In this document: one piece after another, positions 1 through 64,000 of the stretch
Layout: each line of letters opens with the position of its first letter
How positions within the stretch are numbered: the stretch's first letter is position 1
Origin: Escherichia coli
Lineage (GTDB): Bacteria > Pseudomonadota > Gammaproteobacteria > Enterobacterales > Enterobacteriaceae
Reading direction: 5' to 3' (one strand)
Length of the DNA: 64,000 bases
Assembly: GCF_030013205.1 (NCBI RefSeq)
Contig: NZ_CP122648.1
Notes under the pieces: model-generated
Told to the model about the DNA's origin: nothing
Seen by the model: the letters and a program-made list of their open reading frames with translations, nothing else
Database searches by the model: none
Made by a program: the position numbers and the translations under genes

Positions 1-68
1 TAAACGTTATCCGCTTAGCACCGTAATTTTCAGGCGCGAGGGGGCGCGCCAGCATTACTATTGATAAC

Positions 69-377
69 TTACGCTGCGGGTTGTGCTGCAGGTTTTGCCG
101 GTTGCTGATGGCTGTGTTTCTTGGCGTGTTTCTTCGCTGCCTGCGCTTTTTGTTCAGGAGCTTTCTGTTCAGCTTTGGCATTTTTATGATGCTTTTTAGC
201 CGCCTGCGCTTTCTGGGCAGGTGCTGCTTTATGCTGTTTTTTATGATGTGTGGTTTTCGCCGGCGCTGCTTTGGTGGTCGTCGCAGTCGGAGCAGGTGTG
301 GTCGCAGTCTCTGCAGCAAAGGCAGCAGAAGACAGACCCATAGCAGCGGCAACAACCAGAGCTAATACTTTTTTCAT
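69..377 (-). CDS. asr: acid shock protein Asr (periplasmic, Lys/His/Ala-rich repeats)
   Basis: ORF 69..404 translation has a signal peptide then repetitive [12 protein letters not shown]-type motifs matching Asr; likely start is the internal ATG at 377 (MKKVLAL...). Confidence 0.85.
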
Positions 378-757
378 TGTCATACCCTCAATTTGTTTTT
401 TCATTTAACCCCACTGCGGGGCCGTTGAAATAACTATATCCCTGGGAATGGCAGACTTCCGTGAGTGGTTGGTTTCAGCGTGTAACGATATGTACAAACG
501 CTGAATAAATTACAGCGTTGATAATAACGTATTGTGACTTAAGGGAAATTTAGCTACCAATAATAGTAGTCTTGATCAGGTTAACTATTTTACTACTTAC
601 AAAGCGGTAGAATAACTGCGCATCAGTAATAAATGACACACAGCAAAATGAATCCGTTTATTTGGGTACTTATAATCCTGATGACGCTAGATGCGCTGCG
701 GGAATTGGCTGGCGCTTCGTCTATTTTAGGATGGCTATTAACGTTGGTTTGAGCAGG

Positions 758-798
758 CAATAAGTCCGGATGGGTATTTACCGCAGTCCGGACTTATT
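758..798. other. perfect 12-bp inverted repeat hairpin between ynfM 3' end and asr promoter region
   Basis: aataagtccgga ... tccggacttatt separated by 16 nt, followed by a T-run on the + strand. Confidence 0.35.
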
Positions 799-800
799 TT

Positions 801-2054
801 TCAGGCGTGCAGACGACGATGCAAACGCGTCCCGACCAGCAGAGCAATGACCAGCATCAGAGCAATAAATGCGCCGACGCCGTTCCAGCCATAGTTATGC
901 CAGAAAACACCACCCAGCGTCCCGGCAATACTCGACCCCAGATAGTAACTGAACAGATACAGCGAGGAGGCCTGGCCTTTAGCGCGTTTTGCGCGGGGGC
1001 CGATCCAGCTGCTGGCTACTGAGTGGGCTGCGAAGAATCCGGCTGAGAAGAGTAACATTCCGGCAAAGATCAGCCACAGCGAGCTAAATAAGGTCATCAG
1101 TAAACCAAACAGCATAACCCCCGTCGAAAACAACATCACCGGACCGCGCCCATAGCGGGTGGTCATGGTTCCGGCTTTGGGGGAGCTCCATGTACCGGTC
1201 AAATAGGCCAGCGATAATAAGCCAACCACGGCCTGGCTGACATGCCAGGGAGAGAGCATCAACCGATAGCCGATGTAATTAAACAGCGTGACGAACGACC
1301 CCATCAGCAAAAAGCCTTCTGCGAACAATAACGGTAATCCCCGGTCACGCCAGTGCAGACGAAAGTTGATGAATAACGTCTTAGGGCGCAGTGAAGTCGG
1401 GCGAAAATGGCGTGATTCCGGGAGGATTTTCCAGAACATCAACGCCGAGGCCAGCGCGAAACAACCGATTGCCGCCAAAGCAATTCGCCAGTTGAAAAAG
1501 TCCGTGAAGACACCGCTAATTAAGCGTCCGCTCATACCGCCAATTGAGTTGCCGCTGATATACAACCCCATCGAAAAGGCCACGAAACTGGGGTGGATTT
1601 CCTCGCTAAGATAAGTCATGCCAACAGCTGCCACGCCACTTAACGAAAGCCCAATCAAGGCGCGCATAATCAAAATGCCGTGCCAGCTGGTCATCATTGT
1701 CGAAAGTAACGTACAAATGGAGGCCAACAGTAGCGCCGTGACCATCACTGGTTTGCGACCAATGGCATCGGATAGCGGGCCAGTAAACAGCAAACCGATA
1801 GCCAACATCGCCGTTGAAATGGACAGTGAAATACTACTGTTAGCAGGCGTTAAGCCAAACTCCTGCGAAAGCACCGGAAGGATAGGTTGCACACAATAGA
1901 GAAGTGCGAAGGTTGCCAGTCCGGCAGAGAAAAGCGCCAGGGTGACACGCATAAATTGCGGCGTACCGCGTTTAATAAATTGATTTGGCTGAGAAATGCT
2001 TTGCTTGTCAGTGTCGCTTGCCGGAGCGCCATCAACAGTTGTAGTACGGCTCAC
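801..2054 (-). CDS. ynfM: MFS transporter YnfM
   Basis: 417-aa ORF, multi-TM hydrophobic profile, divergent from a LysR regulator as in K-12. Confidence 0.9.
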   Translation of the reverse strand: MSRTTTVDGAPASDTDKQSISQPNQFIKRGTPQFMRVTLALFSAGLATFALLYCVQPILPVLSQEFGLTPANSSISLSISTAMLAIGLLFTGPLSDAIGRKPVMVTALLLASICTLLSTMMTSWHGILIMRALIGLSLSGVAAVGMTYLSEEIHPSFVAFSMGLYISGNSIGGMSGRLISGVFTDFFNWRIALAAIGCFALASALMFWKILPESRHFRPTSLRPKTLFINFRLHWRDRGLPLLFAEGFLLMGSFVTLFNYIGYRLMLSPWHVSQAVVGLLSLAYLTGTWSSPKAGTMTTRYGRGPVMLFSTGVMLFGLLMTLFSSLWLIFAGMLLFSAGFFAAHSVASSWIGPRAKRAKGQASSLYLFSYYLGSSIAGTLGGVFWHNYGWNGVGAFIALMLVIALLVGTRLHRRLHA

Positions 2055-2160
2055 TTGAAATCCTTGCTAAATATGCCTGTGGATCAGGCTTATGAATAGA
2101 TTAGGAAAATCGAATTGTTCTGTCTAATATATTAATAATCTCAAATAAGATGTTTTAAAT

Positions 2161-3054
2161 ATGAATATTGAACTTCGTCATCTGCGTTACTTTGTTGCGG
2201 TTGCAGAAGAGCTGCATTTCGGGCGCGCCGCTGCCCGCCTGAATATTTCGCAACCACCGCTAAGTCAACAGATTCAGGCGCTGGAGCAACAAATTGGTGC
2301 CCGACTGCTGGCACGGACCAATCGCAGTGTATTGCTGACGGCAGCAGGAAAACAGTTTCTTGTAGATAGTCGGCAAATCCTGTCTATGGTGGATGATGCT
2401 GCCGCTCGCGCTGAAAGGCTGCATCAGGGCGAAGCGGGGGAGTTGCGCATTGGTTTTACTTCGTCCGCTCCTTTTATTCGGGCAGTGTCCGATACGTTAT
2501 CGCTGTTTCGCCGTGATTATCCCGATGTCCATTTACAAACCCGCGAAATGAACACTCGCGAGCAAATCGCTCCGCTCATTGAAGGAACGCTGGATATGGG
2601 ATTGCTGCGTAACACAGCGTTACCGGAGACGCTTGAACACGCAGTCATCGTCCATGAACCGCTTATGGCGATGATCCCGCACGATCATCCCCTGGCAAAT
2701 AACCCGAGTGTAACGCTGGCTGAACTGGCGAAAGAACCCTTTGTCTTTTTTGATCCGCACGTCGGGACAGGGCTGTATGACGATATTCTCGGGCTGATGA
2801 GACGTTACAATTTGACGCCCGTCATCACTCAGGAGGTGGGTGAGGCAATGACCATCATCGGTCTGGTTTCCGCCGGTCTGGGTGTTTCAATTTTGCCTGC
2901 GTCATTTAAACGTGTTCAGCTCAACGAAATGCGCTGGGTGCCGATTGCTGAAGAGGATGCGGTTTCTGAAATGTGGTTGGTCTGGCCGAAACATCATGAA
3001 CAAAGTCCGGCTGCGCGTAACTTTCGTATTCATCTGCTGAATGCTCTCAGGTGA
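2161..3054 (+). CDS. ynfL: LysR-family transcriptional regulator YnfL
   Basis: 297-aa ORF with N-terminal LysR HTH (MNIELRHLRYFVAVAEELHFGRAA). Confidence 0.9.
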   Translation: MNIELRHLRYFVAVAEELHFGRAAARLNISQPPLSQQIQALEQQIGARLLARTNRSVLLTAAGKQFLVDSRQILSMVDDAAARAERLHQGEAGELRIGFTSSAPFIRAVSDTLSLFRRDYPDVHLQTREMNTREQIAPLIEGTLDMGLLRNTALPETLEHAVIVHEPLMAMIPHDHPLANNPSVTLAELAKEPFVFFDPHVGTGLYDDILGLMRRYNLTPVITQEVGEAMTIIGLVSAGLGVSILPASFKRVQLNEMRWVPIAEEDAVSEMWLVWPKHHEQSPAARNFRIHLLNALR

Positions 3055-3188
3055 GGGAAATTTCAGCGAAAAAGCCCGAAAAATGTGCTGTTAATCACAT
3101 GCCTAAGTAAAAATTTGACGACACGTATTGAAGTGCTTCACCATAGCCTACAGATTATTTCGGAGCGCGAAAATATAGGGAGTATGCG

Positions 3189-4409
3189 GTGGTTGCTGAA
3201 AATCAGCCTGGGCACATTGATCAAATAAAGCAGACCAACGCGGGCGCGGTTTATCGCCTGATTGATCAGCTTGGTCCAGTCTCGCGTATCGATCTTTCCC
3301 GTCTGGCGCAGCTGGCTCCTGCCAGTATCACTAAAATTGTCCGTGAGATGCTCGAAGCACACCTGGTGCAAGAGCTGGAAATCAAAGAAGCGGGGAACCG
3401 TGGCCGTCCGGCAGTGGGGCTGGTGGTTGAAACTGAAGCCTGGCACTATCTTTCTCTGCGCATTAGTCGCGGGGAGATTTTCCTTGCTCTGCGCGATCTG
3501 AGCAGCAAACTGGTGGTGGAGGAGGCGCAGGAACTGGCGTTAAAAGATGACTCACCATTGCTGGATCGTATCATTTCCCATATCGATCAGTTTTTTATCC
3601 GCCACCAGAAAAAACTTGAGCGTCTGACTTCGATTGCCATTACCTTGCCGGGAATTATTGATACGGAAAATGGTATTGTACATCGCATGCCGTTCTACGA
3701 GGATGTAAAAGAGATGCCGCTCGGCGAGGCGCTGGAGCAGCATACCGGCGTACCGGTTTATATTCAGCATGATATCAGCGCATGGACGATGGCTGAGGCC
3801 TTGTTTGGTGCCTCACGCGGGGCGCGCGATGTGATTCAGGTGGTTATCGATCACAACGTGGGGGCGGGCGTCATTACCGATGGTCATCTGCTACACGCAG
3901 GCAGCAGTAGCCTCGTGGAAATAGGTCACACGCAGGTCGACCCGTATGGGAAACGCTGTTATTGCGGGAATCACGGCTGCCTCGAAACCATCGCCAGTGT
4001 GGACAGTATTCTTGAGCTGGCACAGCTGCGTCTCAATCAATCCATGAGCTCGATGTTACATGGACAACCGTTAACCGTGGACTCATTGTGTCAGGCGGCA
4101 TTGCGCGGCGATCTGCTGGCAAAAGACATCATTACCGGGGTGGGCGCGCATGTAGGGCGCATTCTTGCCATCATGGTGAATTTATTTAACCCACAAAAAA
4201 TACTGATTGGCTCACCGTTAAGTAAAGCGGCAGATATCCTCTTCCCGGTCATCTCAGATAGCATCCGTCAGCAGGCCCTTCCTGCGTATAGTCAGCACAT
4301 TAGCGTTGAGAGTACTCAGTTTTCTAACCAGGGCACGATGGCAGGGGCTGCGCTGGTAAAAGACGCGATGTATAACGGTTCTTTGTTGATTCGTCTGTTG
4401 CAGGGTTAA
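3189..4409 (+). CDS. mlc: ROK-family global repressor Mlc (DgsA)
   Basis: 406-aa ORF; GTG start at 3189; ROK sugar-kinase-like fold with Zn-binding CxCGxxGC motif (CYCGNHGC). Confidence 0.9.
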   Translation: MVAENQPGHIDQIKQTNAGAVYRLIDQLGPVSRIDLSRLAQLAPASITKIVREMLEAHLVQELEIKEAGNRGRPAVGLVVETEAWHYLSLRISRGEIFLALRDLSSKLVVEEAQELALKDDSPLLDRIISHIDQFFIRHQKKLERLTSIAITLPGIIDTENGIVHRMPFYEDVKEMPLGEALEQHTGVPVYIQHDISAWTMAEALFGASRGARDVIQVVIDHNVGAGVITDGHLLHAGSSSLVEIGHTQVDPYGKRCYCGNHGCLETIASVDSILELAQLRLNQSMSSMLHGQPLTVDSLCQAALRGDLLAKDIITGVGAHVGRILAIMVNLFNPQKILIGSPLSKAADILFPVISDSIRQQALPAYSQHISVESTQFSNQGTMAGAALVKDAMYNGSLLIRLLQG

Positions 4410-4533
4410 CATTTTTTAACTGTTCTACCAAAATTTGCGCTATCTCAATTTGGGCCAGGAAAGCATAACTTAGACTTTCAAGGTTAATTATTTTCCTGGT
4501 TTATATTTGTGAAGCATAACGGTGGAGTTAGTG

Positions 4534-5229
4534 ATGCTGAAGCGTTTCTTTATTACCGGTACAGACACTTCTGTAGGGAAAACGGTGGTTTCCCGCGCAT
4601 TGCTACAAGCGTTAGCCTCCCAGGGAAAAACGGTTGCGGGATATAAACCCGTAGCGAAGGGGAGCAAAGAGACACCCGAAGGGCTGCGTAATAAAGATGC
4701 CCTGGTGTTGCAGAGTGTTTCAACCATCGAACTGCCTTATGAAGCAGTTAATCCTATCGCGTTAAGCGAAGAAGAAAGTAGCGTGGCGCACAGTTGCCCA
4801 ATCAATTACACCCTCATTTCAAACGGCCTGGCAAACCTGACCGATAAAGTCGATCATGTGGTGGTAGAAGGGACTGGCGGCTGGCGCAGTCTGATGAATG
4901 ATTTGCGTCCGCTCTCTGAATGGGTGGTGCAGGAACAACTGCCGGTGTTGATGGTTGTCGGTATTCAGGAAGGTTGCATTAACCATGCACTGCTAACAGC
5001 TCAGGCGATCGCCAACGACGGGCTACCGCTCATTGGCTGGGTGGCTAACCGAATCAATCCAGGACTGGCGCATTATGCGGAAATCATTGATGTGCTGGGT
5101 AAAAAACTTCCGGCACCGCTCATTGGTGAACTGCCTTATCTGCCGCGCGCCGAACAGCGTGAACTGGGGCAATACATCCGCTTAGCTATGCTGCGCAGTG
5201 TGCTGGCGGTAGATAGAGTCACGGTGTAA
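4534..5229 (+). CDS. ynfK: dethiobiotin synthetase paralogue YnfK
   Basis: P-loop GTDTSVGKT near N-terminus; ATG at 4534 inside longer ORF 4522..5229; convergent 48-nt overlap with clcB. Confidence 0.85.
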
Positions 5230-6438
5230 AGTCCGCGAAATTACCGACGCAATTACGCAGGCAATCAATAAACCGGGGAGTAGCTGATACTCCCCGGTCA
5301 TTTCACATATCATCAACGTCGACATAATCGGCGCGTGCGTGGTTGCCGCCAACAGTGTCGCCATCCCGGTCAATCCGAGTAAAAGCGTAATTTCTTCGCC
5401 ATCAGGGAACCATAATCCCAGGCTACGACCATACAACATGCCAATGGCAAGACCGATAAATAGCGTCGGTGTAAAGACACCACCGGGCGCGCCAGAACCA
5501 CTACTCGCCAGCACGGCAAACAGTTTACAGAGGAAGATCCCGGCAATGATCATTAACAGTGGCGGGGCGGTTAAAAAGGATTGTACGGTGCTATAGCCGT
5601 TGCCCCACACTGCAGGTGTGAACAGGGAAAGCAGACCCACGATCAACCCGCCCAGTGCCAGTTGCCAGGGCGGCGCAAGTTTGAGACTTACAAATCCACG
5701 ATGACAGGCGTTCATTAACGTTAACAACAGTGGTCCGCACAGACCTGCCAGCACACCTGTACTGATAATCAGCGCATAGTCACGAGCCTGAACCGTCACT
5801 GAGAGTTGTACGCTGTAGAGTAACGCGTCGCTATGATTAATCAGATTGCTAACCAGCAACGCCACGACGGCGGAAATAATCACCGGGCCGAGAGAGGCCA
5901 ACATCATAGTGCCAAACAGCACTTCGGCTATAAATAAACTGCCAGCAAGCGGGGCGCGATAGGCCGCAGCCATTCCCGCCGCAGCTCCACAGGCGATCCA
6001 TAATTTCCACTCCTGGCGTGGCGTAAAACGTTGGACAAAACAGGAGGCGGCAAGGGCAGCTAAAAGAATCATCGCACCTTCGCGACCAATTGCACTGCCG
6101 CTGGTTACTACCAGCAGAGAGGCAAGCGATTTAACCAGGCTTGCTGCGTAATCAAACTGCCCATCGGTTTGCAACGCTTCCATGTAATCGGTCGGCGCAT
6201 GAGGGCGTTGCTGGGTAAATTTCTGCCAGCCCATCAGCAACAAACCCGCCGCCAGTCCGCCGAGCGCCGGAGTTAGCAGCCGTCGCCACGGGGAAAGATT
6301 TGTCGCTGCATTGACCAGACTGCCCGAGTCATTATTGAGGAACAACCACTCCAGTAGCAGCATTGCATGACGAAACCCGGCAACGGCAAAGGCCGCGAGA
6401 ATACCGACGACTGTTGCGATAAGCAGACGGCGGAACAT
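5182..6438 (-). CDS. clcB: ClC-type voltage-gated chloride channel ClcB
   Basis: ORF 5182..6498; probable start at internal Met ([12 protein letters not shown]...) giving 418 aa; polytopic membrane protein with GSGIP/GxFxP-like ClC motifs. Confidence 0.85.
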
Positions 6439-6631
6439 AGTGCGCAGATCCGGATAGATGTGTAGATGATGCATGAGCAGAAATGGGCAATGAAACACGG
6501 GCGACTATTTTGCGGCAAAAGAAGCCAGACGCAAAAGCAGTGCGTGCTTTAAGAGATAAAAAACGTGACACTGTAACGTATTATTGCCGAATTGCGCGTA
6601 ATCGTCACCATCCGGCAATATTACGGTGATC

Positions 6632-7246
6632 CTATCGAAACAGCGATTTAACCGCGACAGGAATTAACAGTTGTGATTGCCATTGCGCCAGCGTTAAGCG
6701 AGCCAGTTCACCCAGTGCACGGTAGAAAGGGTGTTCTGCTTTTTCGATAAAAACGTCAAGAAATCGTGTTGACCACGGAAAAAGGTGCCATGCCAGCAAT
6801 TCTTCGCATTCTGTCTGGCGACCATTCTCCGCCAACCACGCAGCCATCAACAGCAGTGAACCAAAATGATCTTCCGGTTCGTTTTGCTGCATTTCAAACT
6901 GAATGCCTTTCTCGCGCATCCACTGACGAAGTGCCAATGTTGAATCGCCAAACAGCACAGATTCGCGATCCAGCCAGACCGACCCCCACGGCGGTGATGG
7001 CAGAGCCCACGGACCGACAAACAAACGCTGCCAGGCCTGGGCGCGAGTCTCTTCACTCTGTGCCTGAAAAGCCGTCACCAGCGGCGCTAATGACGCTTCT
7101 GGTAGAGGCCACTGAGTTTCCCAGCCGTCACGGGTGAGTACCGCAACCAGAGGTGCGGCTTCCGCACTCTCTGGAGCGTAATAAAACAGCGCGCCCAACA
7201 CGCGCGCCGCGACAGAAAAATTATCTTGCTGTGAAAAATGGGTCAT
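6632..7246 (-). CDS. dmsD: Tat proofreading chaperone DmsD
   Basis: ORF 6632..7255; start at MTHFSQQDNFSVAARVLGALFYY; last gene of ynfEFGH-dmsD operon. Confidence 0.9.
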   Translation of the reverse strand: MTHFSQQDNFSVAARVLGALFYYAPESAEAAPLVAVLTRDGWETQWPLPEASLAPLVTAFQAQSEETRAQAWQRLFVGPWALPSPPWGSVWLDRESVLFGDSTLALRQWMREKGIQFEMQQNEPEDHFGSLLLMAAWLAENGRQTECEELLAWHLFPWSTRFLDVFIEKAEHPFYRALGELARLTLAQWQSQLLIPVAVKSLFR

Positions 7247-7288
7247 TCCTAACATCCTGAAATGTGCGGGGTGCCCCGCACCAATTTG

Positions 7289-8143
7289 TTAACCTGCAAT
7301 AGCCATTCCTACCGTCATGTGCAGGCCATAAAAGAGCACACGCCCGATCATCTCACCGCCAAGTATGAGGATTAGCCCCAGAATAAGTCCGGCAACGTGA
7401 GGTTCACGGCGACGAATGAGCGGACAAAGCCAGCATCCTAGACCTGTGCATAACAATACCACACGCCAGACCTGTAAGGAGGCGTAATCTGGTACCAGTG
7501 CGCTGGCTTGTTGTACGGATGAGTGAATAGACGCCAGAGACAAACCTTGCAGCACAATCACCCCGGCACAAGCGATCAGCGCCAGAACGCTAATGATGGC
7601 AAATGTTGTGGTATTAAATGTAACGCGGGCTGCCCGCAGAATTGTGGCAGCAAGTATTGGACCGCTCAACAATACTGTCAGGAAGAAAGCCAGCGTAGTG
7701 TAACCGTTATACCAGGTTGGCACTGTGTCGATTTGATACACGCAGGTCATCATCCAGACGAAAATGACGCCGAGCGCCATGCTGACAAGTAACCAGAGTT
7801 TCCCCAACGCTTGCGGCATTTTACCGATGACCGCCACCAGCCACCATAATCCGCCAACGGCAAAAAATATGGAACCGGCAGCAATCTCGTTACTCAGACC
7901 AGAAGCTCCGATTCGATTCAGCGAGTTAAACGCCCGCAGTGGGGATCCCAGGTGCATGACAGAGGCAATAAACCCGATGCCCATCAACAGCCAGAGGAAA
8001 AACATGCCACGAACAATGTGCTGACGGTCTGCGTCATTTTTGGCGGCGAACCAGCCAATTCCGCTAACAATCAGCGCGCCTACTACGCATTGACCCAATA
8101 CGGTAAAGATAACCAGTGGCCATTCATGCCATCCATTTCCCAT
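7289..8143 (-). CDS. ynfH: DMSO-reductase-type membrane anchor subunit YnfH (DmsC paralogue)
   Basis: ORF 7289..8383 but real start is the ATG at 8141-8143 (MGNGWHEWPLVIF...), 284 aa, 8 TM-like segments; 1 nt after ynfG stop region. Confidence 0.85.
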   Translation of the reverse strand: MGNGWHEWPLVIFTVLGQCVVGALIVSGIGWFAAKNDADRQHIVRGMFFLWLLMGIGFIASVMHLGSPLRAFNSLNRIGASGLSNEIAAGSIFFAVGGLWWLVAVIGKMPQALGKLWLLVSMALGVIFVWMMTCVYQIDTVPTWYNGYTTLAFFLTVLLSGPILAATILRAARVTFNTTTFAIISVLALIACAGVIVLQGLSLASIHSSVQQASALVPDYASLQVWRVVLLCTGLGCWLCPLIRRREPHVAGLILGLILILGGEMIGRVLFYGLHMTVGMAIAG

Positions 8144-8144
8144 T

Positions 8145-8762
8145 TTACACTTCCTCCGGATTAGCCAGATAACCAGTGGTATCGCCGGTTGGGCGGCTGT
8201 TGGCGTTAGGTTTGATAACGATATTGGGTTTTGTGAAATGCGCGCGCGGCAGTGGCGCGACGGCAGCCAGAGTGCCGTGCTTCTGGCGCAGCTCTTCAAT
8301 TGGACCGAACTCAAGTGCACGCAGCGGGCAGGATTCGACACATATGGGTTGTTTCCCCTCGGCGACGCGCGAATAACAACCATCGCACTTCGTCATGTGC
8401 CCTTTTTCAGCATTGTACTGTGGCGCGCCGTACGGACAAGCCATGTGGCAGTAGCGGCAGCCGATACAAACATCTTCATCAACCACCACAAAGCCATCTT
8501 CACGCTTATGCATTGCGCCGCTGGGGCAGACTTTTGTACATGCGGGGTCATCGCAATGGTTACAGGAGATGGAGAGATAATAAGCGAACACGTTCTGGTG
8601 CCAGACGCCATTATCTTCCTGCCAGTCGCCGCCAGCATATTCATAAATACGGCGGAAACTGACTTCCGGGCCAAGATCTTTAAAATCTTTGCACGCCAGT
8701 TCGCAGGTTTTACAGCCAGTACAGCGGCTGGAATCGATAAAAAATCCATATTGTGTGGTCAT
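8145..8762 (-). CDS. ynfG: 4Fe-4S ferredoxin-type electron-transfer subunit YnfG (DmsB paralogue)
   Basis: 205-aa ORF with four CxxCxxCxxxCP-type cysteine clusters. Confidence 0.9.
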   Translation of the reverse strand: MTTQYGFFIDSSRCTGCKTCELACKDFKDLGPEVSFRRIYEYAGGDWQEDNGVWHQNVFAYYLSISCNHCDDPACTKVCPSGAMHKREDGFVVVDEDVCIGCRYCHMACPYGAPQYNAEKGHMTKCDGCYSRVAEGKQPICVESCPLRALEFGPIEELRQKHGTLAAVAPLPRAHFTKPNIVIKPNANSRPTGDTTGYLANPEEV

Positions 8763-8772
8763 GGGCTACTCC

Positions 8773-11199
8773 TTAAACCTTTTCGATCTGGACAAGATTG
8801 CTGTGCGACGGGTTTCCCTTTGCCAGCGGTGAAGGGCGGTGAGAGGTCAGAATATTGATACTGCCGCCGTGATCGACCCGGTCACCAAACATATCCGCTT
8901 TAAGCCACGCACCTTGCCCGATGGCGGTAACGCCAGGCAGAATACGCGGAGTCACTTTTGCGGCAATCAGCATTTCTCCATTATTGTTAAATACCCGCAC
9001 GGTATCGCCATGACGGATACCGCGTGCCTGAGCATCAATAGGGTTGATCCACACCTCTTGTGGGCAGGCCTGCTGTAACACATCAATATTGCCGTAGCTG
9101 GAGTGGGTACGCGCTTTGTAGTGGAAGCCCGTTAGCTGCAGTGGATAGGTTTTCCGCAGGGGATCGTCCCAGCCATCAAAACCTGGGGTATACGCAGGAA
9201 GGGGATGAATAATTTCATCTTTTTTCAATTCCCAGGTATCCGCAATCGTCGCCAGTCGTTCAGAATAAATTTCGATTTTCCCCGAAGGTGTTTTCAACGG
9301 GTTTGCCTGTGGATCTTCACGGAATGCGCGGAAAGCGACGTAGTGTTCTTCCGGGCATTTTTTCTTAAAGATCCCGGTCGTTTTCATCTCCTCGTAGTCG
9401 GGCATCTCAGGGTTACGTTCCTTCGTTTTCGCATGGAGATATTTGATCCATTCGTGCTGACTGCGGCCTTCAGTAAAGGTTTGATAAACGTCTGGTCCTA
9501 AGCGTTTGGCGACTTCGCTCAGCATCCAGTAGATGGGTTTGCGTTCAAATTTTGCTGAGGTTGCGGGTTGGGCGAGGATCACATAGCCCATATTCCCGGC
9601 AGATTCATGAGAGATAAGGTCTTCTTGCTCTGTTGGCATCAGGTCGGGCAACAGGATATCGCAATACTTAGCCGAGGCAGTCATGAAGTGGTCAATGCCA
9701 ACAATCATCTCGCACTTGCTGTCATCCTGAAGCACCTCATGGGTGTGATTGATGTCGCCATGTTGATTGATCAATGTGTTACTGGCGTAGCACCATAAAA
9801 ACTTGATGGGGACATCCAGTTTTTCTTTTCCACGAACACCATCACGGGTCGCGGTCATTTCCGTACCGTGGTCGATGGCATCTGTCCATGTAAAGACGGA
9901 AATCTGCGTTTTAACAGGATTCTCGAGCATCGGGAACCATTCTACCCCCAGATCCCAGCTACCTTCGCGTACACCTGAGTTGCCGCCGTTTATGCCGACG
10001 TTACCGGTGAGAACGGAAAGCATGGCAATAGCGCGGGACGTTTGTTCGCCGTTGGAGTGTCGTTGTGGCCCCCAACCCTGACAAATATAAGCAGGTTTTG
10101 CTGAACCGATCTCTCGTGCCAACTGGATAATTTTTTCTGCCGGGATGCTGGTGATTTTTGCTGCCCATTCCGGCGTTTTAGCTATGCCGTCAGGCCCTTC
10201 GCCCAGAATATAGGCTTTATAATGCGCGTTACGTGGTGCGTTGGCGGGCAGCGTTTTTTCATCGTAACCAACACAATATTTGTCGAGAAATGGCTGATCG
10301 ACCATGTTTTCAGTAATCAGTACCCAGGCAATCGCACAGGCCAGTGCGCCATCGGTGCCTGGGCGAATTGGCAGCCATTCATCTTCACGCCCGGCAGCAG
10401 TGTCGTTATAACGTGGATCGATGACGATCATGCGTGCGTTTGAACGTTCTCGGGCTTGCTCGACGTAGTAAGTGACACCACCGCCGCTCATCCGGGTTTC
10501 TGCCGGGTTATTTCCGAACATAACGACCAGTTTCGTATTGGCTATATCATCCGGGCTGTTGCCATCATTGGCACCGAACATATAACTCATTGCGGCACTG
10601 ATTTGAGCGGTACTGTAGCTGCCATAGCGACTGAGAAAACCACCGCAAGAGTTCATCAGACGGTACGGGACGTTCGAGTTGGTGATGTTTCCGCCATCTA
10701 CGCCTGTTCCGTACAGGACATGTACAGCCTCATTGCCGTATTCTTTCAGGATCCGCCGAAGATTATCACTGATGGTATCCAGGGCTTCATCCCAACTTAT
10801 CCGTTCAAATTTACCTTCACCGCGCTTGCCGACGCGCTTCATGGGATATTTCAACCTATCAGGATGATTCATCCGTCGGCGGATAGAGCGCCCGCGTAAA
10901 CACGCTCGAACCTGATGATTACCGTAGACGTCGTCACCTGTCGTATCAGACTCCACCCAGTACACGGTGTCATCTTTCACATGCAAACGTAACAGACAGC
11001 GGCTCCCGCAGTTAACGGTGCAGGAACTCCAGACCGCTTTCTCTTCTACCGGTGCCTCTGCCGCTCGGACCATTTGGGAAAATGGCAGAGTGAAAGCACT
11101 GCTTGCCAGCGCGAGACTGCCAAGTGCGGAGGTTTTCATCAGACTTCTACGGCTGATTTCAGCCTTCATGAGCGCCTCTGTGGTATGGATTTTCATCAT
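8773..11199 (-). CDS. ynfF: molybdopterin oxidoreductase catalytic subunit YnfF (DmsA paralogue, Tat signal)
   Basis: ~807-aa ORF with twin-arginine signal (SRRSLMKTSALG) and N-terminal Cys cluster; tandem paralogue of ynfE. Confidence 0.9.
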   Translation of the reverse strand: MMKIHTTEALMKAEISRRSLMKTSALGSLALASSAFTLPFSQMVRAAEAPVEEKAVWSSCTVNCGSRCLLRLHVKDDTVYWVESDTTGDDVYGNHQVRACLRGRSIRRRMNHPDRLKYPMKRVGKRGEGKFERISWDEALDTISDNLRRILKEYGNEAVHVLYGTGVDGGNITNSNVPYRLMNSCGGFLSRYGSYSTAQISAAMSYMFGANDGNSPDDIANTKLVVMFGNNPAETRMSGGGVTYYVEQARERSNARMIVIDPRYNDTAAGREDEWLPIRPGTDGALACAIAWVLITENMVDQPFLDKYCVGYDEKTLPANAPRNAHYKAYILGEGPDGIAKTPEWAAKITSIPAEKIIQLAREIGSAKPAYICQGWGPQRHSNGEQTSRAIAMLSVLTGNVGINGGNSGVREGSWDLGVEWFPMLENPVKTQISVFTWTDAIDHGTEMTATRDGVRGKEKLDVPIKFLWCYASNTLINQHGDINHTHEVLQDDSKCEMIVGIDHFMTASAKYCDILLPDLMPTEQEDLISHESAGNMGYVILAQPATSAKFERKPIYWMLSEVAKRLGPDVYQTFTEGRSQHEWIKYLHAKTKERNPEMPDYEEMKTTGIFKKKCPEEHYVAFRAFREDPQANPLKTPSGKIEIYSERLATIADTWELKKDEIIHPLPAYTPGFDGWDDPLRKTYPLQLTGFHYKARTHSSYGNIDVLQQACPQEVWINPIDAQARGIRHGDTVRVFNNNGEMLIAAKVTPRILPGVTAIGQGAWLKADMFGDRVDHGGSINILTSHRPSPLAKGNPSHSNLVQIEKV

Positions 11200-11256
11200 T
11201 ACTCACTTATTGCTTTTCAAACAAAATGTCATGCCAGAATTTATGGTTGTAGAGGG

Positions 11257-13683
11257 TTATATTTTTTCGATCTCGACCAGATTAGTGTGCTGCGGGTTTC
11301 CCTTCGCCAGTGGTGAAGGGCGCAGAGTGGTTAGCGTATTCACACAGCCGCCGTGGTCGATTTTATCGCCAGACATATTGGCCTCGTGCCAGGCTCCCTG
11401 GCCCATAGCGCTAACCCCAGGGAGAATGCGTGGTGTTACTTTGGCTGGTAGCCGAACTTCGCCACGATGGTTAAACACCCGCACCATATCGCCGTTGGCA
11501 ATCCCACGTTTCTGTGCGTCTATAGGGTTGATCCACACCTCCTGACGGCAGGCAGCCTTCAGGACATCAATGTTGCCGTAGGTCGAGTGAGTACGGGATT
11601 TGTAATGGAAACCAAACAGTTGCAGTGGAAAGGTACTACGTTCAGGGGAGTCCCAGCCTTCAAAGGTTGAGGCATAAACCGGCAGTGGGCTTATCACTTC
11701 ATCTTTTTCCAGTTCCCAGGTACGGGCAATTTCCGCCAGCTTGCTGGAATAAATTTCAATCTTACCGGAAGGCGTTTTAAGTGGATTTGCCTCGGGGTCG
11801 TCACGAAATGCTTTGTAGGCGACAAAATGACCATTAGGATCTTTACGCTTATAGATACCCATTTTTTTCAGTTCGTCGTAAGACGGTAACGCCGGATCTT
11901 TGGCAAGCATTTTGGCGTACAGATGTTGTAACCATTGTTCCTGCGTGCGACCTTCTGTGAACTTTTGATAGACGTCAGGTCCAAGACGTTTCGCGACCTC
12001 ACTCAGGATCCAGTAAATCGGTTTGCGTTCGAATTTTTCGCTGGTGACTGGCTGAAGGAAAATGAGATATCCCATGTTACCGGCGTAGTCGTTAGGAATA
12101 ATATCTTCCTGCTCAACGGTCATCAGGTCTGGCAGCAGAATGTCGGCATATTTTGCCGATGAGGTCATAAAGTTTTCGATGACCACAATCATTTCGCATT
12201 TCGATTCGTCCTGCAGAATTTCATGCGTTTTGTTGATGTCAGAATGCTGATTAACGAGGGTATTTCCCGCGTAGTTCCAGATGAACTTAATGGGCACATC
12301 CAGTTTATCTTTGCCGCGGACGCCGTCGCGGATTGCCGTCATTTGCGGGCCATGATCGATAGCATCTGTCCAGCTGAAGCAGGAGATTGACGTTTTGACC
12401 GGATTATCAAGCACCGGCAGGCGTTCTATGGTAATGGTATAGGTCGATTCACGCGCGCCACTATTTCCGCCGCTGATGCCGACATTGCCCGTCAGAATAG
12501 GCAACATCGCAATAGCGCGTGCAGTCAGCTCGCCGTTTGCCTGGCGTTGCGGTCCCCAGCCCTGACAGATATAAGCGGGTTTTGCTGTGCCAATTTCACG
12601 CGCCAGTTTGATGATACGGTCCACCGGGATACCGGTAATTTGCGAAGCCCACTGCGGCGTTTTCGCTGTTTTGTCGTCTCCTTCACCAAGAATATAGGCT
12701 TTATAGTGACCATTTTTTGGTGCATCTGCGGGTAAGGTTTTTTCGTCATAGCCGACGCAGTATTTATCGAGAAAAGGTTGATCAACGAGATTTTCGTTAA
12801 TCAATACCCAGGCAATACCCGCAACCAGCGCGGCATCGGTGCCCGGGCGAATAGGTAGCCATTCGTCTTCACGACCAGCAGCCGTATCGGTATATCGCGG
12901 ATCGATAACAATCATTTTTGCGTTCGATTTCTCTCGCGCTTTTTCAAGAAGATAAGTGATGCCACCGCCGCTCATGCGGGTTTCTGCCGGGTTGTTACCA
13001 AACATCACGACCAGCTTGCTGTTTTCAATATCCGTGGTGCTGTTGCCATCATTACTGCCGTAGGTGTAGGGCATGGCACAGGAAATTTGCGCGGTGCTGT
13101 AGGAGCCATACTGGTTGAGTGAACCGCCGTAGCAGTTCATCAGGCGTTTGACCGCCGAGGCTGATGGTGAAGAGCGGGTCATATTGCCGCCAACAATCCC
13201 CGAAGAGTACTGAATATATACAGCCTCATTGCCATATTGTTCGACGGTTTTTTTCAGGCTACTGGCGATAGTATCCAGGGCTTCATCCCAGCTAATCCGT
13301 TCGAATTTGCCTTCGCCGCGTTTGCCCACGCGTTTCATTGGGTAATTCAAGCGATCGGGATGATTAATACGCCGACGGATGGAGCGACCGCGCAAACAGG
13401 CACGTACTTGATGATTGCCATACTCGTCGTTGCCGGTGTTGTCAGTTTCCACCCAGGTCACTTCATTATCTTTAACATGCAGACGAAGTGCACAGCGGCT
13501 ACCACAGTTGACGGAACAGGCACCCCAGACCACTTTCTCGCTGGCCTGTTGTACCGCTGCCGCTGCACTGCGCAGGGTGAACGGTAAAGAAAAACCGCCT
13601 GCAGCCAGCGCCAGAGAACCTATCGCGGTAGATTTAACGAGTGTTCTGCGGCTGATGCCCACCATTTGTTCATTTTTGGACAT
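11257..13683 (-). CDS. ynfE: molybdopterin oxidoreductase catalytic subunit YnfE (selenate/DMSO reductase family)
   Basis: 808-aa ORF, twin-arginine signal (SRRTLVKSTAIG), collinear with ynfF along its length. Confidence 0.9.
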   Translation of the reverse strand: MSKNEQMVGISRRTLVKSTAIGSLALAAGGFSLPFTLRSAAAAVQQASEKVVWGACSVNCGSRCALRLHVKDNEVTWVETDNTGNDEYGNHQVRACLRGRSIRRRINHPDRLNYPMKRVGKRGEGKFERISWDEALDTIASSLKKTVEQYGNEAVYIQYSSGIVGGNMTRSSPSASAVKRLMNCYGGSLNQYGSYSTAQISCAMPYTYGSNDGNSTTDIENSKLVVMFGNNPAETRMSGGGITYLLEKAREKSNAKMIVIDPRYTDTAAGREDEWLPIRPGTDAALVAGIAWVLINENLVDQPFLDKYCVGYDEKTLPADAPKNGHYKAYILGEGDDKTAKTPQWASQITGIPVDRIIKLAREIGTAKPAYICQGWGPQRQANGELTARAIAMLPILTGNVGISGGNSGARESTYTITIERLPVLDNPVKTSISCFSWTDAIDHGPQMTAIRDGVRGKDKLDVPIKFIWNYAGNTLVNQHSDINKTHEILQDESKCEMIVVIENFMTSSAKYADILLPDLMTVEQEDIIPNDYAGNMGYLIFLQPVTSEKFERKPIYWILSEVAKRLGPDVYQKFTEGRTQEQWLQHLYAKMLAKDPALPSYDELKKMGIYKRKDPNGHFVAYKAFRDDPEANPLKTPSGKIEIYSSKLAEIARTWELEKDEVISPLPVYASTFEGWDSPERSTFPLQLFGFHYKSRTHSTYGNIDVLKAACRQEVWINPIDAQKRGIANGDMVRVFNHRGEVRLPAKVTPRILPGVSAMGQGAWHEANMSGDKIDHGGCVNTLTTLRPSPLAKGNPQHTNLVEIEKI

Positions 13684-13881
13684 AACTCACTCCCTGTTCT
13701 TTATCGTTATATAAAAGTTTATATATTGAATATTTAGCGCGCTAACAATAGAGGGGGTCTACCTATTTTGGGTTAAGAATTATTAATCCATATCAATAGA
13801 AGGGTATGAGTAATAAGGTGGGATTATGTTGTATGTTCAAATCGCCGGATGTGTCGTATCCGGCGTGCAGTCGATAATGTA

Positions 13882-14187
13882 TTACTGCGGTTCGGCAGGC
13901 GCGCCATCCTGGGTAGACTGCGCGGGAGCAGAGACGTTACCGCTGGTGGTGCGGGTGTAGAGAATTTTATGCGTATCATTAGCGCAATGCCCGACGACCT
14001 GGGAATCAGGCTGATCAACCTGGTCATTGGGTACAATACTTAACGTGAAGCTGCTTTCGGGAACGCCATTATTGATAATGCGCTGTGATATATCGCTCTG
14101 TATGCGCTCACAGGATCCCGGCGCGGCGAGTACCGCGGGTGAGGCGAGGGCGAGCAGAAGCGCGGCACAGCAGGTTGAGAGTTTCAT
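13882..14187 (-). CDS. ynfD: small secreted protein YnfD
   Basis: ORF 13882..14229; probable start at internal Met-Met (MKLSTCCAALLLALASPAVLA signal peptide); start coordinate accurate to about +/-3 nt. Confidence 0.7.
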   Translation of the reverse strand: MKLSTCCAALLLALASPAVLAAPGSCERIQSDISQRIINNGVPESSFTLSIVPNDQVDQPDSQVVGHCANDTHKILYTRTTSGNVSAPAQSTQDGAPAEPQ

Positions 14188-14294
14188 CATAAGCTCCTTA
14201 CGCGAAGATAACTTCTTTAAGCATAGCATTTAACGTGTAAAGTACTGTATTTGCTACTATGATTGAGAATCATCTCTACTCTCTGGTGACTGTT

Positions 14295-15005
14295 GTGAAA
14301 TACAAATTACTGCCATGCTTACTCGCGATATTCCTCACAGGATGTGACCGCACAGAGGTAACACTTTCATTTACCCCTGAGATGGCCAGTTTCTCTAATG
14401 AATTCGATTTTGATCCGCTGCGTGGTCCGGTAAAAGATTTCACTCAGACATTAATGGATGAGCAAGGTGAAGTGACGAAACGTGTTTCGGGGACTTTGTC
14501 GGAAGAAGGCTGTTTTGATTCACTCGAATTACTGGATCTGGAAAATAATACCGTGGTTGCCCTGGTACTGGACGCCAATTATTACCGTGATGCCCAGACA
14601 CTGGAGAAAAGAGTTCGTTTGCAGGGAAAATGCCAGCTAGCAGAATTACCTTCTGCAGGGGTGAGTTGGGAAACCGATGATAATGGCTTTGTGATTAAAG
14701 CCAGCAGCAAACAGATGCAGATGGAATATCGCTATGATGATCAGGGTTATCCGCTGGGTAAAACCACGAAAAGTAACGACAAAACATTATCTGTCAGCGC
14801 TACGCCATCAACGGATCCGATCAAAAAATTAGATTACACAGCGGTTACTTTACTGAATAATCAACGAGTTGGTAATGTAAAACAGAGCTGTGAATATGAC
14901 AGTCACGCCAATCCGGTGGACTGTCAGCTAATCATTGTTGATGAAGGAGTAAAACCCGCCGTCGAACGGGTTTACACCATCAAAAATACTATCGATTATT
15001 ATTAA
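14295..15005 (+). CDS. ynfC: lipoprotein YnfC (UPF0257)
   Basis: Lipobox LTGC after signal peptide; probable GTG start at 14295 (MKYKLLPCLL); ORF track gives a longer ATG start at 14259. Confidence 0.8.
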   Translation: MKYKLLPCLLAIFLTGCDRTEVTLSFTPEMASFSNEFDFDPLRGPVKDFTQTLMDEQGEVTKRVSGTLSEEGCFDSLELLDLENNTVVALVLDANYYRDAQTLEKRVRLQGKCQLAELPSAGVSWETDDNGFVIKASSKQMQMEYRYDDQGYPLGKTTKSNDKTLSVSATPSTDPIKKLDYTAVTLLNNQRVGNVKQSCEYDSHANPVDCQLIIVDEGVKPAVERVYTIKNTIDYY

Positions 15006-15007
15006 TG

Positions 15008-15568
15008 CTATTGTGCGGTCGGCTTCAGGAGAGTCTGACCCGGTGTTTTGTGCTCTGCCAGATACTGATGCTGGAATATGCACATGCGAATGGCATTCCG
15101 ATATTGACCATTAATAAAGAACTCATGCATCAATTCACCTTCAACCGTAAAGCCAAGCTTGCGGTAAATGTGAATCGCTTTTTCATTCTCTTTATCGACG
15201 ATCAGATACAGCTTATAGAGATTGAGAACGGTGAAGCCATAGTCCATTGCTAATTTTGCAGCACGGGTTGCCAGACCTTTCCCCTGATATTCCGGGGAGA
15301 TAATTATCTGAAATTCTGCGCGGCGATGAACATGGTTAATTTCCACCAGCTCCACCAGACCGGCTTTTTCGCCGTCACATTCCACCACAAAGCGCCGTTC
15401 GCTCTGATCGTGAATATGCTTATCGTACAGATCAGAGAGTTCAACAAAGGCTTCGTAGGGTTCCTCAAACCAGTAACGCATCACACTGGCGTTATTGTCG
15501 AGTTGATGTACATAGCGTAAATCTTCACGCTCCAGCGGGCGTAGCTTAACACTGTGGGCGCTTGGCAT
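15008..15568 (-). CDS. speG: spermidine N1-acetyltransferase SpeG
   Basis: 186-aa GNAT-fold ORF matching SpeG N-terminus [41 protein letters not shown]. Confidence 0.9.
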
Positions 15569-15602
15569 AACGTGTCCTTACATTCCTTAAATCAATAACA
15601 GG

Positions 15603-15944
15603 TTAGGGGGTAATAACGCGGCCAGTTCGACGGTCCAGGCAGCGCAAAGTATTTGGCTCCCAGTAGGCATTGATGTTGGCGCTTTGCTCACATTTATCGC
15701 GGTTATCAAAAGCGGCGTCGGCTTTATCCCACTCTTTTTCAGTGCGTTTATTCACTTTCTGACGCAGATTGCGCGTGTCATTCCATTGCTCTTTTTCCAT
15801 AGCGGCGTGCTGGCGGCTTTGTGCACTGTCGCCAGACTCAATCACCAGTTTGTTAGTTTCGGCATGAACAGTTGTGCTCAATGCCATTGCGCAAGGCAGC
15901 AGAAAAGCGAGCAGGCCAATTCGTTTGCTGAGAGTAATTTTCAT
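15603..15944 (-). CDS. ynfB: UPF0482 secreted protein YnfB
   Basis: 113-aa ORF with signal peptide [28 protein letters not shown]. Confidence 0.85.
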
Positions 15945-16078
15945 AATTCATTCCCTGTATGAATGATTAAAGGTGATTCTACACCATCCACTGCGAACGC
16001 AAAACGTACCAGGAGGATGTTTATATTGATGATATTATGTCGTCCTATAACTATACATGATGTCAATAAGTGACAAAG

Positions 16079-16405
16079 ATGATTAAAACAACGTTACTAT
16101 TTTTTGCTACTGCGCTGTGTGAAATTATTGGATGCTTTCTGCCCTGGTTGTGGTTAAAACGAAACGCCAGTATCTGGCTGTTGCTTCCGGCGGGGATTTC
16201 TCTGGCACTGTTTGTCTGGTTGTTAACGTTGCATCCTGCGGCGAGTGGGCGTGTTTACGCGGCTTATGGTGGCGTTTATGTCTGCACGGCGTTGATTTGG
16301 CTGCGTGTTGTGGATGGCGTGAAACTGAGTCTTTATGACTGGACGGGGGCGTTGATTGCGCTTTGCGGCATGTTGATCATTGTTGCGGGCTGGGGGCGCG
16401 CGTAA
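16079..16405 (+). CDS. ynfA: UPF0060 inner-membrane protein YnfA
   Basis: ORF 16070..16405; start at ATG 16079 ([26 protein letters not shown]), 108 aa, 4 TM. Confidence 0.85.
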
Positions 16406-16610
16406 GGACATAAATCCATTTTATCAATAAGATACAAGGAAGTGTCAGCTGACAAAAGATATTCTATTTCATCTTTTGTCAACCATTCACGGCGCAAATA
16501 TACGCCTTTTTTTGTGATCACTCCGGCTTTTTTTGATCTTTATGCTTGTATGGTAGTAGCTCAGTTGCGTAGATTTCATGCATCACGACAAGCGATGCAA
16601 GGAATCGAAC

Positions 16611-17825
16611 ATGAAGATCGTAAAGGCTGAAGTTTTTGTTACCTGTCCGGGGCGTAATTTCGTCACATTAAAAATCACCACTGAGGACGGTATTACGGGC
16701 CTTGGGGATGCCACCCTCAATGGACGTGAGCTTTCCGTGGCCTCTTATTTGCAGGATCACCTTTGTCCGCAGCTTATTGGTCGCGATGCGCACCGTATCG
16801 AAGATATCTGGCAGTTTTTCTATAAAGGTGCTTACTGGCGTCGCGGTCCGGTTACGATGTCGGCCATTTCAGCGGTTGATATGGCGCTGTGGGATATTAA
16901 AGCCAAAGCTGCCAACATGCCGCTTTACCAGTTACTCGGCGGCGCGTCTCGTGAAGGGGTGATGGTTTATTGCCATACCACCGGTCACAGTATTGATGAA
17001 GCTCTGGATGATTATGCTCGTCATCAGGAGCTGGGATTCAAAGCCATCCGCGTGCAGTGCGGAATCCCTGGTATGAAAACCACCTACGGCATGTCGAAAG
17101 GTAAAGGTCTGGCTTATGAACCCGCAACCAAAGGACAGTGGCCGGAAGAGCAGCTGTGGTCGACGGAGAAATACCTCGATTTCATGCCGAAATTGTTTGA
17201 CGCGGTACGTAACAAGTTTGGTTTTAATGAACATTTGCTGCATGACATGCACCATCGCTTAACGCCTATTGAAGCGGCGCGCTTTGGTAAAAGCATTGAA
17301 GATTATCGCATGTTCTGGATGGAAGACCCGACGCCTGCGGAAAACCAGGAATGCTTCCGTCTCATTCGCCAACATACCGTCACACCCATCGCGGTGGGTG
17401 AAGTCTTCAACAGCATCTGGGACTGCAAGCAACTGATTGAAGAGCAACTTATCGATTATATCCGCACCACGCTGACCCATGCAGGCGGAATTACCGGTAT
17501 GCGCCGGATTGCCGATTTTGCTTCGTTGTATCAGGTACGTACTGGCTCACACGGTCCTTCCGATTTGTCACCAGTCTGCATGGCTGCGGCGCTGCACTTT
17601 GATCTGTGGGTCCCCAATTTCGGTGTCCAGGAGTACATGGGTTATTCCGAACAAATGCTTGAAGTCTTCCCGCACAACTGGACTTTCGATAACGGCTATA
17701 TGCATCCGGGAGACAAACCGGGTCTTGGCATCGAATTCGATGAAAAGCTGGCGGCGAAATATCCCTATGAACCTGCTTATCTGCCAGTCGCACGTCTGGA
17801 AGATGGCACGCTGTGGAACTGGTAA
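16611..17825 (+). CDS. rspA: starvation-sensing protein RspA (mannonate dehydratase/enolase superfamily)
   Basis: ORF 16578..17825; ATG at 16611 preceded by AAGGAA; [24 protein letters not shown] enolase-type N-terminus. Confidence 0.9.
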
Positions 17826-17836
17826 GGAGTAAGATA

Positions 17837-18856
17837 ATGAAAAGCATTTTAATTGAAAAACCGAATCAACTGGCAATTATCGAACGCGAAATACCCACCC
17901 CGTCAGCGGGTGAAGTACGAGTAAAAGTGAAACTTGCCGGAATTTGTGGTTCAGATAGCCATATTTATCGTGGGCATAATCCTTTTGCGAAATATCCGCG
18001 CGTCATTGGTCATGAATTCTTTGGCGTCATTGATGCAGTGGGTGAAGGCGTGGAAAGCGCCAGAGTCGGTGAACGCGTTGCTGTCGATCCGGTGGTCAGC
18101 TGTGGGCATTGCTATCCGTGCTCTATAGGTAAGCCGAACGTTTGTACGACACTGGCTGTATTAGGTGTGCACGCTGACGGTGGTTTCAGTGAATATGCCG
18201 TGGTGCCGGCAAAAAATGCGTGGAAAATTCCTGAAGCAGTGGCCGATCAATATGCGGTGATGATCGAACCTTTTACCATTGCGGCTAACGTAACCGGACA
18301 TGGTCAACCGACTGAAAATGATACCGTTCTGGTTTACGGTGCCGGTCCAATCGGCCTGACGATCGTTCAGGTATTAAAAGGCGTCTATAACGTTAAAAAT
18401 GTGATTGTTGCCGATCGCATTGATGAACGACTGGAAAAAGCGAAAGAGAGCGGGGCAGACTGGGCGATTAATAACAGCCAGACACCGCTTGGCGAGATTT
18501 TCGCTGAAAAAGGCATCAAGCCGACATTAATTATCGATGCGGCTTGTCATCCTTCTATCCTGAAAGAGGCTGTAACGCTGGCTTCTCCGGCGGCACGTAT
18601 TGTATTGATGGGGTTCTCCAGTGAACCGTCTGAAGTGATTCAGCAAGGAATTACCGGAAAAGAACTCTCTATTTTTTCTTCACGCTTAAATGCAAATAAA
18701 TTCCCGGTCGTTATCGACTGGTTAAGTAAAGGGTTAATTAAACCAGAAAAATTAATTACCCATATGTTTGATTTCCAGCATGTTGCTGATGCCATTAGTT
18801 TATTTGAACAGGATCAAAAACATTGCTGCAAAGTCTTACTCACTTTTTCTGAATAA
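17837..18856 (+). CDS. rspB: Zn-dependent alcohol dehydrogenase family protein RspB
   Basis: ORF 17813..18856; ATG at 17837 after GGTAAGGAG; GHEFFG and CGHCYPC zinc motifs. Confidence 0.9.
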   Translation: MKSILIEKPNQLAIIEREIPTPSAGEVRVKVKLAGICGSDSHIYRGHNPFAKYPRVIGHEFFGVIDAVGEGVESARVGERVAVDPVVSCGHCYPCSIGKPNVCTTLAVLGVHADGGFSEYAVVPAKNAWKIPEAVADQYAVMIEPFTIAANVTGHGQPTENDTVLVYGAGPIGLTIVQVLKGVYNVKNVIVADRIDERLEKAKESGADWAINNSQTPLGEIFAEKGIKPTLIIDAACHPSILKEAVTLASPAARIVLMGFSSEPSEVIQQGITGKELSIFSSRLNANKFPVVIDWLSKGLIKPEKLITHMFDFQHVADAISLFEQDQKHCCKVLLTFSE

Positions 18857-18913
18857 TACCAATAACGGCGAGTAAGTAGTACGCATCTTACCTCTTTTTT
18901 AGAGATAACCATT

Positions 18914-19024
18914 ATGACAATAGAAAAACACGAAAGAAGCACTAAGGATTTGGTGAAAGCAGCAGTATCGGGATGGCTGGGCACTGCGCTTGAATTTATG
19001 GATTTCAAGAGTCATGCGTGTTAA
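18914..19024 (+). pseudogene. ydfJ: 5' fragment of ydfJ (first ~29 codons) severed by prophage insertion
   Basis: MTIEKHERSTKDLVKAAVSGWLGTALEFMDF then reads into prophage DNA (KSHAC*); the continuation MDFQLYSLGAALVF... is found at 46503. Confidence 0.65.
18992..19006. repeat. prophage attachment-site core repeat, int-proximal copy (gaatttatggatttc)
   Basis: ttatggatttc is repeated at 46501..46511 exactly where the two ydfJ halves break. Confidence 0.55.
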
Positions 19025-19043
19025 CTATTTGATAAATATTAAA

Positions 19044-20339
19044 TTAATTTTTCATTGCTTCGTTATGGGGCATGGTTGGGGCAAACTCGCTTAACTGTGT
19101 ATTTAACAAAGCTACCTGTGCATTATTGTTTTCAGACATCCATTTTCCGTATACCTGAAATACCATTTGCGCATCTGCATGGCCCATCTGGTTTGCTATA
19201 AATGCCGGGTTAGCACCAGCTGTCAGCGACCAGCAGGCATAAGTATGTCTCGACTGATATGATTTTCGATGGCGGAGTCCGGCACGTTTTATCGCTGCGT
19301 CCCACATCTGCCTTATTGAGTCAACGGTAAAATGGTCACCATAATTTTTTACTCTCGCTGACACTTCAGGTTGAAAAACAAAGGTGCATTTTTGTTTTTC
19401 TGTTCTGCCATACTCTCTGAGGTGAACATCAATGATATGCTCTTTGCTCAGTCTCGTTAATGTCATCTGACTCCGGAGAGCGTCGATTGCTGGCTTAATA
19501 AGATGAATGACCCGATTGGTTCCCGCCTGTGTTTTTGGTACCGTGAAACGGTCTTTTGCTAAATTTCTCCTGATCATCATTGTTCCATTTTTCAGATCTA
19601 TGTCCTCCCATCCAAGTGCACACAGCTCACCAGGGCGAACTCCAGTATAAACAGAAACACACCATAAATTTTTTGCTTGCTGATTTCTGCACGCATCGAT
19701 AAGACGGATAAATTCTTCCCGCGAAAGAGGATCCGGAATGGTTCTTGATTCCTTTAATGGCGAGATCCCCTTAAACGGATTATCTGCCAGGTAACCGTTA
19801 TCAACACCAAACTGGAACACGGCGTTAAGATTTGTCATGTAATTATTTACAGTTACAGCCGATCTCCCTGGTTGTGTAACAATATAGTTACTTTTGGGGA
19901 TCTGGTATCCAGTCAGTAACTCTTTACGAACCTCCAGTAATTTTTCTTTATTAATCGATGAGGCAAGATTTTTTTCACCGATTATGCTCAGGATATTTTT
20001 GATGACGGCACGGTATGTGTTGAGTGATGTTTTGGCGACTTCAGTTTCTTTCAGTGCCAGAAATTTTTCAGCCAGTTCTTTTATGGTTAAATCTTGTCGG
20101 GCCTCACCAAATTTTTCCAGATTGCGTGAGGAGGGAAACTGTTTTGCATAGTCGAAAACACCAGTTTTTATTGCGTAACAAACAGAGGAGCGTAGTTCAC
20201 CTGCAACGCGCCTGTTTTTTGCTGTGTCAGGAACCCCCAGATTTTCCCTGACTCTTACGTCTTTATAAACAAACCAGATACGTAATTTCCCTCCATGGTT
20301 TTCCACGCCTGTCGGATATTTCATTTCAACTTCTCTCAT
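19044..20339 (-). CDS. intQ: tyrosine-type phage integrase (apparently intact)
   Basis: 431-aa ORF adjacent to att core, with C-terminal catalytic R...HxxR...Y-type region (RHRKSYQSRHTYACW); internal ATG at 20324 (MKYPTGV) may be the true start. Confidence 0.85.
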   Translation of the reverse strand: MREVEMKYPTGVENHGGKLRIWFVYKDVRVRENLGVPDTAKNRRVAGELRSSVCYAIKTGVFDYAKQFPSSRNLEKFGEARQDLTIKELAEKFLALKETEVAKTSLNTYRAVIKNILSIIGEKNLASSINKEKLLEVRKELLTGYQIPKSNYIVTQPGRSAVTVNNYMTNLNAVFQFGVDNGYLADNPFKGISPLKESRTIPDPLSREEFIRLIDACRNQQAKNLWCVSVYTGVRPGELCALGWEDIDLKNGTMMIRRNLAKDRFTVPKTQAGTNRVIHLIKPAIDALRSQMTLTRLSKEHIIDVHLREYGRTEKQKCTFVFQPEVSARVKNYGDHFTVDSIRQMWDAAIKRAGLRHRKSYQSRHTYACWSLTAGANPAFIANQMGHADAQMVFQVYGKWMSENNNAQVALLNTQLSEFAPTMPHNEAMKN

Positions 20340-20358
20340 TAGTTAGTGTGGCTTTTAG

Positions 20359-20610
20359 TCAAGTAAGATGACGTCTTGGTCTCGCTGATGCCTGGCGCTC
20401 AATCCAGCGATCAATTTCTTCCAGGTTGTAAAAGCATGGACTGTTATCCCATGGCATACCGTCATGAGCGACATGCTTATATTCCCTTCCTTCCATAAAC
20501 GATTTTTCCCGGGCCTTTTTTAACGTACCTTTTTTTATTCCTTTCAGCGCAATTAACTGCTCTTCGGATACCCATTTGCCGGGAGAGACAATCATGATTA
20601 CTTCGCTCAT
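20359..20610 (-). CDS. excisionase-like small DNA-binding protein
   Basis: 83-aa ORF immediately upstream of int in the same orientation; basic N-terminal region. Confidence 0.7.
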   Translation of the reverse strand: MSEVIMIVSPGKWVSEEQLIALKGIKKGTLKKAREKSFMEGREYKHVAHDGMPWDNSPCFYNLEEIDRWIERQASARPRRHLT

Positions 20611-20682
20611 CGATTTCTTTATCTCTTACATCAGACGAGCGCCGGTTGCAGAATACCAGTCACAACCGGCGACAGTTGAACA

Positions 20683-23154
20683 TTAAGAATCAGCCTGACT
20701 CGGGATCAGTTTTTGCCAGATAACTGAAACGTATTTTGCCTGGTAACGGGCGTCATCAAGTGCATTATGGCGCTCACCTTCGAATGGAATAGCCGTTCTG
20801 GCATCGAAGTCTATGGCTTTCCCCAGCTCAACGATTGTGCGTACATCGCGATCGTTGTAGTAACGCCACGGGCAGGGGATCCCCTGCCGTTCGTATGAAC
20901 GGCGCAAAATCGTGTTGTCGAAGTTGGCTCCATTTCCCCAAACCTGAACAAAAAATTCACCGGAGTTTTCGTCGATAAATTCTCGCAATTGTAACAGTGC
21001 ATCATCTAACGGGATTTCATCGGTCATAATGGCAGATTGCGCTTCGCGTGATTGCTTAAGCCACCATTTAATGGTGTCCCGATCAATGACTCCGCCAGCA
21101 GTTTCCAGATCGATAGTCTTACTAAATTCCGGTCCCATATCTCCGGTTTGCGGATCGAAAAATATTGCACCTATTGAGATGATCGGGGCATCAGGATTTT
21201 TTCCCATGGTTTCAAGGTCGATCATTAGATGGTCACACGTCCTGCTGGTGGATGTGATTTCGTGATGACCGTTCACCTTAATTGGGTGATCTGCCGTCTC
21301 GCCAGTTTCATTATCGCTATTGTGATGCTGATTGCCGCCAGTGTTCTCCTTGTGTGGATGTTCAGCGCCTTCCATTTCCTCCGGATCATCTTCCTGAACT
21401 TCAACCTGATACTCTTCATCGAATGTTTCTTGGTATGTTGCGTCGCCCATCACCGCGCCACAATCAGGGCAGTTGCCGCCGCCGGTCTGACCGCAGGCGG
21501 TGCAGACTTTTTCCACTTCCTGTTGCGCTACTGGTTCAGGCTGTTTCGTTTCTGGCTCGTTTTGTAACGCATTTGGACTGTTTTGTTCCGCTTTTTGGTA
21601 GTTCCGTTCCGATTCATGCTGGTTCTGGTTCACAGAATCGCGGGTCTGGAGCCCCTTAACCCATTTCGGATCATTCGGGTCACTAATCCCTTCAACAAAT
21701 TCACCACGTGATGCAGCAAGCAACTTATCGGCGTCAGGCTGGCTGATATTGGCTGCCTGCATAATTTTGTTTACTTCGTCAGCGGTAACTTTTATCGGCT
21801 CTGGTTGTTCTGAATCTTCAGCGGTATCTACATTTTGCGGTAAGCCCGTGTATGTGCCATTTTTTCGGGCAAAATATTCTTCTTTTGTGATTTCAGTGGC
21901 GCCAGCAGCCAGTGCCTTATCCAGACCAGAGAGTTTGTTTGCGCGACCGTATTTTTCTCCGTCCTTATCTGCGAAGAGGAAATAGAACGGCCCCTCACGC
22001 TCTACAGATGGTTCAGCTTCCGGCGCGGTTTCATTTTTTGGGATATCAGATACCTCAGTTTCCACTGCATCAGTTTGTGTTTCTGATGACTGGAGAACAT
22101 CAACAGTGCCCAGGTCTGTTTCTTCATTCTCAAACACGCCCTTTGTCGTCAGGTATTCGCAGATATATTTGTTCAGTGCTACGGGATCTTTGTGAATGTC
22201 GATCGGACGCTCACGGACAAGGCCAAAAATAGTTTGGCGGTCGTAGCGAAGGGCATCAGGCTGTTTGCGCATTGATGCCGAGATACGCTTCCAGTCTTCG
22301 CGGTCGTTGTCGATAACTTCTTTTTTTGCCCAGCGATGGATGCTGCCGTCAATGTTTCCGGCATCCACATCACTAGGCCAGAGAGCGTAGGCCAGTTCGT
22401 CATCCAGTGTTTTCCATGTCTGCTTGTATTCGCGATGAATGGCAGCAATGACCGGGCTGATTTTTCCTGTTGAATTTTCAGTGTACTGTTGATTGGCTCT
22501 GGCGCGGGCGAGATCAACAACAGACGTGTATTTTCCGGTTTCCTTGCGTTCACCTTCGCGACGTTTTTTCCAGATGCGCATCTCTGCCTGAATTTCGGGC
22601 CATTTAGCACCAGGAATACATTTATGCTTAACCCACCCAATGGCGTGCAACTTAAGCTCCGGATACATGGCGTTAACTTCTGGCATTTTCATCAACGCTT
22701 CAACGATATGTCCGTCGAATGTTGCCATGTCTTCCTGCAACAATTCCTGTGCGCTAATAACCATATCAACGGTGATGTTTTCACATGTGTCGAACTTAAC
22801 CATGACAGCGTTCTGTACTTCAGGGGCCAGCTTGTCAAAAGTGACGTTCATCGGATCGGATTCAGTCTCAACCGGGACAAAAGAAGCAGACTCCTCATCC
22901 CAGCGGTTTTCCTGCATATATTCAGCATCCCATGAATCGAGGGCAGGGCGGGGTATGCCAGGTTTATCCTCGCAGACAATAAATTTATAAGCGCAGTCCT
23001 GAGCAGCCGGATAATGTTCCAGGAATTGCCAGTGAAATTTTGCTCGAGCACGGCGTTCGTCGCCAGCTTCAATGGCTGTGGCTACAGCCACAGCGCCTTC
23101 TTCCCTTGTTGCCAGTTCGTCAGGAATAGCGGCGCAAATAAAGACTTTACTCAT
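20683..23154 (-). CDS. ydfE: large prophage exonuclease: acidic low-complexity N-terminal region, CxxC...CxxC zinc ribbon, C-terminal DEDDh 3'-5' exonuclease domain
   Basis: ORF 20683..23190 has a TTG at its top; likely ATG at 23154 (MSKVFICAAIPDE) with GAGG upstream. Motifs MIDLETMG (Exo I), VWGNGANFDNTIL (Exo II), ERHNALDDARYQAKY (Exo III, H-x4-D); CTACGQTGGGNCPDCGAV zinc ribbon. Symbol by synteny with the K-12 fragment next to ydfD, not by sequence match. Confidence 0.75.
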   Translation of the reverse strand: MSKVFICAAIPDELATREEGAVAVATAIEAGDERRARAKFHWQFLEHYPAAQDCAYKFIVCEDKPGIPRPALDSWDAEYMQENRWDEESASFVPVETESDPMNVTFDKLAPEVQNAVMVKFDTCENITVDMVISAQELLQEDMATFDGHIVEALMKMPEVNAMYPELKLHAIGWVKHKCIPGAKWPEIQAEMRIWKKRREGERKETGKYTSVVDLARARANQQYTENSTGKISPVIAAIHREYKQTWKTLDDELAYALWPSDVDAGNIDGSIHRWAKKEVIDNDREDWKRISASMRKQPDALRYDRQTIFGLVRERPIDIHKDPVALNKYICEYLTTKGVFENEETDLGTVDVLQSSETQTDAVETEVSDIPKNETAPEAEPSVEREGPFYFLFADKDGEKYGRANKLSGLDKALAAGATEITKEEYFARKNGTYTGLPQNVDTAEDSEQPEPIKVTADEVNKIMQAANISQPDADKLLAASRGEFVEGISDPNDPKWVKGLQTRDSVNQNQHESERNYQKAEQNSPNALQNEPETKQPEPVAQQEVEKVCTACGQTGGGNCPDCGAVMGDATYQETFDEEYQVEVQEDDPEEMEGAEHPHKENTGGNQHHNSDNETGETADHPIKVNGHHEITSTSRTCDHLMIDLETMGKNPDAPIISIGAIFFDPQTGDMGPEFSKTIDLETAGGVIDRDTIKWWLKQSREAQSAIMTDEIPLDDALLQLREFIDENSGEFFVQVWGNGANFDNTILRRSYERQGIPCPWRYYNDRDVRTIVELGKAIDFDARTAIPFEGERHNALDDARYQAKYVSVIWQKLIPSQADS

Positions 23155-23246
23155 TTGTTTTAACCTCATGACAGATTTAAGGATGAACAAATCCCTGCCA
23201 TTGCTGGCATATAAGAATGAAACCGGATATTTATTACGGAACTGTT

Positions 23247-23438
23247 TTAAAGACCTGCCGGGATTTCGATATTATCCTGGTGAATAACTTTATCGACCGG
23301 GTAACAGTTACCGGGAATTTTCTGTTCGGTTGCTGCAGTCATACACTCCTGCATTGTCCAGTGAACACTGACTGCAATATCAACTGGCTCTCCGGAAACA
23401 AGAAAAACTGTCAGAACAAGCACAAATGCTGAATTCAT
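23247..23438 (-). CDS. ydfD: small lysis protein YdfD
   Basis: Internal start MNSAFVLVLTVFLVSGEPVDIAVSVHWTMQECM (63 aa) within ORF 23247..23492; 4-nt overlap with dicB. Confidence 0.8.
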   Translation of the reverse strand: MNSAFVLVLTVFLVSGEPVDIAVSVHWTMQECMTAATEQKIPGNCYPVDKVIHQDNIEIPAGL

Positions 23439-23623
23439 TGTGCACATCCTTTTGGCATCAGACGTAAACGAGCCAGCATTGAAACAATGCATATTTTATT
23501 TAATAGCTCCCGTTCTTGTTTTCTCTTGTTAATGGCATCTTCAGTAAATACTGGGTTACTGATAGTGACACCAATTTCAAAACAACCTTCAGACGTATTA
23601 ACGTTTGGTAATAACGTTTTCAT
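23435..23623 (-). CDS. dicB: cell-division inhibitor DicB
   Basis: 62-aa internal ORF MKTLLPNVNTSEGCFEIGVTISNPVFTEDAINKRKQERELLNKICIVSMLARLRLMPKGCAQ inside ORF 23435..23728. Confidence 0.85.
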   Translation of the reverse strand: MKTLLPNVNTSEGCFEIGVTISNPVFTEDAINKRKQERELLNKICIVSMLARLRLMPKGCAQ

Positions 23624-23791
23624 TATCGCGTCCTCAACAATGAATTTTGTGATGCAGTGCCTGGTGCCTCCAGGTGACGTTAACCAGTTAACAATTAACG
23701 CCGGATACAGAGAATCCACCCATAACACTGTTTTTGGTTTTAACTGTTCCGCGTGCGCTCAGCCGCATTCACCACATCACAAAATTCACTT

Positions 23792-23849
23792 TAAAAAGGG
23801 CAGCAGAGCAGTCACGGAGTAAAACTGATACCGCCAAACGTCACCAGAA
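23792..23849 (-). ncRNA. dicF: DicF small RNA (ftsZ-targeting)
   Basis: Reverse complement reads TTTCTGGTGACGTTTGGCGGTATCAGTTTTACTCCGTGACTGCTCTGCTGCCCTTTTT, between ydfC and dicB as in K-12. Confidence 0.75.
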
Positions 23850-24190
23850 AATTGATAACAGAGGGCGTTGCAGCGGGGTTGTCACTTAAGCGTATGGTCA
23901 ACCTGACAACCCGGTGTCCTCAACGGGGAAGGAATAACCCCGCCATACTTACCGCCGCGCCATTTCGCGGGTTGCCACAACCGGAAGCGCACGGTCGACG
24001 AAAATTTAACGACAGGCTATCTATGAACCAGCTACCTCGCCGTGCGCTTTCGCGTTATGGTCTGACTTTTCAGGGAAATATCCTTTCAGTAAACTGTCAG
24101 TTCCGGATGCGCACCCGTGTCCGGCGCACGCACTCCACCTCACCCGTGGAGAACTCCTTAATTACTAACCTTAGCTTTGTTGATTAGCTA

Positions 24191-24409
24191 CTAACGCGGG
24201 TATGTAATCATTCTGGCAATGCTTAATGCCGCTGCTTTTTCCAGATTGGTGATATCCTGCTCCAGAGCGGACAGATTTTCAGCCTGCTTAGCCCTGGCTT
24301 CATTAGCCCATTTCAGATCCTGCGCTGCATTAATTTTCTGGCGCATCCACTCATAAAGTTCATCATCGGTATAGTCTGGCGCGATGATGACGGGTTCTCG
24401 TTTCTGCAT
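24191..24409 (-). CDS. ydfC: Qin prophage protein YdfC
   Basis: 72-aa ORF MQKREPVIIAPDYTDDELYEWMRQ...; position between ydfB and dicF. Confidence 0.75.
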   Translation of the reverse strand: MQKREPVIIAPDYTDDELYEWMRQKINAAQDLKWANEARAKQAENLSALEQDITNLEKAAALSIARMITYPR

Positions 24410-24438
24410 ACTGATTCCTCGCGGTGCTGTTTCGCTTA

Positions 24439-24567
24439 TCAGCCGTTAGATTTTGCCGAACTGGAAAGCGCCTGTTTAAACTCACTGAAGCTGAGAGCTT
24501 CTTCGCCTTCGGCAAGGCCTTCGAAGTATTCTTCGTAAGCCTTTTCCATGATTGTGTCGAAATCCAT
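24439..24567 (-). CDS. ydfB: Qin prophage protein YdfB (42 aa)
   Basis: Manual translation of the minus strand: MDFDTIMEKAYEEYFEGLAEGEEALSFSEFKQALSSSAKSNG; below the ORF-track size cutoff; coordinates +/-1 nt. Confidence 0.7.
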   Translation of the reverse strand: MDFDTIMEKAYEEYFEGLAEGEEALSFSEFKQALSSSAKSNG

Positions 24568-24568
24568 A

Positions 24569-24724
24569 TCACTCACCTGAGTTTCTTTCCAGCCAGCGAC
24601 GGGCACCATTTTCGGTTTTAAACGTTTTGCTTTTGGTATACGTCATTGCGGTGAACGTGCCGTCCTGGTTTGGAAACACGCCGTACACCAGAGATTCGTT
24701 GTTGCCAAGATCGATAGTATCCAT
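24569..24724 (-). CDS. ydfA: Qin prophage protein YdfA (51 aa)
   Basis: Internal start MDTIDLGNNESLVYGVFPNQDGTFTAMTYTKSKTFKTENGARRWLERNSGE within ORF 24569..24802. Confidence 0.75.
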   Translation of the reverse strand: MDTIDLGNNESLVYGVFPNQDGTFTAMTYTKSKTFKTENGARRWLERNSGE

Positions 24725-24890
24725 GCTGACCTCATTTCCCCTTAACGCTGGGGTAGCGGAACTGTTTGCTGAGAACACCGTGCGGTGTGTTGATGCAAAC
24801 AAGATTAGCCATGACTAACATATCGGTCAAGTGATTTTGTATGCTATAGCTAACATAATTGATGTGGTAAAAGATAACTCATTGATGATG

Positions 24891-25298
24891 TTATCTTTTA
24901 TTTGTCCGCTGACGGGCTTTTAGTAATTCTTCAAAGAGTTTATTGAAGTTTTTTACTCGAGCTCGCATTTCGGCGAGCTGGGTATCCTGTTCTGATTCTG
25001 GCAGTGCATTAAACAGCTCAAGGAGCTCTAGTTCTTTGGGGGATAAGGCAACTGGCTTCTCAACAGGTGGTGTTGGTTGCTTGTCTTCATCGCCAAATAG
25101 AATCCATGTTGGTGAGCATTGCAATACTTTGCTGAGGGCAAAAAGGTTCTTCCCTGTAGGTTCACTATCACCCCGTTCCCATTGTGATACAGACACATGG
25201 GAGATTTTCAGGGCTTTAGCAAGAGAGCTTTGGGTGTGTTTGAGGTTTTTCCGACGATACCTGATGCGTTCGCCGATAGTTAAATTTTTTGTTTCCAT
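24891..25298 (-). CDS. dicA: prophage repressor DicA (HTH_XRE, P22 C2-like)
   Basis: 135-aa ORF; HTH LKHTQSSLAKALKISHVSVSQWERG; divergent from dicC. Confidence 0.9.
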   Translation of the reverse strand: METKNLTIGERIRYRRKNLKHTQSSLAKALKISHVSVSQWERGDSEPTGKNLFALSKVLQCSPTWILFGDEDKQPTPPVEKPVALSPKELELLELFNALPESEQDTQLAEMRARVKNFNKLFEELLKARQRTNKR

Positions 25299-25332
25299 AG
25301 TTAGCTAATGCTAAATCGTATTGACTATGTTT

Positions 25333-25367
25333 TTGTTAACATCTATCTTGTTAGTTATGACTAACAA
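25333..25367. promoter_or_regulatory. putative operator in dicA-dicC divergent promoter region
   Basis: Palindrome ttgttagt-tatg-actaacaa (25348..25367) plus a related half-site ttgttaac at 25333. Confidence 0.4.
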
Positions 25368-25381
25368 TAAAGGTGTTTTAA

Positions 25382-25612
25382 ATGCTTAAAACTGACGCTC
25401 TTTTGTATTTCGGTTCAAAAACAAAACTTGCACAAGCAGCAGGTATTCGTTTGGCTTCGCTTTATAGCTGGAAAGGGGATTTAGTTCCCGAAGGTCGCGC
25501 GATGCGTCTACAGGAGGCATCTGGCGGGGAGCTTCAGTATGATCCCAAAGTTTATGATGAATATCGTAAGACGAAGCGGGCGGGGCGGTTGAACAATGAA
25601 AATCACTCCTGA
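25382..25612 (+). CDS. dicC: Cro-like regulator DicC
   Basis: 76-aa ORF MLKTDALLYFGSKTKLAQAAGIRLASLYSWKG... Confidence 0.9.
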   Translation: MLKTDALLYFGSKTKLAQAAGIRLASLYSWKGDLVPEGRAMRLQEASGGELQYDPKVYDEYRKTKRAGRLNNENHS

Positions 25613-25919
25613 ACAGGCTCGTGAGGCTCTGGATGCCTGGATATGTCGACCAGGAATGACACAGGAGCAGGCGACGATATTAATCACTGAAGCATTCTGG
25701 GCTTTGAAAGAGCGCCCGAACATCGATGTTCAGCGTGTCACATATGAAGGTGGCGCGATTGATCAGCGAGCGCTTGGCGTTATCTGGTCATCACCTGACG
25801 GAGAAATACGTCGCTACGACAGTCGCCTAAACATAATCTGTCGCGAGTGCCGGAAGAGCGAAGTTATGCAGCGCATACTGGCTTTCTATCAGGGTAATTT
25901 TCAGGACGTGGCGCAGTGA
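25596..25919 (+). CDS. hypothetical prophage early-region protein
   Basis: 107-aa ATG-initiated ORF overlapping the dicC stop by 17 nt; its TGA overlaps the GTG start of the next gene (GTGAGTG). Confidence 0.45.
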   Translation: MKITPEQAREALDAWICRPGMTQEQATILITEAFWALKERPNIDVQRVTYEGGAIDQRALGVIWSSPDGEIRRYDSRLNIICRECRKSEVMQRILAFYQGNFQDVAQ

Positions 25920-26362
25920 GTGCACCGGCAACCATTCTTGATATGTGCTGTGGCAGCCGCATGTTCTGGTTCGATAAGTCTGACGAACGGGCGATATTCA
26001 GCGATATCAGAAAAGAAGGATACACATTACGCAATGGGAGACGCTTGATTATCAGCCCTGACATTATCGCAGATTTTCGTGCATTATCATTTGCAGACGC
26101 ATCTTTTTCGATGGTTGTATTAGACCCTCCGCATCTTGAGAGTGTTGGTGATAACGCCTGGATGGGAAAGAAATATGGACGGCTGAATAAAGATGCCTGG
26201 CGTGATGATTCGCGACAGAGATTTAAAGAAGCCTTTCGGGGGTTGAGGCCGCACGGCGTTCTGATTTTTTAATGGAATGAAACGCAAATACCGGTAAGCC
26301 AGATTCTGGCACTGACAGACAGAAAACCTGTTATCTGTCAACGAACAGGGAAAAAACGATAA
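25916..26362 (+). pseudogene. small SAM-dependent methyltransferase-like gene interrupted by an in-frame TAA
   Basis: LDMCCGS (motif I-like) then VVLDPPH (motif IV-like, DPPY/NPPY class) and LRPHGVLIF; TAA at 26270-26272; same frame stays open 29 more codons (WNETQIPVSQILALTDRKPVICQRTGKKR) with no start codon of its own. Confidence 0.5.
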
Positions 26363-26694
26363 AACCCACTGGATTATTTTTATGAAAGAGGCATCCAGTG
26401 AGTAGATTCGTAAGGCTACAGATACGTATATCTGAATAATTAAATTCAGTTCTGTAAATAAAATTTAATCCTTAACCGGATGGATTTCTGCACCCTCAGA
26501 ACATCAGGAGGCCGCCCGAAAGGGCGGTAGTGAAATGCGAATGTTCAAAATTATTATTGAAACGGGAATAGCTGGTGGAGATTTTGAGGATGTATTCGAA
26601 GTGGACGATGACGCAACACCTGAGGAAATTCATGACGGAGCATAAGAAATTTTCTTTAACTACTGCAATTACTCATACCACGAAATAAAAGACG

Positions 26695-26886
26695 ATGAGG
26701 AAGAACAAAGTGGCTGATTTTTGTTCAGCTAAATATAACATCAGTTTTGAAGAGCGGGATGAACTATTAATGGACTATGGTGAGTTACGCGGTGGAAGTG
26801 CTGCTGATGTCGAATCCTAGCGTGATGACTATGAAGCGGGAAAAACTCCGGTCGAAGCATATTGTGATGAGTGGGGCGATGAATGA
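26695..26886 (+). pseudogene. short acidic ORF with single in-frame TAG
   Basis: MRKNKVADFCSAKYNISFEERDELLMDYGELRGGSAADVES-TAG(26818)-RDDYEAGKTPVEAYCDEWGDE-TGA; downstream segment has no start codon. Confidence 0.35.
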
Positions 26887-27170
26887 GCGAGATTAATTAT
26901 CAGGAAGGGCATGAAACGGCGGGGCAAGCAAAACCAGTGGCATGGCGATATCGCTACGTGAAAAAAGGCGTTACGGACTTTCAGGGGAAGTAGTGGTCTG
27001 GTGACTGGAAATATGTACCGAAAAAAGAGGATTGTAACGACAGGCCGAACTATCAAATTCAGGCCTTATTCACTGCCTCACCAGTCCCAGTTACATCAGA
27101 AGAACTGGTTAAAGCTGTGCACTTTTATGAACAACTAAAACGCGAAAATCCACCAACATCCGGCAACTAG
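26883..27170 (+). pseudogene. short ORF with single in-frame TAG
   Basis: MSEINYQEGHETAGQAKPVAWRYRYVKKGVTDFQGK-TAG(26991)-WSGDWKYVPKKEDCNDRPNYQIQALFTASPVPVTSEELVKAVHFYEQLKRENPPTSGN-TAG; downstream segment lacks a start. Confidence 0.35.
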
Positions 27171-27424
27171 ATTAATGGATTAACTATGTCGGTTAAACGA
27201 CCAGCCAACTGAAAAAGCGGAAACCTGATTACAGGTTGCCAGATAAGGCAATGAGCTACCTGGCGCGGAACGGACTGATAAGTATGGGGAATGTTTTACG
27301 ATGAACCTTTAGACTAAAGAGTTTGTAACGCTATGTAAGTGATTTTTTCTGGTTTAGATATTTATATGTCCGGCCAAATTGAGGTGTGTTTAAATGTAAT
27401 TGCACATTGATTGTAGGAGGAATA

Positions 27425-27604
27425 ATGAAAAACGCATTGCAGTTTTTGTTTGTTGCGTTCTGGTTGTTCGCATCATGTATGCCCATCATCTTCACAGCAA
27501 GGTATATGGAAAAAGTTGATGTTTTGATATTAATATTTGGATATATAAATGCCCTTTTTTTAGGGGTGTTCATGGCGGTCATGTGCATTGAATACTGGCG
27601 GTAA
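27425..27604 (+). CDS. small two-TM membrane protein (59 aa), function unknown
   Basis: ATG at 27425 preceded by AGGAGG 7 nt upstream; MKNALQFLFVAFWLFASCMPIIFTARYMEKVDVLILIFGYINALFLGVFMAVMCIEYWR; very AT-rich codons. Confidence 0.5.
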   Translation: MKNALQFLFVAFWLFASCMPIIFTARYMEKVDVLILIFGYINALFLGVFMAVMCIEYWR

Positions 27605-27938
27605 ATACAGCGAACTCCATTGGTTTAGTTGGATATTTACTGTGCTGGACAAAAACGGTTTGCGGGGAAATCTTAGTTAAGTAGAATGACTGCGGGTGCT
27701 TGAGGCTATCTGCCTCGGGCATGGACACCAACGGCAGATAGAGAAAAGCCCCAGTTAACATTACGCGTCCTGCAAGACGCTTAACATTAATCTGAGGCCA
27801 ATTTCATGCTAGACACATGTAGGTTAGCCTCTTACGTGCCGAAAGGCACGGAGAAGCAGGCTATTGTTAACACCAAGTTGTAATGTCCCCTTTGAACCAT
27901 TCTAAAATGTCCCCAGACAATTCTCTGGGGGATTTTTC

Positions 27939-29252
27939 ATGATCAAAGAGACTGTTACGATGAGTCATAAGGAACTCCACCGACTTCAGATTATTCAGGA
28001 ACAAGCTGCGGCACGCATTGGCATTTCTATTCGGCAGGTTAAACGTCTGGTGCAACGGTATAGAAATGAAGGGCCTTCTGGTCTGGTTTCCCACCGACGT
28101 GGAAAGCGTCCTAATAATTCCTTTTCTACTGAATTCAGAGCAACAGTAATTTCACTCCTCAAAGGCCGTTACGCTGATTTTGGACCTACGTTTGCGTGCG
28201 AAAAATTGCGCGAGATACACGGTTTATCTTTATCCGTTGAAACTCTCAGAAAGTGGATGATAGAAGAGGGGTTATGGCGTGAACGCCGTCGTAAAATTGC
28301 CCGTATATATCAACGCCGCATGCGACGACCATCTTACGGTGAACTGATCCAGATTGATGGCTCACCTCATGACTGGTTTGAAAATCGAGGCCCCAGATGT
28401 ACACTGATCGTTTTCATTGATGATGCCACCAGTGCGTTGATGGCGTTGCGTTTTGTGCCTGCTGAAACAACCCGGGCTTACATGGAAACCCTCCGGGGTT
28501 ACCTTAATGATCATGGCGTACCGCTCGCTCTCTACTCTGATAGACACAGTATATTCAGGGTAAATAACCCAGAGCGGGAAGGTGAGCTGACCCAGTTCAC
28601 TCGTGCGATAAAGACACTGGGCATCGAGCCAATCCATGCCAACAGCCCGCAGGCAAAAGGGCGGGTAGAGCGCGCCAATCAGACACTACAGGACAGGCTG
28701 GTCAAAGAAATGCGGCTTCAGAATATCAGTGATATTGAAACAGCAAATGCATGGTTGCCGACCTTTATTGAAGCCTATAACAACCGGTTCGCTACGTCGC
28801 CTCGTACTACTGATAATGCTCATCTTGATGTGCACCATTCTGAAGAGGAACTGGGTTATATCTTCAGCCTACAGGCGAAGCGCGTTCTGTCTAAAAATCT
28901 CACTTTCCAGTACAAAAGCAGTGCGTTTCAGGTACGCAGTGAGGGCCGGGGATATCGACTTAGGCATTCGGTTGTTACTGTATGCGAGAACTTTGACGGT
29001 GAAATTAACGTTCTGTATGACGGGAAAGCGCTGGGCTGGGAAAAGTATGTTGATGGCCCGGAGCCTATACCACTGGATGATGAAAAGAGTGTCCATGAAC
29101 GAGTGGATAATGCCCGTATTGATTTACGCTCAAAATACTATGTTAAACCTAAAGCTGACCATCCCTGGCTTACGCGCCGAACGCAAAGTCATCAGCAAGT
29201 TAAGCCCCCGAAGTTACCTAAAAAGAAGCCTGATCCCGATAAAAAAGATTGA
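27939..29252 (+). CDS. DDE transposase with N-terminal HTH and integrase-core (rve) domain, IS481/ISNCY-like
   Basis: 437-aa ORF; HTH IGISIRQVKRLVQRY; catalytic-looking residues in LIQIDGSPHD, LALYSDRHSIF and KGRVERANQTLQD; basic Lys/Pro-rich C-terminus. Confidence 0.8.
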   Translation: MIKETVTMSHKELHRLQIIQEQAAARIGISIRQVKRLVQRYRNEGPSGLVSHRRGKRPNNSFSTEFRATVISLLKGRYADFGPTFACEKLREIHGLSLSVETLRKWMIEEGLWRERRRKIARIYQRRMRRPSYGELIQIDGSPHDWFENRGPRCTLIVFIDDATSALMALRFVPAETTRAYMETLRGYLNDHGVPLALYSDRHSIFRVNNPEREGELTQFTRAIKTLGIEPIHANSPQAKGRVERANQTLQDRLVKEMRLQNISDIETANAWLPTFIEAYNNRFATSPRTTDNAHLDVHHSEEELGYIFSLQAKRVLSKNLTFQYKSSAFQVRSEGRGYRLRHSVVTVCENFDGEINVLYDGKALGWEKYVDGPEPIPLDDEKSVHERVDNARIDLRSKYYVKPKADHPWLTRRTQSHQQVKPPKLPKKKPDPDKKD

Positions 29253-29585
29253 AACCAAGATCGATTCGGTTGAGTGCATATCCATTCATAGGGTAGATTC
29301 TTAAGTCGCGTTTCTGGTGTTCATTTTCGGGTGGTTTGTTACTTGTTTTACCGGGGATATGCCAGAAACGCGCTGAGTCAGTCTGGGCGGTGCGCGTAAT
29401 GAGGCGTTATGGTAAATAGCCTATGCTAATGTCCGCTAAGAGCAAGAAGCGGAAGTTGGCAGTTTTGTGGACTGTCCCCACAAAAGTGACTACAGAAATA
29501 GTTGCAATTCATAATTGATCATGGGTTGTCAGTTAAACTCGTGGCGATTTAAATAGACTAATTGGGAGTGCGTCCATTACTTATA

Positions 29586-29635
29586 TCTTGTAATGTTAAC
29601 TATCAGAAATTCTTGTAATGTTAACTATCAGAAAT
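29586..29635. repeat. perfect 25-bp tandem direct repeat x2 (tcttgtaatgttaactatcagaaat)
   Basis: Read directly; each unit contains a GTTAAC palindrome; lies just downstream of the flxA terminator. Confidence 0.85.
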
Positions 29636-29676
29636 GATACAAAGATAATATGTCTTTAAAGAAAAGGCTGATGGCG

Positions 29677-29699
29677 AAAAGTGGCCCGATGAGGGCCAC
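29677..29699 (-). terminator. rho-independent terminator of flxA
   Basis: Minus-strand hairpin GUGGCCC-ucauc-GGGCCAC followed by UUUU, 15 nt after the flxA stop. Confidence 0.5.
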
Positions 29700-29713
29700 A
29701 ATACGGCTGTCAC

Positions 29714-30046
29714 TTAGACGTAAATATCAATGGTGCCAGCGGTATTTGTATCGTCTTTTTTCTCTTCTTTTTTATCAGGCTGAACTGTCGCGTCTTCATT
29801 CTTTTTCTCTGCCTGCTGCCTTAACAACTGCTCCAGTTGAGCCCAGAGGCTTTCAATTTGCTTCTGTACCAATGCAGCCATTTCTTTTTTCTGCTGTGTC
29901 GTCATCCCCTCTTCCGATGAGATTTTCCCAAGCTTTTCAGTCAGCACCTGAATTTGTCTTGTGATTTTGGCTATTTCTGATGTTCCTTCCGGGGCGGAGT
30001 TGTTTGAAATAACGGTTGAGGTATTTCCCTGAATTGTGACAGACAT
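29714..30046 (-). CDS. flxA: FlxA (FliA-regulated protein, coiled-coil, Lys/Glu-rich C-terminus)
   Basis: 110-aa ORF MSVTIQGNTSTVISNNSAPEGTSEIAKITRQIQVLTEKLG... Confidence 0.9.
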   Translation of the reverse strand: MSVTIQGNTSTVISNNSAPEGTSEIAKITRQIQVLTEKLGKISSEEGMTTQQKKEMAALVQKQIESLWAQLEQLLRQQAEKKNEDATVQPDKKEEKKDDTNTAGTIDIYV

Positions 30047-30069
30047 AGATTTCTCCTTTTAAAAAAGCA

Positions 30070-30096
30070 CTATCGGCATGCACAAAAAAATCTTTA
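30070..30096 (-). promoter_or_regulatory. sigma-28 (FliA) class promoter for flxA
   Basis: Minus strand reads TAAAGATT-N11-GCCGATAG, matching consensus TAAAGTTT-N11-GCCGATAA, about 25-50 nt upstream of the flxA ATG. Confidence 0.6.
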
Positions 30097-30248
30097 ATCG
30101 TATTTCTTGTGTCATTAATTGTTTGATGTTCAGATTGTTTTCCTCGCGGGCTGGCGCGCCTCAGAAAGTAAAGCTTGTTGACAGGGGTAAACGTTCGGCA
30201 ATAATTTTCTGCCGCATGCGGGTGTTGCATAAAACGTGTTACGTTCCT

Positions 30249-30554
30249 TTATCGACAGGTCAGGTCACCGCTCACCCGCCGACGAGAAAGCAACACTGAC
30301 ATGCTAAAGCAAAAAATAGATGAATAAGTTGAGTTGTGCATATGTAGCCTGACCGTCACAAAGTATATGGTGTCTGTACCAGTAAGATGATGGCCGGACT
30401 CTTTAAAAACGAGCTGACCTGCACAATACAGGATGGACTTAGCAATGGCTGCTCCTGGCACAAAGCGGACAGTGATCACCGTTCTTACGACTACTTTCTG
30501 ACTTCCTTCGTGACTTGCCCTAAGCATGTTGTAGTGCGATACTTGTAATGACAT
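30249..30554 (-). CDS. ydfV: hypothetical prophage protein (ydfV position)
   Basis: 101-aa ORF between flxA and relB, divergent from relB as in K-12; symbol by position and length only. Confidence 0.45.
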   Translation of the reverse strand: MSLQVSHYNMLRASHEGSQKVVVRTVITVRFVPGAAIAKSILYCAGQLVFKESGHHLTGTDTIYFVTVRLHMHNSTYSSIFCFSMSVLLSRRRVSGDLTCR

Positions 30555-30578
30555 TTGTAATTACAAGAGGTGTAAGAC

Positions 30579-30818
30579 ATGGGTAGCATTAACCTGCGTA
30601 TTGACGATGAACTTAAAGCGCGTTCTTACGCCGCGCTTGAAAAAATGGGTGTAACTCCTTCTGAAGCGCTTCGTCTCATGCTCGAGTATATCGCTGACAA
30701 TGAACGCTTGCCGTTCAAACAGACACTCCTGAGTGATGAAGATGCTGAACTTGTGGAGATAGTGAAAGAACGGCTTCGTAATCCTAAGCCAGTACGTGTG
30801 ACGCTGGATGAACTCTGA
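30579..30818 (+). CDS. relB: RelB antitoxin (RHH)
   Basis: 79-aa ORF MGSINLRIDDELKARSYAALEKMGVTPSEALRLMLEYIADNERLPF... Confidence 0.95.
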   Translation: MGSINLRIDDELKARSYAALEKMGVTPSEALRLMLEYIADNERLPFKQTLLSDEDAELVEIVKERLRNPKPVRVTLDEL

Positions 30819-31105
30819 TGGCGTATTTTCTGGATTTTGACGAGCGGGCACTAAAGGAATGGCGAAAGCTGGGCTCGACGGTACGTGAACAGTTGAAAAA
30901 GAAGCTGGTTGAAGTACTTGAGTCACCCCGGATTGAAGCAAACAAGCTCCGTGGTATGCCTGATTGTTACAAGATTAAGCTCCGGTCTTCAGGCTATCGC
31001 CTTGTATACCAGGTTATAGACGAGAAAGTTGTCGTTTTCGTGATTTCTGTTGGGAAAAGAGAACGCTCGGAAGTATATAGCGAGGCGGTCAAACGCATTC
31101 TCTGA
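30818..31105 (+). CDS. relE: RelE mRNA interferase toxin
   Basis: 95-aa ORF MAYFLDFDERALKEWRKLGSTVREQLKKKLVEVLESPRIEANKLRG...; start overlaps relB stop (ATGA). Confidence 0.95.
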   Translation: MAYFLDFDERALKEWRKLGSTVREQLKKKLVEVLESPRIEANKLRGMPDCYKIKLRSSGYRLVYQVIDEKVVVFVISVGKRERSEVYSEAVKRIL

Positions 31106-31176
31106 ACCAAAGCATGACATCTCTGTTTCGCACCGAAGGTGACACTTCTGCTTTGCGTTGACAGGAGAAGCAGGCT

Positions 31177-31332
31177 ATGAAGCAGCAAAAGGCGATGTTA
31201 ATCGCCCTGATCGTCATCTGTTTAACCGTCATAGTGACGGCACTGGTAACGAGGAAAGACCTCTGCGAGGTACGAATCCGAACCGGCCAGACGGAGGTCG
31301 CTGTCTTCACAGCTTACGAACCTGAGGAGTAA
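31177..31332 (+). CDS. hokD: Hok-family membrane toxin HokD (RelF)
   Basis: Manual translation: MKQQKAMLIALIVICLTVIVTALVTRKDLCEVRIRTGQTEVAVFTAYEPEE (51 aa); below the ORF-track cutoff. Confidence 0.85.
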   Translation: MKQQKAMLIALIVICLTVIVTALVTRKDLCEVRIRTGQTEVAVFTAYEPEE

Positions 31333-31401
31333 GAGACCCGGCGGGGGAGAAATCCCTCGCCACCTCTGATGTGGCAGGCATCCTCAACGCACCCGCACTT
31401 A

Positions 31402-31430
31402 ACCCGCTTCGGCGGGTTTTTGTTTTTATT
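31402..31430 (+). terminator. rho-independent terminator after relBE-hokD
   Basis: cccgc-ttcg-gcggg hairpin followed by tttttgtttttatttt. Confidence 0.6.
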
Positions 31431-31548
31431 TTCAACGCGTTTGAAGTTCTGGACGGTGCCGGAATAGAATCAAAAATACTTAAGTAGCGCGCAGGGATAA
31501 GAGGGATGGTCCCTTAAAGGGGAGAGCTAATTATCCGGAAGGATTCTG

Positions 31549-31800
31549 ATGATGAACATCGAAGAACTGCGTAAAATTTTTTGTGAAGATGGCCTCTATG
31601 CTGTGTGCGTTGAAAATGGAAATCTTGTTAGTCATTACCGCATTATGTGTTTGCGAAAGAATGGGGCTGCGTTAATTAATTTTGTGGATGCTCGGGTCAC
31701 GGACGGATTTATCTTGCGCGAAGGTGAGTTTGTCACTTCATTACAGGCATTGAAAGAGATCGGAATAAAAGCTGGCTTTTCTGCTTTTTCAGGAGAATAA
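31549..31800 (+). CDS. rem: Qin prophage protein Rem
   Basis: 83-aa ORF MMNIEELRKIFCEDGLYAVCVENGNLVSHYRIMCLRKNGAALINFVDARV... Confidence 0.8.
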   Translation: MMNIEELRKIFCEDGLYAVCVENGNLVSHYRIMCLRKNGAALINFVDARVTDGFILREGEFVTSLQALKEIGIKAGFSAFSGE

Positions 31801-31866
31801 ACTCATCTACAATCTTGCGCGGGGCTGAACTCCCGCTGAGTAACACCGTGCCACCGGAGAAAACCG

Positions 31867-32145
31867 ATGGCACGCAACGCAAAATATTACAATTCTGATA
31901 ATTCGCCCGTTCTTGCCTGCACGCACGGGCGGTATTCTCACGCATTCAAGTCTGAATGGTTCCAGCACCCTCCATGCACTGCAGAACAGGCCGAATGGCT
32001 GATTCATTCTTACCGCAGGCGCGGGTTCGAGGTTAAGAAAGCTCTCAGTCTCGACTATCGGCACTGGATAATCTCTGTCAGGCTGCCTTATTCCGAACGC
32101 CCACCACGTGCGTCCCGCACTTTCCAGCAACGGATCTGGAGGTAA
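31867..32145 (+). CDS. hypothetical small prophage protein
   Basis: 92-aa ORF overlapping the ydfU start by 38 nt; no recognisable motif; may be spurious. Confidence 0.3.
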   Translation: MARNAKYYNSDNSPVLACTHGRYSHAFKSEWFQHPPCTAEQAEWLIHSYRRRGFEVKKALSLDYRHWIISVRLPYSERPPRASRTFQQRIWR

Positions 32146-33196
32146 CGTGCGGGTATTACTTAGACCTGTTCTGGTGCCTGAGCTTGGGCTGGTGGTCCTT
32201 AAGCCGGGCCGTGAATCCATACAGATATTTCATAATCCTCGAGTGCTGGTGGAACCGGAACCAAAAAGCATGCGTAATCTGCCATCCGGAGTCGTTCCTG
32301 CCGTTCGCCAGCCGCTGGCGGAAGACAAAACATTGCTGCCGTTTTTTAGTAACGAACTGGTGATTCGTGCTGCTGGCGGCGTTGGCGCATTGTCCGACTG
32401 GCTATTACGTCATGTTACATCCTGCCAGTGGCCTAATGGCGATTACCATCACACTGAAACAGTCATTCACCGTTATGGTACCGGCGCAATGGTGTTGTGC
32501 TGGCACTGCGACAACCAACTGCGTGACCAGACATCGGAATCACTGGAGCTGCTTGCTCAACAAAATCTGACAGCATGGGTGATTGACGTCATCCGTCACG
32601 CAATAAGCGGTACGCAGGAGCGGGAATTATCTTTGGCTGAATTATCCTGGTGGGCGGTCTGCAATCAGGTGGTGGATGCACTACCTGAGGCTGTATCGCG
32701 TCGTTCGCTGGGATTACCAGCGGAAAAAATCTGCTCGGTGTACCGCGAAAGCGACATCGTACCGGGAGAGCAGACCGCCACCAGCATATTGAAACAACGC
32801 ACAAAAAATCTTGCACCGTTGCCTTACGCCCACCAGCAACAAAAATCACCACAGGAAAAGACGGTGGTAAGAATCACCGTTGATCCAGAGTCTCCGGAAT
32901 CTTTCATGAAGCTGCCTAAACGTCGCCGCTGGGTTAAGGAGAAATACACACGTTGGGTTAAGACACAGCCGTGTGCTTGCTGCGGTATGCCAGCCGACGA
33001 TCCGCATCATCTGATTGGTCACGGGCAGGGCGGAATGGGAACAAAAGCACATGATCTCTTTGTGTTGCCTTTGTGCAGAAAGCATCACAACGAGCTGCAT
33101 ACGGATACAGTGGCATTTGAAGATAAGTATGGCTCCCAACTGGAGCTGATATTTCGTTTTATCGATCGCGCGCTGGCAATTGGCGTACTGGCGTAA
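32108..33196 (+). CDS. ydfU: DUF968-family prophage protein YdfU (Cys/His-rich C-terminus)
   Basis: 362-aa ORF; C-terminal CACCGMPADDPHHLIGHGQGGMGTKAHDLFVLPLCRKHHNELH metal-binding-like region. Confidence 0.8.
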   Translation: MRPALSSNGSGGNVRVLLRPVLVPELGLVVLKPGRESIQIFHNPRVLVEPEPKSMRNLPSGVVPAVRQPLAEDKTLLPFFSNELVIRAAGGVGALSDWLLRHVTSCQWPNGDYHHTETVIHRYGTGAMVLCWHCDNQLRDQTSESLELLAQQNLTAWVIDVIRHAISGTQERELSLAELSWWAVCNQVVDALPEAVSRRSLGLPAEKICSVYRESDIVPGEQTATSILKQRTKNLAPLPYAHQQQKSPQEKTVVRITVDPESPESFMKLPKRRRWVKEKYTRWVKTQPCACCGMPADDPHHLIGHGQGGMGTKAHDLFVLPLCRKHHNELHTDTVAFEDKYGSQLELIFRFIDRALAIGVLA

Positions 33197-33209
33197 GTGG
33201 AGAACGAGC

Positions 33210-33962
33210 ATGAACCTTGAAGCCTTACCAAAATATTACTCCCCAAAATCTCCAAAATTGAGCGATGACGCTCCAGCGACAGGCACCGGTTGTTTAACAA
33301 TTACGGATGTAATGGCAGCGCAGGGGATGGTGCAGTCGAAAGCACCACTTGGGTTGGCCTTATTTCTGGCAAAAGTTGGTGTTCAGGACCCTCAGTTTGC
33401 GATTGAAGGCCTGCTAAATTACGCGATGGCACTGGATAACCCGACATTGAACAAATTGAGTGAAGAAATCCGGTTACAGATTATTCCTTACCTCGTGAGT
33501 TTTGCCTTTGCTGATTACTCCAGGTCTGCGGCAAGTAAGGCTCGCTGTGAGCATTGTTCAGGTACGGGATTTTATAATGTATTGCGCGAAGTGGTGAAAC
33601 ACTACAGACGCGGGGAATCTGTAATCAAGGAAGAATGGGTGAAGGAACTATGTCAGCATTGCCATGGTAAGGGCGAAGCCAGCACAGCGTGCAGAGGGTG
33701 TAAGGGTAAAGGGATTGTTCTGGATGAAAAAAGAACCCGGTTTCATGGCGTACCGGTATATAAGATTTGTGGGCGTTGTAATGGAAACCGGTTTAGTCGT
33801 TTACCGACCACGCTGGCACGACGTCATGTCCAGAAGCTGGTACCAGACCTGACCGATTATCAGTGGTATAAGGGGTATGCGGACGTCATTGGTAAACTGG
33901 TAACAAAGTGCTGGCAGGAAGAAGCATACGCGGAAGCGCAATTGAGGAAGGTGACGAGATAA
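33210..33962 (+). CDS. quuQ: late-gene antiterminator Q
   Basis: ORF 33180..33962 begins at TTG; ATG at 33210 (MNLEALPKYY); Cys cluster CEHCSGTGF...CQHCHGKGE...CRGCKGKG...CGRCNG. Confidence 0.85.
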   Translation: MNLEALPKYYSPKSPKLSDDAPATGTGCLTITDVMAAQGMVQSKAPLGLALFLAKVGVQDPQFAIEGLLNYAMALDNPTLNKLSEEIRLQIIPYLVSFAFADYSRSAASKARCEHCSGTGFYNVLREVVKHYRRGESVIKEEWVKELCQHCHGKGEASTACRGCKGKGIVLDEKRTRFHGVPVYKICGRCNGNRFSRLPTTLARRHVQKLVPDLTDYQWYKGYADVIGKLVTKCWQEEAYAEAQLRKVTR

Positions 33963-33993
33963 ATGATTTTTGCTGAAGATGGCGACATGATGT

Positions 33994-34022
33994 TTGCATT
34001 TTTCAAAAAATATGGATAAAAT
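33994..34022 (+). promoter_or_regulatory. candidate late promoter (PR'-like) downstream of Q
   Basis: TTGCAT-N17-TAAAAT about 30 nt after the quuQ stop. Confidence 0.45.
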
Positions 34023-34070
34023 TTTTTCAACGATGGGCTTTGTATACCCGACGTTAAGAAAAAGTAGAAA

Positions 34071-34091
34071 ACCCGCTGATGAGCGGGTTTT
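34071..34091 (+). terminator. tR'-like rho-independent terminator
   Basis: acccgct-gatg-agcgggt hairpin followed by ttttgtgcttt, roughly 50 nt downstream of the candidate late promoter. Confidence 0.55.
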
Positions 34092-34383
34092 GTGCTTTAA
34101 ATGGGGCAATGGTAATGTTGAATCTCATCCCGGGACTCATGTCTGTTAACTTATTATTTAGCTGGTGACTTGGTTATTTGCCTGATGTTTAAAATGTTTT
34201 CTTCCAGTACAATGTCCCTAAACACAATGAGTCTGCTTATTATATTATTAGCAGAGCTATTACGGCCAAAGTACAGCATAAGCTTTTAAAGCCAATCAAC
34301 CAGTCATCAAGACAGACGGGGTTATTCATAAAAACTCTCCATGTGTGATCCGATGGGGCCTGAAATTAAAGCTTTAATATAGC

Positions 34384-34596
34384 TCATGAAAGGTAAACAT
34401 TGGCAGCTGAAGGGCCACGCAGACCATTTATCCGGCAAAATTCCACGCGTAATCCGGTGGTAATTTCTTCTGCATCGCGGAGATTGAGCGCTGAAACATG
34501 AAGCTGGACATCGATACGACCATCGGATGGGGTGATAAGACCCTTGCCGCTTTTGCCGTCAAAGGTTTTGACAATTCCTGTCATTTTACGGGACAA
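34384..34596 (-). CDS. cspF: cold-shock protein CspF
   Basis: 70-aa [44 protein letters not shown]... Confidence 0.9.
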
Positions 34597-34896
34597 AAAA
34601 ATTCCTTAATACTGATAACTTGGCGCACTATACACACGTTCCTGAAGAAAGCTATAGTTTTTTGATGGGGTTGAAGATGGCTGGATGTCTAAAATAAACA
34701 TTGCTTCATATGTTCAACTATGCGTTAATGATTGCGTCGGTTTGAAGAACAGACGATATACGAAGTAGTTTACTAAAGCAGTTCTCATTTCAGGTGTTAT
34801 TCACTTATTCCTTCTTTGAGTCTCTCCAATTAAGTACGAAGTCGTTTCTGTTATGCAAACCATTTATGCCGAAAGGCTCAAGTTAAGGAATGTAGA

Positions 34897-35112
34897 ATGT
34901 CAAATAAAATGACTGGTTTAGTAAAATGGTTTAACGCTGATAAAGGTTTCGGCTTTATTTCTCCTGTTGATGGTAGTAAAGATGTGTTTGTGCATTTTTC
35001 TGCGATTCAGAATGATAATTATCGAACCTTATTTGAAGGTCAAAAGGTTACCTTCTCTATAGAGAGTGGTGCTAAAGGTCCTGCAGCAGCAAATGTCATC
35101 ATTACTGATTAA
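34897..35112 (+). CDS. cspB: cold-shock protein CspB
   Basis: 71-aa [54 protein letters not shown]... Confidence 0.9.
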
Positions 35113-35475
35113 AATTCATCGCTCGTCTGTATACGATAACGAAGAAGGCTGATGCCTGAGTAGAGATACGGACAGAGTAGTGAATATTGGATCTCTTTAA
35201 TAAAAAGTAAGGAGGTCCAATACATGAAACAATGGCTAGCATATTTGGCAAAATCTTAATCAGGAAAAGTATGCTAACCATTGTGGTGAAGTGCAGGTTT
35301 GCTGAATGAATAGTTTTACAGCAGAAGCTAACTGCTGGCATGGCAAAACAAAGTGCGTAAGTGGATGACTCCCACAAAAAGCACCACAATCTCAAACCCG
35401 CTCAGGCGGGTTTTTTATTATCTGCTTTAAATATATTATTAAAATATAAAAAATACTTGTTACTAATAAAATCAA

Positions 35476-35697
35476 TCAGGCTACAGCTTTAAGATTTGTC
35501 TGGAATACTTTGTTGCAATGAGGGCAGATCAAAAGGGCACCTTTTTGTACTCTTGAAAAACTGTGTTCTGACTCTTGGGTGCAGTTTGGGCAGGAACATT
35601 TAACGAGATAATTACGGCGTGATTTTGAGTTTTTACGTTCTGACATAGGCTTTTCCTGTATAAATGGCCGTATACAGTACACTAAATATGAAAACAT
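35476..35697 (-). CDS. small zinc-ribbon protein (CxxC-x18-CxxC)
   Basis: 73-aa ORF; likely start at internal Met (MSERKNSKSRRNYLVKCSCPNCTQESEHSFSRVQKGALLICPHCNKVF). Confidence 0.4.
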   Translation of the reverse strand: MFSYLVYCIRPFIQEKPMSERKNSKSRRNYLVKCSCPNCTQESEHSFSRVQKGALLICPHCNKVFQTNLKAVA

Positions 35698-35865
35698 TTC
35701 TCGTATTATTATTTTATATATGACTTTCTTTCAAAATAATTACCCACATTTTTAATGTGTATGTTTTTTTAGCGCCGTTGAGAACAACGTGTGCTGTCAA
35801 AACTACCCCGTAGACTCCGATCTTTTCAAACATATTGCACCATCCGTGTACATCGGGGTGAGGAT

Positions 35866-36081
35866 ATGAAATCAATGGATAAGTTAACAACAGGTGTTGC
35901 CTATGGCACATCGGCGGGTAATGCTGGTTTCTGGGCATTGCAGTTACTCGATAAAGTAACTCCGTCACAGTGGGCTGCAATCGGTGTGCTGGGTAGCCTG
36001 GTTTTTGGCCTGCTGACGTATCTGACAAATCTTTATTTCAAGATTAAAGAAGACAGGCGTAAGGCTGCGAGAGGAGAGTAA
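35866..36081 (+). CDS. essQ: class II (pin)holin
   Basis: ATG at 35866 after GGTGAGGA; [71 protein letters not shown] (71 aa, two TM, charged C-terminus). Confidence 0.85.
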
Positions 36082-36085
36082 TCCA

Positions 36086-36393
36086 ATGACTCAAGACTAT
36101 GAACTGGTTGTGAAAGGAGTCCGTAATTTTGAGAATAAAGTTACGGTAACTGTAGCCTTACAGGACAAAGAACGCTTTGACGGTGAAATTTTTGACCTGG
36201 ATGTCGCCATGGACCGTGTTGAAGGAGCTGCGCTGGAGTTTTATGAGGCAGCAGCCAGAAGGAGCGTCCGGCAAGTCTTCCTGGAAGTAGCAGAAAAATT
36301 GTCAGAAAAAGTTGAGTCTTATCTGCAGCATCAGTACTCCTTTAAGATTGAAAATCCTGCCAATAAGCACGAGCGTCCTCATCATAAATATCT

Positions 36394-36397
<4 letters not shown>
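36086..36397 (+). CDS. ydfR: Qin prophage protein YdfR
   Basis: 103-aa ORF between holin and lysozyme genes. Confidence 0.8.
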
Positions 36398-37421
<1,024 letters not shown>

Positions 37422-37782
37422 GGTAATATTAAATCGGAACATTTACATCGCGGAATGTAAAATTTAAATAAAAAGGACTCTTCCATGAGCCAAAATTCCT
37501 GAAATCTTAAGGGTAAGATAAAAGGTCTTAATCAGAATGACACGTTTTATTAATAAATAAAGCTATTCTTTCATTGCTGTGTTTTTCTTTACAAAAGTAA
37601 TCCTTGCTATGGGTGGTTAATCATGCGTTAATGGTGTTCTGGTTTGTTACAAATTTATCTGAAGCAGTCATTGTTATAATTTTATTATTTGTACCTCTTG
37701 AGATTTCCTTGTTGGTTTTTCTCTCTGATATTTTTTTCGGACCATTCTGCCCAAGGGCTAATTTCTTCAAAAGGTAATAATT

Positions 37783-37995
37783 ATGTCTAACAAAATGACT
37801 GGTTTAGTGAAATGGTTTAACCCTGAAAAAGGTTTTGGTTTCATCACGCCGAAAGATGGCAGCAAAGATGTGTTTGTCCATTTCTCAGCAATTCAGAGCA
37901 ACGATTTCAAAACATTAACTGAGAATCAGGAAGTTGAATTTGGTATTGAGAACGGACCTAAAGGTCCTGCCGCTGTTCATGTAGTGGCGCTTTGA
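37783..37995 (+). CDS. cspI: cold-shock protein CspI
   Basis: 70-aa [54 protein letters not shown]... Confidence 0.9.
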
Positions 37996-38197
37996 GGTAG
38001 ACAATATTACAAACCATATTCACTTTAGATGCCCGTGTTGTCATGGTTCCCAGTATAGAACATCATCTTTTGATGTTTCTGACATGAATCCTTTCGGGGC
38101 AAAATGTATCTTTTGTAAATCAATGATGATTACATTTGATAATATTTCACAATACTTAAATGCCAGCCGTCTGTCGTTGGATTTGAAAAAGTGAAAA

Positions 38198-38222
38198 TGA
38201 AGGCTCCTTCGGGAGCTTTTTT
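38198..38222 (+). terminator. rho-independent terminator (UUCG tetraloop)
   Basis: gctcc-ttcg-ggagc followed by tttttt. Confidence 0.5.
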
Positions 38223-38266
38223 GCTTGGTGTCTATTCGATGGATACTCACATACTACGGTAACATC

Positions 38267-38497
38267 ATGAAAAAAATCATAGTTTTTTTTAACTCTGAAC
38301 CAGCAGTGGTAGTGCCAGCGATGACTGGAGTTAACACCATCATGCGTGAATATCCAAATGGCGAAAAAACACACCTTACTGTAATGGCCGCAGGGTTTCC
38401 ATCTCTGACCGGAGATCATAAAGTCATTTATGTAGCCGCGGATCGACATGTTACTTCAGAAGAAATTCTGGAAGCAGCAATAAGGCTCTTGAGTTGA
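38267..38497 (+). CDS. hypothetical prophage protein (76 aa)
   Basis: ATG at 38267 (MKKIIVFFNSEPAVVVPAMTGVNTIMREYPNGEK...) inside ORF 38225..38497. Confidence 0.5.
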   Translation: MKKIIVFFNSEPAVVVPAMTGVNTIMREYPNGEKTHLTVMAAGFPSLTGDHKVIYVAADRHVTSEEILEAAIRLLS

Positions 38498-38665
38498 TTT
38501 GATGCTATTGCATTGATAATTCAGGAAAATTCTCTTTGTCTGTTTGTGTAAAATTTAGACTATCGTATGTTGATTATTGCGATGTTTCATCTTATCTTTT
38601 ACACGTTTGCACCATATAATCGACTTACTGTGTAACTGGAAAGTCATAACAGACTAAAAGAGGAA

Positions 38666-38842
38666 ATGATGAATATTGAAAACTTAAAAACAAAAGCAGA
38701 AGCAGATATTTCTGAATATATAACAAAAAAAATTATTGAACTTAAGAAAAAGACCGGGAAAGAAGTTACCAGTATTCAGTTTACCGCACGGGAAAAAATG
38801 ACGGGTCTTGAAAGCTATGATGTCAAGATTAATTTAATCTGA
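38666..38842 (+). CDS. gnsB: Gns-family protein (GnsB-like)
   Basis: Manual translation MMNIENLKTKAEADISEYITKKIIELKKKTGKEVTSIQFTAREKMTGLESYDVKINLI; AGAGGAAATG start context. Confidence 0.8.
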   Translation: MMNIENLKTKAEADISEYITKKIIELKKKTGKEVTSIQFTAREKMTGLESYDVKINLI

Positions 38843-38993
38843 TGTATTCAATAATAAAATTTATCCATAAACCTCGTTTTTACGGGGTTTTGTTATATTT
38901 GAATGGTTCCGAATATCTAAATCACAATTGTTGATGGTTTTTATTAAACCAATGCAGTCCGGCTCAGGAGTGAGAGAAGCCGGACGTTATGGT

Positions 38994-39404
38994 TTAGCGT
39001 GGTAAGATCTGTGTAGTTTTCTGGATGCTTTCAGTAAATAGTAATGAATTATCAAAGGTATAGTAATATCTTTTTTGTTCGTGGATATTTGTAACCCACC
39101 GAAAAACTCCTGCTTTAGCAAGGTTTCTTCTGTATTCCTGAAATGTGATCTCTCTGGATTTCAGCTTATTAGAGGTCGTTTCTATAAGATGCCTATCCTT
39201 TGAAAATTTGACAGACACAATGTTTTTTAGGCCCTTTAATAACACTGTATTATCATTTTTTAATACAATATGAACATTCTCTGTGGCTAAATAGTAAATG
39301 TAATGTGAGACATTGTGACGTTTTAGCTCAGAATAAAACCATTGATAGTTTAAATCGTTTCGAACTTTATCAAATATTTGTTTAAAAATGACTACCTGAT
39401 CCAT
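38994..39404 (-). CDS. ydfO: DUF1398-family prophage protein YdfO
   Basis: ORF 38994..39419; probable start at [23 protein letters not shown] (136 aa). Confidence 0.75.
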
Positions 39405-39461
39405 AGATAAACCTTCCATGTGATATGAGGGGGCGTAGTCTGCACGATTATCTAAATTGCT

Positions 39462-39695
39462 TCAATCTGGTCTGACCTGTTTTCTGAGCAATTCAGTAAT
39501 GTCACTCTTTTCTTTGTTTGCTTCAGAAGAAACTCTTTTTTCTGAGCACAGTCTCCGGCGGCAGGCTTCAATGACCCAGGCTGAGAAATTCCCGGACCCT
39601 TTTTGCTCAAGAGCGATGTTAATTTGTTCAATCATTTGGTTAGGAAAGCGGATGTTGCGGGTTGTTGTTCTGCGGGTTCTGTTCTTCGTTGACAT
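39462..39695 (-). CDS. small RHH/Arc-like DNA-binding protein (YlcI-like)
   Basis: 77-aa ORF MSTKNRTRRTTTRNIRFPNQMIEQINIALEQKGSGNFSAWVIEACRRRL...; sits just upstream of cos and Nu1. Confidence 0.65.
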   Translation of the reverse strand: MSTKNRTRRTTTRNIRFPNQMIEQINIALEQKGSGNFSAWVIEACRRRLCSEKRVSSEANKEKSDITELLRKQVRPD

Positions 39696-39879
39696 GAGGT
39701 TGCCCCGTATTCAGTGTCGCTGATTTGTATTGTCTGAAGTTGTTTTTACGTTAAGTTGATGCAGATCAATTAATACGATACCTGCGTCATAATTGATTAT
39801 TTGACGTGGTTTGATGGCCTCCACGCACGTTGTGATATGTAGATGATAATCATTATCGCTTTACGGGTCCTTTCCGGTG

Positions 39880-39990
39880 ATCCGACAGGTTACGGGGCGG
39901 CGACCTCGCGGGTTTTCGCTATTTATGAAAATTTTCCGGTTTAAGGTGTTTCCGTTCTTCTTCGTCGTAACTTAATGTTTTTATTTAAAA
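39880..39990 (+). other. lambda-type cos site (cosQ-cosN-cosB), cosN GGGCGGCGACCT at 39895..39906
   Basis: ...acaggttacg|gggcggcgacctcgcgggttttcgctatttatgaaaattttccggtttaagg... reproduces the lambda end-join and left-end sequence; Nu1 ATG follows about 190 nt later as in lambda. Confidence 0.85.
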
Positions 39991-40083
39991 TACCCCCTGA
40001 AAAGAAAGGAAACGACAGGTGCTGAAAGCGAGCTTTTTGGCCTCTGTCGTTTCCTTTCTCTGTTTTTGTCCGTGGAATGAGCA

Positions 40084-40629
40084 ATGGAAGTCAACAAAAA
40101 GCAGCTGGCTGACATTTTCGGTGCGAGTATCCGTACCATTCAGAACTGGCAGGAACAGGGAATGCCCGTTCTGCGAGGCGGTGGCAAGGGTAATGAGGTG
40201 CTTTATGACTCTGCCGCCGTTATAAGATGGTATGCCGAAAGGGATGCTGAAATTGAGAACGAAAAGCTGCGCCGGGAAGTTGAAGAACTGCGGCAGGCCA
40301 GCGAGACAGATCTCCAGCCAGGGACTATTGAGTACGAACGCCATCGACTTACGCGTGCGCAGGCCGACGCACAGGAGCTGAAAAATGCCAGAGACTCCGC
40401 TGAAGTGGTGGAAACCGCATTCTGTACTTTCGTGCTGTCGCGGATCGCAGGTGAAATTGCCAGTATTCTCGACGGGATCCCCCTGTCGGTGCAGCGGCGT
40501 TTTCCGGAACTGGAAAACCGACATGTTGATTTCCTGAAACGGGATATCATCAAAGCCATGAACAAAGCAGCCGCGCTGGATGAACTGATACCGGGGTTGC
40601 TGAGTGAATATATCGAACAGTCAGGTTAA
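40084..40629 (+). CDS. nohA: terminase small subunit Nu1 (full length, lambda-like)
   Basis: 181-aa ORF MEVNKKQLADIFGASIRTIQNWQEQGMPVLRGGGKGNEVLYDSAAVIRWYAERD... Confidence 0.95.
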   Translation: MEVNKKQLADIFGASIRTIQNWQEQGMPVLRGGGKGNEVLYDSAAVIRWYAERDAEIENEKLRREVEELRQASETDLQPGTIEYERHRLTRAQADAQELKNARDSAEVVETAFCTFVLSRIAGEIASILDGIPLSVQRRFPELENRHVDFLKRDIIKAMNKAAALDELIPGLLSEYIEQSG

Positions 40630-42088
40630 CAGGCTGCGGCATTTTGTCCGCGCCGGGCTTCGCTCACTGTTCAGGCCGGAGCCACAGACCGCCGTTGAAT
40701 GGGCGGATGCTAATTACTATCTCCCGAAAGAATCCGCATACCAGGAAGGGCGCTGGGAAACACTGCCCTTTCAGCGGGCCATCATGAATGCGATGGGCAG
40801 CGACTACATCCGTGAGGTGAATGTGGTGAAGTCTGCCCGTGTTGGTTATTCCAAAATGCTGCTGGGTGTTTATGCCTACTTCATAGAGCATAAGCAGCGC
40901 AACACCCTTATCTGGTTGCCGACGGATGGTGATGCCGAGAACTTTATGAAAACTCACGTTGAGCCGACCATCCGTGATATTCCTTCGCTGCTTGCGCTGG
41001 CCCCGTGGTATGGCAAAAAGCACCGGGATAACACGCTCACCATGAAGCGTTTCACCAATGGTCGTGGCTTCTGGTGCCTGGGCGGTAAAGCGGCAAAAAA
41101 CTACCGTGAAAAGTCGGTGGATGTGGCGGGTTATGATGAACTTGCTGCTTTTGATGATGATATTGAACAGGAAGGCTCTCCGACGTTCCTGGGTGACAAG
41201 CGTATTGAAGGCTCGGTCTGGCCAAAGTCCATCCGTGGCTCCACGCCCAAAGTGAGAGGCACCTGCCAGATTGAGCGTGCAGCCAGTGAATCCCCGCATT
41301 TTATGCGTTTTCATGTTGCCTGCCCGCACTGCGGGGAGGAGCAGTACCTTAAATTTGGCGATAAAGAGACGCCGTTTGGCCTCAAATGGACGCCGGATGA
41401 TCCCTCCAGCGTGTTTTATCTCTGCGAGCATAATGCCTGCGTCATCCGCCAGCAGGAGCTGGACTTTACTGATGCCCGTTATATCTGCGAAAAGACCGGG
41501 ATCTGGACCCGTGATGGCATTCTCTGGTTTTCGTCATCCGGTGAAGAGATTGAGCCGCCGGACAGTGTGACCTTTCACATCTGGACGGCGTACAGCCCGT
41601 TCACCACCTGGGTGCAGATTGTCAAAGACTGGATGAAAACGAAAGGGGATACGGGAAAACGTAAAACCTTCGTGAACACCACGCTCGGTGAGACGTGGGA
41701 AGCGAAAATCGGCGAACGTCCGGATGCTGAAGTGATGGCAGAGCGGAAAGAGCATTATTCAGCGCCCGTTCCTGACCGTGTGGCTTACCTGACCGCCGGT
41801 ATCGACTCCCAGCTGGACCGCTACGAAATGCGCGTATGGGGATGGGGGCCGGGTGAGGAAAGCTGGCTGATTGACCGGCAGATTATTATGGGCCGCCACG
41901 ACGATGAACAGACGCTGCTGCGTGTGGATGAGGCCATCAATAAAACCTATACCCGCCGGAATGGTGCAGAAATGTCGATATCCCGTATCTGCTGGGATAC
42001 TGGCGGGATTGACCCGACCATTGTGTATGAACGCTCGAAAAAGCATGGGCTGTTCCGGGTGATCCCCATTAAAGGGGCATCCGTCTAA
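40604..42088 (+). pseudogene. terminase large subunit gpA, truncated after about 494 codons
   Basis: Lambda A-like N-terminal region (Walker A-like region, ...[14 protein letters not shown]) ends at a stop at 42086; full-length lambda gpA is about 641 aa. Confidence 0.85.
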
Positions 42089-42149
42089 GGGACGCTTCCT
42101 GAACAACATTAACGCGGTCAGTAAAACAGACTTTGCTGATAAGCGTGGT

Positions 42150-43904
42150 ATGCGTTATGTGCGGGTTAACGCTCCTGCAGGTGCAACATCTGGAAAATAT
42201 TACCCTGTTGTTGTTATGCGTTCTGCTGGCTCAGTAAGCGAACTGGCATCAAGGGTCATTATCACCACGGCACCGCGAACCGCAGGCGATCCGATGAATA
42301 ACTGCGAGTTTAACGGATTTGTTATGCCTGGTGGCTGGACTGACAGGGGGCGTTATGCTTATGGAATGTTCTGGCAATATCAAAACAATGAACGAGCCAT
42401 CCACTCAATAATGATGAGTAATAAGGGCGATGATTTGCGCTCTGTGTTCTATGTTGATGGCGCTGCTTTCCCTGTTTTTGCGTTTATCGAAGATGGCCTG
42501 TCAATATCCGCACCTGGTGCTGATCTCGTTGTTAATGATACGACCTATAAGTTTGGGGCAACAAATCCAGCGACTGAATGTATCGCGGCGGACGTTATCC
42601 TTGATTTTAAGAGTGGGCGTGGTTTTTATGAGTCTCATTCGTTAATCGTTAACGATAACTTGTCGTGCAAAAAACTTTTTGCCACAGACGAAATTGTAGC
42701 GCGTGGTGGTAATCAGATTCGAATGATAGGTGGGGAGTATGGTGCATTATGGCGTAATGATGGCGCTAAAACTTACCTGCTGCTTACCAATCAAGGTGAT
42801 GTTTATGGTGGCTGGAATACATTAAGACCGTTTGCTATTGATAACGCAACCGGCGAACTGGTTATTGGAACCAAACTGTCCGCAAGTCTGAACGGTAATG
42901 CATTAACAGCAACAAAGCTGCAAACGCCAAGACTGGTTTCTGGTGTTGAGTTTGATGGTTCCAAAGATATTACTTTAACCGCCGCGCATGTGGCTGCTTT
43001 TGCCAGAAGGGCAACGGATACATATGCCGATGCGGATGGTGGCGTTCCCTGGAATGCCGAATCAGGCGCTTACAATGTCACCCGCTCTGGCAACAGCTAT
43101 ATTCTGGTTAACTTCTATACCGGAGTCGGAAGTTGCCGGACATTGCAGATGAAGGCGCATTACAGAAATGGAGGTCTGTTCTACCGTTCCTCAAGAGATG
43201 GCTATGGTTTTGAGGAAGACTGGGCAGAAGTTTATACCTCGAAAAATCTTCCACCAGAAAGCTACCCAGTCGGTGCACCAATCCCGTGGCCATCAGATAC
43301 CGTTCCGTCTGGTTATGCCCTGATGCAGGGGCAGACTTTTGACAAATCTGCTTACCCGAAACTTGCAGCCGCTTATCCGTCAGGCGTGATCCCTGATATG
43401 CGTGGCTGGACGATTAAGGGCAAACCTGCCAGTGGTCGGGCCGTATTGTCTCAGGAACAGGACGGCATTAAATCGCACACCCACAGCGCCAGCGCATCCA
43501 GTACGGATTTGGGGACGAAAACCACATCGTCGTTTGATTACGGCACTAAATCCACGAATAACACCGGGGCGCATACCCATAGTGTTAGCGGTACGGCTGC
43601 TTCAGCCGGTGCACATACCCATTCGATAACATTTGTTTCAGGTGGCACCAAAGGTGCTCCGGGAAGTGGATCACCTGATTATTCTAAATACAGTGTTAAC
43701 ACTTCTTCTGCAGGCGCTCATACGCACTCTGTATCGGGTACTGCTGCAAGCGCAGGTGCACACGCACATACTGTAGGTATTGGTGCGCATACGCACTCGG
43801 TTGCGATTGGTTCACATGGACACACCATCACCGTTAACGCTGCTGGTAACGCGGAAAACACCGTCAAAAACATCGCATTTAACTATATTGTGAGGCTTGC
43901 ATAA
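42150..43904 (+). CDS. side tail fibre C-terminal remnant with HxH repeat tip domain
   Basis: 584-aa ORF; frame is open upstream to 42063 without a start; C-terminal [20 protein letters not shown]... repeats; followed by tfa with ATGA-type overlap. Confidence 0.8.
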
Positions 43905-44479
43905 TGGCATTCAGAATGAGTGAACAACCACGGACCATAAAAATTTATAATCTGCTGGCCGGAACTAATGAATTTATTGGTGAAGGTGATGCATATATTC
44001 CGCCTCATACAGGTCTGCCAGCAAACAGTACCGATATTGCACCGCCAGATATTCCGGCTGGCTTCGTGGCTGTTTTCAACAGTGATGAGTCATCGTGGCA
44101 TCTCGTTGAAGATCATCGGGGTAAAACGGTTTATGACGTGGCTTCCGGCGACGCGTTATTTATTTCTGAACTCGGTCCGTTACCGGAAAATGTTACCTGG
44201 TTATCGCCGGAAGGGGAGTTTCAGAAGTGGAACGGCACAGCCTGGGTGAAGGATACGGAAGCAGAAAAACTGTTCCGGATCCGGGAGGCGGAAGAAACAA
44301 AAAACAACCTGATGCAGGTAGCCAGTGAGCATATTGCGCCGCTTCAGGATGCTGCAGATCTGGAAATCGCAACGGAGGAAGAAATCTCGTTGCTGGAAGC
44401 ATGGAAAAAGTATCGGGTATTGCTGAACCGTGTTGATACGTCAACTGCACAGGATATTGAATGGCCAGCACTGCCGTAG
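43904..44479 (+). CDS. tfaQ: tail fibre assembly protein
   Basis: 191-aa [57 protein letters not shown]... Confidence 0.9.
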
Positions 44480-44576
44480 GGTAAAACATATAAATTCTAT
44501 AATTAGATGTATCTTTCCATTTACGGCAAGGAAGGGGGCTTGGAAGACGTAAAGCATCTCACACCGAGATTATTTT

Positions 44577-45167
44577 TTATATGTCAGGTGTCTGAAGTTT
44601 TGCTTTGGCTCTTAAAATGGTTTGCCGCGAGGTTTTGAATTCCCGGGCAATGGCACTTATACTTACACCTGACTTAATTCGTTCGAATACCGCCTGTTTC
44701 TGTTCTTCATTTAACACAGGTGGTCGACCAAAACGTTTCCCTGCGCCGCGGGCACTTACTATCCCGGAATGAGTGCGTTCAAGTAAAAGGTCTCGTTCAA
44801 ATTCAGCGACTGCTGAAATTACTTGCATCATCATTTTTCCTGTTGGACTGGTCAGGTCAATGCCCCCCAATGCTAAGCAATGCACTCTGATACCTGTTTC
44901 GGTCAGTTGTTCCACTGTTTTCCTGATATCCATTGCATTACAACCAAGGCGATCCAGTTTTGTCACAATCAATTGATCACCACATTTCAGGCGAGCAAGC
45001 AACCGGTTAAAACCAGGACGCTCACTGGTTGCTGCTGAGCCGCTAATGTGTTCTTCGATTATTTGCTGAGGTTTGATTTTAAAACCTGCACTTTCGATTT
45101 CCCGGCGTTGATTTTCGGTGGTCTGATCCAGCGTTGATATCCGACAGTAAGCAAAAATTCGAGACAT
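44577..45167 (-). CDS. pinQ: serine recombinase DNA invertase Pin
   Basis: 196-aa [23 protein letters not shown]... with catalytic Ser in YCRIST and C-terminal HTH. Confidence 0.95.
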
Positions 45168-45483
45168 AGTGAGACTCTATACGAAATTGGTGTTCATATC
45201 ATAATGCATCTCAGAAAATAATTATGATTATTTTTGTGCATATTTGTATGTACACGTTCGAAAATAAACGAATGCGTATGCAACCCCGTAATTTTGGTGA
45301 GACCCAAAATCGATTTTGTGAAAAATGGCTTTAACTCGGTTTGTTTTTCGAGTTCCGGGCGGACTCAAGGAAGAAGAATAGTGTTGCGTGTTATTTTAAC
45401 CAGATTTCAAGTTGTTTGGTCGTGGAAAAGTGGAGCAAAATGTTGTTAAAGTGGAAAAATGATAAAAAAGTAAGTTTATTATA

Positions 45484-45717
45484 TTACATTTTACCATTTA
45501 AATTTTGGTTGTCTTTAAGAACTGATATCGCTGTTTGTAATAATTCTTTGTTATCCAGCCATGATTTTTTCTTTATGTTTCCTTCAATGTAATCAAGCAA
45601 TGTTCTGGTATTGATAGGTCTTCCCTGTTTTGCTACTTCCACTACAGCATCCCCTAGGATAATTCTTACTTCAGGAAGCTGCGCAGGGAACCACTTTAGG
45701 GTGTCTTTTGATTTCAT
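45484..45717 (-). CDS. ydfK: Qin prophage protein YdfK
   Basis: ORF 45484..45750; start at MKSKDTLKWFPAQLPEVRIILGDAVVEVAKQG (77 aa). Confidence 0.8.
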   Translation of the reverse strand: MKSKDTLKWFPAQLPEVRIILGDAVVEVAKQGRPINTRTLLDYIEGNIKKKSWLDNKELLQTAISVLKDNQNLNGKM

Positions 45718-46497
45718 GAAGATATTCCTTAAAATATTATTGATTTTCATTGCGATATTGTATGTCTGATTCAGGATATGTTGACTTATACATCGGTTTT
45801 GTCTGGGTTATTGGATATGCCAATCCCTAATTTTATTAGGGCATGACTAAAAATGCTGAATATGATAAGGAGAGATGTGATTATCAGTATGCTGTTCATA
45901 TAGCCTCGAATTAGTAATGTGTTATATATGATATAGTTGACAATTTTTATCTTGGGTGTTCTTAAAGTTCGTAGATAAACATTGTCGTTTCAGGTATACA
46001 GGAATGCTAACAGGTGGCAGCAAAAATCAGGCGGTTTATGGCGCAAGCTGAAGCGGCAACTGCAAACTATCTTATGCAGAGACTCTACACGGATTGGGTT
46101 TAAAAGTATACATAGATAACAGTTTTTATCTGAAAAAGAAAAATATCAAGGTGATATAGCCTATATGCCTTTGATGCGGAGGAATGAATGTGATGGGAGT
46201 GATGTATCTGAATAGTTGAAAAACCGCAGACACGCCTTATGCAAGAACGTGCTGCGGTTGGCTGGTAAATTTTTCGATAGTGTGAGTATTGAATGATTTC
46301 CAGCCGTTCTTGATTTTACGCATAAATCCATGAAAAAACTACTTATCTGTTGGGGAGTTTTTTTGGGGCATATATGGGACAGAAATAGGCCCCAGATAGA
46401 CACTGAGATCGAACTTAGGATGCTTTTTAAAAAATGCAACTATCTGAAAAAACCTAGAAAACGCCAAGGAAACCACAGGATGGGAAAAAACACCTGT

Positions 46498-46511
46498 GAA
46501 TTATGGATTTC
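46498..46511. repeat. prophage attachment-site core repeat, distal copy (gaattatggatttc)
   Basis: Matches 18992..19006 (ttatggatttc identical); coincides with the start of the ydfJ 3' portion. Confidence 0.55.
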
Positions 46512-47786
46512 CAGTTATATTCGCTCGGCGCAGCGTTAGTGTTTCATGAAATATTTTTTCCTGAATCATCAACGGCAATGGCGTTAATTCTGGCAATGGG
46601 AACCTACGGTGCAGGTTATGTGGCGCGTATTGTCGGAGCATTTATTTTCGGCAAAATGGGCGACAGAATCGGGCGTAAAAAAGTGCTCTTTATTACCATC
46701 ACTATGATGGGGATCTGTACTACCTTAATTGGTGTGCTGCCGACCTATGCACAAATTGGTGTGTTTGCGCCAATTTTGCTGGTGACGCTGCGTATTATTC
46801 AGGGGCTGGGGGCAGGCGCGGAAATTTCCGGTGCCGGCACGATGCTGGCGGAATATGCACCAAAAGGTAAGCGCGGAATTATCTCCTCATTTGTTGCTAT
46901 GGGGACTAACTGCGGAACCTTGAGCGCAACGGCAATCTGGGCCTTTATGTTCTTCATTCTCAGTAAAGAGGAACTGCTTGCGTGGGGATGGCGTATACCG
47001 TTCCTGGCGAGCGTTGTCGTGATGGTCTTTGCTATCTGGTTGCGTATGAATCTGAAAGAAAGCCCGGTCTTTGAGAAGGTTAACGACAGCAACCAACCGA
47101 CAGCAAAACCTGCACCTGCTGGTAGCATGTTCCAGAGCAAATCCTTCTGGCTGGCAACAGGGCTGCGTTTTGGTCAGGCTGGTAACTCCGGTTTAATTCA
47201 GACTTTCCTTGCAGGCTATTTAGTGCAGACGTTATTGTTTAACAAAGCAATTCCAACAGATGCATTGATGATCAGTTCGATTCTCGGCTTTATGACCATT
47301 CCGTTCCTTGGTTGGTTATCCGATAAAATAGGTCGCCGGATCCCGTATATTATTATGAATACCTCTGCGATTGTGCTGGCGTGGCCAATGCTTTCTATCA
47401 TCGTAGATAAAAGCTATGCCCCGAGCACCATTATGGTTGCACTGATTGTGATTCATAACTGTGCGGTGCTGGGATTATTTGCTCTGGAAAACATTACCAT
47501 GGCAGAAATGTTCGGCTGTAAAAACCGCTTTACCCGGATGGCGATTTCTAAAGAAATTGGTGGTCTTATCGCTTCCGGTTTTGGTCCTATCCTGGCGGGT
47601 ATTTTCTGCACCATGACGGAATCCTGGTATCCGATCGCCATTATGATCATGGCATATTCAGTGATTGGTTTAATCTCTGCGCTGAAAATGCCAGAAGTGA
47701 GAGACCGTGATTTAAGTGCACTGGAAGATGCCGCGGAAGATCAACCGCGTGTTGTAACAGCTGCGCAACCTTCAAGAAGTCTGTAA
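46503..47786 (+). pseudogene. ydfJ: MFS transporter YdfJ, 3' portion (427 codons) separated from its first ~29 codons by the prophage
   Basis: ORF begins MDFQLYSLGAALVF..., the same MDF at which the 5' fragment at 18914..19003 leaves the ydfJ frame. Confidence 0.8.
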
Positions 47787-47875
47787 ATCCTCCATCCCTT
47801 CTCTTACCGGAGAGGGGATTTTTTATTCATATAACAAAACATGCAGCTTGCCATATTTAAATTTAAGGAATTGTT

Positions 47876-49336
47876 ATGGGAAATAATTTGTTATCAGCAA
47901 AAGCGACGCTCCCTGTTTATGATCGTAATAACCTGGCCCCAAGAATTGTTCATTTAGGCTTTGGCGCATTTCACCGTGCGCATCAGGGCGTGTATGCCGA
48001 TATTCTTGCTACAAAACATTTCAGTGATTGGGGATATTATGAGGTCAATTTAATCGGCGGCGAACAGCAAATTGCCGATTTACAACAGCAAGATAATCTT
48101 TATACCGTTGCGGAAATGTCGGCCGATGCGTGGACGGCTCGCGTCGTTGGCGTCGTTAAAAAAGCCTTGCACGTACAGATAGATGGCTTAGAAACCGTGT
48201 TGGCTGCGATGTGTGAACCGCAAATCGCGATTGTCTCTCTGACAATCACCGAAAAAGGGTATTTCCACTCTCCGGCGACCGGACAGTTAATGCTCGATCA
48301 CCCGATGGTCGCTGCCGACGTGCAAAATCCCCACCAGCCGAAAACTGCAACAGGGGTGATTGTTGAGGCGCTGGCTCGCCGTAAAGCGGCAGGACTTCCC
48401 GCATTTACCGTCATGTCATGTGACAACATGCCAGAAAACGGTCATGTTATGCGTGACGTTGTCACTTCCTACGCGCAAGCTGTTGATGTAAAACTGGCAC
48501 AATGGATCGAAGTAAACGTGACTTTCCCATCAACAATGGTGGACCGTATTGTGCCCGCAGTGACAGAGGATACGCTGGCGAAAATCGAACAACTTACCGG
48601 TGTGCGCGATCCTGCTGGCGTTGCCTGTGAACCTTTCCGCCAGTGGGTAATAGAAGATAACTTTGTTGCCGGACGTCCGGAATGGGAAAAAGCGGGAGCC
48701 GAACTGGTTAGTGATGTGCTGCCTTATGAAGAGATGAAGTTGCGCATGCTCAACGGCAGTCATTCATTCCTGGCGTATCTGGGGTATCTTGCTGGATATC
48801 AGCACATTAATGACTGCATGGAAGATGAACATTATCGTCATGCAGCGTATGCCTTGATGTTGCAGGAACAAGCGCCGACGTTGAAAGTGCAGGGCGTTGA
48901 TTTGCAAGATTACGCTAACCGATTAATTGAACGCTATAGCAACCCGGCGCTACGTCATCGAACCTGGCAGATTGCGATGGATGGCAGCCAGAAATTGCCA
49001 CAGCGGATGTTGGATTCTGTTCGCTGGCATCTGGCGCATGACAGCAAGTTCGATCTGCTGGCGCTGGGCGTCGCAGGTTGGATGCGTTATGTCGGTGGTG
49101 TTGATGAACAGGGAAATCCGATAGAAATCAGTGACCCACTGTTACCTGTTATTCAGAAGGCTGTACAAAGTAGTGCCGAAGGGAAAGCGCGCGTCCAGTC
49201 ATTGCTGGCGATTAAGGCGATCTTTGGTGATGATTTGCCAGACAATAGCTTGTTTACTGCAAAAGTGACGGAAGCGTACTTGTCTTTATTAGCGCATGGT
49301 GCGAAAGCGACCGTTGCGAAATATTCCGTGAAGTAA
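47876..49336 (+). CDS. ydfI: mannitol-dehydrogenase-family oxidoreductase YdfI
   Basis: 486-aa ORF with N-terminal Rossmann GFGAFHRAH motif. Confidence 0.9.
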
Positions 49337-49371
49337 AAAAAGCAATGCCGCCATCGGCGGCATTCACACGC

Positions 49372-49575
49372 TTAGTTCATGCCGAGACGAATCAGGTCCA
49401 GAGGTGCCAGTTTCTCTTCACAACCTTCAACAACTACGGTTTTTCCGCGGCGGACTTGCTCAGCGGTCAGACCTTCAGTATCAATCGACAGGATCTTGCC
49501 AGTGTGACCGGTGCCGCTAACCATAACACGGCTGCCAGTGGTGATTGCGTTACGGTTACGATCGTAGGTCGTCAT
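49372..49575 (-). CDS. ydfZ: small protein YdfZ
   Basis: 67-aa [54 protein letters not shown]... Confidence 0.85.
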
Positions 49576-49751
49576 AGGTGTTTTCTCCTTTCTGATTTAC
49601 AGTCGAAGCCCACGTAACGGGCGCAATATAAATACTCCTGTCGAGTGAAATATTTTTTGTTTTTGATCAAGCTCACATCTTTTTTGATGCATGCATGAGC
49701 CATAAGGCGGGGGGAGAGACTCTCACCCCGAATGGGATGAGAGGAAATGAA

Positions 49752-50438
49752 TTACTCTTCGCTAAACCAGTCGCTGTTTTCCTGGCGGATCTGGCGCACG
49801 GATTCGCTGATTTCCTGCAAATGTTGCGTCATTGCACGTTCTACCGCATCGCCATCACGTTTTTGCAGGGCAGAGAAAATATCAAGATGCTGGCGTAACA
49901 GCATTTCTGGTGGAGAAACGTGGTCGAAACACATATAGCGCACGCGATCAACGGTCGCTTTCAGGTTCTCAATGGTATCCCACGCCAGTTGACAGTCGGC
50001 AATCTGCGTCAGGAGTTGATGGAAGTTGTCATCAAGTTCAAAAAAATCATCCAGTTGCTTGCGCTCAATGGCAATGCGTTGCTGGTGAAGATTTTGTTCC
50101 AGTTGGTAGCACTGGCTTTCGGTAATCATGCTCGCCGCCCGACGCGCCACCGCGCACTCAATGGCCTGACGGATAAAACTGCCGTTGCGCACCTGGGCCA
50201 TGGAAATTTTGTTGACGTAGCTGCCACGCTGCGGACGAATTTGAATCAGGCCGTTTTCCGCCAGTTTAATAAAGGCTTCACGAACCGGCTGGCGTGACAC
50301 ATTGAAACGAACAGAAACTTCTTTTTCCGACAACGGTGTGCCTGGTGCAATCAGGCAATGGACAATGTCGCGACGAAGAATACGATAAATCTGCTGATTG
50401 ACAGGCTGTGTGGGATTAAGTTGCGTTTCGACGGTCAT
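49752..50438 (-). CDS. ydfH: GntR/FadR-family transcriptional regulator YdfH (RspR)
   Basis: 228-aa ORF with N-terminal GntR HTH and FCD-type C-terminal domain. Confidence 0.9.
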
Positions 50439-50526
50439 TCGTTCTTGCTTGTGAGTGAGTTAACTGCATGAGTCTACCACTTTTTTGTGACAAGCAATAA
50501 CCCGGCAGTTACGCCGGGTATAAAAA

Positions 50527-51273
50527 TTACTGACGGTGGACATTCAGTCCGGCATAGCTTTGGGTAACCGGCATCATTTCCAGGGTATTGATATTGACGT
50601 GAGCAGGCAGCGTTGATACCCACCAGACGGCTTCGCTGACATCTTCTGGCGTCAATGCAACGGTATTTTGATAGGTTTTTTCCGCTTTACCGTCATCGCC
50701 TTTAAAGCGGACATTGGAAAACTCGGTGCCACCCACCAGACCCGGTTCGATGTCGGTGACGCGCACCGCCGTACCATGCAGGTCCGTACGCAGATTCAGG
50801 CTAAACTGACGAACAAACGCTTTCGTCGCACCGTAAACGTTACCACCGGCATACGGCCAGCTACCTGCCGTTGAGCCAATGTTAATAATATGACCATGAT
50901 TACGTTCAACCATACCCGGTAAGACGGCGCGCGTCATATATACCAGGCCTTTATTGTTGGTATCAATCATCGTTTCCCAGTCTTCAACGCTGGCTTTATG
51001 CGCAGGCTCCATGCCCAACGCCAGGCCGGCATTATTTACCAGGATATCAATATTGCTCCACTCGGCAGGAAGCGATGCCAGCATCTCTTCAATAGCGGCG
51101 CGGTTGCGAACGTCCAGTTGGGCGATATAAAGATTATCTCCCAGTTCGTCTTTTAACTCCTGCAACCGCTCCTGGCGACGGCCAGTGGCGATAACTTTAT
51201 GCCCTTGTTGAATAAAACGACGAGTAATGCATTCACCAAAACCTGCCGTTGCTCCAGTTACTAAAACGATCAT
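50527..51273 (-). CDS. ydfG: NADP-dependent 3-hydroxy acid dehydrogenase YdfG (SDR)
   Basis: ORF 50527..51288; start MIVLVTGATAGFGE (TGxxxGxG), catalytic YxxxK (YGATKAF). Confidence 0.9.
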   Translation of the reverse strand: MIVLVTGATAGFGECITRRFIQQGHKVIATGRRQERLQELKDELGDNLYIAQLDVRNRAAIEEMLASLPAEWSNIDILVNNAGLALGMEPAHKASVEDWETMIDTNNKGLVYMTRAVLPGMVERNHGHIINIGSTAGSWPYAGGNVYGATKAFVRQFSLNLRTDLHGTAVRVTDIEPGLVGGTEFSNVRFKGDDGKAEKTYQNTVALTPEDVSEAVWWVSTLPAHVNINTLEMMPVTQSYAGLNVHRQ

Positions 51274-51409
51274 CTCACTGTTCCTCAACGCTTTTGTGTG
51301 TCAATAACATAGCACGTGATGCTTAAGAGCGGGTAATACTGGTTTGCAAGATTGCACTCCGTTATCAGTAAGCCTACGCTATGGAACACCTCGCGTTCAG
51401 GAGAAGAAA

Positions 51410-53455
51410 ATGACAACAATGAATCCTTTCCTTGTGCAAAGCACACTGCCGTATCTGGCTCCCCATTTTGATCAAATTGCCAATCATCACTATCGCCCGG
51501 CATTCGATGAGGGAATGCAGCAAAAGCGGGCAGAAATTGCTGCCATCGCGCTTAACCCGCAAACACCTGATTTCAACAATACTATTCTGGCACTGGAACA
51601 AAGCGGAGAATTACTTACCCGCGTTACCAGCGTCTTTTTTGCGATGACTGCGGCGCATACTAATGATGAATTACAGCGTCTTGATGAACAGTTTTCCGCT
51701 GAACTGGCGGAACTGGCTAATGATATCTATCTGAACGGTGAATTATTCGCGCGGGTAGATGCTGTCTGGCAACGCCGTGAATCCCTGGGACTTGATAGTG
51801 AATCCATCCGCCTGGTGGAGGTCATTCATCAACGTTTTGTCCTTGCCGGAGCCAAACTTGCACAAGCTGATAAAGCAAAATTAAAAGTCCTGAATACAGA
51901 AGCTGCGACCCTGACCAGCCAGTTTAACCAGCGGTTACTGGCAGCAAATAAATCCGGCGGTCTGGTTGTGAACGATTTCGCGCAGCTGGCAGGAATGAGT
52001 GAGCAAGAGATTGCGCTGGCGGCAGAGGCGGCTCGCGAGAAAGGTCTGGATAACAAATGGCTGATTCCGTTGCTGAATACCACCCAGCAACCAGCGCTTG
52101 CTGAACTGCGCGATCGCGCGACGCGTGAAAAACTGTTCACTGCGGGCTGGACGCGAGCGGAAAAAAATGATGCCAATGATACCCGCGCTATCATTCAACG
52201 TCTGGTGGAGATCCGCGCGCAGCAGGCGAAACTGCTTGGTTTCCCTCATTATGCCGCATGGAAAATCGCCGATCAGATGGCAAAAACGCCAGAAGCAGCA
52301 CTCAACTTTATGCGGGAAATTGTTCCAGCGGCGCGTCAACGTGCGAGCGATGAATTAGCCTCCATACAGGCGGTTATCGATAAGCAGCAGGGCGGGTTTA
52401 GCGCGCAGCCGTGGGACTGGGCATTTTATGCCGAGCAGGTAAGACGTGAGAAATTCGATCTCGATGAATCGCAGCTCAAGCCATATTTTGAATTAAACAC
52501 GGTGTTGAATGAAGGTGTATTCTGGACCGCGAATCAGCTCTTCGGTATTAAGTTTGTCGAACGTTTTGATATTCCTGTCTACCATCCTGACGTTCGTGTA
52601 TGGGAAATTTTTGATCATAATGGCGTGGGGCTGGCGTTATTTTACGGTGATTTCTTCGCCCGTGATTCAAAAAGCGGCGGTGCATGGATGGGCAATTTTG
52701 TTGAGCAATCAACGCTTAATGAAACGCATCCGGTAATTTATAACGTCTGCAATTATCAGAAACCCGCTGCCGGTGAGCCTGCGTTGTTACTCTGGGATGA
52801 TGTCATAACCTTATTCCATGAATTTGGTCATACGTTGCACGGCCTCTTTGCCCGCCAGCGTTATGCCACACTTTCCGGCACCAACACGCCGCGTGATTTT
52901 GTCGAATTTCCGTCGCAAATCAACGAACACTGGGCAACGCATCCGCAGGTATTCGCTCGCTACGCCCGGCATTATCAGAGCGGGGCAGCAATGCCTGACG
53001 AACTGCAACAGAAAATGCGTAATGCCAGCCTGTTCAATAAAGGGTATGAGATGAGCGAACTGCTTAGCGCCGCACTTCTCGATATGCGCTGGCATTGCCT
53101 GGAAGAAAACGAAGCAATGCAGGATGTCGATGATTTCGAATTGCGGGCGCTGGTGGCAGAAAATATGGATCTTCCCGCTATACCGCCACGCTATCGCAGC
53201 AGTTATTTCGCCCATATTTTTGGTGGCGGATATGCCGCAGGTTATTACGCTTATCTGTGGACGCAAATGTTGGCCGATGATGGTTACCAGTGGTTTGTTG
53301 AGCAGGGCGGATTAACGCGTGAAAATGGGCGGCGTTTTCGCGAGGCGATTCTTTCCAGAGGTAACAGCGAAGATCTGGAACGCCTGTATCGACAATGGCG
53401 CGGTAAGGCACCTCAGATTATGACGATGCTGCAACATCGTGGCTTGAACGTATAA
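51410..53455 (+). CDS. dcp: dipeptidyl carboxypeptidase Dcp (M3 metallopeptidase)
   Basis: ORF 51344..53455; ATG at 51410 (MTTMNPFLVQ); HEFGH zinc motif. Confidence 0.9.
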   Translation: MTTMNPFLVQSTLPYLAPHFDQIANHHYRPAFDEGMQQKRAEIAAIALNPQTPDFNNTILALEQSGELLTRVTSVFFAMTAAHTNDELQRLDEQFSAELAELANDIYLNGELFARVDAVWQRRESLGLDSESIRLVEVIHQRFVLAGAKLAQADKAKLKVLNTEAATLTSQFNQRLLAANKSGGLVVNDFAQLAGMSEQEIALAAEAAREKGLDNKWLIPLLNTTQQPALAELRDRATREKLFTAGWTRAEKNDANDTRAIIQRLVEIRAQQAKLLGFPHYAAWKIADQMAKTPEAALNFMREIVPAARQRASDELASIQAVIDKQQGGFSAQPWDWAFYAEQVRREKFDLDESQLKPYFELNTVLNEGVFWTANQLFGIKFVERFDIPVYHPDVRVWEIFDHNGVGLALFYGDFFARDSKSGGAWMGNFVEQSTLNETHPVIYNVCNYQKPAAGEPALLLWDDVITLFHEFGHTLHGLFARQRYATLSGTNTPRDFVEFPSQINEHWATHPQVFARYARHYQSGAAMPDELQQKMRNASLFNKGYEMSELLSAALLDMRWHCLEENEAMQDVDDFELRALVAENMDLPAIPPRYRSSYFAHIFGGGYAAGYYAYLWTQMLADDGYQWFVEQGGLTRENGRRFREAILSRGNSEDLERLYRQWRGKAPQIMTMLQHRGLNV

Positions 53456-53819
53456 ACACCACCAATGGCTGGCCTGGATTTATCGCCAGACCAGCCTCGT
53501 TATAGCAGTAATTGCAGCAGCTGGGTGAGGGCAAACTTCACCGCTAATGCGAATGCCGTTTCGCAGTCGCCAGCAAAATTACTTTTTTTGTATACCCTTC
53601 CGTTATAATAATTTTCAAATTTATAAATCTGATTGTTCTGAAATATGTTTAAGACTCTTTAATCTTCTTCTTACTTTAGTGAGTTAAATTCTCTTAATAT
53701 TTGACAGCTAGTTGCCTGATTTTAAATGCCTTATAACAATTGGCAGTATTCTTATTTGTCAATTATAAAAATAGCAACCAGACTTAATAAGTCAAACCAA
53801 ACGCAATTAAGGAGTCAGT

Positions 53820-54212
53820 ATGAAATTTCAGGCCATTGTATTAGCAAGTTTTCTTGTCATGCCTTATGCGTTGGCAGATGACCAGGGCGGATTAAAACAG
53901 GATGCAGCGCCACCGCCGCCTCATGCAATAGAAGATGGCTATCGCGGAACCGATGATGCAAAAAAAATGACCGTTGATTTCGCAAAAACCATGCATGATG
54001 GCGCTTCGGTTTCACTACGCGGTAATTTGATTTCTCACAAAGGAGAGGACCGTTACGTTTTTCGCGATAAGAGCGGTGAAATTAATGTTGTTATTCCTGC
54101 GGCAGTCTTTGATGGACGAGAAGTTCAGCCGGACCAGATGATCAACATTAGCGGTAGTCTGGATAAGAAAAGCGCTCCGGCCGTCGTTCGGGTCACTCAT
54201 TTGCAGAAATAA
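53820..54212 (+). CDS. ydeI: BOF (YgiW/YdeI) family periplasmic stress protein YdeI
   Basis: 130-aa ORF with signal peptide [19 protein letters not shown]. Confidence 0.85.
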
Positions 54213-54251
54213 AAATAAATTAGCCTGATGGCCTGAACTACTGGGCCATTA

Positions 54252-54290
54252 GGTTATTGGGTTATTGGGTTATTGGGTTATTGGGTTATG
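54252..54290. repeat. 8-bp microsatellite (GGTTATTG) about 4.75 units
   Basis: aggttattgggttattgggttattgggttattgggttatgc, 40 nt after the ydeI stop, preceded by an atggcc...ggccat hairpin. Confidence 0.85.
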
Positions 54291-54490
54291 CTATTTGTCA
54301 TCCTTTTAATTGCGATAATGCAGGCTTAATTTACAGAATTAAACACTTTTTTATCTGCTGATTTTGTTTCAAATCACAATGTTATCTCAGAGGTGATTCA
54401 TAACTTCGGATTTCTATGAAAATATTGACGTAATTTTGCTTTTCTCTCGTTAGAATAGCGCGCACAAGGAACTGTGAAAAAGGAGTGGCA

Positions 54491-55381
54491 ATGATCAAGA
54501 AGACAACGGAAATTGATGCCATCTTGTTAAATCTCAATAAGGCTATCGATGCCCACTACCAGTGGCTGGTAAGTATGTTTCGCAGCGTAGTCGCGAGAGA
54601 TGCCAGTAAGCCAGAAATAACGGATAACCATTCTTATGGACTGTGCCAGTTTGGTCGGTGGATTGATCATCTGGGACCACTCGATAACGATGAATTACCT
54701 TATGTTCGGCTAATGGATTCTGCCCATCAACATATGCATAACTGTGGTCGGGAATTAATGCTGGCTATTGTTGAAAATCACTGGCAGGACGCGCATTTCG
54801 ACGCCTTTCAGGAAGGGGTGCTTTCTTTTACTGCGGCATTAACCGATTACAAAATTTATTTGCTGACGATCCGTAGCAATATGGATGTTTTGACGGGATT
54901 GCCGGGTCGTCGGGTTCTTGATGAATCCTTTGATCATCAGTTACGCAACGCTGAGCCTCTGAATCTTTATTTAATGTTGTTGGATATTGACCGATTTAAA
55001 TTGGTTAATGATACCTACGGGCATTTAATCGGCGATGTAGTATTACGCACCCTGGCAACTTACTTAGCCAGTTGGACGCGCGATTACGAAACGGTTTATC
55101 GCTACGGTGGCGAAGAATTTATCATTATTGTCAAAGCGGCTAATGATGAAGAAGCATGTCGTGCAGGTATCAGAATTTGCCAGTTAGTCGATAACCATGC
55201 CATCACACATTCTGAAGGGCATATCAACATTACCGTGACAGCAGGTGTGAGTCGCGCATTTCCTGAAGAGCCTCTGGATGTGGTCATTGGAAGAGCGGAC
55301 CGGGCAATGTATGAGGGTAAGCAAACCGGAAGAAATCGCTGTATGTTTATTGACGAACAAAACGTGATTAACCGAGTTTAA
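54491..55381 (+). CDS. dgcZ: zinc-regulated diguanylate cyclase DgcZ (CZB + GGDEF)
   Basis: ORF 54485..55381; RYGGEEF GGDEF-type active site; N-terminal CZB-type His/Cys residues. Confidence 0.9.
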   Translation: MIKKTTEIDAILLNLNKAIDAHYQWLVSMFRSVVARDASKPEITDNHSYGLCQFGRWIDHLGPLDNDELPYVRLMDSAHQHMHNCGRELMLAIVENHWQDAHFDAFQEGVLSFTAALTDYKIYLLTIRSNMDVLTGLPGRRVLDESFDHQLRNAEPLNLYLMLLDIDRFKLVNDTYGHLIGDVVLRTLATYLASWTRDYETVYRYGGEEFIIIVKAANDEEACRAGIRICQLVDNHAITHSEGHINITVTAGVSRAFPEEPLDVVIGRADRAMYEGKQTGRNRCMFIDEQNVINRV

Positions 55382-55429
55382 GCTCCGTTTAACATTCATT
55401 GAGAAAACTGATGCTACTGTGTCAACGAT

Positions 55430-55527
55430 CCGTTATCAGTGCAGGAAAATGCCTGTTAGCGTAAAAGCAAAACACAAATCTATCCATGCAAGCATTCACC
55501 GCCGGTTTACTGGCGGTTTTTTTTCGC
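55430..55527 (+). ncRNA. candidate small RNA ending at an orphan terminator (possibly MgrR)
   Basis: Strong + strand terminator CCGCC-ggtttact-GGCGG-T8 at 55497..55527 with no upstream ORF in the dgcZ-mgtS intergenic region; 5' end not defined. Confidence 0.4.
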
Positions 55528-55599
55528 CGTCATAAAAATCAGGCCCCTTGTACACAGTTGTAACAAGGGGCCGGTTAGGTGAGGGATTATCTCCGTTCA

Positions 55600-55695
55600 T
55601 TAGTCATCCCATTTGTGGCTGAAATACGCGGCCAGAAAACCAGAAAATAAAATTATTCCCAGTACGGCCATAAAAACATTCATATTACCCAGCAT
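55600..55695 (-). CDS. mgtS: small membrane protein MgtS (YneM, 31 aa)
   Basis: Manual translation MLGNMNVFMAVLGIILFSGFLAAYFSHKWDD with GGAGG 7 nt upstream; below the ORF-track cutoff. Confidence 0.8.
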   Translation of the reverse strand: MLGNMNVFMAVLGIILFSGFLAAYFSHKWDD

Positions 55696-55821
55696 TATTT
55701 GCCTCCGTTTATGGTGTGGTGTGTTTCCTCGCTTACCTTAATTTTCATCTCAATGAGAAAGATATTAGCAGAGGTAACCTAAACGAAGGCTGAATTAAAT
55801 TTTTATTGTGTTCGACTTAAA

Positions 55822-57009
55822 TCAACAAAGCGCGGGCTGCCCCCACGGTCTTGCACGAATTCCTTTTAACATAAGCACCCACGCAGCAATGATCACCAAC
55901 GCTAAGATGATAAACAGCGAGAAAGGCGGCAGACTGGTAAGCACTATGCCACTCACTAATGGGTTAATCGCCGCACCAAGCCAGCCTAAAGACTGGGCGG
56001 AAAAATAGCTGGCTTTCATTCCTGGCGGCGCAATATGGTCAATCAACATATACTCGCCCGGCGCATAAATGATTTCACCGACAGTAAATACCGCAGCTGA
56101 CATACCCCACAATAGCAGGCTGTTGCCGGAAAAAATAAAACCAACCAGACCGATGACGAAACAGAGGGTGCCTGCTGTCATCAGCGCGCGGATGTTAGCC
56201 GGGTTAAGGCGGCGGCCCACGGAATATTGCAACGTAACTACCATGGCAGCATTAACCGGAAGAACAACCGCAACCACCTTTTCGGCAAAATCCCCATCAG
56301 CAATCACCATCACATATTGTGAAATGCACGAGGCAAATGCGCCGCTAACAAAGGAAGCCAGAAAACCAGAGCAGGTAAACCACAACAGTGCTTTATCTTG
56401 TAATAAAACTGTCGGCGACCAGGCACTGCCTGTTTCCGTGGCGATGATTTTCTCGCTGCGCTTTACCCAAATTTGAATGAAAAGCATGGGAAACGCGGAA
56501 CAGATAGCTGCCAGCCAGAAGGGCAGATTGATGCTCTGCATCACCAACAACGTGCCGAGCGGCGGACCGATGGTCCAGCCAATGTTTAGCATGGTGTAGT
56601 TGATTGAGAAGATTTTCGTTTTGCTGGTGGAGGAAAGATTGTCGGCAAACCAGGCTTTCAACACGGTAGCAAAAACGGAATAGGCGCAGTTAATAAGGGC
56701 AAAAAAGAGCACCACCAGCGTCACGTTATTCACTAAAGGAATGGCAATAAAACCGCTGGCGAAGGCGGTAATTGCCAGTAACATATAGCGTTTCTTGTCG
56801 AACTTATCCGCCAGGATACCAAAACCGAGGCTAAAAACGACGCCAATAGTGAGCGCAATTGTCATCGCATAACCGATTAGATCGACACTCAGGCTGTACT
56901 GGCGACTCAAGTAAATGGTCATAAACGGCAGCGTAGCGCCGCGTCCGATGGTTAATAACAACGACGAGGCAAGAAGGGCGCTGGTAGAGCGTCGTAGGGA
57001 TAAGTTCAT
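55822..57009 (-). CDS. ydeE: MFS exporter YdeE
   Basis: 395-aa 12-TM ORF MNLSLRRSTSALLASSLLLTIGRGATLPFMTIYL... Confidence 0.9.
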   Translation of the reverse strand: MNLSLRRSTSALLASSLLLTIGRGATLPFMTIYLSRQYSLSVDLIGYAMTIALTIGVVFSLGFGILADKFDKKRYMLLAITAFASGFIAIPLVNNVTLVVLFFALINCAYSVFATVLKAWFADNLSSTSKTKIFSINYTMLNIGWTIGPPLGTLLVMQSINLPFWLAAICSAFPMLFIQIWVKRSEKIIATETGSAWSPTVLLQDKALLWFTCSGFLASFVSGAFASCISQYVMVIADGDFAEKVVAVVLPVNAAMVVTLQYSVGRRLNPANIRALMTAGTLCFVIGLVGFIFSGNSLLLWGMSAAVFTVGEIIYAPGEYMLIDHIAPPGMKASYFSAQSLGWLGAAINPLVSGIVLTSLPPFSLFIILALVIIAAWVLMLKGIRARPWGQPALC

Positions 57010-57203
57010 TTGTCTGTCCGGCAGTGCGTTTCGTTATGTTTTGTTTTAGAGATGTAAAGAAATAGCATGGCAAAAATCCGAAGTATAGCGACTTATTTGC
57101 GCATTAATGCCGTCGTAATCGCCGACTAACGAATCAACTGTTAAAGAAAAGTAAATTCAGCTAAGTTGATTGCTTACAAAAGATGAAATTCAGAGGCGGT
57201 AGA

Positions 57204-58103
57204 ATGTCGCGAAAAGATGGGGTGTTGGCGCTACTGGTAGTGGTCGTATGGGGGCTAAATTTTGTGGTCATCAAAGTGGGGCTTCATAACATGCCACCGC
57301 TGATGTTGGCCGGTTTGCGCTTTATGCTGGTTGCTTTTCCGGCTATCTTTTTTGTCGCACGACCGAAAGTACCACTGAATTTGCTGCTGGGGTATGGATT
57401 AACCATCAGTTTTGCGCAGTTTGCTTTTCTTTTTTGTGCCATTAACTTCGGTATGCCTGCTGGACTGGCTTCGCTGGTGTTACAGGCACAGGCGTTTTTT
57501 ACTATCGTGCTTGGCGTGTTTACTTTTGGTGAGCGACTGCATGGCAAACAATTGGCGGGGATCGCCTTAGCGATTTTTGGCGTACTGGTGTTAATCGAAG
57601 ATAGTCTGAACGGTCAGCATGTGGCGATGTTCGGCTTTATGTTGACCCTGGCGGCAGCATTTAGTTGGGCGTGTGGCAACATCTTCAATAAAAAGATCAT
57701 GTCGCACTCAACGCGTCCGGCGGTGATGTCGCTGGTAATCTGGAGCGCATTAATCCCAATCATTCCCTTCTTTGTTGCCTCGCTGATTCTCGATGGTTCC
57801 GCAACCATGATTCACAGTCTGGTCACTATCGATATGACCACCATCTTGTCTCTGATGTATCTGGCGTTTGTGGCGACAATTGTTGGTTATGGGATCTGGG
57901 GGACGTTACTGGGACGCTATGAAACCTGGCGGGTTGCACCGTTATCGTTACTGGTGCCCGTAGTAGGACTGGCAAGTGCGGCACTATTGTTGGATGAACG
58001 CTTAACGGGTCTACAATTTTTCGGTGCGGTGCTCATTATGACCGGGCTGTATATCAATGTATTTGGCTTGCGGTGGCGTAAAGCGGTAAAGGTTAGAGGC
58101 TAA
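57204..58103 (+). CDS. eamA: cysteine/O-acetylserine exporter EamA (DMT superfamily)
   Basis: ORF 57183..58103; start at MSRKDGVLALLVVVVWGLNFVVIK; two EamA repeats. Confidence 0.9.
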   Translation: MSRKDGVLALLVVVVWGLNFVVIKVGLHNMPPLMLAGLRFMLVAFPAIFFVARPKVPLNLLLGYGLTISFAQFAFLFCAINFGMPAGLASLVLQAQAFFTIVLGVFTFGERLHGKQLAGIALAIFGVLVLIEDSLNGQHVAMFGFMLTLAAAFSWACGNIFNKKIMSHSTRPAVMSLVIWSALIPIIPFFVASLILDGSATMIHSLVTIDMTTILSLMYLAFVATIVGYGIWGTLLGRYETWRVAPLSLLVPVVGLASAALLLDERLTGLQFFGAVLIMTGLYINVFGLRWRKAVKVRG

Positions 58104-58109
58104 ACCATA

Positions 58110-58140
58110 CGCACAGAATGTGATGTCAGCACTCTGTGCG
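58110..58140. terminator. hairpin between convergent eamA and the GntR gene
   Basis: cgcacaga-(15 nt)-tctgtgcg perfect 8-bp stem, flanked by T/A runs. Confidence 0.45.
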
Positions 58141-58147
58141 TCTGCTT

Positions 58148-58846
58148 TTATCGCGGGAAAAAGTACTTTACCTGGAACTCGAAAATATTGCTGTAAAGTA
58201 ACGAATAATCCAGCGGAATAGAGTTACTGTCCACAGCCTGGGTCTGGATTTTAAGTATGGGATCCCGTGGGCTGATCCGTAAAATACTGGCGATTTCTGG
58301 GGTAGGAAAAGTAGGGGAGAAAGTTTCAAAGGTGCCAATGATTTTGATCCCGCATTCGTTCTCAATATACGAAAATTTGGATTTTTGCATATGTGCTACG
58401 GTTAAATCAGGAAAACGTGCCACTGACATCCACGTTTCTTCTAATTGTGCTGCATTATCCTCAATGAATCGCAGTCTCTTTATGTAATAAACCTGCTCAC
58501 CAGTCACTAAATTCAGCTCAGTCGCAATAGGGGGTGAAGCATCCTGCACTTCAAATTTCATAATCTGACTTCCTGCCTCCTTGCCGCTTTTATGCGCAAT
58601 TTCACTGAAGCTGTTCATGTGATCAATGTGTGCAACAAAATTCTTTTTTTGAATATATGTTCCTGAACCATGCTTTCTATGAATAATTCCTTCGCCTTCC
58701 AGCAAGGATAATGCCTTACGCAGGGTATTACGCGAAACATTATAACGAACAGCGAGTTCAGCTTCTGACGGCAACAAATCACCAACATGCCATGAATAGC
58801 CATTGATCTCGGATTTAAGTAAGCGGGCAATCTTTTGAAAAATCAC
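58148..58846 (-). CDS. GntR-family regulator with UTRA effector domain
   Basis: 232-aa ORF; N-terminal HTH (LPSEAELAVRYNVSRNTLRKALSLLEGEGII); divergent from the PTS genes. Confidence 0.8.
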   Translation of the reverse strand: MIFQKIARLLKSEINGYSWHVGDLLPSEAELAVRYNVSRNTLRKALSLLEGEGIIHRKHGSGTYIQKKNFVAHIDHMNSFSEIAHKSGKEAGSQIMKFEVQDASPPIATELNLVTGEQVYYIKRLRFIEDNAAQLEETWMSVARFPDLTVAHMQKSKFSYIENECGIKIIGTFETFSPTFPTPEIASILRISPRDPILKIQTQAVDSNSIPLDYSLLYSNIFEFQVKYFFPR

Positions 58847-59044
58847 TTTTGCACCTTTTAAGAGCCATTGAAAACAAGGAGTTGAGTCCTGATTGGTTTA
58901 TCGTATGGTCGAGTCGTTTAATTATCACCCTGATGTTGAACAACTTTAGTGCTGTATTACTGTGATCAATGTACCAGGACGTATAGCTACTGCGGGATAT
59001 GATATTTACACAATGTAATCTGTTATATACCAGTAAGGGAAAAT

Positions 59045-59356
59045 ATGAAAAAAATATTGTTAGTTTGCGCTGCGGGCATGTCAACCAGTATGCTGGTTAA
59101 ACGTATGATTGATCATGCTAACGCTATTTCACTTGAAGTTAATATTTCCGCATTGGCGATTGCAGAGGCTAAAGGGAAAATTAAAAATAACGAAGTTGAC
59201 GTTGTTTTACTTGGCCCGCAAGTTCGCTTTCAGAAACCAGAGATTGAAGCTGTTGCACAGGGGAAAATGCCTGTAGCTGTTATCGAGATGAAAGACTATG
59301 GCACCATGAACGGACAGGCAGTTCTTGAATTTGCGATGAAACTACTGCAAGAGTAA
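59045..59356 (+). CDS. PTS lactose/cellobiose-family EIIB
   Basis: 103-aa ORF MKKILLVCAAGMSTSMLV with phosphorylatable Cys in the CAAGMSTS loop. Confidence 0.9.
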   Translation: MKKILLVCAAGMSTSMLVKRMIDHANAISLEVNISALAIAEAKGKIKNNEVDVVLLGPQVRFQKPEIEAVAQGKMPVAVIEMKDYGTMNGQAVLEFAMKLLQE

Positions 59357-59470
59357 GAATCTAATATTATTAAACTATTACCTGAACTAACTTTTCACAC
59401 ATCATAAAATGGCTATGGCATACATGCTTTATTGGGATGTATAAATATCCAGAACAACAGGTATAAAAAA

Positions 59471-60793
59471 ATGGGATTAATGACCTCATTCGAACGTGGA
59501 ATGGAACGTTTTCTTGTTCCAGTTGCTATCAAGTTAAACTCACAAAAACATGTTGCAGCGGTGAGAGATGGATTCGTTTTTACGTTTCCAATTATCATGG
59601 CAAGCTCATTAATTATATTAATAAACTTTGCCATATTATCGCCAGACGGCTTTATTGCCGGACTGCTGCATCTGAACAGCGTTTTTCCCAACCTTGAAAA
59701 AGCACAAGCTATTTTTACTCCGGTAATGAATGGCTCTGTAAATATCATGTCAATTATGATTGCTTTCCTGGTCGCCAGAAATATGGCGATTAGCTATGAG
59801 CAAGATGATCTTTTATGCGGATTAACGGCAATAGGCGCATTTTTTATTGTTTATACGCCATATCAGATGATAGATGGGCAAGCATTCCTGACGACCAAAT
59901 ATCTCGGCGCACAGGGGTTGTTTGTTGCTGTTATAGTTGCATTAATCACAAGTGAAATATTTTGTCGCTTAGCTCGAAACCCAAAAATCACCATAACGAT
60001 GCCGGCAGCTGTACCTCCTGCGGTAGCGCGTTCATTTAAAGTTTTATTGCCAATATTTTTTGTCATGGTGTTCTTTTCCGCACTTAATTATTGCCTGACA
60101 CTGATATCCCCGGCAGGATTAAACGATCTTATTTACACATTAATCCAGACGCCGCTCAAACATATGGGAACGAATATCTTTGCGGTAATTATCCTGGGGG
60201 CTGTGGGTAATTTCCTTTGGGTGCTGGGGATCCACGGACCTAATACCACCTCGGCAATTCGAGAAACTGTTTTTTCTGAGGCTAATCTGGAGAATCTCTC
60301 CTGGGCCGCTCAACACGGCACTACCTGGGGCGCGCCATATCCGATTACCTGGACTTCTATTAATGATGCATTCGCCAACTGCGGCGGTTCAGGTATGACG
60401 TTGGGGTTATTGTTGGCTATTTTTATCGCTTCTAAGCGTGCGGAATACCGTGATCTGGCAAAAATGTCGTTTATCCCCGGTATTTTCAATATCAATGAAC
60501 CGGTAATGTTCGGCCTTCCTATTGTACTTAACCCCATCATGATGGTGCCGTTTATTCTGGTTCCCATTGTTAACTGTGCCATTGGTTACTTCTTTGTTTC
60601 GATGGAAATTATTCCACCGGTTGCTTATGCCGTGCCCTGGACTACGCCCGGACCTTTAATTGCTTTCCTCGGAACCGGGGGAAACTGGCTGGCGTTACTG
60701 GTGGGTTTTTTATGTTTAGGTGTGGCGACAATGATCTATTTACCTTTTGTTATTGCCGCCAACAAGGTCAATAACATGACAACTAACGGATAA
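59471..60793 (+). CDS. PTS lactose/cellobiose-family EIIC permease
   Basis: ORF 59432..60793; likely start at ATG 59471 (MGLMTSFERGMERFLVPVAIKL); polytopic membrane protein. Confidence 0.85.
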   Translation: MGLMTSFERGMERFLVPVAIKLNSQKHVAAVRDGFVFTFPIIMASSLIILINFAILSPDGFIAGLLHLNSVFPNLEKAQAIFTPVMNGSVNIMSIMIAFLVARNMAISYEQDDLLCGLTAIGAFFIVYTPYQMIDGQAFLTTKYLGAQGLFVAVIVALITSEIFCRLARNPKITITMPAAVPPAVARSFKVLLPIFFVMVFFSALNYCLTLISPAGLNDLIYTLIQTPLKHMGTNIFAVIILGAVGNFLWVLGIHGPNTTSAIRETVFSEANLENLSWAAQHGTTWGAPYPITWTSINDAFANCGGSGMTLGLLLAIFIASKRAEYRDLAKMSFIPGIFNINEPVMFGLPIVLNPIMMVPFILVPIVNCAIGYFFVSMEIIPPVAYAVPWTTPGPLIAFLGTGGNWLALLVGFLCLGVATMIYLPFVIAANKVNNMTTNG

Positions 60794-60814
60794 TCCCATT
60801 TACACAGGAAGGAG

Positions 60815-61132
60815 ATGTTGATGTTTGCAGATGAAGAACTTGTTATGGAGTTACTGATCAACGCGGGACAGGCACGTTCTGATGCGATGGAAGCCATACG
60901 TTGTGCCGGGCAAAAAGACTGGCAGGGCGCAACTCAGCTAATGGCCAGTTCGGAATTAGCCTGTCTTCAGGCACATAAGATTCAGACCGCGTTAATTAGT
61001 CAGGATGAAGGTTGTGGCAAAATAGAAGTTAATTTAATTCTGGTTCATGCACAGGATCATTTGATGAATGCAATATTATGCCAGGATTTAGCCAGGGAAA
61101 TTATTTCATTAAGAAAAGAGCTCCATGCCTGA
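60815..61132 (+). CDS. PTS lactose/cellobiose-family EIIA
   Basis: 105-aa helical ORF with conserved His (LILVHAQDHLMNA) typical of EIIA-Lac/Cel. Confidence 0.85.
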   Translation: MLMFADEELVMELLINAGQARSDAMEAIRCAGQKDWQGATQLMASSELACLQAHKIQTALISQDEGCGKIEVNLILVHAQDHLMNAILCQDLAREIISLRKELHA

Positions 61133-61184
61133 TTTTTTCCTCCAGTGCGATAGCTGGAGGAAATTATTACACTCTTAAGGATAA

Positions 61185-64000
<2,816 letters not shown>

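Follow-up and report, generated by a model that had tools for sequence, protein, structure and literature searches.

The open frame that directly follows cspI in the analysed DNA is ynfQ, an already annotated gene for a conserved 62-residue protein, and comparison of related sequences places the start of its translation at the ATT codon 38006-38008 (+ strand). The joint account, in which ynfQ is a Qin prophage paralogue of the core gene ymcF, forms the second cistron after cspI, starts with AUU and, as we infer, is coupled to csp translation, is very probably correct. The window, a 64,000-nucleotide stretch of Escherichia coli DNA (contig NZ_CP122648.1), contains a TAG at 37982-37984, after which the frame stays open for 69 codons (37985-38191) up to a TGA at 38192-38194. 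The upstream cistron, cspI (37783-37995, + strand), encodes a 70-aa cold-shock protein (WP_000066495.1), and its TGA stop (37993-37995) falls inside the 69-codon frame, but in another reading frame. The open frame, its overlap with the cspI stop and the absence of any in-frame ATG, GTG or TTG before the ATG at 38084, all given in the original prediction, are confirmed by the sequence and by the list of open reading frames, and the CxxC...CxxC pattern reported for the frame is present as C9/C12 and C34/C37 (numbered from ATT 38006). The frame looks start-less because ynfQ begins at a rare start codon, ATT. Its first seven codons (37985-38005, + strand) comprise the 3' end of cspI and the 10-nt intercistronic spacer and lie outside YnfQ: the first position of the Pfam profile corresponds to codon 8, codon periodicity is absent upstream of the ATT, and homologues have in-frame stops in this stretch. 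A conserved protein gene can thus appear start-less to an ORF finder, as ynfQ shows.

In E. coli genomes that are 100% identical in the region, the RefSeq coding sequence corresponds to window positions 38006-38194 (+ strand, 62 aa plus the TGA) and is labelled 'cold shock small protein YmcF' or ynfQ (WP_071524604.1), an assignment also supported by Pfam and the alignment of homologues; downstream of it, these chromosomes carry ynfR, ynfN and gnsB. The counterpart in K-12 MG1655 is ynfQ (b4724, 1638256-1638444, minus strand), located in the cryptic prophage Qin. It encodes an identical protein of the same length, at the same position relative to cspI and with an identical start-region sequence, and the coding region compared differs from that of the window by a single synonymous change (TTG for TTA). 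The frame stands above chance, as seen from its match to the YmcF-like family PF23641 (E 9.9e-32; 109.4 bits against a gathering score of 27; profile positions 1-61 of 62 on frame residues 8-68) and from coding-type conservation within the family. All invariant and near-invariant columns of a 24-sequence alignment are found in the window protein, i.e., the core HFRCPCCHGSQYRTS...NPFGAKCIFCKS and the four knuckle cysteines. The original prediction would have been refuted by an N-terminal half devoid of homologues; this half (HFRCPCCHGSQYRTS) is instead better conserved in the family than any other part.

The position of the start codon is indicated by several independent features of the sequence. 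RefSeq places the start at ATT 38006 in the E. coli genomes inspected, K-12 among them, and the N-terminus of the family coincides exactly with the ATT codon, since PF23641 positions 1-61 align to frame residues 8-68. A protein search identified 132 relatives across Enterobacteriaceae, and a genome scan yielded 80 loci from distinct species, the codons of which were aligned using the CPxCxGSQ motif as an anchor. The codon aligned with 38006 is ATT in 48, ATC in 3 and ATG in 34 cases (counts for the 80 species loci that also include a few E. coli loci), while three other loci have an ATG one to three codons from the aligned position. Many loci contain an in-frame stop 12-24 nt upstream and no ATG, GTG or TTG before the conserved cysteines. 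In Kosakonia, this stop lies just 12 nt upstream and the three codons in between are not near-cognate, leaving the ATT as the only near-cognate codon. The ATT is also retained between ynfQ and ymcF (~73% DNA identity), while the flanking bases differ and the second in-frame ATT of ynfQ (codon 5) corresponds to CTC in ymcF. The sole conserved upstream feature in 84 loci is the GG at -11/-9, which belongs to the Shine-Dalgarno sequence (GAGGT, 37994-37998, + strand, in the window). The latter holds the last two bases of the cspI TGA and lies 7 nt before the ATT, which itself starts ten bases after the cspI stop. The comparison thus finds a Shine-Dalgarno sequence at a fixed distance and no canonical alternative start that would preserve the conserved protein. 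Finally, entropy by codon position amounts to 0.39/0.24/1.22 from the ATT onward, and such periodicity is absent upstream. Considering the conserved ATT/ATC/ATG codon, the upstream stops and the coding periodicity that begins at the ATT, the gene is therefore taken to be coding, under selection and started at 38006. Of the two explanations originally offered for the missing start, non-canonical initiation is the one borne out by the RefSeq annotation, the start of the Pfam profile and the aligned codons of the homologues.

The surroundings of ynfQ suggest how such a start might be used. The region 37638-38022 (+ strand) matches the Rfam cspA thermoregulator over the full model (RF01766, positions 1-428 of 428; 114 bits against a gathering score of 78, E 1e-29), covering the long 5'UTR, the csp coding sequence and a short 3' part, and the 5' end of the match (37638) is likely to be the transcript start of cspI-ynfQ. 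A terminator-like hairpin (GGCUCC-UUCG-GGAGCU followed by a U tract; 38199-38223, + strand; -15.1 kcal/mol, z -2.6) is found 5 nt after the ynfQ stop and likely forms the 3' end of this transcript; the same stem was also flagged in a second scan, where it is listed on the - strand. Because of the thermoregulator match and the terminator, cspI and ynfQ appear to share one cold-shock transcript of two genes. In transcriptome studies, changes in ynfQ and ymcF accompany those in cspI and cspG (PMC11228462; PMC11728337).

Among relatives, the identity of the start codon depends on the presence of a csp gene immediately upstream. The csp context was classified for the 80 species loci: 34 have an intact csp gene in front, 45 do not, and one, carrying ATT/ATC, lies at a contig edge and is unclassifiable. 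Where an intact csp of ~70 aa ends 12-13 nt upstream, with its stop inside TAAGG or TGAGG, the start codon is ATT or ATC in all 34 loci and ATG in none. Without such a csp gene, an ATG is found at or next to the codon in 37 of 45 loci, and ATT or ATC in the remaining 8. Fisher's exact test of csp adjacency against start codon gives 5e-15, a value that ignores the kinship of the loci, which might represent only ~4-6 independent transitions. The location of the csp stop within the Shine-Dalgarno sequence, 12-13 nt before the start, is conserved in the 34 loci. The csp-less group includes Klebsiella and Raoultella, in which a decayed 3' remnant of csp is followed by an ATG, as well as Enterobacter, Leclercia and Lelliottia, in which the solitary gene has its own AGGAG. 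It also includes a locus of Citrobacter sedlakii NBRC 105722 (L009, ~1290-1690) with a degenerate csp that has a 19-nt deletion at its 3' end and is followed by an ATG. The degenerate csp reads KEFN instead of KWFN and VFVPS instead of VFVHF; as the deletion removes its stop, it continues in frame into the ymcF-like gene. In L090, another C. sedlakii locus, an ATT follows csp in the usual way.

Four loci (L018, L034, L038 and L055) keep the ATT without an intact csp ORF in front, so that coupling to a full csp cannot be strictly required. Three of them (L018, L034 and L038, ~1470-1510; Pseudescherichia vulneris and relatives) combine the ATT with an AAGGA Shine-Dalgarno sequence in the absence of an upstream csp ORF, and two of these three have a tiny overlapping ORF (MKKG[YH]YYY*) that starts 19 nt before the ATT. 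When 20 loci (14 of ATG type, 6 of ATT or other type) were scanned for the cspA thermoregulator, only L009, with its degenerate csp, and the ATT-type L055 gave a match, in the latter ~750 nt upstream.

Two further properties of the start region were considered. The ratio of ATT to ATC at codon 1 (31:3) matches that of the ordinary isoleucine codons of the gene (76:21:3); there is thus no separate sign of selection for AUU itself, and the preference for ATT over ATC was dropped as an indication of AUU-specific selection. An RNA structure that would hide the Shine-Dalgarno sequence or the ATT until cspI is translated was likewise rejected as support for coupling: RNAalifold found essentially no consensus structure in 18 csp-coupled loci (-1.2 kcal/mol), hence no conserved masking structure, and the single-sequence fold at the start region is not unusual (z -1.4).

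The occurrence of ATT or ATC in 34 of 34 csp-adjacent loci and of ATG in 37 of 45 csp-less ones suggests that the weak start may be used by ribosomes finishing csp. In the favoured account, a single cold-shock transcript would extend from the cspA-type leader (~37638) through cspI and ynfQ to the terminator (~38223), and the AUU at 38006 would be served by the GAGGU Shine-Dalgarno sequence that contains the cspI stop codon. Ribosomes that have just completed cspI, ten bases upstream, would be the main users of the weak AUU, through translational coupling or re-initiation. Synthesis of YnfQ would accordingly be tied to translation of cspI, and so confined to the cold, and would stay at a low and constant ratio to that of CspI; lineages that lost the upstream csp would have replaced the AUU by AUG. 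Coupling fits the reporter work on re-initiation, in which about half of the translation of a second cistron is due to re-initiation if the gap between stop and start is short, and an AUU start is several-fold less efficient than an AUG (PMC3592434). It also fits the discrimination of IF3 against AUU, a poor start codon (PMC5499595). A more far-reaching proposal, that the AUU is a selected device tying YnfQ/YmcF synthesis to csp termination, possibly aided by cold-weakened IF3 fidelity, with a fixed low YnfQ:Csp ratio and with AUG as a compensatory change upon csp loss, is tentative and has somewhat less than an even chance of being right. If true, it would constitute a natural, repeatedly evolved case of re-initiation tolerating a start codon that free initiation does not. 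The pattern of AUU right behind csp and AUG when alone makes it easy to ask by genetic means whether start-codon choice is relaxed in re-initiating ribosomes in vivo.

Alternatively, free 30S subunits might use the AUU independently of cspI translation, the weak codon being retained, as at infC, to sense temperature or the fidelity of IF3 rather than for coupling. This could account for the three loci that keep the ATT without any csp (L018, L034 and L038) and would agree with the presence at ynfQ of a good Shine-Dalgarno sequence of its own at a 7-nt spacing; besides, at short gaps de novo initiation is about as frequent as re-initiation (PMC3592434). The bearing of temperature is twofold: IF3 discrimination against AUU is argued to be weaker in the cold, an effect that would benefit an AUU gene induced under this condition, but AUU mRNA competed worse at low temperature in vitro, according to the same source (PMC5499595). 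As the division between ATT/ATC in csp-adjacent loci and ATG in csp-less ones is left unexplained, initiation by free 30S subunits is considered unlikely to be the explanation.

The remaining alternatives concern the coding status of the frame. In the family alignment, pN ranges from 0.07 to 0.13 against a pS of 0.64-1.0, with synonymous sites saturated, and by this measure the ynfQ frame is under strong purifying selection. The other originally proposed explanation, a small zinc-finger gene that has decayed into a pseudogene and lost its start codon, draws on the lack of a canonical start before 38084 and on the location in a cryptic prophage. However, some 2,130 E. coli genomes carry an intact copy of this ATT-started frame, the paralogue ymcF has the same ATT arrangement in the genomes inspected, and this arrangement recurs in Citrobacter, Salmonella, Kosakonia, Yokenella and others. 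True decay looks otherwise: in L050, the gene follows a broken csp, and its product has 57 aa and a W in place of an R. With the frame intact, widespread and with pN far under pS, conservation and selection exclude decay for practical purposes, and it is regarded as highly improbable.

A third possibility is a CspI-YnfQ fusion made by a +1 frameshift. The cspI gene ends with CTT TGA G (37990-37996), the same slippery-stop motif as at the prfB frameshift site, and the +1 frame is open into ynfQ, so that CUU UGA G could be read as UUU GAG GUA..., i.e., in the ynfQ frame. The motif is not conserved, however: in the 34 csp-adjacent loci the last csp codon is CTC in 12, CGC in 10, CTT in 8, GTA in 3 and CAC in 1, and the csp stop is TAA in 28, most relatives ending with CTC TAA, CGC TAA or GTA TAA. 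No single frameshift rule fits the loci, because the csp stop is located at -13 in 27 of them, and the other 7 have it at -12, where it shares the frame of the small gene. Moreover, the sequence upstream of the CUU (GUAGUGGCG / GTAGTGGCG) has no stimulator resembling a Shine-Dalgarno sequence at a distance of ~3 nt, and several species have an in-frame stop between the end of csp and the ATT. A prfB-like frameshift was thus rejected as the family mechanism on the grounds of non-conservation and has only a very slight probability of explaining ynfQ; trace frameshifting in this particular cspI allele is conceivable.

The least probable reading, with next to no chance of being correct, is translation of only the 36-aa ORF (MNPFGAKCIF...) from the ATG at 38084-38086 (+ strand), the sole canonical ORF of the frame in the ORF list: this ATG, which encodes the internal Met27 and is not a start codon, is replaced by AGG or AGA in 94-95% identical E. 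coli ynfQ alleles and by CGA in ymcF, its residue is variable across the family (24 homologues) and it has no preceding Shine-Dalgarno sequence, so that the lack of conservation of the ATG, together with the location of the most conserved part of the protein upstream of it, excludes this reading.

The nearest known counterpart of ynfQ is its paralogue ymcF (K-12 b4723, PF23641), which encodes 62 aa, starts with ATT and shares 65% protein and ~73% DNA identity with ynfQ. Just as ynfQ follows cspI, ymcF follows a csp gene (cspG) after a 10-nt gap, and the two lie in parallel cassettes, cspG-ymcF-ymcE-gnsA and cspI-ynfQ-(ynfR)-ynfN-gnsB. The pairs differ at the end of the csp gene (CTC TAA in cspG, CTT TGA in cspI) and in distribution: ymcF is a chromosomal gene with a match in 5,413 of the 5,426 complete E. 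coli genomes, whereas ynfQ is borne by prophages and phages and found in ~2,130 genomes. Temperate phages with ynfQ include Tritos and 2H10; in Escherichia phage Tritos, the cassette contains endolysin, Rz, cspI, ynfQ, ynfN, gnsB and a DUF1398 gene. Six further Escherichia phage records also contain ynfQ.

Among known genes, infC (encoding IF3) resembles ynfQ in having an AUU, a codon that IF3 disfavours, a few bases after an upstream stop (thrS UAA GGU AUU) and in being cold-induced (PMC3592434, PMC5499595). In contrast to ynfQ, the gap at infC is 3 nt instead of 10 nt, and the AUU serves autoregulation by the product of the gene itself, a loop that is neither known nor likely for ynfQ. At pcnB, the AUU keeps expression low (Binns and Masters 2002, as cited in PMC3592434); however, that article does not describe pcnB as coupled to an upstream cistron, and its protein is unrelated to YnfQ. 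A 2017 paper gives infC and pcnB as the only AUU-started genes of E. coli (PMC5499595), to which ynfQ and ymcF would add two.

The YnfQ protein contains two cysteine knuckles. The first, C9-P-C11-C12 (CPCC; 38030-38041, + strand), is followed by H13; in the 24 homologues, C9, P10 and C12 are invariant, and conservation of C11 and H13 is 90% or higher. The second knuckle, C34-I-F-C37 (38105-38116, + strand), has an invariant C37 and a C34 that is conserved to 90% or more in the same set. In an AlphaFold2 model built from the 24-sequence alignment (mean pLDDT 72), the knuckles are carried by two beta-hairpins, with strands 6-8/17-19 and 32-34/42-44 flanking them, and the C-terminal helix is of low confidence. 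The model thus predicts that residues ~5-45 form a zinc-ribbon core, followed by a helix at the C-terminus, and the original description of the product as zinc-ribbon-like is plausible in view of the motifs and this medium-confidence model. The arrangement of two CxxC knuckles on two beta-hairpins resembles Cys4 zinc ribbons (the N-terminal domain of MqsA, the TFIIE-alpha ribbon, eL43 and Rpb12), but no match to them is significant: Foldseek against the PDB gave no match under E 0.6, the best being zinc ribbons at a non-significant E of 0.6-5, and a PDB sequence profile search (E of at least 0.05) gave only weak matches to Rieske or UvrA motifs and no PDB relative. A search of PHROGs with YnfQ returned no match, and the only match in NCBIfam, to the CxxC family ECs_2282, remained below the cut-off (17.8 bits, with 37 required). 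The segment CPCCHGSQY (38030-38056, residues 9-17) resembles the Rieske box II of cytochrome b6f (CPCHGSQY).

YnfQ also differs from a plain Cys4 site in the conservation of Cys11, His13 and His6, which such a site does not need. Because these residues are conserved beyond the four knuckle cysteines, the metal site may be other than plain Zn-Cys4. In a 2026 review, YnfQ was modelled with Fe2+ as rubredoxin-like (PMC13348028), and ynfQ is listed among the uncharacterised y-genes (PMC11551758). As a best guess, to be given little weight, YnfQ could be a metal-stabilised partner of the cold-shock response that binds nucleic acids or ribosomes. Another small Qin prophage protein with two CxxC-type knuckles, YnfU (35476-35646, - strand), is likewise encoded near cold-shock genes, between cspB and the lysis genes. 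Unlike ynfQ, its gene has a canonical ATG, lies on the opposite strand and is not downstream of a csp gene; YnfU was rejected as a homologue of YnfQ in view of the lack of detectable sequence similarity.

As public annotation already includes the gene with its name, Pfam family and ATT start, the identification of ynfQ as such is not new, and the link between csp adjacency and start codon appears to be a modest new observation. A search of one literature library found no paper on the ATT start of ynfQ or on its function, and the gene is absent from the main text of Nakahigashi 2016 and of the Weaver 2019 preprint. The name requires some caution: the 'ynfQ' of VanOrsdel 2018 (PMC6001520, Table 1) is a different, 37-aa ORF located between ydfJ and ydfK (1632890-1633003). 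It is not the gene described here, because the ORF differs and a 2024 y-ome paper lists ynfT there, in a Qin gene cluster whose range starts at 1632890 (PMC11551758). A 69-aa antisense ORF overlaps ynfQ (38041-38250, - strand) and has an equivalent at L089 (1545-1745). In the record of phage HannyBb, the antisense ORF is called and ynfQ is missed, an annotation artefact due to the ATT start of ynfQ. In older entries for Citrobacter, the protein is given an N-terminal extension that reaches back into csp.

Downstream of ynfQ, the annotated gene for the 21-aa small protein YnfR (38197-38262, + strand) overlaps the terminator; it begins 3 nt after the ynfQ stop. Since ynfR is encoded across the hairpin, its translation would require terminator read-through; YnfR-SPA is strongly induced by cold shock (VanOrsdel 2018, PMC6001520). 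In 94-95% identical alleles, the ynfR ORF is labelled 'too short' or pseudo by PGAP. The following gene, ynfN (38267-38497, + strand), encodes 76 aa in the window and in many E. coli genomes, and 51 aa (156 nt) in K-12 and in phage Tritos; PHROGs contains families for both the 76-aa and the 51-aa forms, pointing either to a start that is called differently or to a truncation of the gene.

Follow-up and report, generated by a model that had tools for sequence, protein, structure and literature searches.

A Qin-type prophage remnant in porcine Escherichia coli that pairs an apparently functional lambda-type cos with a reused tail-fibre breakpoint

The Qin locus of E. coli has been under study since the 1980s, and the K-12 allele of this defective lambdoid prophage is a close described relative of the element analysed here. 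Both sit at the ydfJ site next to rspB, both run in a shared order through dicB/dicF, relBE, cspB/F/I, essD-rrrQ-rzpQ, ydfO/ynfO, cos, nohA and tfaQ-pinQ-ydfK, and both carry a like scar in which packaging genes are fused to a 3′ tail-fibre remnant. The K-12 allele is shorter (20.5 kb versus 27.5 kb here) and, unlike our element, lacks A altogether along with the 3′ end of nohA, its junction (GAATATA/ACCGCG, the slash marking the breakpoint here and below) lying in another type of stf module. In K-12 an IS2 insertion has made intQ a pseudogene, while here int, xis and an 823-aa exonuclease gene are intact.

Three further systems bear on what such a remnant could do. DLP12 of K-12 resembles our element in being a defective prophage whose cos-nohD(nohB) region preserves, with about 98% identity, a lambda-type cos, nu1 and some of A. 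Lambda gains markers from this cos-nu1-A region at about 100-fold the Qin/Rac rate, half of the DLP12-lambda crossovers adjoin cos, and the prophage nu1 works in lambda (De Paepe et al. 2014, PMC3945230); in that study, K-12 Qin was assayed for its stf-tfa homology only. In O157 Sakai, the prophage Sp4, which lacks a working terminase, is excised and packaged in trans through the terminase of Sp14, with which it shares its cos (Asadulghani et al. 2009, PMC2669165). Finally, lambda and phi80 package the cos-type phage-inducible chromosomal island (PICI) EcCICFT073 which, like cosmids and like our element, presents a helper-compatible cos in cis, with int and xis for excision.

The window, a 64,000-nt stretch of an E. 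coli genome (GCF_030013205.1, NZ_CP122648.1) given as one strand, contains the whole of our element; features lie on the given (+) strand unless marked (−). The att core TTATGGATTTC, the longest exact repeat common to both prophage–host junctions, occurs as attL at 18996..19006, inside the 5′ part of ydfJ, and as attR at 46501..46511, at the start of its 3′ part. The prophage thus measures 27,505 bp from attL 18996 to attR 46501, and the ydfJ frame resumes across it (...EFMDF at attL, MDFQLYSL... at attR). Integration within ydfJ, between rspB and ydfI, together with the dicBF, relBE-hokD and cspB/F/I cargo (Rfam matches to DicF, sok and cspA-type RNAs), marks the prophage as Qin-type, and comparison with K-12 places it at the same locus as K-12 Qin. 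The gene order in the RefSeq table is int-xis-exo-ydfD-dicB-dicF-dicA/C...relBE-hokD...cspF/B-essD-rrrQ-rzpQ-cspI...nohA-A′-stf′-tfaQ-pinQ-ydfK. The element matches 11 pig-strain chromosomes at 100%, and its exact A-stf junction is present in 14 of the 5,426 complete E. coli genomes, all 14 of them from pigs; in other lineages the Qin locus has been shortened by different deletions that arose independently. Our reading is that a defective lambdoid prophage of the Qin (Kim) type occupies ydfJ in an ETEC/O139 lineage of E. coli from pigs, and we put this best explanation as a whole at roughly 85%. The segment around cos is what is left of the late genes of this well-known prophage, and apart from the reused tail-fibre breakpoint discussed below it is a case of ordinary prophage decay.

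The late-gene remnant begins with a stretch collinear with lambda. Positions 39533-42087 align ungapped, at 98.4% identity, with the lambda right end, cos, Nu1 and A codons 1-494, a match of 2.5 kb at an identity that excludes chance. A single ungapped alignment to the lambda-DE3 record covers 39533-42090 with 42 substitutions, the last mismatch falling at 42088. The initial annotation had described collinearity with the lambda left end from 39880 onwards; the collinearity holds, but the homology begins about 360 bp upstream of cos, the segment at 39533..39864 corresponding to lambda −361 to −30. The first gene in the stretch, nohA (40084..40629), encodes a full-length Nu1-type terminase small subunit of 181 aa, as the initial annotation had recognized (phrog_57 terminase small subunit, E=5.5e-77 over residues 1-181). 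It differs from lambda Nu1 by three substitutions (K48R, A75T and L132I), none of which falls in the recognition helix (residues 17-24) or the wing (31-39).

The large subunit gene is truncated. A′ (40604..42088) encodes gpA residues 1-494 with 100% protein identity (22 synonymous and 0 non-synonymous codon differences) and then ends at TAA 42086-42088, where lambda has TAC (Tyr495), in agreement with the earlier placement of the cut at codon 494 and of the stop at 42086. Against the domain layout of gpA (PMC9026076), the TerS-binding N-terminal segment is kept and the Pfam GpA_ATPase domain is complete (model 3-237/247), while GpA_nuclease is cut short (model 2-177/294, with 40% of the domain gone). 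The missing residues 495-641 also take with them the coiled-coil helix and the C-terminal portal-binding tether. With this domain content, A′ cannot act as a terminase. One might suppose that the remnant benefits the host as a decoy or poison against incoming phages of the lambda type, with the chromosomal cos titrating or misdirecting terminase while NohA and the nuclease-less gpA(1-494) form dead-end complexes, and the pieces for this are present: A′ retains its TerS-binding N-terminus and complete ATPase and lacks the nuclease and portal ends, no amino acid of gpA(1-494) has changed, and this is one of several Qin alleles with an intact nohA. However, a recent deletion fully accounts for the zero non-synonymous change, since intact or longer A genes with 100% DNA identity exist in other strains. 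K-12 and other lineages have moreover lost A′ entirely or cut nohA, and no promoter-like site stands out (3 found versus 5.9 expected), so that we regard such a benefit as barely credible.

What follows A′ is the distal part of a side tail fibre gene. The pseudogene stf′ (42087..43904) runs from codon 512 to the end of stf (phrog_295 tail fibre, profile 471-794/794), and its frame, as had been noted earlier, is open back to 42063 without a start, TGA standing at 42060-62 and the first start codon being ATG 42150. Our reference for full-length stf was that of strain ET490, with 1132 codons, to which identity of the window begins at 42086/42088, that is, at codon 511/512. Downstream lie an intact tail-fibre assembly gene, tfaQ (43904..44479), with an Rfam IS009 sRNA match inside it at 44247-44445, and pinQ, encoding a Din-family serine invertase (44577..45167, −).

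The breakpoint was placed by a three-way comparison of the window, lambda and full-length stf, and alignment to lambda, the means by which it had been proposed to map it, puts it at 42086-42087. At this position (42086..42087) a 2-bp TA is common to A (GTC TA/C) and stf (GA TA/A), and the stop codon of A′ arises from the junction itself. A single junction event would fuse A codon 494 to stf codon 512 across the common TA. The loss would extend from the 3′ end of A through every head and tail gene into stf, which is without its 5′ 45%. The initial annotation had ascribed the whole loss to one deletion. The single clean junction fits this, and the removed genes are as it stated, but a single event is not provable, because earlier scars are erased by later deletions. 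Taken by itself, the A-stf scar is textbook prophage decay, and since RefSeq already annotates both A′ (“incomplete; missing C-terminus”) and stf′ (“incomplete; missing N-terminus”) as pseudogenes, its finding changes little.

The more interesting point is that unrelated lambdoid prophages have arrived, through independent deletions, at exactly the same tail-fibre TA. Seven different left partners are joined at the same stf nucleotide, always across TA: gpA (here), a Rac-type terS, essD, a tail gene, K, nohA and the start of a Q-like gene. Recurrent use extends to three stf sites (GATA/AGGGAC, GGTA/ACCGCG and TTTA/ACGGAT), and TA is kept at 13 of 13 recurrent-site junctions. It is all that the junctions share, the identity of their flanks (27%) being at chance level. 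At least 6 of the 13 other junctions fall at the pre-specified stf site, for which P is about 1e-16 if breakpoints are taken as uniform over nucleotides and 8e-7 if uniform over the 35 TA sites. In one reciprocal case (L097) it is the left flank of the site that is retained. No structural motif was found at the stf hot spot. From the clustering alone we infer that the junction does not look random, since a fixed TA reused by independent deletions implies a site-directed break or crossover. As a tentative proposal, with the odds somewhat against it, we suggest that the A-stf junction is one product of a TA-centred, site-directed process of DNA breakage or recombination, not previously described, which has cut late operons of Qin-, Rac- and DLP12-type prophages short again and again at a small number of defined stf positions, and so forms a specific “grounding” route that spares distal stf-tfa. 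If a specific enzyme or an IS-excision pathway were indeed at work, it would explain the repeated disarming of prophages by E. coli, and also why many cryptic prophages end in a packaging remnant followed by a distal tail fibre and tfa.

The nearest described parallel for such junctions is found in the deletions that accompany insertion sequence excision promoted by IEE (Kusumoto 2011; Calvo 2023, PMC9943667), which likewise have one exact end, one variable distant end, a short microhomology and no element left behind, and which occur in ETEC/EHEC-type backgrounds, as here. These deletions adjoin the IS, range from a few nucleotides to more than 40 kb and use 2-6 nt of microhomology, and IEE is present in more than 33% of E. 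coli genomes (PMC9943667). An IS may once have occupied the stf TA, with an excision-associated deletion (for example, one promoted by IEE) keeping the IS-proximal flank exact and joining it to a distant upstream TA. This would explain why one endpoint is fixed and the partner variable, why the microhomology is short and the element gone, and how the reciprocal case arose. We nevertheless hold it to be unlikely. Unlike in the described deletions, the stf sites have shown no IS: neither about 66 IMG/VR copies of the module nor the JGI metagenomes yielded an allele with an IS in place. A search for a transposon end found no inverted copy of the fixed end AGGGACGCTTCCTGAAC at ≤3 mismatches. Insertion would have to have been repeated at the same three TA sites, which are unlike the LHS hot spot of IS30, the one E. 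coli IS generating 2-bp duplications whose target was compared. Furthermore, microhomology-mediated end joining should give variable microhomologies, whereas the microhomology here is invariably TA.

That same invariance, with identity elsewhere at chance level, is what a site-specific recombinase would leave if, in the manner of serine recombinases, it exchanged strands at a 2-bp TA crossover between a preferred stf site and upstream quasi-sites. Such an enzyme would also explain why either side of the site can be retained, and the serine invertase gene pinQ lies only 2.5 kb downstream of the junction. We searched for Din-family (Pin/Gin/Hin/Cin) crossovers as a 26-bp site with a TTNNNNNAAACC-NN-GGTTTNNNNNAA dyad, a search that recovered the e14 pix sites as a positive control. 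It gave 0 matches in the window at ≤3 mismatches, and at ≤2 core mismatches the stf-pin region had none either, in the window or in ET490, so that no pix- or gix-like site exists at or near the breakpoints. The pix cores of e14 are AA/TT rather than TA, the three recurrent sites have little dyad symmetry (4-5/12) or mutual similarity, and some of the affected prophages have no pin alongside. A palindromic core should, in addition, yield inversions as well, and only deletions are seen. Recombinase action therefore appears to us distinctly improbable, less credible again than loss of an IS.

Returning to the lambda side of the scar, we find cos intact in sequence at every defined subsite. The cohesive end GGGCGGCGACCT at 39895-39906 sets lambda coordinate 1 at window position 39895. 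With 2 bp on each side it makes up cosN (39893..39908), which is identical to lambda and has no second copy in the 64-kb window; from −35 to +52 around cos there are no differences from lambda at all. The heptamer cosQ (GGGTCCT, 39865..39871), required for the termination of packaging and located in lambda at bp 48473-48479, matches exactly and at lambda spacing. The nearest difference from lambda is an A to G change at 39858 (lambda −37), 7 bp away, outside the heptamer and also to the left of the phage sequence that was compared. The bent segment I2 (39912..39943) is also identical, including bp 30-35 (39924-39929), which are critical (PMC4856287), and the spacing from cosN to R3 is exact, with no indel. 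In cosB (39944..40059; R3 39944-39959, then the I1 region, R2 40003-40018 and R1 40044-40059), R2 and R1 are identical to lambda and R3 differs only at bp 53 (C53T, 39947). This change falls outside the segment that TerS contacts, bp 55-63, within which changes at bp 56, 58 and 59 are deleterious (PMC9026076). A 1-bp deletion between R2 and R1 recurs in DE3, 1H12 and 4B5; it is the lambda reference that has one extra G near bp 138, missing from DE3, the window and most relatives. As all subsites are intact and the variant bases (T53, G73, C102, delG138 and G188) are those of the isolated plaque-forming phages 1H12 and Lambda_4B5, cos is apparently functional for a terminase of lambda specificity.

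The integrase and excisionase also look sound. The former is an uninterrupted 431-aa ORF (19044..20339, −; phrog_1 integrase, E=2.8e-75, with NCBIfam matches to tyrosine recombinases and the RefSeq product name “site-specific integrase”), and the latter a protein of 83 aa (20359..20610, −; phrog_539 excisionase, residues 1-79 against profile 1-79/80, E=1.4e-35). With full-length family matches, both are predicted to provide the element with its own integration and excision, and the earlier statement that int, xis and a functional-looking cos are kept is borne out at this level. The replication module has fared differently. In lambda the gene order is cII-O-P-ren. Here, an ORF at 25596..25916 fuses the two outer genes, its residues 1-49 being CII-like activator (profile 10-52/168) and its residues 48-106 Ren-like protein (profile 76-115/116), and between dicC and ydfW RefSeq lists pseudogenes only. 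This is the scar of a second deletion, a separate event that took the O/P replication genes and left the element with no autonomous replicon.

This loss bears directly on the suggestion in the initial annotation that cos, int and xis are the minimum needed for excision and packaging in trans, which finds no support: a replicon and a fitting length are needed too. Lambda packaging requires concatemers, that is, two cos in cis, but O/P is deleted here. Length is a further obstacle. A lambda capsid takes 38-52 kb, and a cos replicon below this range gets in only as a multimer whose total length falls within it (PMC9764419), whereas the monomer of our element is too short at 27.5 kb and the dimer too long at 55.0 kb. 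No capsid genes are left in the element, and no second lambda-type cos-nu1-A region was found in the matching complete genomes; with no second cos in the window either, there is neither a resident helper nor a terminal cos for an in-situ run. We therefore consider it very unlikely that the element is a helper-dependent, cos-satellite-like transducible unit, excised by its own Int/Xis and packaged from its own cos by helper terminase and capsids. Its intact int and xis, a cos indistinguishable from that of working phages and the precedents of Sp4 packaged by Sp14 and of the lambda-mobilised island EcCICFT073 speak for such a unit. The precedents, however, differ in what the element lacks. The Sakai prophages undergo amplification, driven by their own replication or by that of the region, and reside with compatible helpers, while our element has no O/P, no helper and a misfit size. 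A PICI brings a replicon of its own, a regulator that responds to the helper and an interference or redirecting function, and is about one-third the size of the helper, so that multimers fill the head; among the features tested, our element has only int, xis and cos. The RefSeq annotation of the element shows none of the helper-sensing or interference genes that satellites typically carry, whether for derepression in response to a helper or for redirecting packaging (such as Rpp). The restriction of the allele to one pig-associated lineage gives no sign of horizontal spread, and independent deletions at the same locus elsewhere form a pattern of decay, not of a maintained design.

We infer that the element is neither autonomous nor efficiently mobilised by a helper. 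By analogy with DLP12, it appears more likely to be cut by terminase and to donate sequence to recombination than to be packaged by a helper: cos would be a passive target, cut by the terminase of an infecting phage of lambda specificity. The element would then give rise to hybrid phages, of the kind measured for both DLP12 and Qin of K-12, through two stretches of homology, one of 2.5 kb at 98% and, on the other side, stf-tfa. In this respect our element would combine what was studied separately in K-12, as it offers both the cos-nu1-A′ and the stf′-tfa homologies. Decay has gone less far in this natural Qin allele, which keeps int and xis intact, a cos of phage grade and the whole of nohA, and this makes it a handy substrate for the effects of a chromosomal cos in lambda-type infection, namely cutting, recombination and rare transfer. 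Inefficient packaging of under- or over-length DNA may conceivably still occur, and rare recombination into a helper genome would mimic “transduction.”

The segment from cos through nohA into A is a close copy of the left end of lambda. Positions 39533-42090 align to the lambda-DE3 record in one gapless block with 42 substitutions, and in BLAST against phage records lambda matches the query's first 2,388-2,391 bases at 98.5% identity. The 12-nt cohesive end GGGCGGCGACCT lies at 39895-39906, lambda bp 1 being window position 39895, and is followed by nohA (40084-40629), a complete Nu1 homologue of 181 amino acids with three substitutions (K48R, A75T, and L132I). The A reading frame (40604-42088) runs for exactly 494 codons; its product, A′, corresponds to gpA residues 1-494 with no amino acid change (22 synonymous and no nonsynonymous codon differences), and it ends in TAA at 42086-42088, where lambda has TAC (Tyr495). 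What follows from 42086/42088 is stf′, the 3′ part of a side tail fibre gene; its match to the full-length stf of ET490 (1132 codons) begins at codon 511/512. Since the two parents overlap only in TA (GTC TA/C GGA in A; GA TA/A GGG in stf), the junction is at 42086-42087, and the stop codon is made by the junction itself. Upstream, the stf frame stays open as far as 42063, and its first start is the ATG at 42150. The initial annotation had described collinearity with lambda, a stop in A, and a startless stf remnant, and alignment and open reading frame comparison confirmed every detail; the alignment to lambda that it proposed for mapping the breakpoint gave the position reported here. NCBIfam at E≤1e-5 returned no match for NohA, A′, Xis, or Stf′; the informative databases were PHROGs and Pfam.

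Eleven chromosomes of ETEC/O139:H1 strains from pigs match the window at 100% identity, and in the RefSeq annotation of one of them, K_EC180, a Qin-type prophage sits between rspB and ydfJ. Its gene order there begins with int, xis, a gene for an 823-aa exonuclease, ydfD, dicB, ydfC/B/A, dicA, dicC, and a run of pseudogenes, continues with ydfW, flxA, relBE, hokD, rem, ydfU, ydfT (Q), cspF, cspB, essD, ydfR, rrrQ, rzpQ, cspI, ynfN, gnsB, ydfO, ynfO, and nohA, and closes with a terminase large subunit gene “missing C-terminus”, a tail fiber gene “missing N-terminus”, tfaQ, pinQ, and ydfK. The att core TTATGGATTTC occurs inside ydfJ at 18996-19006 and 46501-46511, which makes the element 27,505 bp long. 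Rfam places DicF, sok, two cspA-type leaders, and IS009 where they are expected. The IS009 sRNA match is full-length (221.7 bits; 44247-44445, coding strand) and lies within the tfaQ coding sequence, and the cspA-type thermoregulator leaders are at 34736-35128 and 37638-38022. A 200-nt direct repeat, 73% identical between 34897-35096 and 37783-37982, represents the prophage paralogues cspB and cspI, and in the early region near ydfW and flxA a 25-nt unit (TCTTGTAATGTTAACTATCAGAAAT) is perfectly duplicated in tandem at 29586-29635.

Other lineages carry different scars at this locus. K-12 Qin, at the same position, is more decayed, with intQ a pseudogene, the 3′ end of nohA cut, A absent, and a shorter stfQ; its truncated nohA is joined to a different stf module. 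In CT02, A′ is longer and other tail remnants come after it, and in ET490 A is cut 34 bp further upstream and joined to the 3′ end of lom. These differences indicate that the locus decayed independently several times. Descent of the window allele from an ET490-type allele was rejected because ET490 retains 34 bp less of A; the two deletions are therefore independent, and the 34-bp proximity of their breakpoints may be a coincidence. The ET490 event (L003:8353-8356, against window position 42053) left stf at full length, and its junction is not of the TA type. The exact A′-stf′ junction was found in 14 of 5,426 complete genomes, all 14 from pigs. The window thus contains one lineage's own allele of the Qin cryptic prophage; objects of this kind are known, and its truncated genes are already RefSeq pseudogenes.

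The part worth following up, which raises the interest of the locus somewhat, is that the breakpoint in stf recurs. At the same nucleotide (site 1), a Rac-type prophage of NCTC9087 has a truncated terminase small-subunit gene joined to stf, and a DLP12-type prophage of CFSAN061772 has essD. When IMG/VR prophage contigs were scanned for the stf sequence immediately to the right of the junction, about 66 copies were recovered, the majority intact (CCCGATA/AGGGACG), and among the others were four more left partners: a tail gene, a lambda-type K, the 3′ end of nohA, and the start of a Q-like gene. GATA with AGGGACGC to its right is thus found at 42086-42088 in the window and, among the comparison records, at L010:4003-4005, L011:3001-3003, L029:3869-3871, and L049:7013-7015 and in L026 and L109. 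Including gpA, there are seven left partners, all of them late genes from upstream that share one orientation and end in TA. A second site lies in a different stf module and has the sequence GGTCGGGTA/ACCGCG in intact copies. Joined there are at least four independent left partners, each ending in TA, among them that of the classical K-12 nohA′-stfQ junction; GGTCGGGTA joined to ACCGCGCTG occurs in K-12 Qin (L004, reverse-complement position 20162/3), at L015:4054-4056, and in L075, L083, L085, and L086. The third site is at window 42309-42311 (GTTTA/ACGG), which is 223 nt further downstream than site 1. GAGTTTA is joined there to ACGGATTTG, and two left partners occur (L113/L114 and L115): gpA, at around codon 247, and a gene that is unidentified. 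A reciprocal-type event is seen in one contig, IMGVR_UViG_651053023_000019 (L097; reverse-complement 1470/1471), where the right half of site 1 is lost and the retained left half is joined to unrelated DNA with a small GIY-YIG-like ORF and a gene for a cytosine-5 DNA methyltransferase.

As controls, the junctions at -1173, -1037, -497, -228, and -182 in this 1.5-kb interval each occur once, and their microhomology is arbitrary and 0-3 nt long. For at least 6 of the 13 other junctions to hit the pre-specified nucleotide by chance, the probability is about 1e-16 with uniform endpoints and 8e-7 with endpoints limited to the interval's 35 TA dinucleotides, which marks the breakpoint as a genuine hot spot. 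We found no description of a tail-fibre deletion hot spot in the searchable literature. Site 1 directly follows the conserved motif SETLAATPKAVKxAYDNAEKRLQKDQNGADIPDK, where the conserved shaft gives way to the variable distal module, and intact stf genes also turn mosaic there; such mosaicism does not account for base-exact reuse with partners other than stf.

As origins of the recurrent TA breakpoint, relaxed homologous recombination and ordinary microhomology-mediated end joining were rejected, as the partner and the replaced stf flank share a mean identity of only 27% beyond the TA, which is the chance level. Selection for an in-frame stop or fusion was rejected as well: only the window allele has TAA in the frame of the left gene, and the other site-1 alleles are out of frame except for that of K (L029:3840-3900), which is fused in frame to stf and would be predicted to encode a chimeric K-Stf protein, not a dead remnant. 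Deletion by Pin at a Din-family invertase site does not fit either. No pix-like site was present at the breakpoints, in the window, or in ET490 by a search that recovered the e14 pix sites as a positive control, and the e14 cores are AA/TT as against TA at the junctions. The pinQ gene itself (44577-45167) appears intact, with no recognisable crossover site or invertible segment across the 64-kb window. A transposon end at site 1 was rejected for lack of a terminal inverted repeat. IS30, which makes a 2-bp duplication and is specific for hot spots, was rejected because the palindrome of its lambda hot spot LHS, located at 33.2-33.5 kb and not in stf, has no counterpart at the stf sites. No element-occupied allele was seen in IMG/VR or the JGI metagenomes: in the metagenomes, a search for the left half of site 1 with a base other than A after it gave nothing beyond chance 19-mer matches in unrelated genes, and an IMG/VR scan with non-A at position -3 returned no match, as several real junctions have A there. 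Two candidates are left. One is excision of an insertion sequence with deletion of adjacent DNA, in keeping with IEE-promoted events, which can span more than 40 kb, involve 2-6 nt of microhomology, and occur commonly in pathogenic E. coli (PMC9943667); the other is an enzyme, recombinase or nuclease, with a TA stagger of 2 bp.

What the deletion left of A does not amount to a terminase. The ATPase domain of A′ is complete (Pfam model positions 3-237 of 247), and of the endonuclease domain only positions 2-177 of 294 are present. In gpA the coiled-coil helix and the portal-binding tether come after the endonuclease domain (PMC9026076), and both are absent from A′; with the nuclease domain incomplete and these parts gone, A′ is not a terminase. 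Its perfect amino acid conservation is no sign of selection. Other strains (H46 and H47) have DNA that is 100% identical up to the breakpoint and continues there into a longer A gene, which means that the deletion is simply recent.

The cos site, compared with that of lambda by the subsite definitions of Feiss and colleagues (PMC9026076, PMC4856287), is well preserved. Identical to lambda are cosQ (GGGTCCT, 39865-39871), cosN, I2 with its critical bp 30-35 (39924-39929), R2 (40003-40018), and R1 (40044-40059), and the cosN-cosB spacing is the same. R3 (bp 50-65) has a single difference, C53T, in its conserved CGTTTCC core. We rejected inactivation by this change: TerS contacts bp 55-63 of R3, with deleterious positions at 56, 58, and 59 (PMC9026076), so that C53T lies outside the contacted segment, and the same variant is present in the plaque-forming lambda-type phages 1H12 and Lambda_4B5. 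The remaining differences in the region (A73G, T102C, one G lost near 138, and A188G) fall between subsites, and all five changes occur together in these two phages, where bp 85 is the sole difference from the window in this stretch. None of the NohA substitutions is within the recognition helix (residues 17-24) or the wing (31-39). The initial annotation had named mutations in cosN or cosB that abolish recognition as evidence against its proposal; the subsite comparison revealed no change at a position known to be deleterious, and on sequence grounds cos would very probably be cut by a terminase of lambda specificity. An A-to-G change at lambda -37 (39858), 7 bp outside cosQ, is the one base without a functional example. 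The CG at lambda bp 53-54 of R3 (39947-39948) is polymorphic, being TG in the window, 1H12, and Lambda_4B5 and CA in K-12 Qin and ET490, which suggests that these positions tolerate change. The lambda reference (L005) has an extra G at about bp 138, between R2 and R1 (GAGGCTTTTT), that is absent from every other cos compared (the window at 40031-40032, DE3, 1H12, Lambda_4B5, K-12 Qin, and ET490), and coordinates after bp 137 are therefore offset by one relative to NC_001416.

A functional-looking cos, with int and xis, had led to the proposal that a lambda-type helper packages the excised element as a unit. The concept has precedent: prophages of O157 Sakai without terminase or head genes get packaged, Sp4 most likely by the Sp14 terminase, their cos sequences being nearly identical (PMC2669165), and the cos-bearing island EcCICFT073 is mobilised by lambda and phi80. 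These elements, however, are replicated, and that of the window is not. An ORF at 25596-25916 fuses a CII-like N-terminus to a Ren-like C-terminus. The lambda gene order being cII-O-P-ren, this fusion indicates that the O/P replication module was deleted, and RefSeq has only pseudogenes in that interval. Packageable lambda DNA is concatemeric (PMC9026076, PMC4856287), and an element with no replication and no second copy would form no concatemers. Length is a further misfit, since the lambda capsid takes about 38-52 kb of DNA and small cos replicons enter it as multimers summing to that range (PMC9764419), whereas one copy here is 27.5 kb and two are 55.0 kb. A packaging run from the integrated cos would proceed rightward via nohA, cross attR after 6.6 kb, and continue into ydfJ-ydfI-dcp. 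The 24 kb of the window that remain contain no second cos, and the matching genomes have no further lambda-type cos-nu1-A region (one place per record), leaving neither a terminal cos nor a resident helper. Taken together, these points make efficient transfer as a unit unlikely, and the proposed function, though known as a concept, is poorly suited to this element; the interpretation in the initial annotation is supported in part.

By analogy, the element most likely serves as a site for cutting and a donor for recombination, which is what remnants of this kind are best documented to do. In K-12, lambda gains cos-nu1-A markers of DLP12 about 100-fold more often than markers of Qin or Rac, 10 of 19 crossovers between DLP12 and lambda adjoined cos and were attributed to terminase breaks in both partners, and DLP12 nu1 is functional in lambda (PMC3945230). 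The element offers lambda-type phages 2.5 kb of homology at 98% around cos, plus stf′-tfa, and from this homology we would expect infecting phages of this type to recombine with it and form hybrid phages.

Follow-up and report, generated by a model that had tools for sequence, protein, structure and literature searches.

A truncated side-tail-fibre gene of the cryptic prophage Qin carrying seven histidine boxes of the T4 gp37/lambda Stf type

The truncated fibre gene and its place in Qin

The window, which is the whole stretch of 64,000 nucleotides of Escherichia coli DNA analysed here (contig NZ_CP122648.1 of assembly GCF_030013205.1), carries the cryptic prophage Qin, identified from the annotation and from Rfam matches. 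The prophage opens with int, xis, exo, dicB, DicF, dicA/C, relBE, hokD/sok, the Q antiterminator, and csp genes, and continues with the lysis genes, nohA, a truncated terminase gene, a truncated tail-fibre gene, tfaQ, pinQ, ydfK, ynfT, and ydfJ'. The head and tail genes are all absent from the Qin locus of the window. The features of the fibre region are collected in Table 1.

Table 1. Features of the terminase and tail-fibre region of Qin, in window coordinates; residues are those of the 584-aa ORF.
Feature	Position (nt)	Strand	Residues (aa)	Length, match, or basis
Truncated terminase large subunit gene, lambda gpA-type	40604..42088	+		494 aa; Pfam GpA_ATPase, GpA_nuclease
Deletion junction terL::stf	42086..42087	.		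2-bp TA microhomology; three-way alignment with 2H10 terL and stf
Side-tail-fibre remnant (stfQ-type)	42086..43904	+		phrog_295 tail fiber, E = 8e-159 (PHROGs)
Shaft module akin to the C-terminal trimerisation domain of T4 gp34	42540..42839	+	131-230	PF21446, E = 1.3e-27
Shaft module common to phage Mu tail fibre S/S'	42987..43274	+	280-375	PDB 8JU3, E = 4.9e-21
Phage Tail Collar domain, base of the tip	43272..43415	+	375-422	PF07484, E = 2.6e-12
Needle region with seven His boxes	43470..43826	+		PF03335 Phage_fiber repeat, 33.3 bits (Pfam), on a His box
His box 1, KSHTHS	43470-43487	+	441-446	Translation
His box 2, GAHTHS	43566-43583	+	473-478	Translation
His box 3, GAHTHS	43608-43625	+	487-492	Translation
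Hypervariable loop between boxes 3 and 4, putative distal head and receptor-specificity loop	43623..43712	+	492-521	Entropy of 68 tips
His box 4, GAHTHS	43713-43730	+	522-527	Translation
His box 5, GAHAHT	43755-43772	+	536-541	Translation
His box 6, GAHTHS	43782-43799	+	545-550	Translation
His box 7, GSHGHT	43809-43826	+	554-559	Translation
Conserved C-terminal strand	43827..43901	+		Near-identical in T4, lambda, 2H10, and K-12
tfaQ, tail-fibre assembly chaperone	43904..44479	+		191 aa; Caudo_TAP, E = 3.6e-43; phrog_105
pinQ, serine invertase	44577..45167	-		196 aa; Pfam Resolvase + HTH_7

The terminase and fibre genes meet at a deletion junction. Homology to the stf gene of phage 2H10 (blastn) starts at 42086, at about codon 511 of 1117, and the deletion, 18-19 kb in size, removed everything from the last ~147 of the 641 terminase codons (the 3' quarter of that gene) through about codon 510 of stf. 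Homology to terL stops at the same point, where the joining of the two genes gave rise to the TAA stop codon of the truncated terminase, and stf continues in the +1 frame with respect to terL, which makes the fusion an out-of-frame one. Its GpA_nuclease match covers just positions 2-177 of the 294 in the profile, and PGAP reports the gene as "missing C-terminus".

The first in-frame start codon of the fibre remnant is the ATG at 42150, which together with the stop codon at 43902-43904 delimits an ORF of 584 aa. Compared with the Stf of phage 2H10, a protein of 1117 aa, this ORF covers aa 533-1117 at 96% identity, and it represents the C-terminal 52% of a lambdoid side tail fibre of that length. 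The sequence-only reading had called it a remnant, and this comparison bears the term out, as does PGAP, which annotates the gene as a pseudogene "missing N-terminus". A prophage tail fibre N-terminal domain was not found in the ORF by Pfam, and the protein has neither the N-terminal tail-attachment part nor the full-length shaft of a functional Stf.

What is left of the shaft is a mosaic of Mu S/S'-like and T4 gp34-like parts. Besides the Pfam match to the gp34 module, aa 174-245 match the gp34 structures 4UXE and 5NXF and the Mu S structure 5YVQ, all with E values of about 1e-11 (phmmer, PDB). The stretch at aa 280-375 is homologous to the Mu S/S' fibre of 8JU3, and within it PF12604 (gp37_C, aa 295-364) scores 21.8 bits, just under the cut-off of 22.5 bits. 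The collar domain that follows has its aligned counterpart in the collar of 2XGF, the crystallised T4 gp37 tip.

For the ancestor as it was before the deletion, phage 2H10 (LR595862) offers the best model available. Its Stf is alike across the whole remnant, and its genes have the same stf-tfa-invertase-ydfK-like arrangement; unlike the window, it also possesses the N-terminal 532 aa of the fibre and all head and tail genes. Another instructive relative is the StfQ of K-12 (b1547, 320 aa), which lies in the same Qin locus (nohA ... stf' tfaQ pinQ ydfK) and has the same seven boxes with their flanks. K-12, however, underwent a different and larger deletion that placed stfQ directly after nohA, left no terL fragment, and spared just 320 aa of the fibre; the shaft upstream of the collar also differs, and so does the head insert, which has an unrelated sequence with 17 aa more than that of the window.

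Of 5426 complete E. coli genomes, just 14 have the terL::stf junction of the window. A 3.3-kb query (42000-45300) is 100% identical to chromosomes of swine ETEC and O139 E. coli, and the 14 deletion carriers are 99.9-100% identical over it, for which reason the open reading frame of 584 codons is no gauge of decay. The window documents a lineage-specific deletion allele of Qin found in swine ETEC and O139 strains.

The histidine boxes and the family of the tip

The translation of 42150-43901 on the + strand contains seven HxH units, with their histidine pairs at aa 443/445, 475/477, 489/491, 524/526, 538/540, 547/549, and 556/558. The sequence-only reading had counted at least six within 43560-43840, and exactly six do lie there. 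Its account of the extent was too short: the array starts 90 nt upstream, at 43470, and spans the last 144 residues of the protein rather than ~100. The last 150 aa hold 14 of the 18 histidines of the 584-aa protein. When the whole protein was shuffled, seven HxH units were reached in 0 of 100,000 trials, and when only the last 150 aa were shuffled, in 2 of 100,000 (mean 1.2 units). The array of seven boxes is far beyond chance.

The same reading had described the boxes as mirrored by repeats in the DNA. A repeat search did return one weak 20-nt direct-repeat family (four copies, 70-85% identity), which is an echo of the protein repeat, the DNA copies themselves being divergent. The 18-nt units that encode the boxes have 8-15 of their 18 bases in common (61-83% identity). 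Even clearer is the case of two identical 17-aa peptides, whose coding 51-mers match at 34 of 51 bases (67%), agree at 6 of 17 third positions, share no exact match longer than 8 nt, and switch between the AGY and TCN families of serine codons. This divergence, together with the codon-family switches, indicates that the repeat is upheld at the protein level and does not stem from a recent DNA duplication. A recent tandem duplication or a contingency repeat was ruled out by the codon-level divergence of the copies, and the His-box repeat is, judging from these codon comparisons, a feature of the protein under purifying selection.

Homology to a solved structure then gave the array its meaning. 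Residues 370-584 align end to end with chain residues 27-242 of 2XGF (phmmer against all PDB chains, E = 6.3e-89), and all seven histidine pairs are conserved, so that the resemblance to the HxH receptor-binding tip of T4, which had earlier been proposed from the repeats, turns out to be direct homology. In a four-way alignment the tip of the window is 74% identical to T4 gp37, 78% to Ur-lambda Stf, and 91% to the Stf of phage 2H10, and 14 of 14 box histidines are invariant among the window, phage 2H10, lambda, and T4; an alignment with the T4 and lambda tips had been suggested as a check. Successive boxes lie 32, 14, 35, 14, 9, and 9 residues apart in the window and 32, 14, 37, 14, 9, and 9 in T4 gp37 (H883/885 to H998/1000), the sole difference falling between boxes 3 and 4, across the distal head.

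These data also dispose of the notion that the units are a chance or low-complexity tract rich in histidine, or a slippage-prone tandem DNA repeat, unrelated to the fibre fold. The region is indeed rich in Gly, Ser, Ala, Thr, and His, and the 20-nt repeat family exists, but the shuffles, the conservation of box positions and spacing with T4 gp37, the irregular spacing of the units, and the saturated synonymous sites of the DNA copies speak against this explanation. Scarcely any credence is left for it.

The tip of T4 gp37 (2XGF; residues 811-1026) and that of the window are the same module of about 215 aa, consisting of a collar, a needle with seven boxes, a head, and a conserved C-terminus, with 70-74% identity between them and a chaperone gene directly downstream in both. 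The window differs from T4 in its head loop (aa 492-521), which has another sequence and is 2 residues shorter, in the remainder of the protein, which is lambdoid and Stf-like, and in the state of the gene, which a deletion has reduced to a remnant within a cryptic prophage. Ur-lambda has the same stf-tfa order at the right end of its late operon and a tip 67-78% identical to that of the window, and TfaQ is 95% identical to lambda Tfa. Lambda Stf, for its part, has eight HxH boxes, one more than the window, the addition being an IGAHQHPVV unit. It also has an additional FDYGTKTT repeat and a head insert of greater length, the interval between boxes 3 and 4 measuring 48 aa against 35 aa in the window, and no invertase adjoins the lambda genes.

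A tip of about 215 aa with a downstream chaperone has been described as a family that T4 and lambda share with over 200 further enteric phages (PMC9659904). In the present search the tip was present in 657 phage records, T4-like, lambda-like, and Felix-O1-like phages among them, and the homologues carry 5-8 His boxes. In the gp37 needle, seven iron atoms are coordinated by the HxH histidines along the trimer (PMC6957217, PMC11705849), and H929/H931, which form box 3 in T4, are essential (PMC6957217). Membership of the window tip in the T4 gp37/lambda Stf-type family is supported by these alignments. We assign a probability of roughly 0.93 to the reading that the HxH array represents His boxes that serve as metal ligands in a receptor-binding tip of the gp37/Stf type, located in a passenger stf remnant of Qin. 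An annotation may with confidence call the segment a gp37/Stf-type tip, with seven putative iron-ligand His boxes, within the pseudogenised stf of Qin. The family having been described already, the finding is correct but ordinary, and beyond the correct annotation it has little importance.

The head loop and a proposed working of the tip

Variability was assessed on 68 aligned homologous tips drawn from 1493 database matches. Eight of the 14 histidine columns are invariant among the 68, the other six having H in 63-67 of them, and column entropy is high at aa 493-520 alone. Variation among homologues is confined to the ~26-30 residues between boxes 3 and 4. The same picture emerged from the comparison of the remnant with 2H10 Stf, in which 18 of the 22 substitutions and the sole gap fall at aa 488-521; the head loop of 2H10 (aa 1024-1053) is unrelated in sequence to that of the window, which differs likewise from those of T4, lambda, and K-12 StfQ. 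The 105-nt segment that codes for the head of the window recurs, across 618 genomes, both in fibres of full length and in remnants.

The window loop corresponds to residues 932-965 of T4 gp37, the specificity region (PMC9659904, PMC6957217), where the divergence of the T4- and lambda-based family of receptor-binding proteins is concentrated (PMC9659904). The pattern fits a conserved structural scaffold with an exchangeable specificity cassette, and the head allele at aa 492-521 would be one of many natural cassettes of this kind between conserved flanks. Residues critical at the T4 tip, N937, G938, and G940 among others (PMC6957217), are mostly changed in the window. Because these residues are largely different, and because a loop of other sequence and 2 residues shorter leads one to expect a different specificity, the receptor of the window tip is probably not that of T4. 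Cassettes of this kind can be transferred to the fibres of T4 or lambda when host range is to be engineered, with modest practical value.

Structure prediction was also applied to the tip. An AF2 monomer of the 212-aa tip, built from an alignment of 17 sequences, was a low-confidence model (mean pLDDT 50.8, pTM 0.17), as was a (GGGGS)6-linked trimer built from nine concatenated homologues (pLDDT 31.5). A Foldseek search of the PDB with this low-confidence monomer (pLDDT 50.8) returned 0 matches. A poor monomer is to be expected for an obligate, metal-bound, and intertwined trimer, and the fold is assigned from the 70-74% identity to a solved structure, not from the AF2 models.

How the tip would work can be sketched after the T4 structure. 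Three chains, which the Tfa chaperone encoded directly downstream would help to fold, would extend along a thin needle, form a small distal head, and then run back. At each of seven levels of the needle, the HxH pairs of the three chains would contribute six histidines holding one iron ion, so that a column of metal would staple the interdigitated trimer. The ~30 residues between boxes 3 and 4 would form the distal head, which would contact the bacterial receptor and set the host range. For the tip of the window, we infer trimer formation, iron binding, and receptor binding by analogy with T4.

The adjoining invertase and the role of the remnant

The start of tfaQ overlaps the stop codon of stf, and a gap of only 97 bp separates tfaQ from pinQ. 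A serine invertase adjoining tail-fibre and tfa genes is also found at the e14 StfE/StfP P segment (PinE/PinQ), at the Mu G segment, and at the P1 C segment. The site of the e14 P segment, TTGGTTTGGGAGAAGG, gave no match at up to 3 mismatches, and the hix/gix core, AAACCNNGGTTT, gave chance matches elsewhere only. Around the fibre locus no meaningful inverted repeats were detected, and an alternative stf'/tfa' pair on the opposite strand was not found at the locus. An invertible tail-fibre switch was ruled out on these grounds, namely the lack of crossover sites, inverted repeats, and alternative fibre genes. Unlike the e14, Mu, and P1 switches, the window is devoid of an invertible segment, and the family of the tip differs as well; pinQ is an orphan invertase, with no local segment to invert.

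The ATG at 42150 is the codon of an internal methionine of Stf, Met533, and its Shine-Dalgarno context is poor. A scan for promoters and terminators gave counts at chance level for both, and a translation start of its own, in a late operon beside tail genes, is missing from the remnant, which follows the truncated terL as an out-of-frame fusion. Judging only from the absent start context and promoter, the remnant would not be expressed, although read-through of the Qin late operon combined with initiation at ATG 42150 may lead to expression. The remnant is most likely a passenger, that is, an intact-looking but unused spare part that would be open to recombination with incoming phages.

A different role can be envisaged by analogy with e14, in which the host would keep the remnant because it is expressed with TfaQ and masks an outer-membrane receptor from incoming phages. 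The precedent is StfE2, a tail-fibre chimera of a cryptic prophage that is reported to arise after PinQ-driven inversion and to block the adsorption of T2 (PMC12529663). The presence of pinQ beside the locus and the 584 uninterrupted codons agree with such a use, and so does the existence in many E. coli of other deletion alleles that retain the tip and tfa, including one, on 480 contigs, in which terL(1-82) is joined in frame to the tip as a protein of 348 aa (P0081). If masking took place, the many independent deletion alleles keeping the tip and TfaQ would reflect selection. However, the window fusion is out of frame and has no good ribosome-binding site or promoter, and a trimer in the cytoplasm would have no obvious signal peptide or route of export. 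The retention of the tip across alleles is a matter of ascertainment, the tip itself having been the search query, and selection deduced from its recurrence in many fusion proteins was rejected on this account. Moreover, the StfE2 tip belongs to a different, gp53-like family, its mechanism rests on docking, and the study concerns e14, with no mention of StfQ or TfaQ. Use by the host is thus very improbable.

A less remote idea, which we regard as tentative and rather unlikely as the role of the remnant, is that it acts as a donor of cassettes: the flanks formed by the His boxes would provide homology by which lambdoid or T-even phages could swap in the head allele and change their host range. 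Against this stand the divergence of the repeated boxes, whose longest exact match of 8 nt is too short for efficient intragenic exchange, and the fact that no recombinant was observed in this analysis. Such a donation would also be a by-product of evolution, not a function in itself, and it is compatible with the remnant being a passenger. In its favour, the window allele, 2H10, and K-12 combine near-identical flanks with abruptly different loops, the head segment recurs in complete and truncated fibres alike, and the tip is common to unrelated groups of phages (PMC9659904). Temperate phages are, furthermore, known to acquire DNA from defective prophages, Qin included (PMC3945230).

Terminase–tip junctions in Qin and in other E. 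coli

The allele of the cryptic prophage Qin in which a deletion joins the terminase gene terL to the side-tail-fibre gene stf is rare, as the junction is found in 14 of 5426 complete E. coli genomes, and its carriers, among those listed, are swine ETEC/O139. K-12 has a different Qin allele, in which nohA is directly followed by stfQ (320 aa). Upstream of the T4-type tip, the fibre shaft of the remnant is a mosaic (see table).

In other E. coli, the database proteins P0081 and P0002 are in-frame chimeras of a terminase N-terminus and the receptor-binding tip, and they match the window from 40604 onward and at 43257-43901. P0081 (348 aa, on 480 contigs) consists of terL residues 1-82 joined to the collar and the needle. 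Homologues of the tip are also fused to portal, ClpP, DUF1441, gpK-like and ParB fragments, and this variety implies many independent deletions with an endpoint just upstream of the tip. Selection may be the cause of so many deletions stopping at this point; alternatively, the survey of fusions used the tip itself as the query sequence, and this choice alone might account for the recurrence of tip-retaining deletions.

Features of the fibre locus and Rfam matches in the window
Feature	Position	Strand	Remarks
terL::stf deletion junction	42086-42087		terL part 40604-42088; 2-bp TA microhomology; frames do not match across the junction
gp34-type trimerisation domain	within shaft, 42540-43274		PF21446; present in Mu S too
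Mu S/S'-like segment	within shaft, 42540-43274		8JU3, E = 5e-21
pinQ	44577-45167	-	orphan serine invertase
IS009 (RF02111)	44247-44445	+	Rfam, 221.7 bits, full length; inside 3' part of tfaQ
DicF	23798-23849	-	Rfam gathering-level
sok	27694-27865	+	Rfam gathering-level
cspA-type thermoregulators (two)	34736-35128 and 37638-38022	+	Rfam gathering-level; upstream of cspB and cspI
STnc560	55393-55606	+	Rfam gathering-level; beyond prophage, near mgtS/mgtT

The 17-residue repeat of the needle

A 17-aa peptide made of two His boxes separated by 11 aa occurs once in the ascending half of the needle (window 43566-43616) and again, unchanged, in the descending half (43713-43763). Because the DNA encoding the two copies is only 67% identical and the serine codons are switched between AGY and TCN, the repeat appears to be an ancient internal duplication held identical at the protein level. 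Compared with window 43566-43763, the homologue P0083 lacks box 3, the entire head (the variable loop) and box 4, and at the site of the loss it reads 17 residues, not spelled out here, followed directly by AHTVGIG. This form looks as if the two repeated segments had recombined, and, as P0083 derives from one Logan-assembly contig, it may be an assembly artefact.

The invertase, Rfam matches and genes annotated as broken

No local target sites were found for pinQ. According to a 2025 paper, PinQ inverts the P segment carried by e14, a different cryptic prophage, to give StfE2, which was reported to block T2 adsorption (PMC12529663). Regarding the Rfam matches, DicF, sok and the two cspA-type thermoregulators are the usual Qin complement, and the sequence of this prophage is presumably what the IS009 family was made from.

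The strain NZ_CP062203 is identical to the window at 42000-45300, and its annotation was transferred to window positions by collinearity. It lists ynfF and ynfA as frameshifted (~8776-11197 and ~16080-16405, respectively), several genes of the Qin early region as broken (25596-27303), and a truncated ISNCY transposase (~27959-28981).

Follow-up and report, generated by a model that had tools for sequence, protein, structure and literature searches.

The ydeI-dgcZ intergenic region

The window, by which we mean the whole 64-kb stretch of DNA analyzed here, matches the corresponding locus of E. coli K_EC180 with no substitutions and two gaps over 29.9 kb, and the gene positions used below are the RefSeq annotation of that strain carried over (window position = locus position + 34099). 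K_EC180 is a Stx2e-producing isolate from a weaner pig, and its genome is a PacBio assembly with Illumina polishing (PMC8071739). The coding sequence of ydeI, an open reading frame annotated in the identical K_EC180 locus as a YdeI family stress-tolerance OB-fold protein, occupies 53820..54212 on the plus strand, and the dgcZ ATG lies at 54491; the tandem array that is the subject of this analysis sits between the two genes, as an earlier note made from the window's letters had placed it. ydeI is stress-induced, and DgcZ, a diguanylate cyclase, drives poly-GlcNAc biofilm formation. Upstream of ydeI, ydeJ is an 81-bp remnant adjoining dcp (53500-53580; K_EC180 locus 19401-19481) in the window lineage, PCN033 and B2 strains, and an intact ydeJ flanks ydeI in K-12, O157 and O121. 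In the two B2 strains examined, ydeI itself is a 90-bp C-terminal remnant.

The dgcZ promoter was placed via the primers and fusion coordinates of a 2026 study of dgcZ in EPEC (PMC13131220). Mapping of its +2 reverse primer puts the -10 hexamer, TAGAAT, at 54451-54456 and the transcription start at 54462, both on the plus strand. The distal upstream segment defined by that study, -214..-75 in EPEC, corresponds to 54223..54386 on the plus strand (from supplementary tables 1 and 2 of PMC13131220, which list the primers and fusions) and holds both the array and an adjoining predicted CysB box.

A terminator-like hairpin (54221..54256, plus strand) starts 8 nt past the ydeI stop codon. It was recognized as an inverted repeat with arms at 54221-54233 and 54244-54256, giving a stem of 13-14 bp and a loop of 8-10 nt, and was recovered in both RNA and DNA folds (-21.1 kcal/mol as RNA; -8.3 kcal/mol as DNA, z = -3.0). 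The hairpin is GC-rich and its 5' flank is A-rich. The earlier note had the array lying just after a hairpin; the hairpin is real, but the array does not strictly follow it, the first 2-5 array bases (GGTTA) forming the end of the 3' arm. The first repeat unit provides the last stem pairs together with a U-rich tail, UUAUUGGG, which has four U in eight positions and is interrupted by GGG. Our consensus terminator scan skipped this hairpin because the loop is too long and the tail has only those four U. The literature search returned no usable 3'-end mapping of ydeI.

The array itself spans 54252-54289, has no assigned strand, and consists of four copies of GGTTATTG followed by GGTTAT, amounting to 4.75 perfect copies in 38 bp. 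Counted from the dgcZ start site it runs from -210 to -173, with its 3' end 173 bp upstream of that site. Base 54290 (G) is out of register with the 8-bp repeat; the count of about 4.75 perfect copies made earlier thus stands, and the end coordinate of 54290 given with it was one base too long. Tandem Repeats Finder reported 54248-54289 (period 8, 5.2 copies, 97% matches, score 77), starting earlier than 54252 because the unit preceding the array (ATTAGGTT) is a one-mismatch copy. The units are identical, perfect and arranged head-to-tail, and no other array in the 64-kb window reaches as high a copy number. The repetition is far beyond chance: a two-unit probe allowing up to two mismatches had four matches at the array, against 0.07 expected from dinucleotide-preserving shuffles, and four matches were reached in none of 100 shuffles. 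Elsewhere in the window, at 29586-29635, a 25-bp sequence is perfectly duplicated in tandem (TCTTGTAATGTTAACTATCAGAAAT), and an ORF of 104 codons (29650-29964) has its ATG 15 bp downstream of the end of the duplication.

Both array strands gave a folding energy (dG) of 0 and are thus without self-structure. Rfam returned no match at E <= 1 in the array region, and a consensus scan of both strands called neither promoters nor terminators within the array, nor any promoter-like site beside it. Several candidate identities were considered and rejected. A promoter created by the array itself (TTGGGT...TATGCT, picked out by eye) was discarded because neither strand gave a consensus-scan call at that place, a known small RNA because Rfam is blank at E <= 1, and a hairpin-driven expansion because the array strands do not fold. 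A frameshift switch within an ORF was likewise set aside, the sole frame crossing the array being a 34-codon one that starts with TTG and lacks signals, and the minus strand being stopped in all frames. The array also behaves differently from dispersed repeat families (REP/BIME, ERIC and similar), as queries of 341 bp, 49 nt and 36 nt found a median of one place per genome.

Copy number and its tempo of change in E. coli

The survey set comprised 5,426 complete E. coli genomes, searched with a 341-bp query across the locus, which gave a match in 5,381 of them. For 5,348 of the about 5,371 genomes with the locus, the single state was 1.75 copies (record span 317 bp). The array was expanded in the remaining 23, leaving 99.6% of E. 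coli without expansion, and the expanded alleles came in four sizes: 2.75 copies (325 bp) in six genomes, 3.75 copies (333 bp) in ten, 4.75 copies (341 bp) in two and 5.75 copies (349 bp) in five. When the ranking was sampled at even intervals, each of the 58 full-locus matches besides K_EC180 proved 24-25 bp shorter than the window's own locus. A 36-nt probe, whose match requires about 2.4 copies or more together with the right flank, was found exactly in the same 23 records only; it matched with one mismatch in 163 records (the perfect 1.75 allele) and with two mismatches in 4,395 (the imperfect allele), none of them expanded, and an independent probe counted 159 perfect 1.75 alleles. For O157-type and other divergent flanks (about 800 records), coverage came from the 341-bp search and the spread sample rather than from the short probes. 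Flank SNPs were zero in 22 of the 23 expanded records, and the sizes differed by whole units.

The hosts of the expanded genomes were domestic pig or wild boar in 22 cases and human in one, the pig and wild boar carriers coming from Korea, Japan, Belgium, the Netherlands, France, Denmark, the UK and Canada. Selection, instead of descent, might account for this confinement to pig-associated lineages on three continents. The earlier note had suggested comparing copy number across E. coli genomes, with an invariant repeat as the outcome that would speak against it. Copy number does vary, from 2.75 to 5.75, but the variation is confined to 23 genomes of one pig-associated lineage group and the locus is near-invariant otherwise; invariance was only narrowly escaped.

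Beyond the complete genomes, JGI metagenome contigs scanned for the 2.75-copy junction gave no match, and a three-unit scan of 100,044 species genomes, with about 0.002 chance matches expected for a 24-mer, gave no enterobacterial match among the matches listed. A full-text literature search for the repeat sequence found no description of it, the only match being an unrelated insect paper. The array is invisible to repeat scans of the K-12, O157 and B2 reference genomes because it is unexpanded there and, as far as the full-text search shows, it is an undescribed but ordinary lineage-specific repeat. The GGTTATTG octamer is also a recurrent multi-locus microsatellite in Bacteroidota, where at least 126 arrays of 3-15 perfect units occupy at least 120 loci, for example in Niastella soli (locus 9887-9982), Leeuwenhoekiella parthenopeia and the Bacteroidia MAG 5_bin.51. 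These arrays often lie within degenerate RGTTATTR/GTTATTG arrays, at several separate loci per genome, and are unrelated by descent to the one in E. coli.

The tempo of change was estimated from 28-40 kb round the locus in 15 independent genomes, in which substitutions were counted. The core of clade A consists of eight genomes that are 0-3 substitutions apart over 28 kb and nonetheless include every one of the four sizes. The count is 4.75 copies in K_EC180 and ETEC4079, and 5.75 in ETEC1748, which has no substitutions from K_EC180; W13-16, ETEC1701 and ETEC6333 have 3.75, and ETEC4068 and ETEC4075 have 2.75 while differing by one SNP from W13-16 and ETEC1701 over 28 kb. Two outliers of the clade, EC556 (3.75) and CFSAN018748 (2.75), are 9-38 substitutions from the rest. 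In clade B, ETEC1738 (3.75) and HCP5S3_I2 (2.75) are separated by 10 substitutions, and clade C holds GMF054 with 3.75 and O169:H41 with 2.75 copies. The flanks of clades B and C diverge from clade A by about 0.8%, and both clades, except O169:H41, match clade A exactly across about 1.4 kb surrounding the array (-821 to +574), where PCN033 differs. This shared block would fit either old common ancestry or recombinational spread.

Parsimony requires at least six single-unit changes, with at least four in clade A and at least one in each of clades B and C. The tight part of clade A shows about three changes against a tree length of about 13 substitutions per 28 kb; as a rough figure for that part, the array changes at several thousand times the per-site substitution rate. 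Clonal sets, on the other hand, are constant in size (the five genomes with 5.75 copies, three with 3.75 and two pairs; ETEC6333/6334 and EC556/571/581 are among these sets), which argues against very fast switching, and the array looks like a moderately fast VNTR rather than a high-frequency switch. Its practical value lies in splitting otherwise indistinguishable pig Stx2e/ETEC isolates, given that four alleles occur within 0-3 SNPs per 28 kb.

The same comparison revealed changes elsewhere in the neighborhood. ETEC4068 and ETEC4075 share a deletion, near position 12950 of their own loci, of a PTS/porin/6-phospho-beta-glucosidase cluster, marB and most of marA, which leaves a truncated helix-turn-helix pseudogene beside marR (compare K_EC180 locus 25372-30916). 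In K_EC180, marR is annotated as frameshifted (locus 30937-31363, or about 65036-65462 by the window offset and thus outside the window), and it is intact in the closest relatives.

Origin of the array and its possible effects on ydeI and dgcZ

An alignment of 11 alleles shows that the common E. coli sequence, CCATTA-GGGTATTG-GGTTAT-GC, contains an imperfect proto-repeat (GGGTATTGGGTTAT), and that the O157 allele diverges further (GGGTACTG). The window haplotype and PCN033 carry a T at 54254 (plus strand), which turns the proto-repeat into the perfect GGTTATTGGGTTAT. According to this alignment and the probe counts, about 4,400 E. coli genomes have G at this position and about 183 have T. All expansions are carried on the T allele, and the T allele is unexpanded in about 160 genomes, including ST95 strains (UTI89, APEC O1, S88), ATCC 11775 and PCN033; the substitution is therefore at most permissive and insufficient alone, and its association with expansion may rest on a single founding event. 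In O169:H41, an extra A-to-G change in the hairpin arm lengthens the perfect repeat leftwards. The T at 54254 is found on very different backgrounds (B2 ST95 and pig lineages), and would be either a long-standing polymorphism spread by recombination or a substitution that arose more than once.

From the distribution of these alleles, we infer a probable order of events. The imperfect proto-repeat would have come from the last bases of the ydeI hairpin together with the U-rich tail, and the G-to-T change at 54254 would then have created a perfect 6-bp direct repeat with 8-bp spacing. In one ancestor of the pig-associated lineages, a rare misalignment on the 6-bp homology may have duplicated one unit. 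The resulting repeat homology of at least 14 bp would have made slippage much easier, with single units repeatedly gained and lost thereafter.

Taken together, the array is most likely a lineage-restricted VNTR, born and changing by replication slippage and having little or no function. Its head-to-tail copies are beyond chance, its alleles differ by whole units between conserved flanks, and it changes faster than its surroundings. The slipped-strand mispairing invoked by the earlier note agrees with the whole 8-bp steps seen among strains that are near-identical over 28-40 kb; as a mechanism, it is suggested by the single-unit steps and by array strands without self-structure. Because the strands lack such structure, simple misalignment would be enough and no hairpin-driven mechanism is needed. 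The array itself is presumably neutral.

The possibility that the copy-number differences are assembly errors rather than biology can be dismissed almost entirely. Several of the assemblies do differ by scattered 1-bp indels (8-11 gap openings per 40 kb) that are typical of long-read consensus errors, but array lengths only ever differ by whole multiples of 8 bp, and at 22-46 bp the array is far below read length. K_EC180 has the Illumina-polished PacBio assembly mentioned above, same-study clonal sets are concordant (five genomes share 5.75 copies, three share 3.75, and two pairs match), and the four sizes come from laboratories in at least eight countries. The array might, as the U-rich tail of the ydeI hairpin, alter ydeI termination and hence read-through into dgcZ, a scenario that we regard as very unlikely. 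It is favored by the contribution of the first unit to both stem and tail, by the weakness of a tail with four U in eight, which makes some read-through plausible, and by the effect of the G-to-T change at 54254, which betters both the stem, raised from 11+2 to 14 pairs (in the model, a gain of about 1.7 kcal/mol), and the tail, where GUAUU becomes UUAUU. Intrinsic termination, however, is settled in roughly the first 8-9 nt after the stem, and the first 12 nt past the stem are UUAUUGGGUUAU in every T allele, whether it has 1.75, 2.75 or 4.75 copies. The hairpin is moreover kept in all allele models, and any effect would be attributable to the SNP rather than to copy number. In these models, copy-number expansion should leave ydeI termination unchanged, and only the SNP might alter it. 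Further downstream, the sequence from approximately -100 to the dgcZ ATG, including the -75..+2 region with its CpxR box, is invariant in 11 of 11 aligned alleles, and expansion alters only the spacing between the ydeI hairpin and the DNA downstream of it. The proposal in the earlier note that the repeat could alter terminator or promoter spacing was accordingly not borne out, the 12 nt past the stem being the same in every T allele and the -75..+2 promoter in all 11 aligned alleles. A similarly slim chance is given to the array folding, at 4.75 copies and above, into a sense-strand G-quadruplex (as DNA or RNA) that would affect replication, transcription or its own stability. The window allele contains at least four runs of at least three G with loops of 1-7 nt, in the form of a G3N5G3N5G3N5G3 motif at 54259..54285 on the plus strand (GGGTTATTGGGTTATTGGGTTATTGGG); in a regex scan of both strands, this was the sole canonical motif in the 64-kb window. 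The motif is present only at 4.75 copies or more, a size reached by 7 of the 23 expanded genomes. Its G4Hunter-style score of 1.20 is nevertheless borderline, equal to the usual lower cut-off, and the three 5-nt A/T loops are unfavorable. A minimum-energy fold by ViennaRNA with G-quadruplex energies preferred ordinary pairing over the quadruplex, and sizes on both sides of the threshold persist without visible discontinuity.

Tuning of dgcZ by the array is also unlikely, although here the position of the array gives more to consider. Unit changes would shift the binding or geometry of a regulator, be it at the predicted CysB box or at a copper- or Cpx-dependent element, and would thereby modulate c-di-GMP synthesis and biofilm in pig-adapted strains, as the Neisseria nadA and Haemophilus hmw tracts do. 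The array (-210..-173) lies inside the -214..-75 segment, which in EPEC alters the activity of dgcZ-cat fusions, the -214..+2 fusion being less active in LB than -75..+2, and which is required for the copper response, shown only by the longer fusion (PMC13131220). That fusion begins at the hairpin and includes the proto-repeat, in the 1.75-type sequence only. In the primer tables of the same study (PMC13131220), primers cysB1-3 begin at GGGTTATGC, GCTATTTG and CCTTTTAATTG, and the predicted CysB box should therefore begin, approximately, at or next to the 3' edge of the array, that is, at or beside its last repeat unit. Since the array is inside -214..-75 and abuts this box, it could conceivably act on dgcZ, and its copy number does differ between close relatives. 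Against this, the CysB box is listed as 'predicted' (from RegulonDB), and cysteine or sulfate had no effect (PMC13131220). The array is distal to the -10 hexamer, to the boundary of the CpxR-box fusion (-75) and to the start of the predicted CysB box, and upstream of it only the ydeI hairpin is mapped, leaving known spacing unaltered. Clonal re-isolates hold the same copy number, unlike fast contingency loci, and four successive sizes persist even though the DNA upstream of the array is rotated by about 274 degrees with each 8-bp step. In the pig strain HCP5S3_I2 (2.75 copies), dgcZ is split and inactivated by an IS91-family insertion (locus 8076-10679), and a broken dgcZ in one carrier argues against strong selection on dgcZ regulation in the array-bearing group.

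A more far-reaching idea is that the pig Stx2e/ETEC lineages possess in the array a lineage-specific DgcZ 'tuning knob' that would shift c-di-GMP output and biofilm or adhesion; judged from sequence, this is quite improbable. Such a device would work through unit changes in the distal segment, possibly combined with a quadruplex at 4.75 copies or more or with altered ydeI read-through, and if true would amount to contingency control by a repeat, a type of mechanism not established for E. coli. To our knowledge, short-repeat contingency loci are not known in this species. The array would carry greater weight if copy number altered dgcZ expression, given the role of DgcZ in biofilm, and we judge that unlikely. 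A slippage-driven VNTR with little or no function thus remains the reading we prefer, and as such the locus offers a clean natural case of microsatellite birth, running from proto-repeat to point mutation, rare first duplication and repeated unit changes.

Comparison with known repeat systems

The hairpin in whose 3' arm the array begins resembles an intrinsic terminator in being GC-rich, preceded by A-rich sequence and followed by a U-rich tail derived from the repeat unit, and departs from one in its GGG-broken tail, its loop of 8-10 nt and the absence of a call in the consensus scan. With the Neisseria meningitidis nadA (TAAA) and Haemophilus influenzae hmw1A/hmw2A (7-bp) tracts, the array shares a short, non-triplet unit 5' of a surface- or biofilm-related gene, and unit changes could shift the geometry of upstream regulator sites. 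However, the nadA and hmw tracts separate the gene from mapped regulator or start sites, and expression is known to track their copy number. The E. coli array is distal to all mapped elements, has at most six units and is stable in clonal isolates.

The E. coli MLVA VNTR loci (O157 and generic 'CVN' loci with 6-18 bp units) are likewise short perfect arrays that change by whole units among near-identical strains, are partly intergenic, are presumed to vary by slippage and have value as strain markers. Unlike these, the ydeI-dgcZ array is absent from the described loci in the full-text search, is unexpanded in the K-12, O157 and B2 references, and is polymorphic only in one pig-associated group (23 of 5,426 genomes). 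Its history agrees with the proto-repeat model of microsatellite birth, in which a single substitution perfects a 1.75-copy sequence and expansion occurs only on the perfect allele; it differs from that model in that there was maybe one founding event and in that about 160 genomes with the perfect allele are unexpanded.

Follow-up and report, generated by a model that had tools for sequence, protein, structure and literature searches.

The dgcZ–ydeE region and the identity of MgrR

The window, i.e. the whole 64,000-nucleotide stretch of the Escherichia coli contig NZ_CP122648.1 that was analysed, contains a locus bounded on one side by dgcZ (ydeH), encoding a diguanylate cyclase on the + strand (54491..55381; NCBIfam NF007380, 521 bits), and on the other by ydeE, encoding an MFS exporter on the − strand (55822..57009; NCBIfam NF007472, 797 bits), both identifications being backed also by the synteny with E. 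coli K-12. Between them lies mgrR (55427..55524, + strand), the gene for a 98-nt Hfq-dependent small RNA recognised from the alignment with K-12 mgrR (b4698) and from a match to the Rfam family STnc560. It is faced on the − strand by mgtS (yneM; 55600..55695), preceded upstream by ydeE and coding for a 31-residue inner-membrane protein (NCBIfam equivalog NF033842, 80.6 bits; the same as in K-12), and by mgtT (55496..55600), an ORF of 34 residues annotated both in K-12 (b4775) and by PGAP. The gene order dgcZ > mgrR > < mgtT < mgtS < ydeE, established from the ORFs, the NCBIfam matches and the K-12 feature table, is that of K-12, the RefSeq record of strain MG1655 listing at the syntenic site ydeE, mgtS, mgtT, the ncRNA mgrR (“small regulatory RNA MgrR”) and dgcZ. 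MgrR of K-12 has reportedly been characterised by Moon and Gottesman in 2009, and its gene, curated in K-12, is an already known and ordinary feature.

The original prediction, made by reading the raw sequence, had focused on a strong + strand terminator of the form CCGCC-loop-GGCGG-T8, considered an “orphan” with no ORF upstream and situated in the same intergenic region as the 31-residue mgtS, and had proposed a small RNA convergent with mgtS, expecting it to be MgrR. These claims agree with the present results: the terminator scan places the terminator at 55498-55524, dgcZ ends at 55381 with no credible + strand ORF following it, mgtS is found where it had been placed, the convergent orientation is evident from the ORFs, NCBIfam, the K-12 feature table and the literature, and K-12 mgrR, when aligned, maps to 55427..55524 and not elsewhere. 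A real small RNA was thus correctly recovered from an “orphan” terminator, although that label reflects only that the first reading was made without annotation. Both ends of the RNA need to be shifted by 3 nt, since its 5′ end is 55427 instead of 55430 and the U-run ends at 55524 instead of 55527. The span proposed at that time, 55430-55695, holds most of MgrR as well as mgtS, but begins 3 nt downstream of the 5′ end of the RNA and leaves out the promoter altogether; also within it are a second hairpin (55542-55572) and mgtT, neither of which had been mentioned.

The assignment of 55427..55524 (+) as the gene for MgrR, a class II small RNA which acts in trans, depends on Hfq and belongs to the low-Mg2+ regulon of PhoQ/PhoP, may be regarded as practically certain. 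In the spacer alignment, 97 of the 98 bases are the same as in K-12 mgrR, the sole difference being T4C at 55430 (C in the window, T in K-12). This position is unpaired in the predicted fold, and C is commonly found there in Citrobacter, Salmonella and Enterobacter, as in most other genera of the ortholog alignment; the derived allele is therefore the T of K-12. In addition to neighbours and orientation, the gene in the window has the promoter, seed, ARN motif and terminator in common with MgrR of K-12. A scan of the whole window with Rfam yielded a full-length + strand match (55393-55606) to RF01407 (STnc560, “Hfq binding RNA”), covering model positions 1-214 of 214 with 280.2 bits (E 5e-64; gathering score 55). 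It should be pointed out that the limits of this 214-nt model differ from those of the RNA, since the model reaches 34 nt upstream of the MgrR transcription start and 82 nt beyond the terminator, taking in the mgtS terminator hairpin and the start of mgtT. In Salmonella, STnc560 was described as an RNA of ~90 nt from the ydeI/ydeE spacer, opposite the mRNA of yneM (= mgtS), with a 29-fold enrichment in Hfq co-immunoprecipitation (Sittka et al. 2008, PMC2515195). The literature search found no paper tying the names MgrR and STnc560 together; the two are equated here because of the location, size and Hfq binding given by Sittka et al. (2008) together with the Rfam match.

The 218-bp spacer with mgrR is present in 5414 of the 5426 complete E. 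coli genomes. As far as its annotation is concerned, the PGAP-annotated RefSeq genomes of E. coli (H1-H59) have mgtT under this spacer and lack the mgrR ncRNA feature, which, among the RefSeq records compared, is listed only in the curated one of K-12. The missing mgrR in the PGAP annotation of most E. coli genomes is a gap in the annotation pipeline and not evidence of absence; with PGAP delivering mgtT and not mgrR for thousands of E. coli genomes, any pipeline dependent on it will miss MgrR.

Promoter, fold and terminator of mgrR

Orthologous loci were collected by an exact match to the 20-nt seed, taking one genome per species, which returned 67 loci from Escherichia, Citrobacter, Salmonella, Enterobacter, Lelliottia, Leclercia, Kosakonia, Pluralibacter, Phytobacter, Yokenella, Silvania and Huaxiibacter; the invariance of the seed in this set is circular, since the loci were picked by it, whereas the upstream region was outside the query. 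In the alignment, the pattern YGTTTA-N5-YRTTKA, a distance of exactly 12 bp and TGnTAnnnT are shared by 58 of the 63 distinct orthologous loci, which represent more than 12 genera. The search for a PhoP box upstream of the RNA, suggested along with the original prediction, was thus successful: in the window, the conserved box is CGTTTA-ACATT-CATTGA (55386..55402, +; −41 to −25 from the transcription start), defined by ortholog conservation, and the extended −10 element, conserved as TGnTAnnnT across the orthologs, is TGcTACTGT (55412..55420, +). A box ending ~12 bp before the −10 element is the canonical arrangement of PhoP-activated promoters. The transcription start, positioned according to the 5′ end of K-12 mgrR, is the G at 55427, located 7 nt downstream of the −10 element. 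That PhoP binds at 55386-55402 may be inferred from the published PhoQP dependence. The sigma-70 promoter scan gave nothing at mgrR, the −35 match being missing, which is to be expected for an activator-dependent promoter without a −35 element.

One more PhoP-like half-site, AGTTTA (55375..55380, +), overlaps the stop codon of dgcZ and is, in this form, restricted to Escherichia. The resulting GTTTA-N6-GTTTA at 55376-55391 is the only one in the 64-kb window, versus 0.14 expected. The pair AGTTTA-N5-CGTTTA (55375-55391) was rejected as the PhoP box, its upstream hexamer not being conserved in register outside Escherichia; the ortholog alignment and the 12 bp to the −10 element set the conserved pair one half-site downstream (55386-55402). 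The hexamer at 55375-55380 may represent a third half-site.

The predicted fold of MgrR (z −2.5) consists of a 5′ stem-loop, an unstructured centre and the terminator, the 5′ stem-loop (55431..55461, +) being present in both the MFE and the centroid folds. The indel-rich 5′ part of the orthologs precludes a consensus fold—RNAalifold applied to 64 orthologs recovered the terminator only, the indels scrambling the alignment of the 5′ hairpin—and these parts were therefore folded sequence by sequence, which gave, in 54 of 54 distinct ortholog 5′ parts and despite their divergent sequence, a hairpin with 7-15 pairs and a median energy of −11 kcal/mol. The fold predicted here for the RNA agrees with the arrangement obtained by RNase probing of MgrR, i.e. 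a stable stem-loop at each end, the 5′ one included, and a poorly structured centre (PMC6239178).

Within the centre, two elements follow each other. The first one, the A-rich (ARN)5-like motif AAAAGCAAAACACAAAU (55463..55479, +), is the distal-face site for Hfq characteristic of a class II small RNA (PMC6239178); it is the same as in K-12 and largely conserved in the ortholog alignment. The second one, UAUCCAUGCAAGCA (55481..55494, +), is the seed U55-A68, known as the pairing region from the literature (PMC6239178), and the published RNA numbering is consistent with the window, G41 corresponding to 55467 and both U55 and A68 falling on the correct bases. The seed is unpaired in the predicted MgrR fold and forms with the 5′ region of eptB—that of K-12, the strain’s own eptB being outside the window—a duplex of −16.8 kcal/mol that spans the AUG between −8 and +9, in agreement with the published MgrR site, which overlaps the eptB start codon (PMC6239178). 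Only this seed-restricted duplex is meaningful, because the full-length RNAduplex value of MgrR versus eptB, −49 kcal/mol, was equalled by 56 of 500 shuffles and is uninformative. As regards related systems, the class II Hfq small RNAs ChiX, CyaR and McaS resemble MgrR in having the U-tail on the proximal face and the ARN motif on the distal face of Hfq (PMC6239178), but are unrelated to it in their sequences, regulators and targets.

The intrinsic terminator (55498..55524, +) has a stem-loop at 55498-55517, ACCGCCGG-TTTA-CTGGCGGT, whose 8 pairs include 6 G-C ones; next to it, according to the terminator scan, comes TTTTTTTT, and the U8 tail (55517-55524) represents at the same time the proximal-face site for Hfq. 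The terminator is not a chance hairpin, since it is kept with a U8-9 tail in 64 of 64 aligned Enterobacteriaceae sequences and one of its stem pairs covaries (A-U in 40 and G-C in 19 of the 64). That the hairpin acts as a shared bidirectional terminator, with the main role of stopping the − strand transcription of mgtS-mgtT, is very improbable. An A8 tract does precede it on the − strand side and the mgtT stop codon (55496-55498) is positioned at its foot; on the − strand, however, the hairpin is followed by GAAUGCUUGC, and as the U-run is missing there, it is not primarily the mgtS terminator. Moreover, mgtS has its own stronger hairpin with U5 (55572-55534), and a bidirectional function would add a role and not replace MgrR.

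Even less credit can be given to the explanation that the hairpin with U8 is a mere dgcZ terminator and no independent RNA is made. It would fit with dgcZ being on the same strand (stop at 55381) and with no other + strand terminator occurring between dgcZ and 55498, and dgcZ read-through probably ends at the MgrR terminator, too. Nevertheless, MgrR is not just the 3′ UTR of dgcZ, because the conserved PhoP box and extended −10 element sit between the dgcZ stop codon and the RNA, and because the RNA is kept where the upstream gene is not dgcZ, such as in the Salmonella ydeI/ydeE spacer and the Enterobacter loci; a separate 98-nt RNA is, in addition, given in both the K-12 curation and the literature. 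A small + strand protein in place of a non-coding RNA is hardly conceivable, since of the two ORFs appearing in the mechanical ORF list, the 38-residue one with GTG (55419-55535) starts at 55419, upstream of the transcription start at 55427, and the 25-residue one with ATG (55486-55563) starts within the seed without a Shine-Dalgarno sequence and extends beyond the terminator, while the 5′-part indels in the ortholog alignments are not multiples of three and neither ORF has support in the literature.

The convergent mgtS-mgtT unit

MgrR, read from the + strand, and mgtS are transcribed convergently and both are PhoQP-dependent (bioRxiv 10.1101/2021.06.30.450655). RNA folding predicts for mgtS an intrinsic terminator located inside mgtT (55534..55572, −), composed of a − strand hairpin at 55572-55542 (−24.7 kcal/mol, z −3.7), which lies 36 nt before the mgtT stop codon, and U5 at 55538-55534. 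On the basis of this fold, the element probably serves as the terminator of mgtS; the Rfam STnc560 model includes the hairpin 55542-55572 as a + strand one. The Salmonella yneM mRNA, being only ~190 nt long (PMC2515195), is roughly consistent with termination at 55572-55534. At the other end of the unit, a putative mgtS promoter (55762..55796, −) was noticed by eye, consisting of AATTCA-N5-CGTTTA (55796-55780), 12 bp and TGcTAATAT (55770-55762); the spacing from half-site to −10 element is the same as in mgrR, and the upstream half-site AATTCA is weak.

The ATG of mgtT and the stop codon of mgtS have 1 nt in common (TAATG), and the last 29 nt of mgtT are antisense to the 3′ end of MgrR (55496-55524). 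MgtT of the window is the same as that of K-12 in 33 of 34 residues, with V15T as the substitution. According to published work, its translation has been detected by Ribo-RET (ribosome profiling), tagging and PIRT-seq, its transcription is PhoQP-dependent within an mgtS-mgtT operon, and neither deletion nor overexpression gave a phenotype. The overlapping ATG, in the form of TAATG or TGATG, is kept in 35 of 35 mgtS-linked Enterobacteriaceae loci. Across the same 35 loci, the ORF can be as short as 7 codons or exceed 60; a length of 34 residues is confined to E. albertii and the loci of the E. coli type, and E. whittamii has 30 residues. As a protein under selection, mgtT is doubtful because a hairpin with U5 lies inside the ORF, the length is variable, the conserved N-terminal “NRPLV” falls on the hairpin stem and no NCBIfam model matches it; as such, it looks Escherichia-specific and not under long-term selection. 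With the predicted mgtS terminator inside mgtT, MgtT could be made in full length only if transcription passed this terminator.

It is conceivable, albeit rather unlikely, that the two convergent PhoP-activated units are coupled in cis via mgtS-mgtT read-through. Transcripts passing the hairpin 55572-55534, if it is leaky, would be perfectly antisense to the 3′ end of MgrR over at least 29 nt (55496-55524), and such read-through could titrate or destabilise MgrR, or its transcription could collide with that of MgrR. In that case, the Escherichia-specific 34-residue mgtT ORF, instead of coding for a functional protein, might arise as a by-product of read-through or serve to sense it. The literature search yielded no description of a coupling of this kind between mgtS-mgtT read-through and MgrR.

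Mode of action and variation of the locus

All the sequence elements needed by the published mechanism of MgrR are intact in the window; what was obtained here is the identity, the synteny, the conserved architecture of the promoter, the conservation of the hairpins and the complementarity of the seed to eptB, whereas for the dependence on PhoQP, the binding to Hfq and the repression of targets the literature is the source. The literature is likewise the source for the accumulation of a ~98-nt Hfq-bound RNA at low Mg2+, known for K-12 and Salmonella. Induction of mgrR takes place via PhoQ/PhoP at low Mg2+ and Ca2+ (PMC6239178; bioRxiv 10.1101/2021.06.30.450655). Phosphorylated PhoP would bind the direct-repeat box at 55386-55402, which would stand in for the −35 element, and RNA polymerase would be recruited to the extended −10 element (55412-55420) so as to start at G55427; transcription halting at the intrinsic terminator would give the 98-nt RNA. 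As a class II small RNA, MgrR touches both faces of Hfq (PMC6239178), which would grip it via the 3′ U8 tail on the proximal face and the A-rich ARN motif on the distal face. The single-stranded seed (55481-55494) would then pair across the start codon of eptB, and also with ygdQ and other targets, thereby blocking translation. Base pairing of MgrR has been reported to repress eptB, encoding the Kdo phosphoethanolamine transferase, and ygdQ (PMC6239178; bioRxiv 10.1101/2021.06.30.450655). The repression of eptB would mean less phosphoethanolamine added to the Kdo of LPS and a changed sensitivity to polymyxin; deletion of mgrR increases the resistance to polymyxin B about ten-fold (PMC6239178; bioRxiv 10.1101/2021.06.30.450655).

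The surroundings of mgrR vary among the related loci. In E. coli 2016C-3878 (L001, locus 1922-2893), the mgrR spacer is 100% identical to that of the window. Strains with a 100%-identical spacer have ftrA beyond mgtS, versus ydeE in both the window and K-12, i.e. it is the right flank that varies. The pairing of mgrR with mgtS is not universal, other genes being present downstream in some loci: those designated L006, L011, L017, L023 and L042, as well as other loci of Enterobacter, Lelliottia and Leclercia, carry mgrR with the PhoP promoter, with mgtS not adjacent. Enterobacteriaceae bacterium RIT691 possesses two MgrR copies (L015, 1407-1507 and 3001-3101) ~1.6 kb apart, the conserved PhoP-box promoter being present at one of them and missing at the other. 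Enterobacterial mgrR-mgtS sequence was also encountered under the names of a Caldithrix MAG (L008, with the K-12 mgtT allele), Chryseobacterium sp. 18061 (L059) and a Proteobacteria MAG (L013), most likely as a result of contamination or mis-binning.

Finally, the Rfam scan of the window gave matches to DicF (23798-23849, −), sok (27694-27865, +), two cspA-type 5′ UTRs (34736-35128 and 37638-38022, both +) and IS009 (44247-44445, +). Taken together, these matches suggest that a cryptic prophage resembling Qin lies upstream of mgrR, as in K-12.
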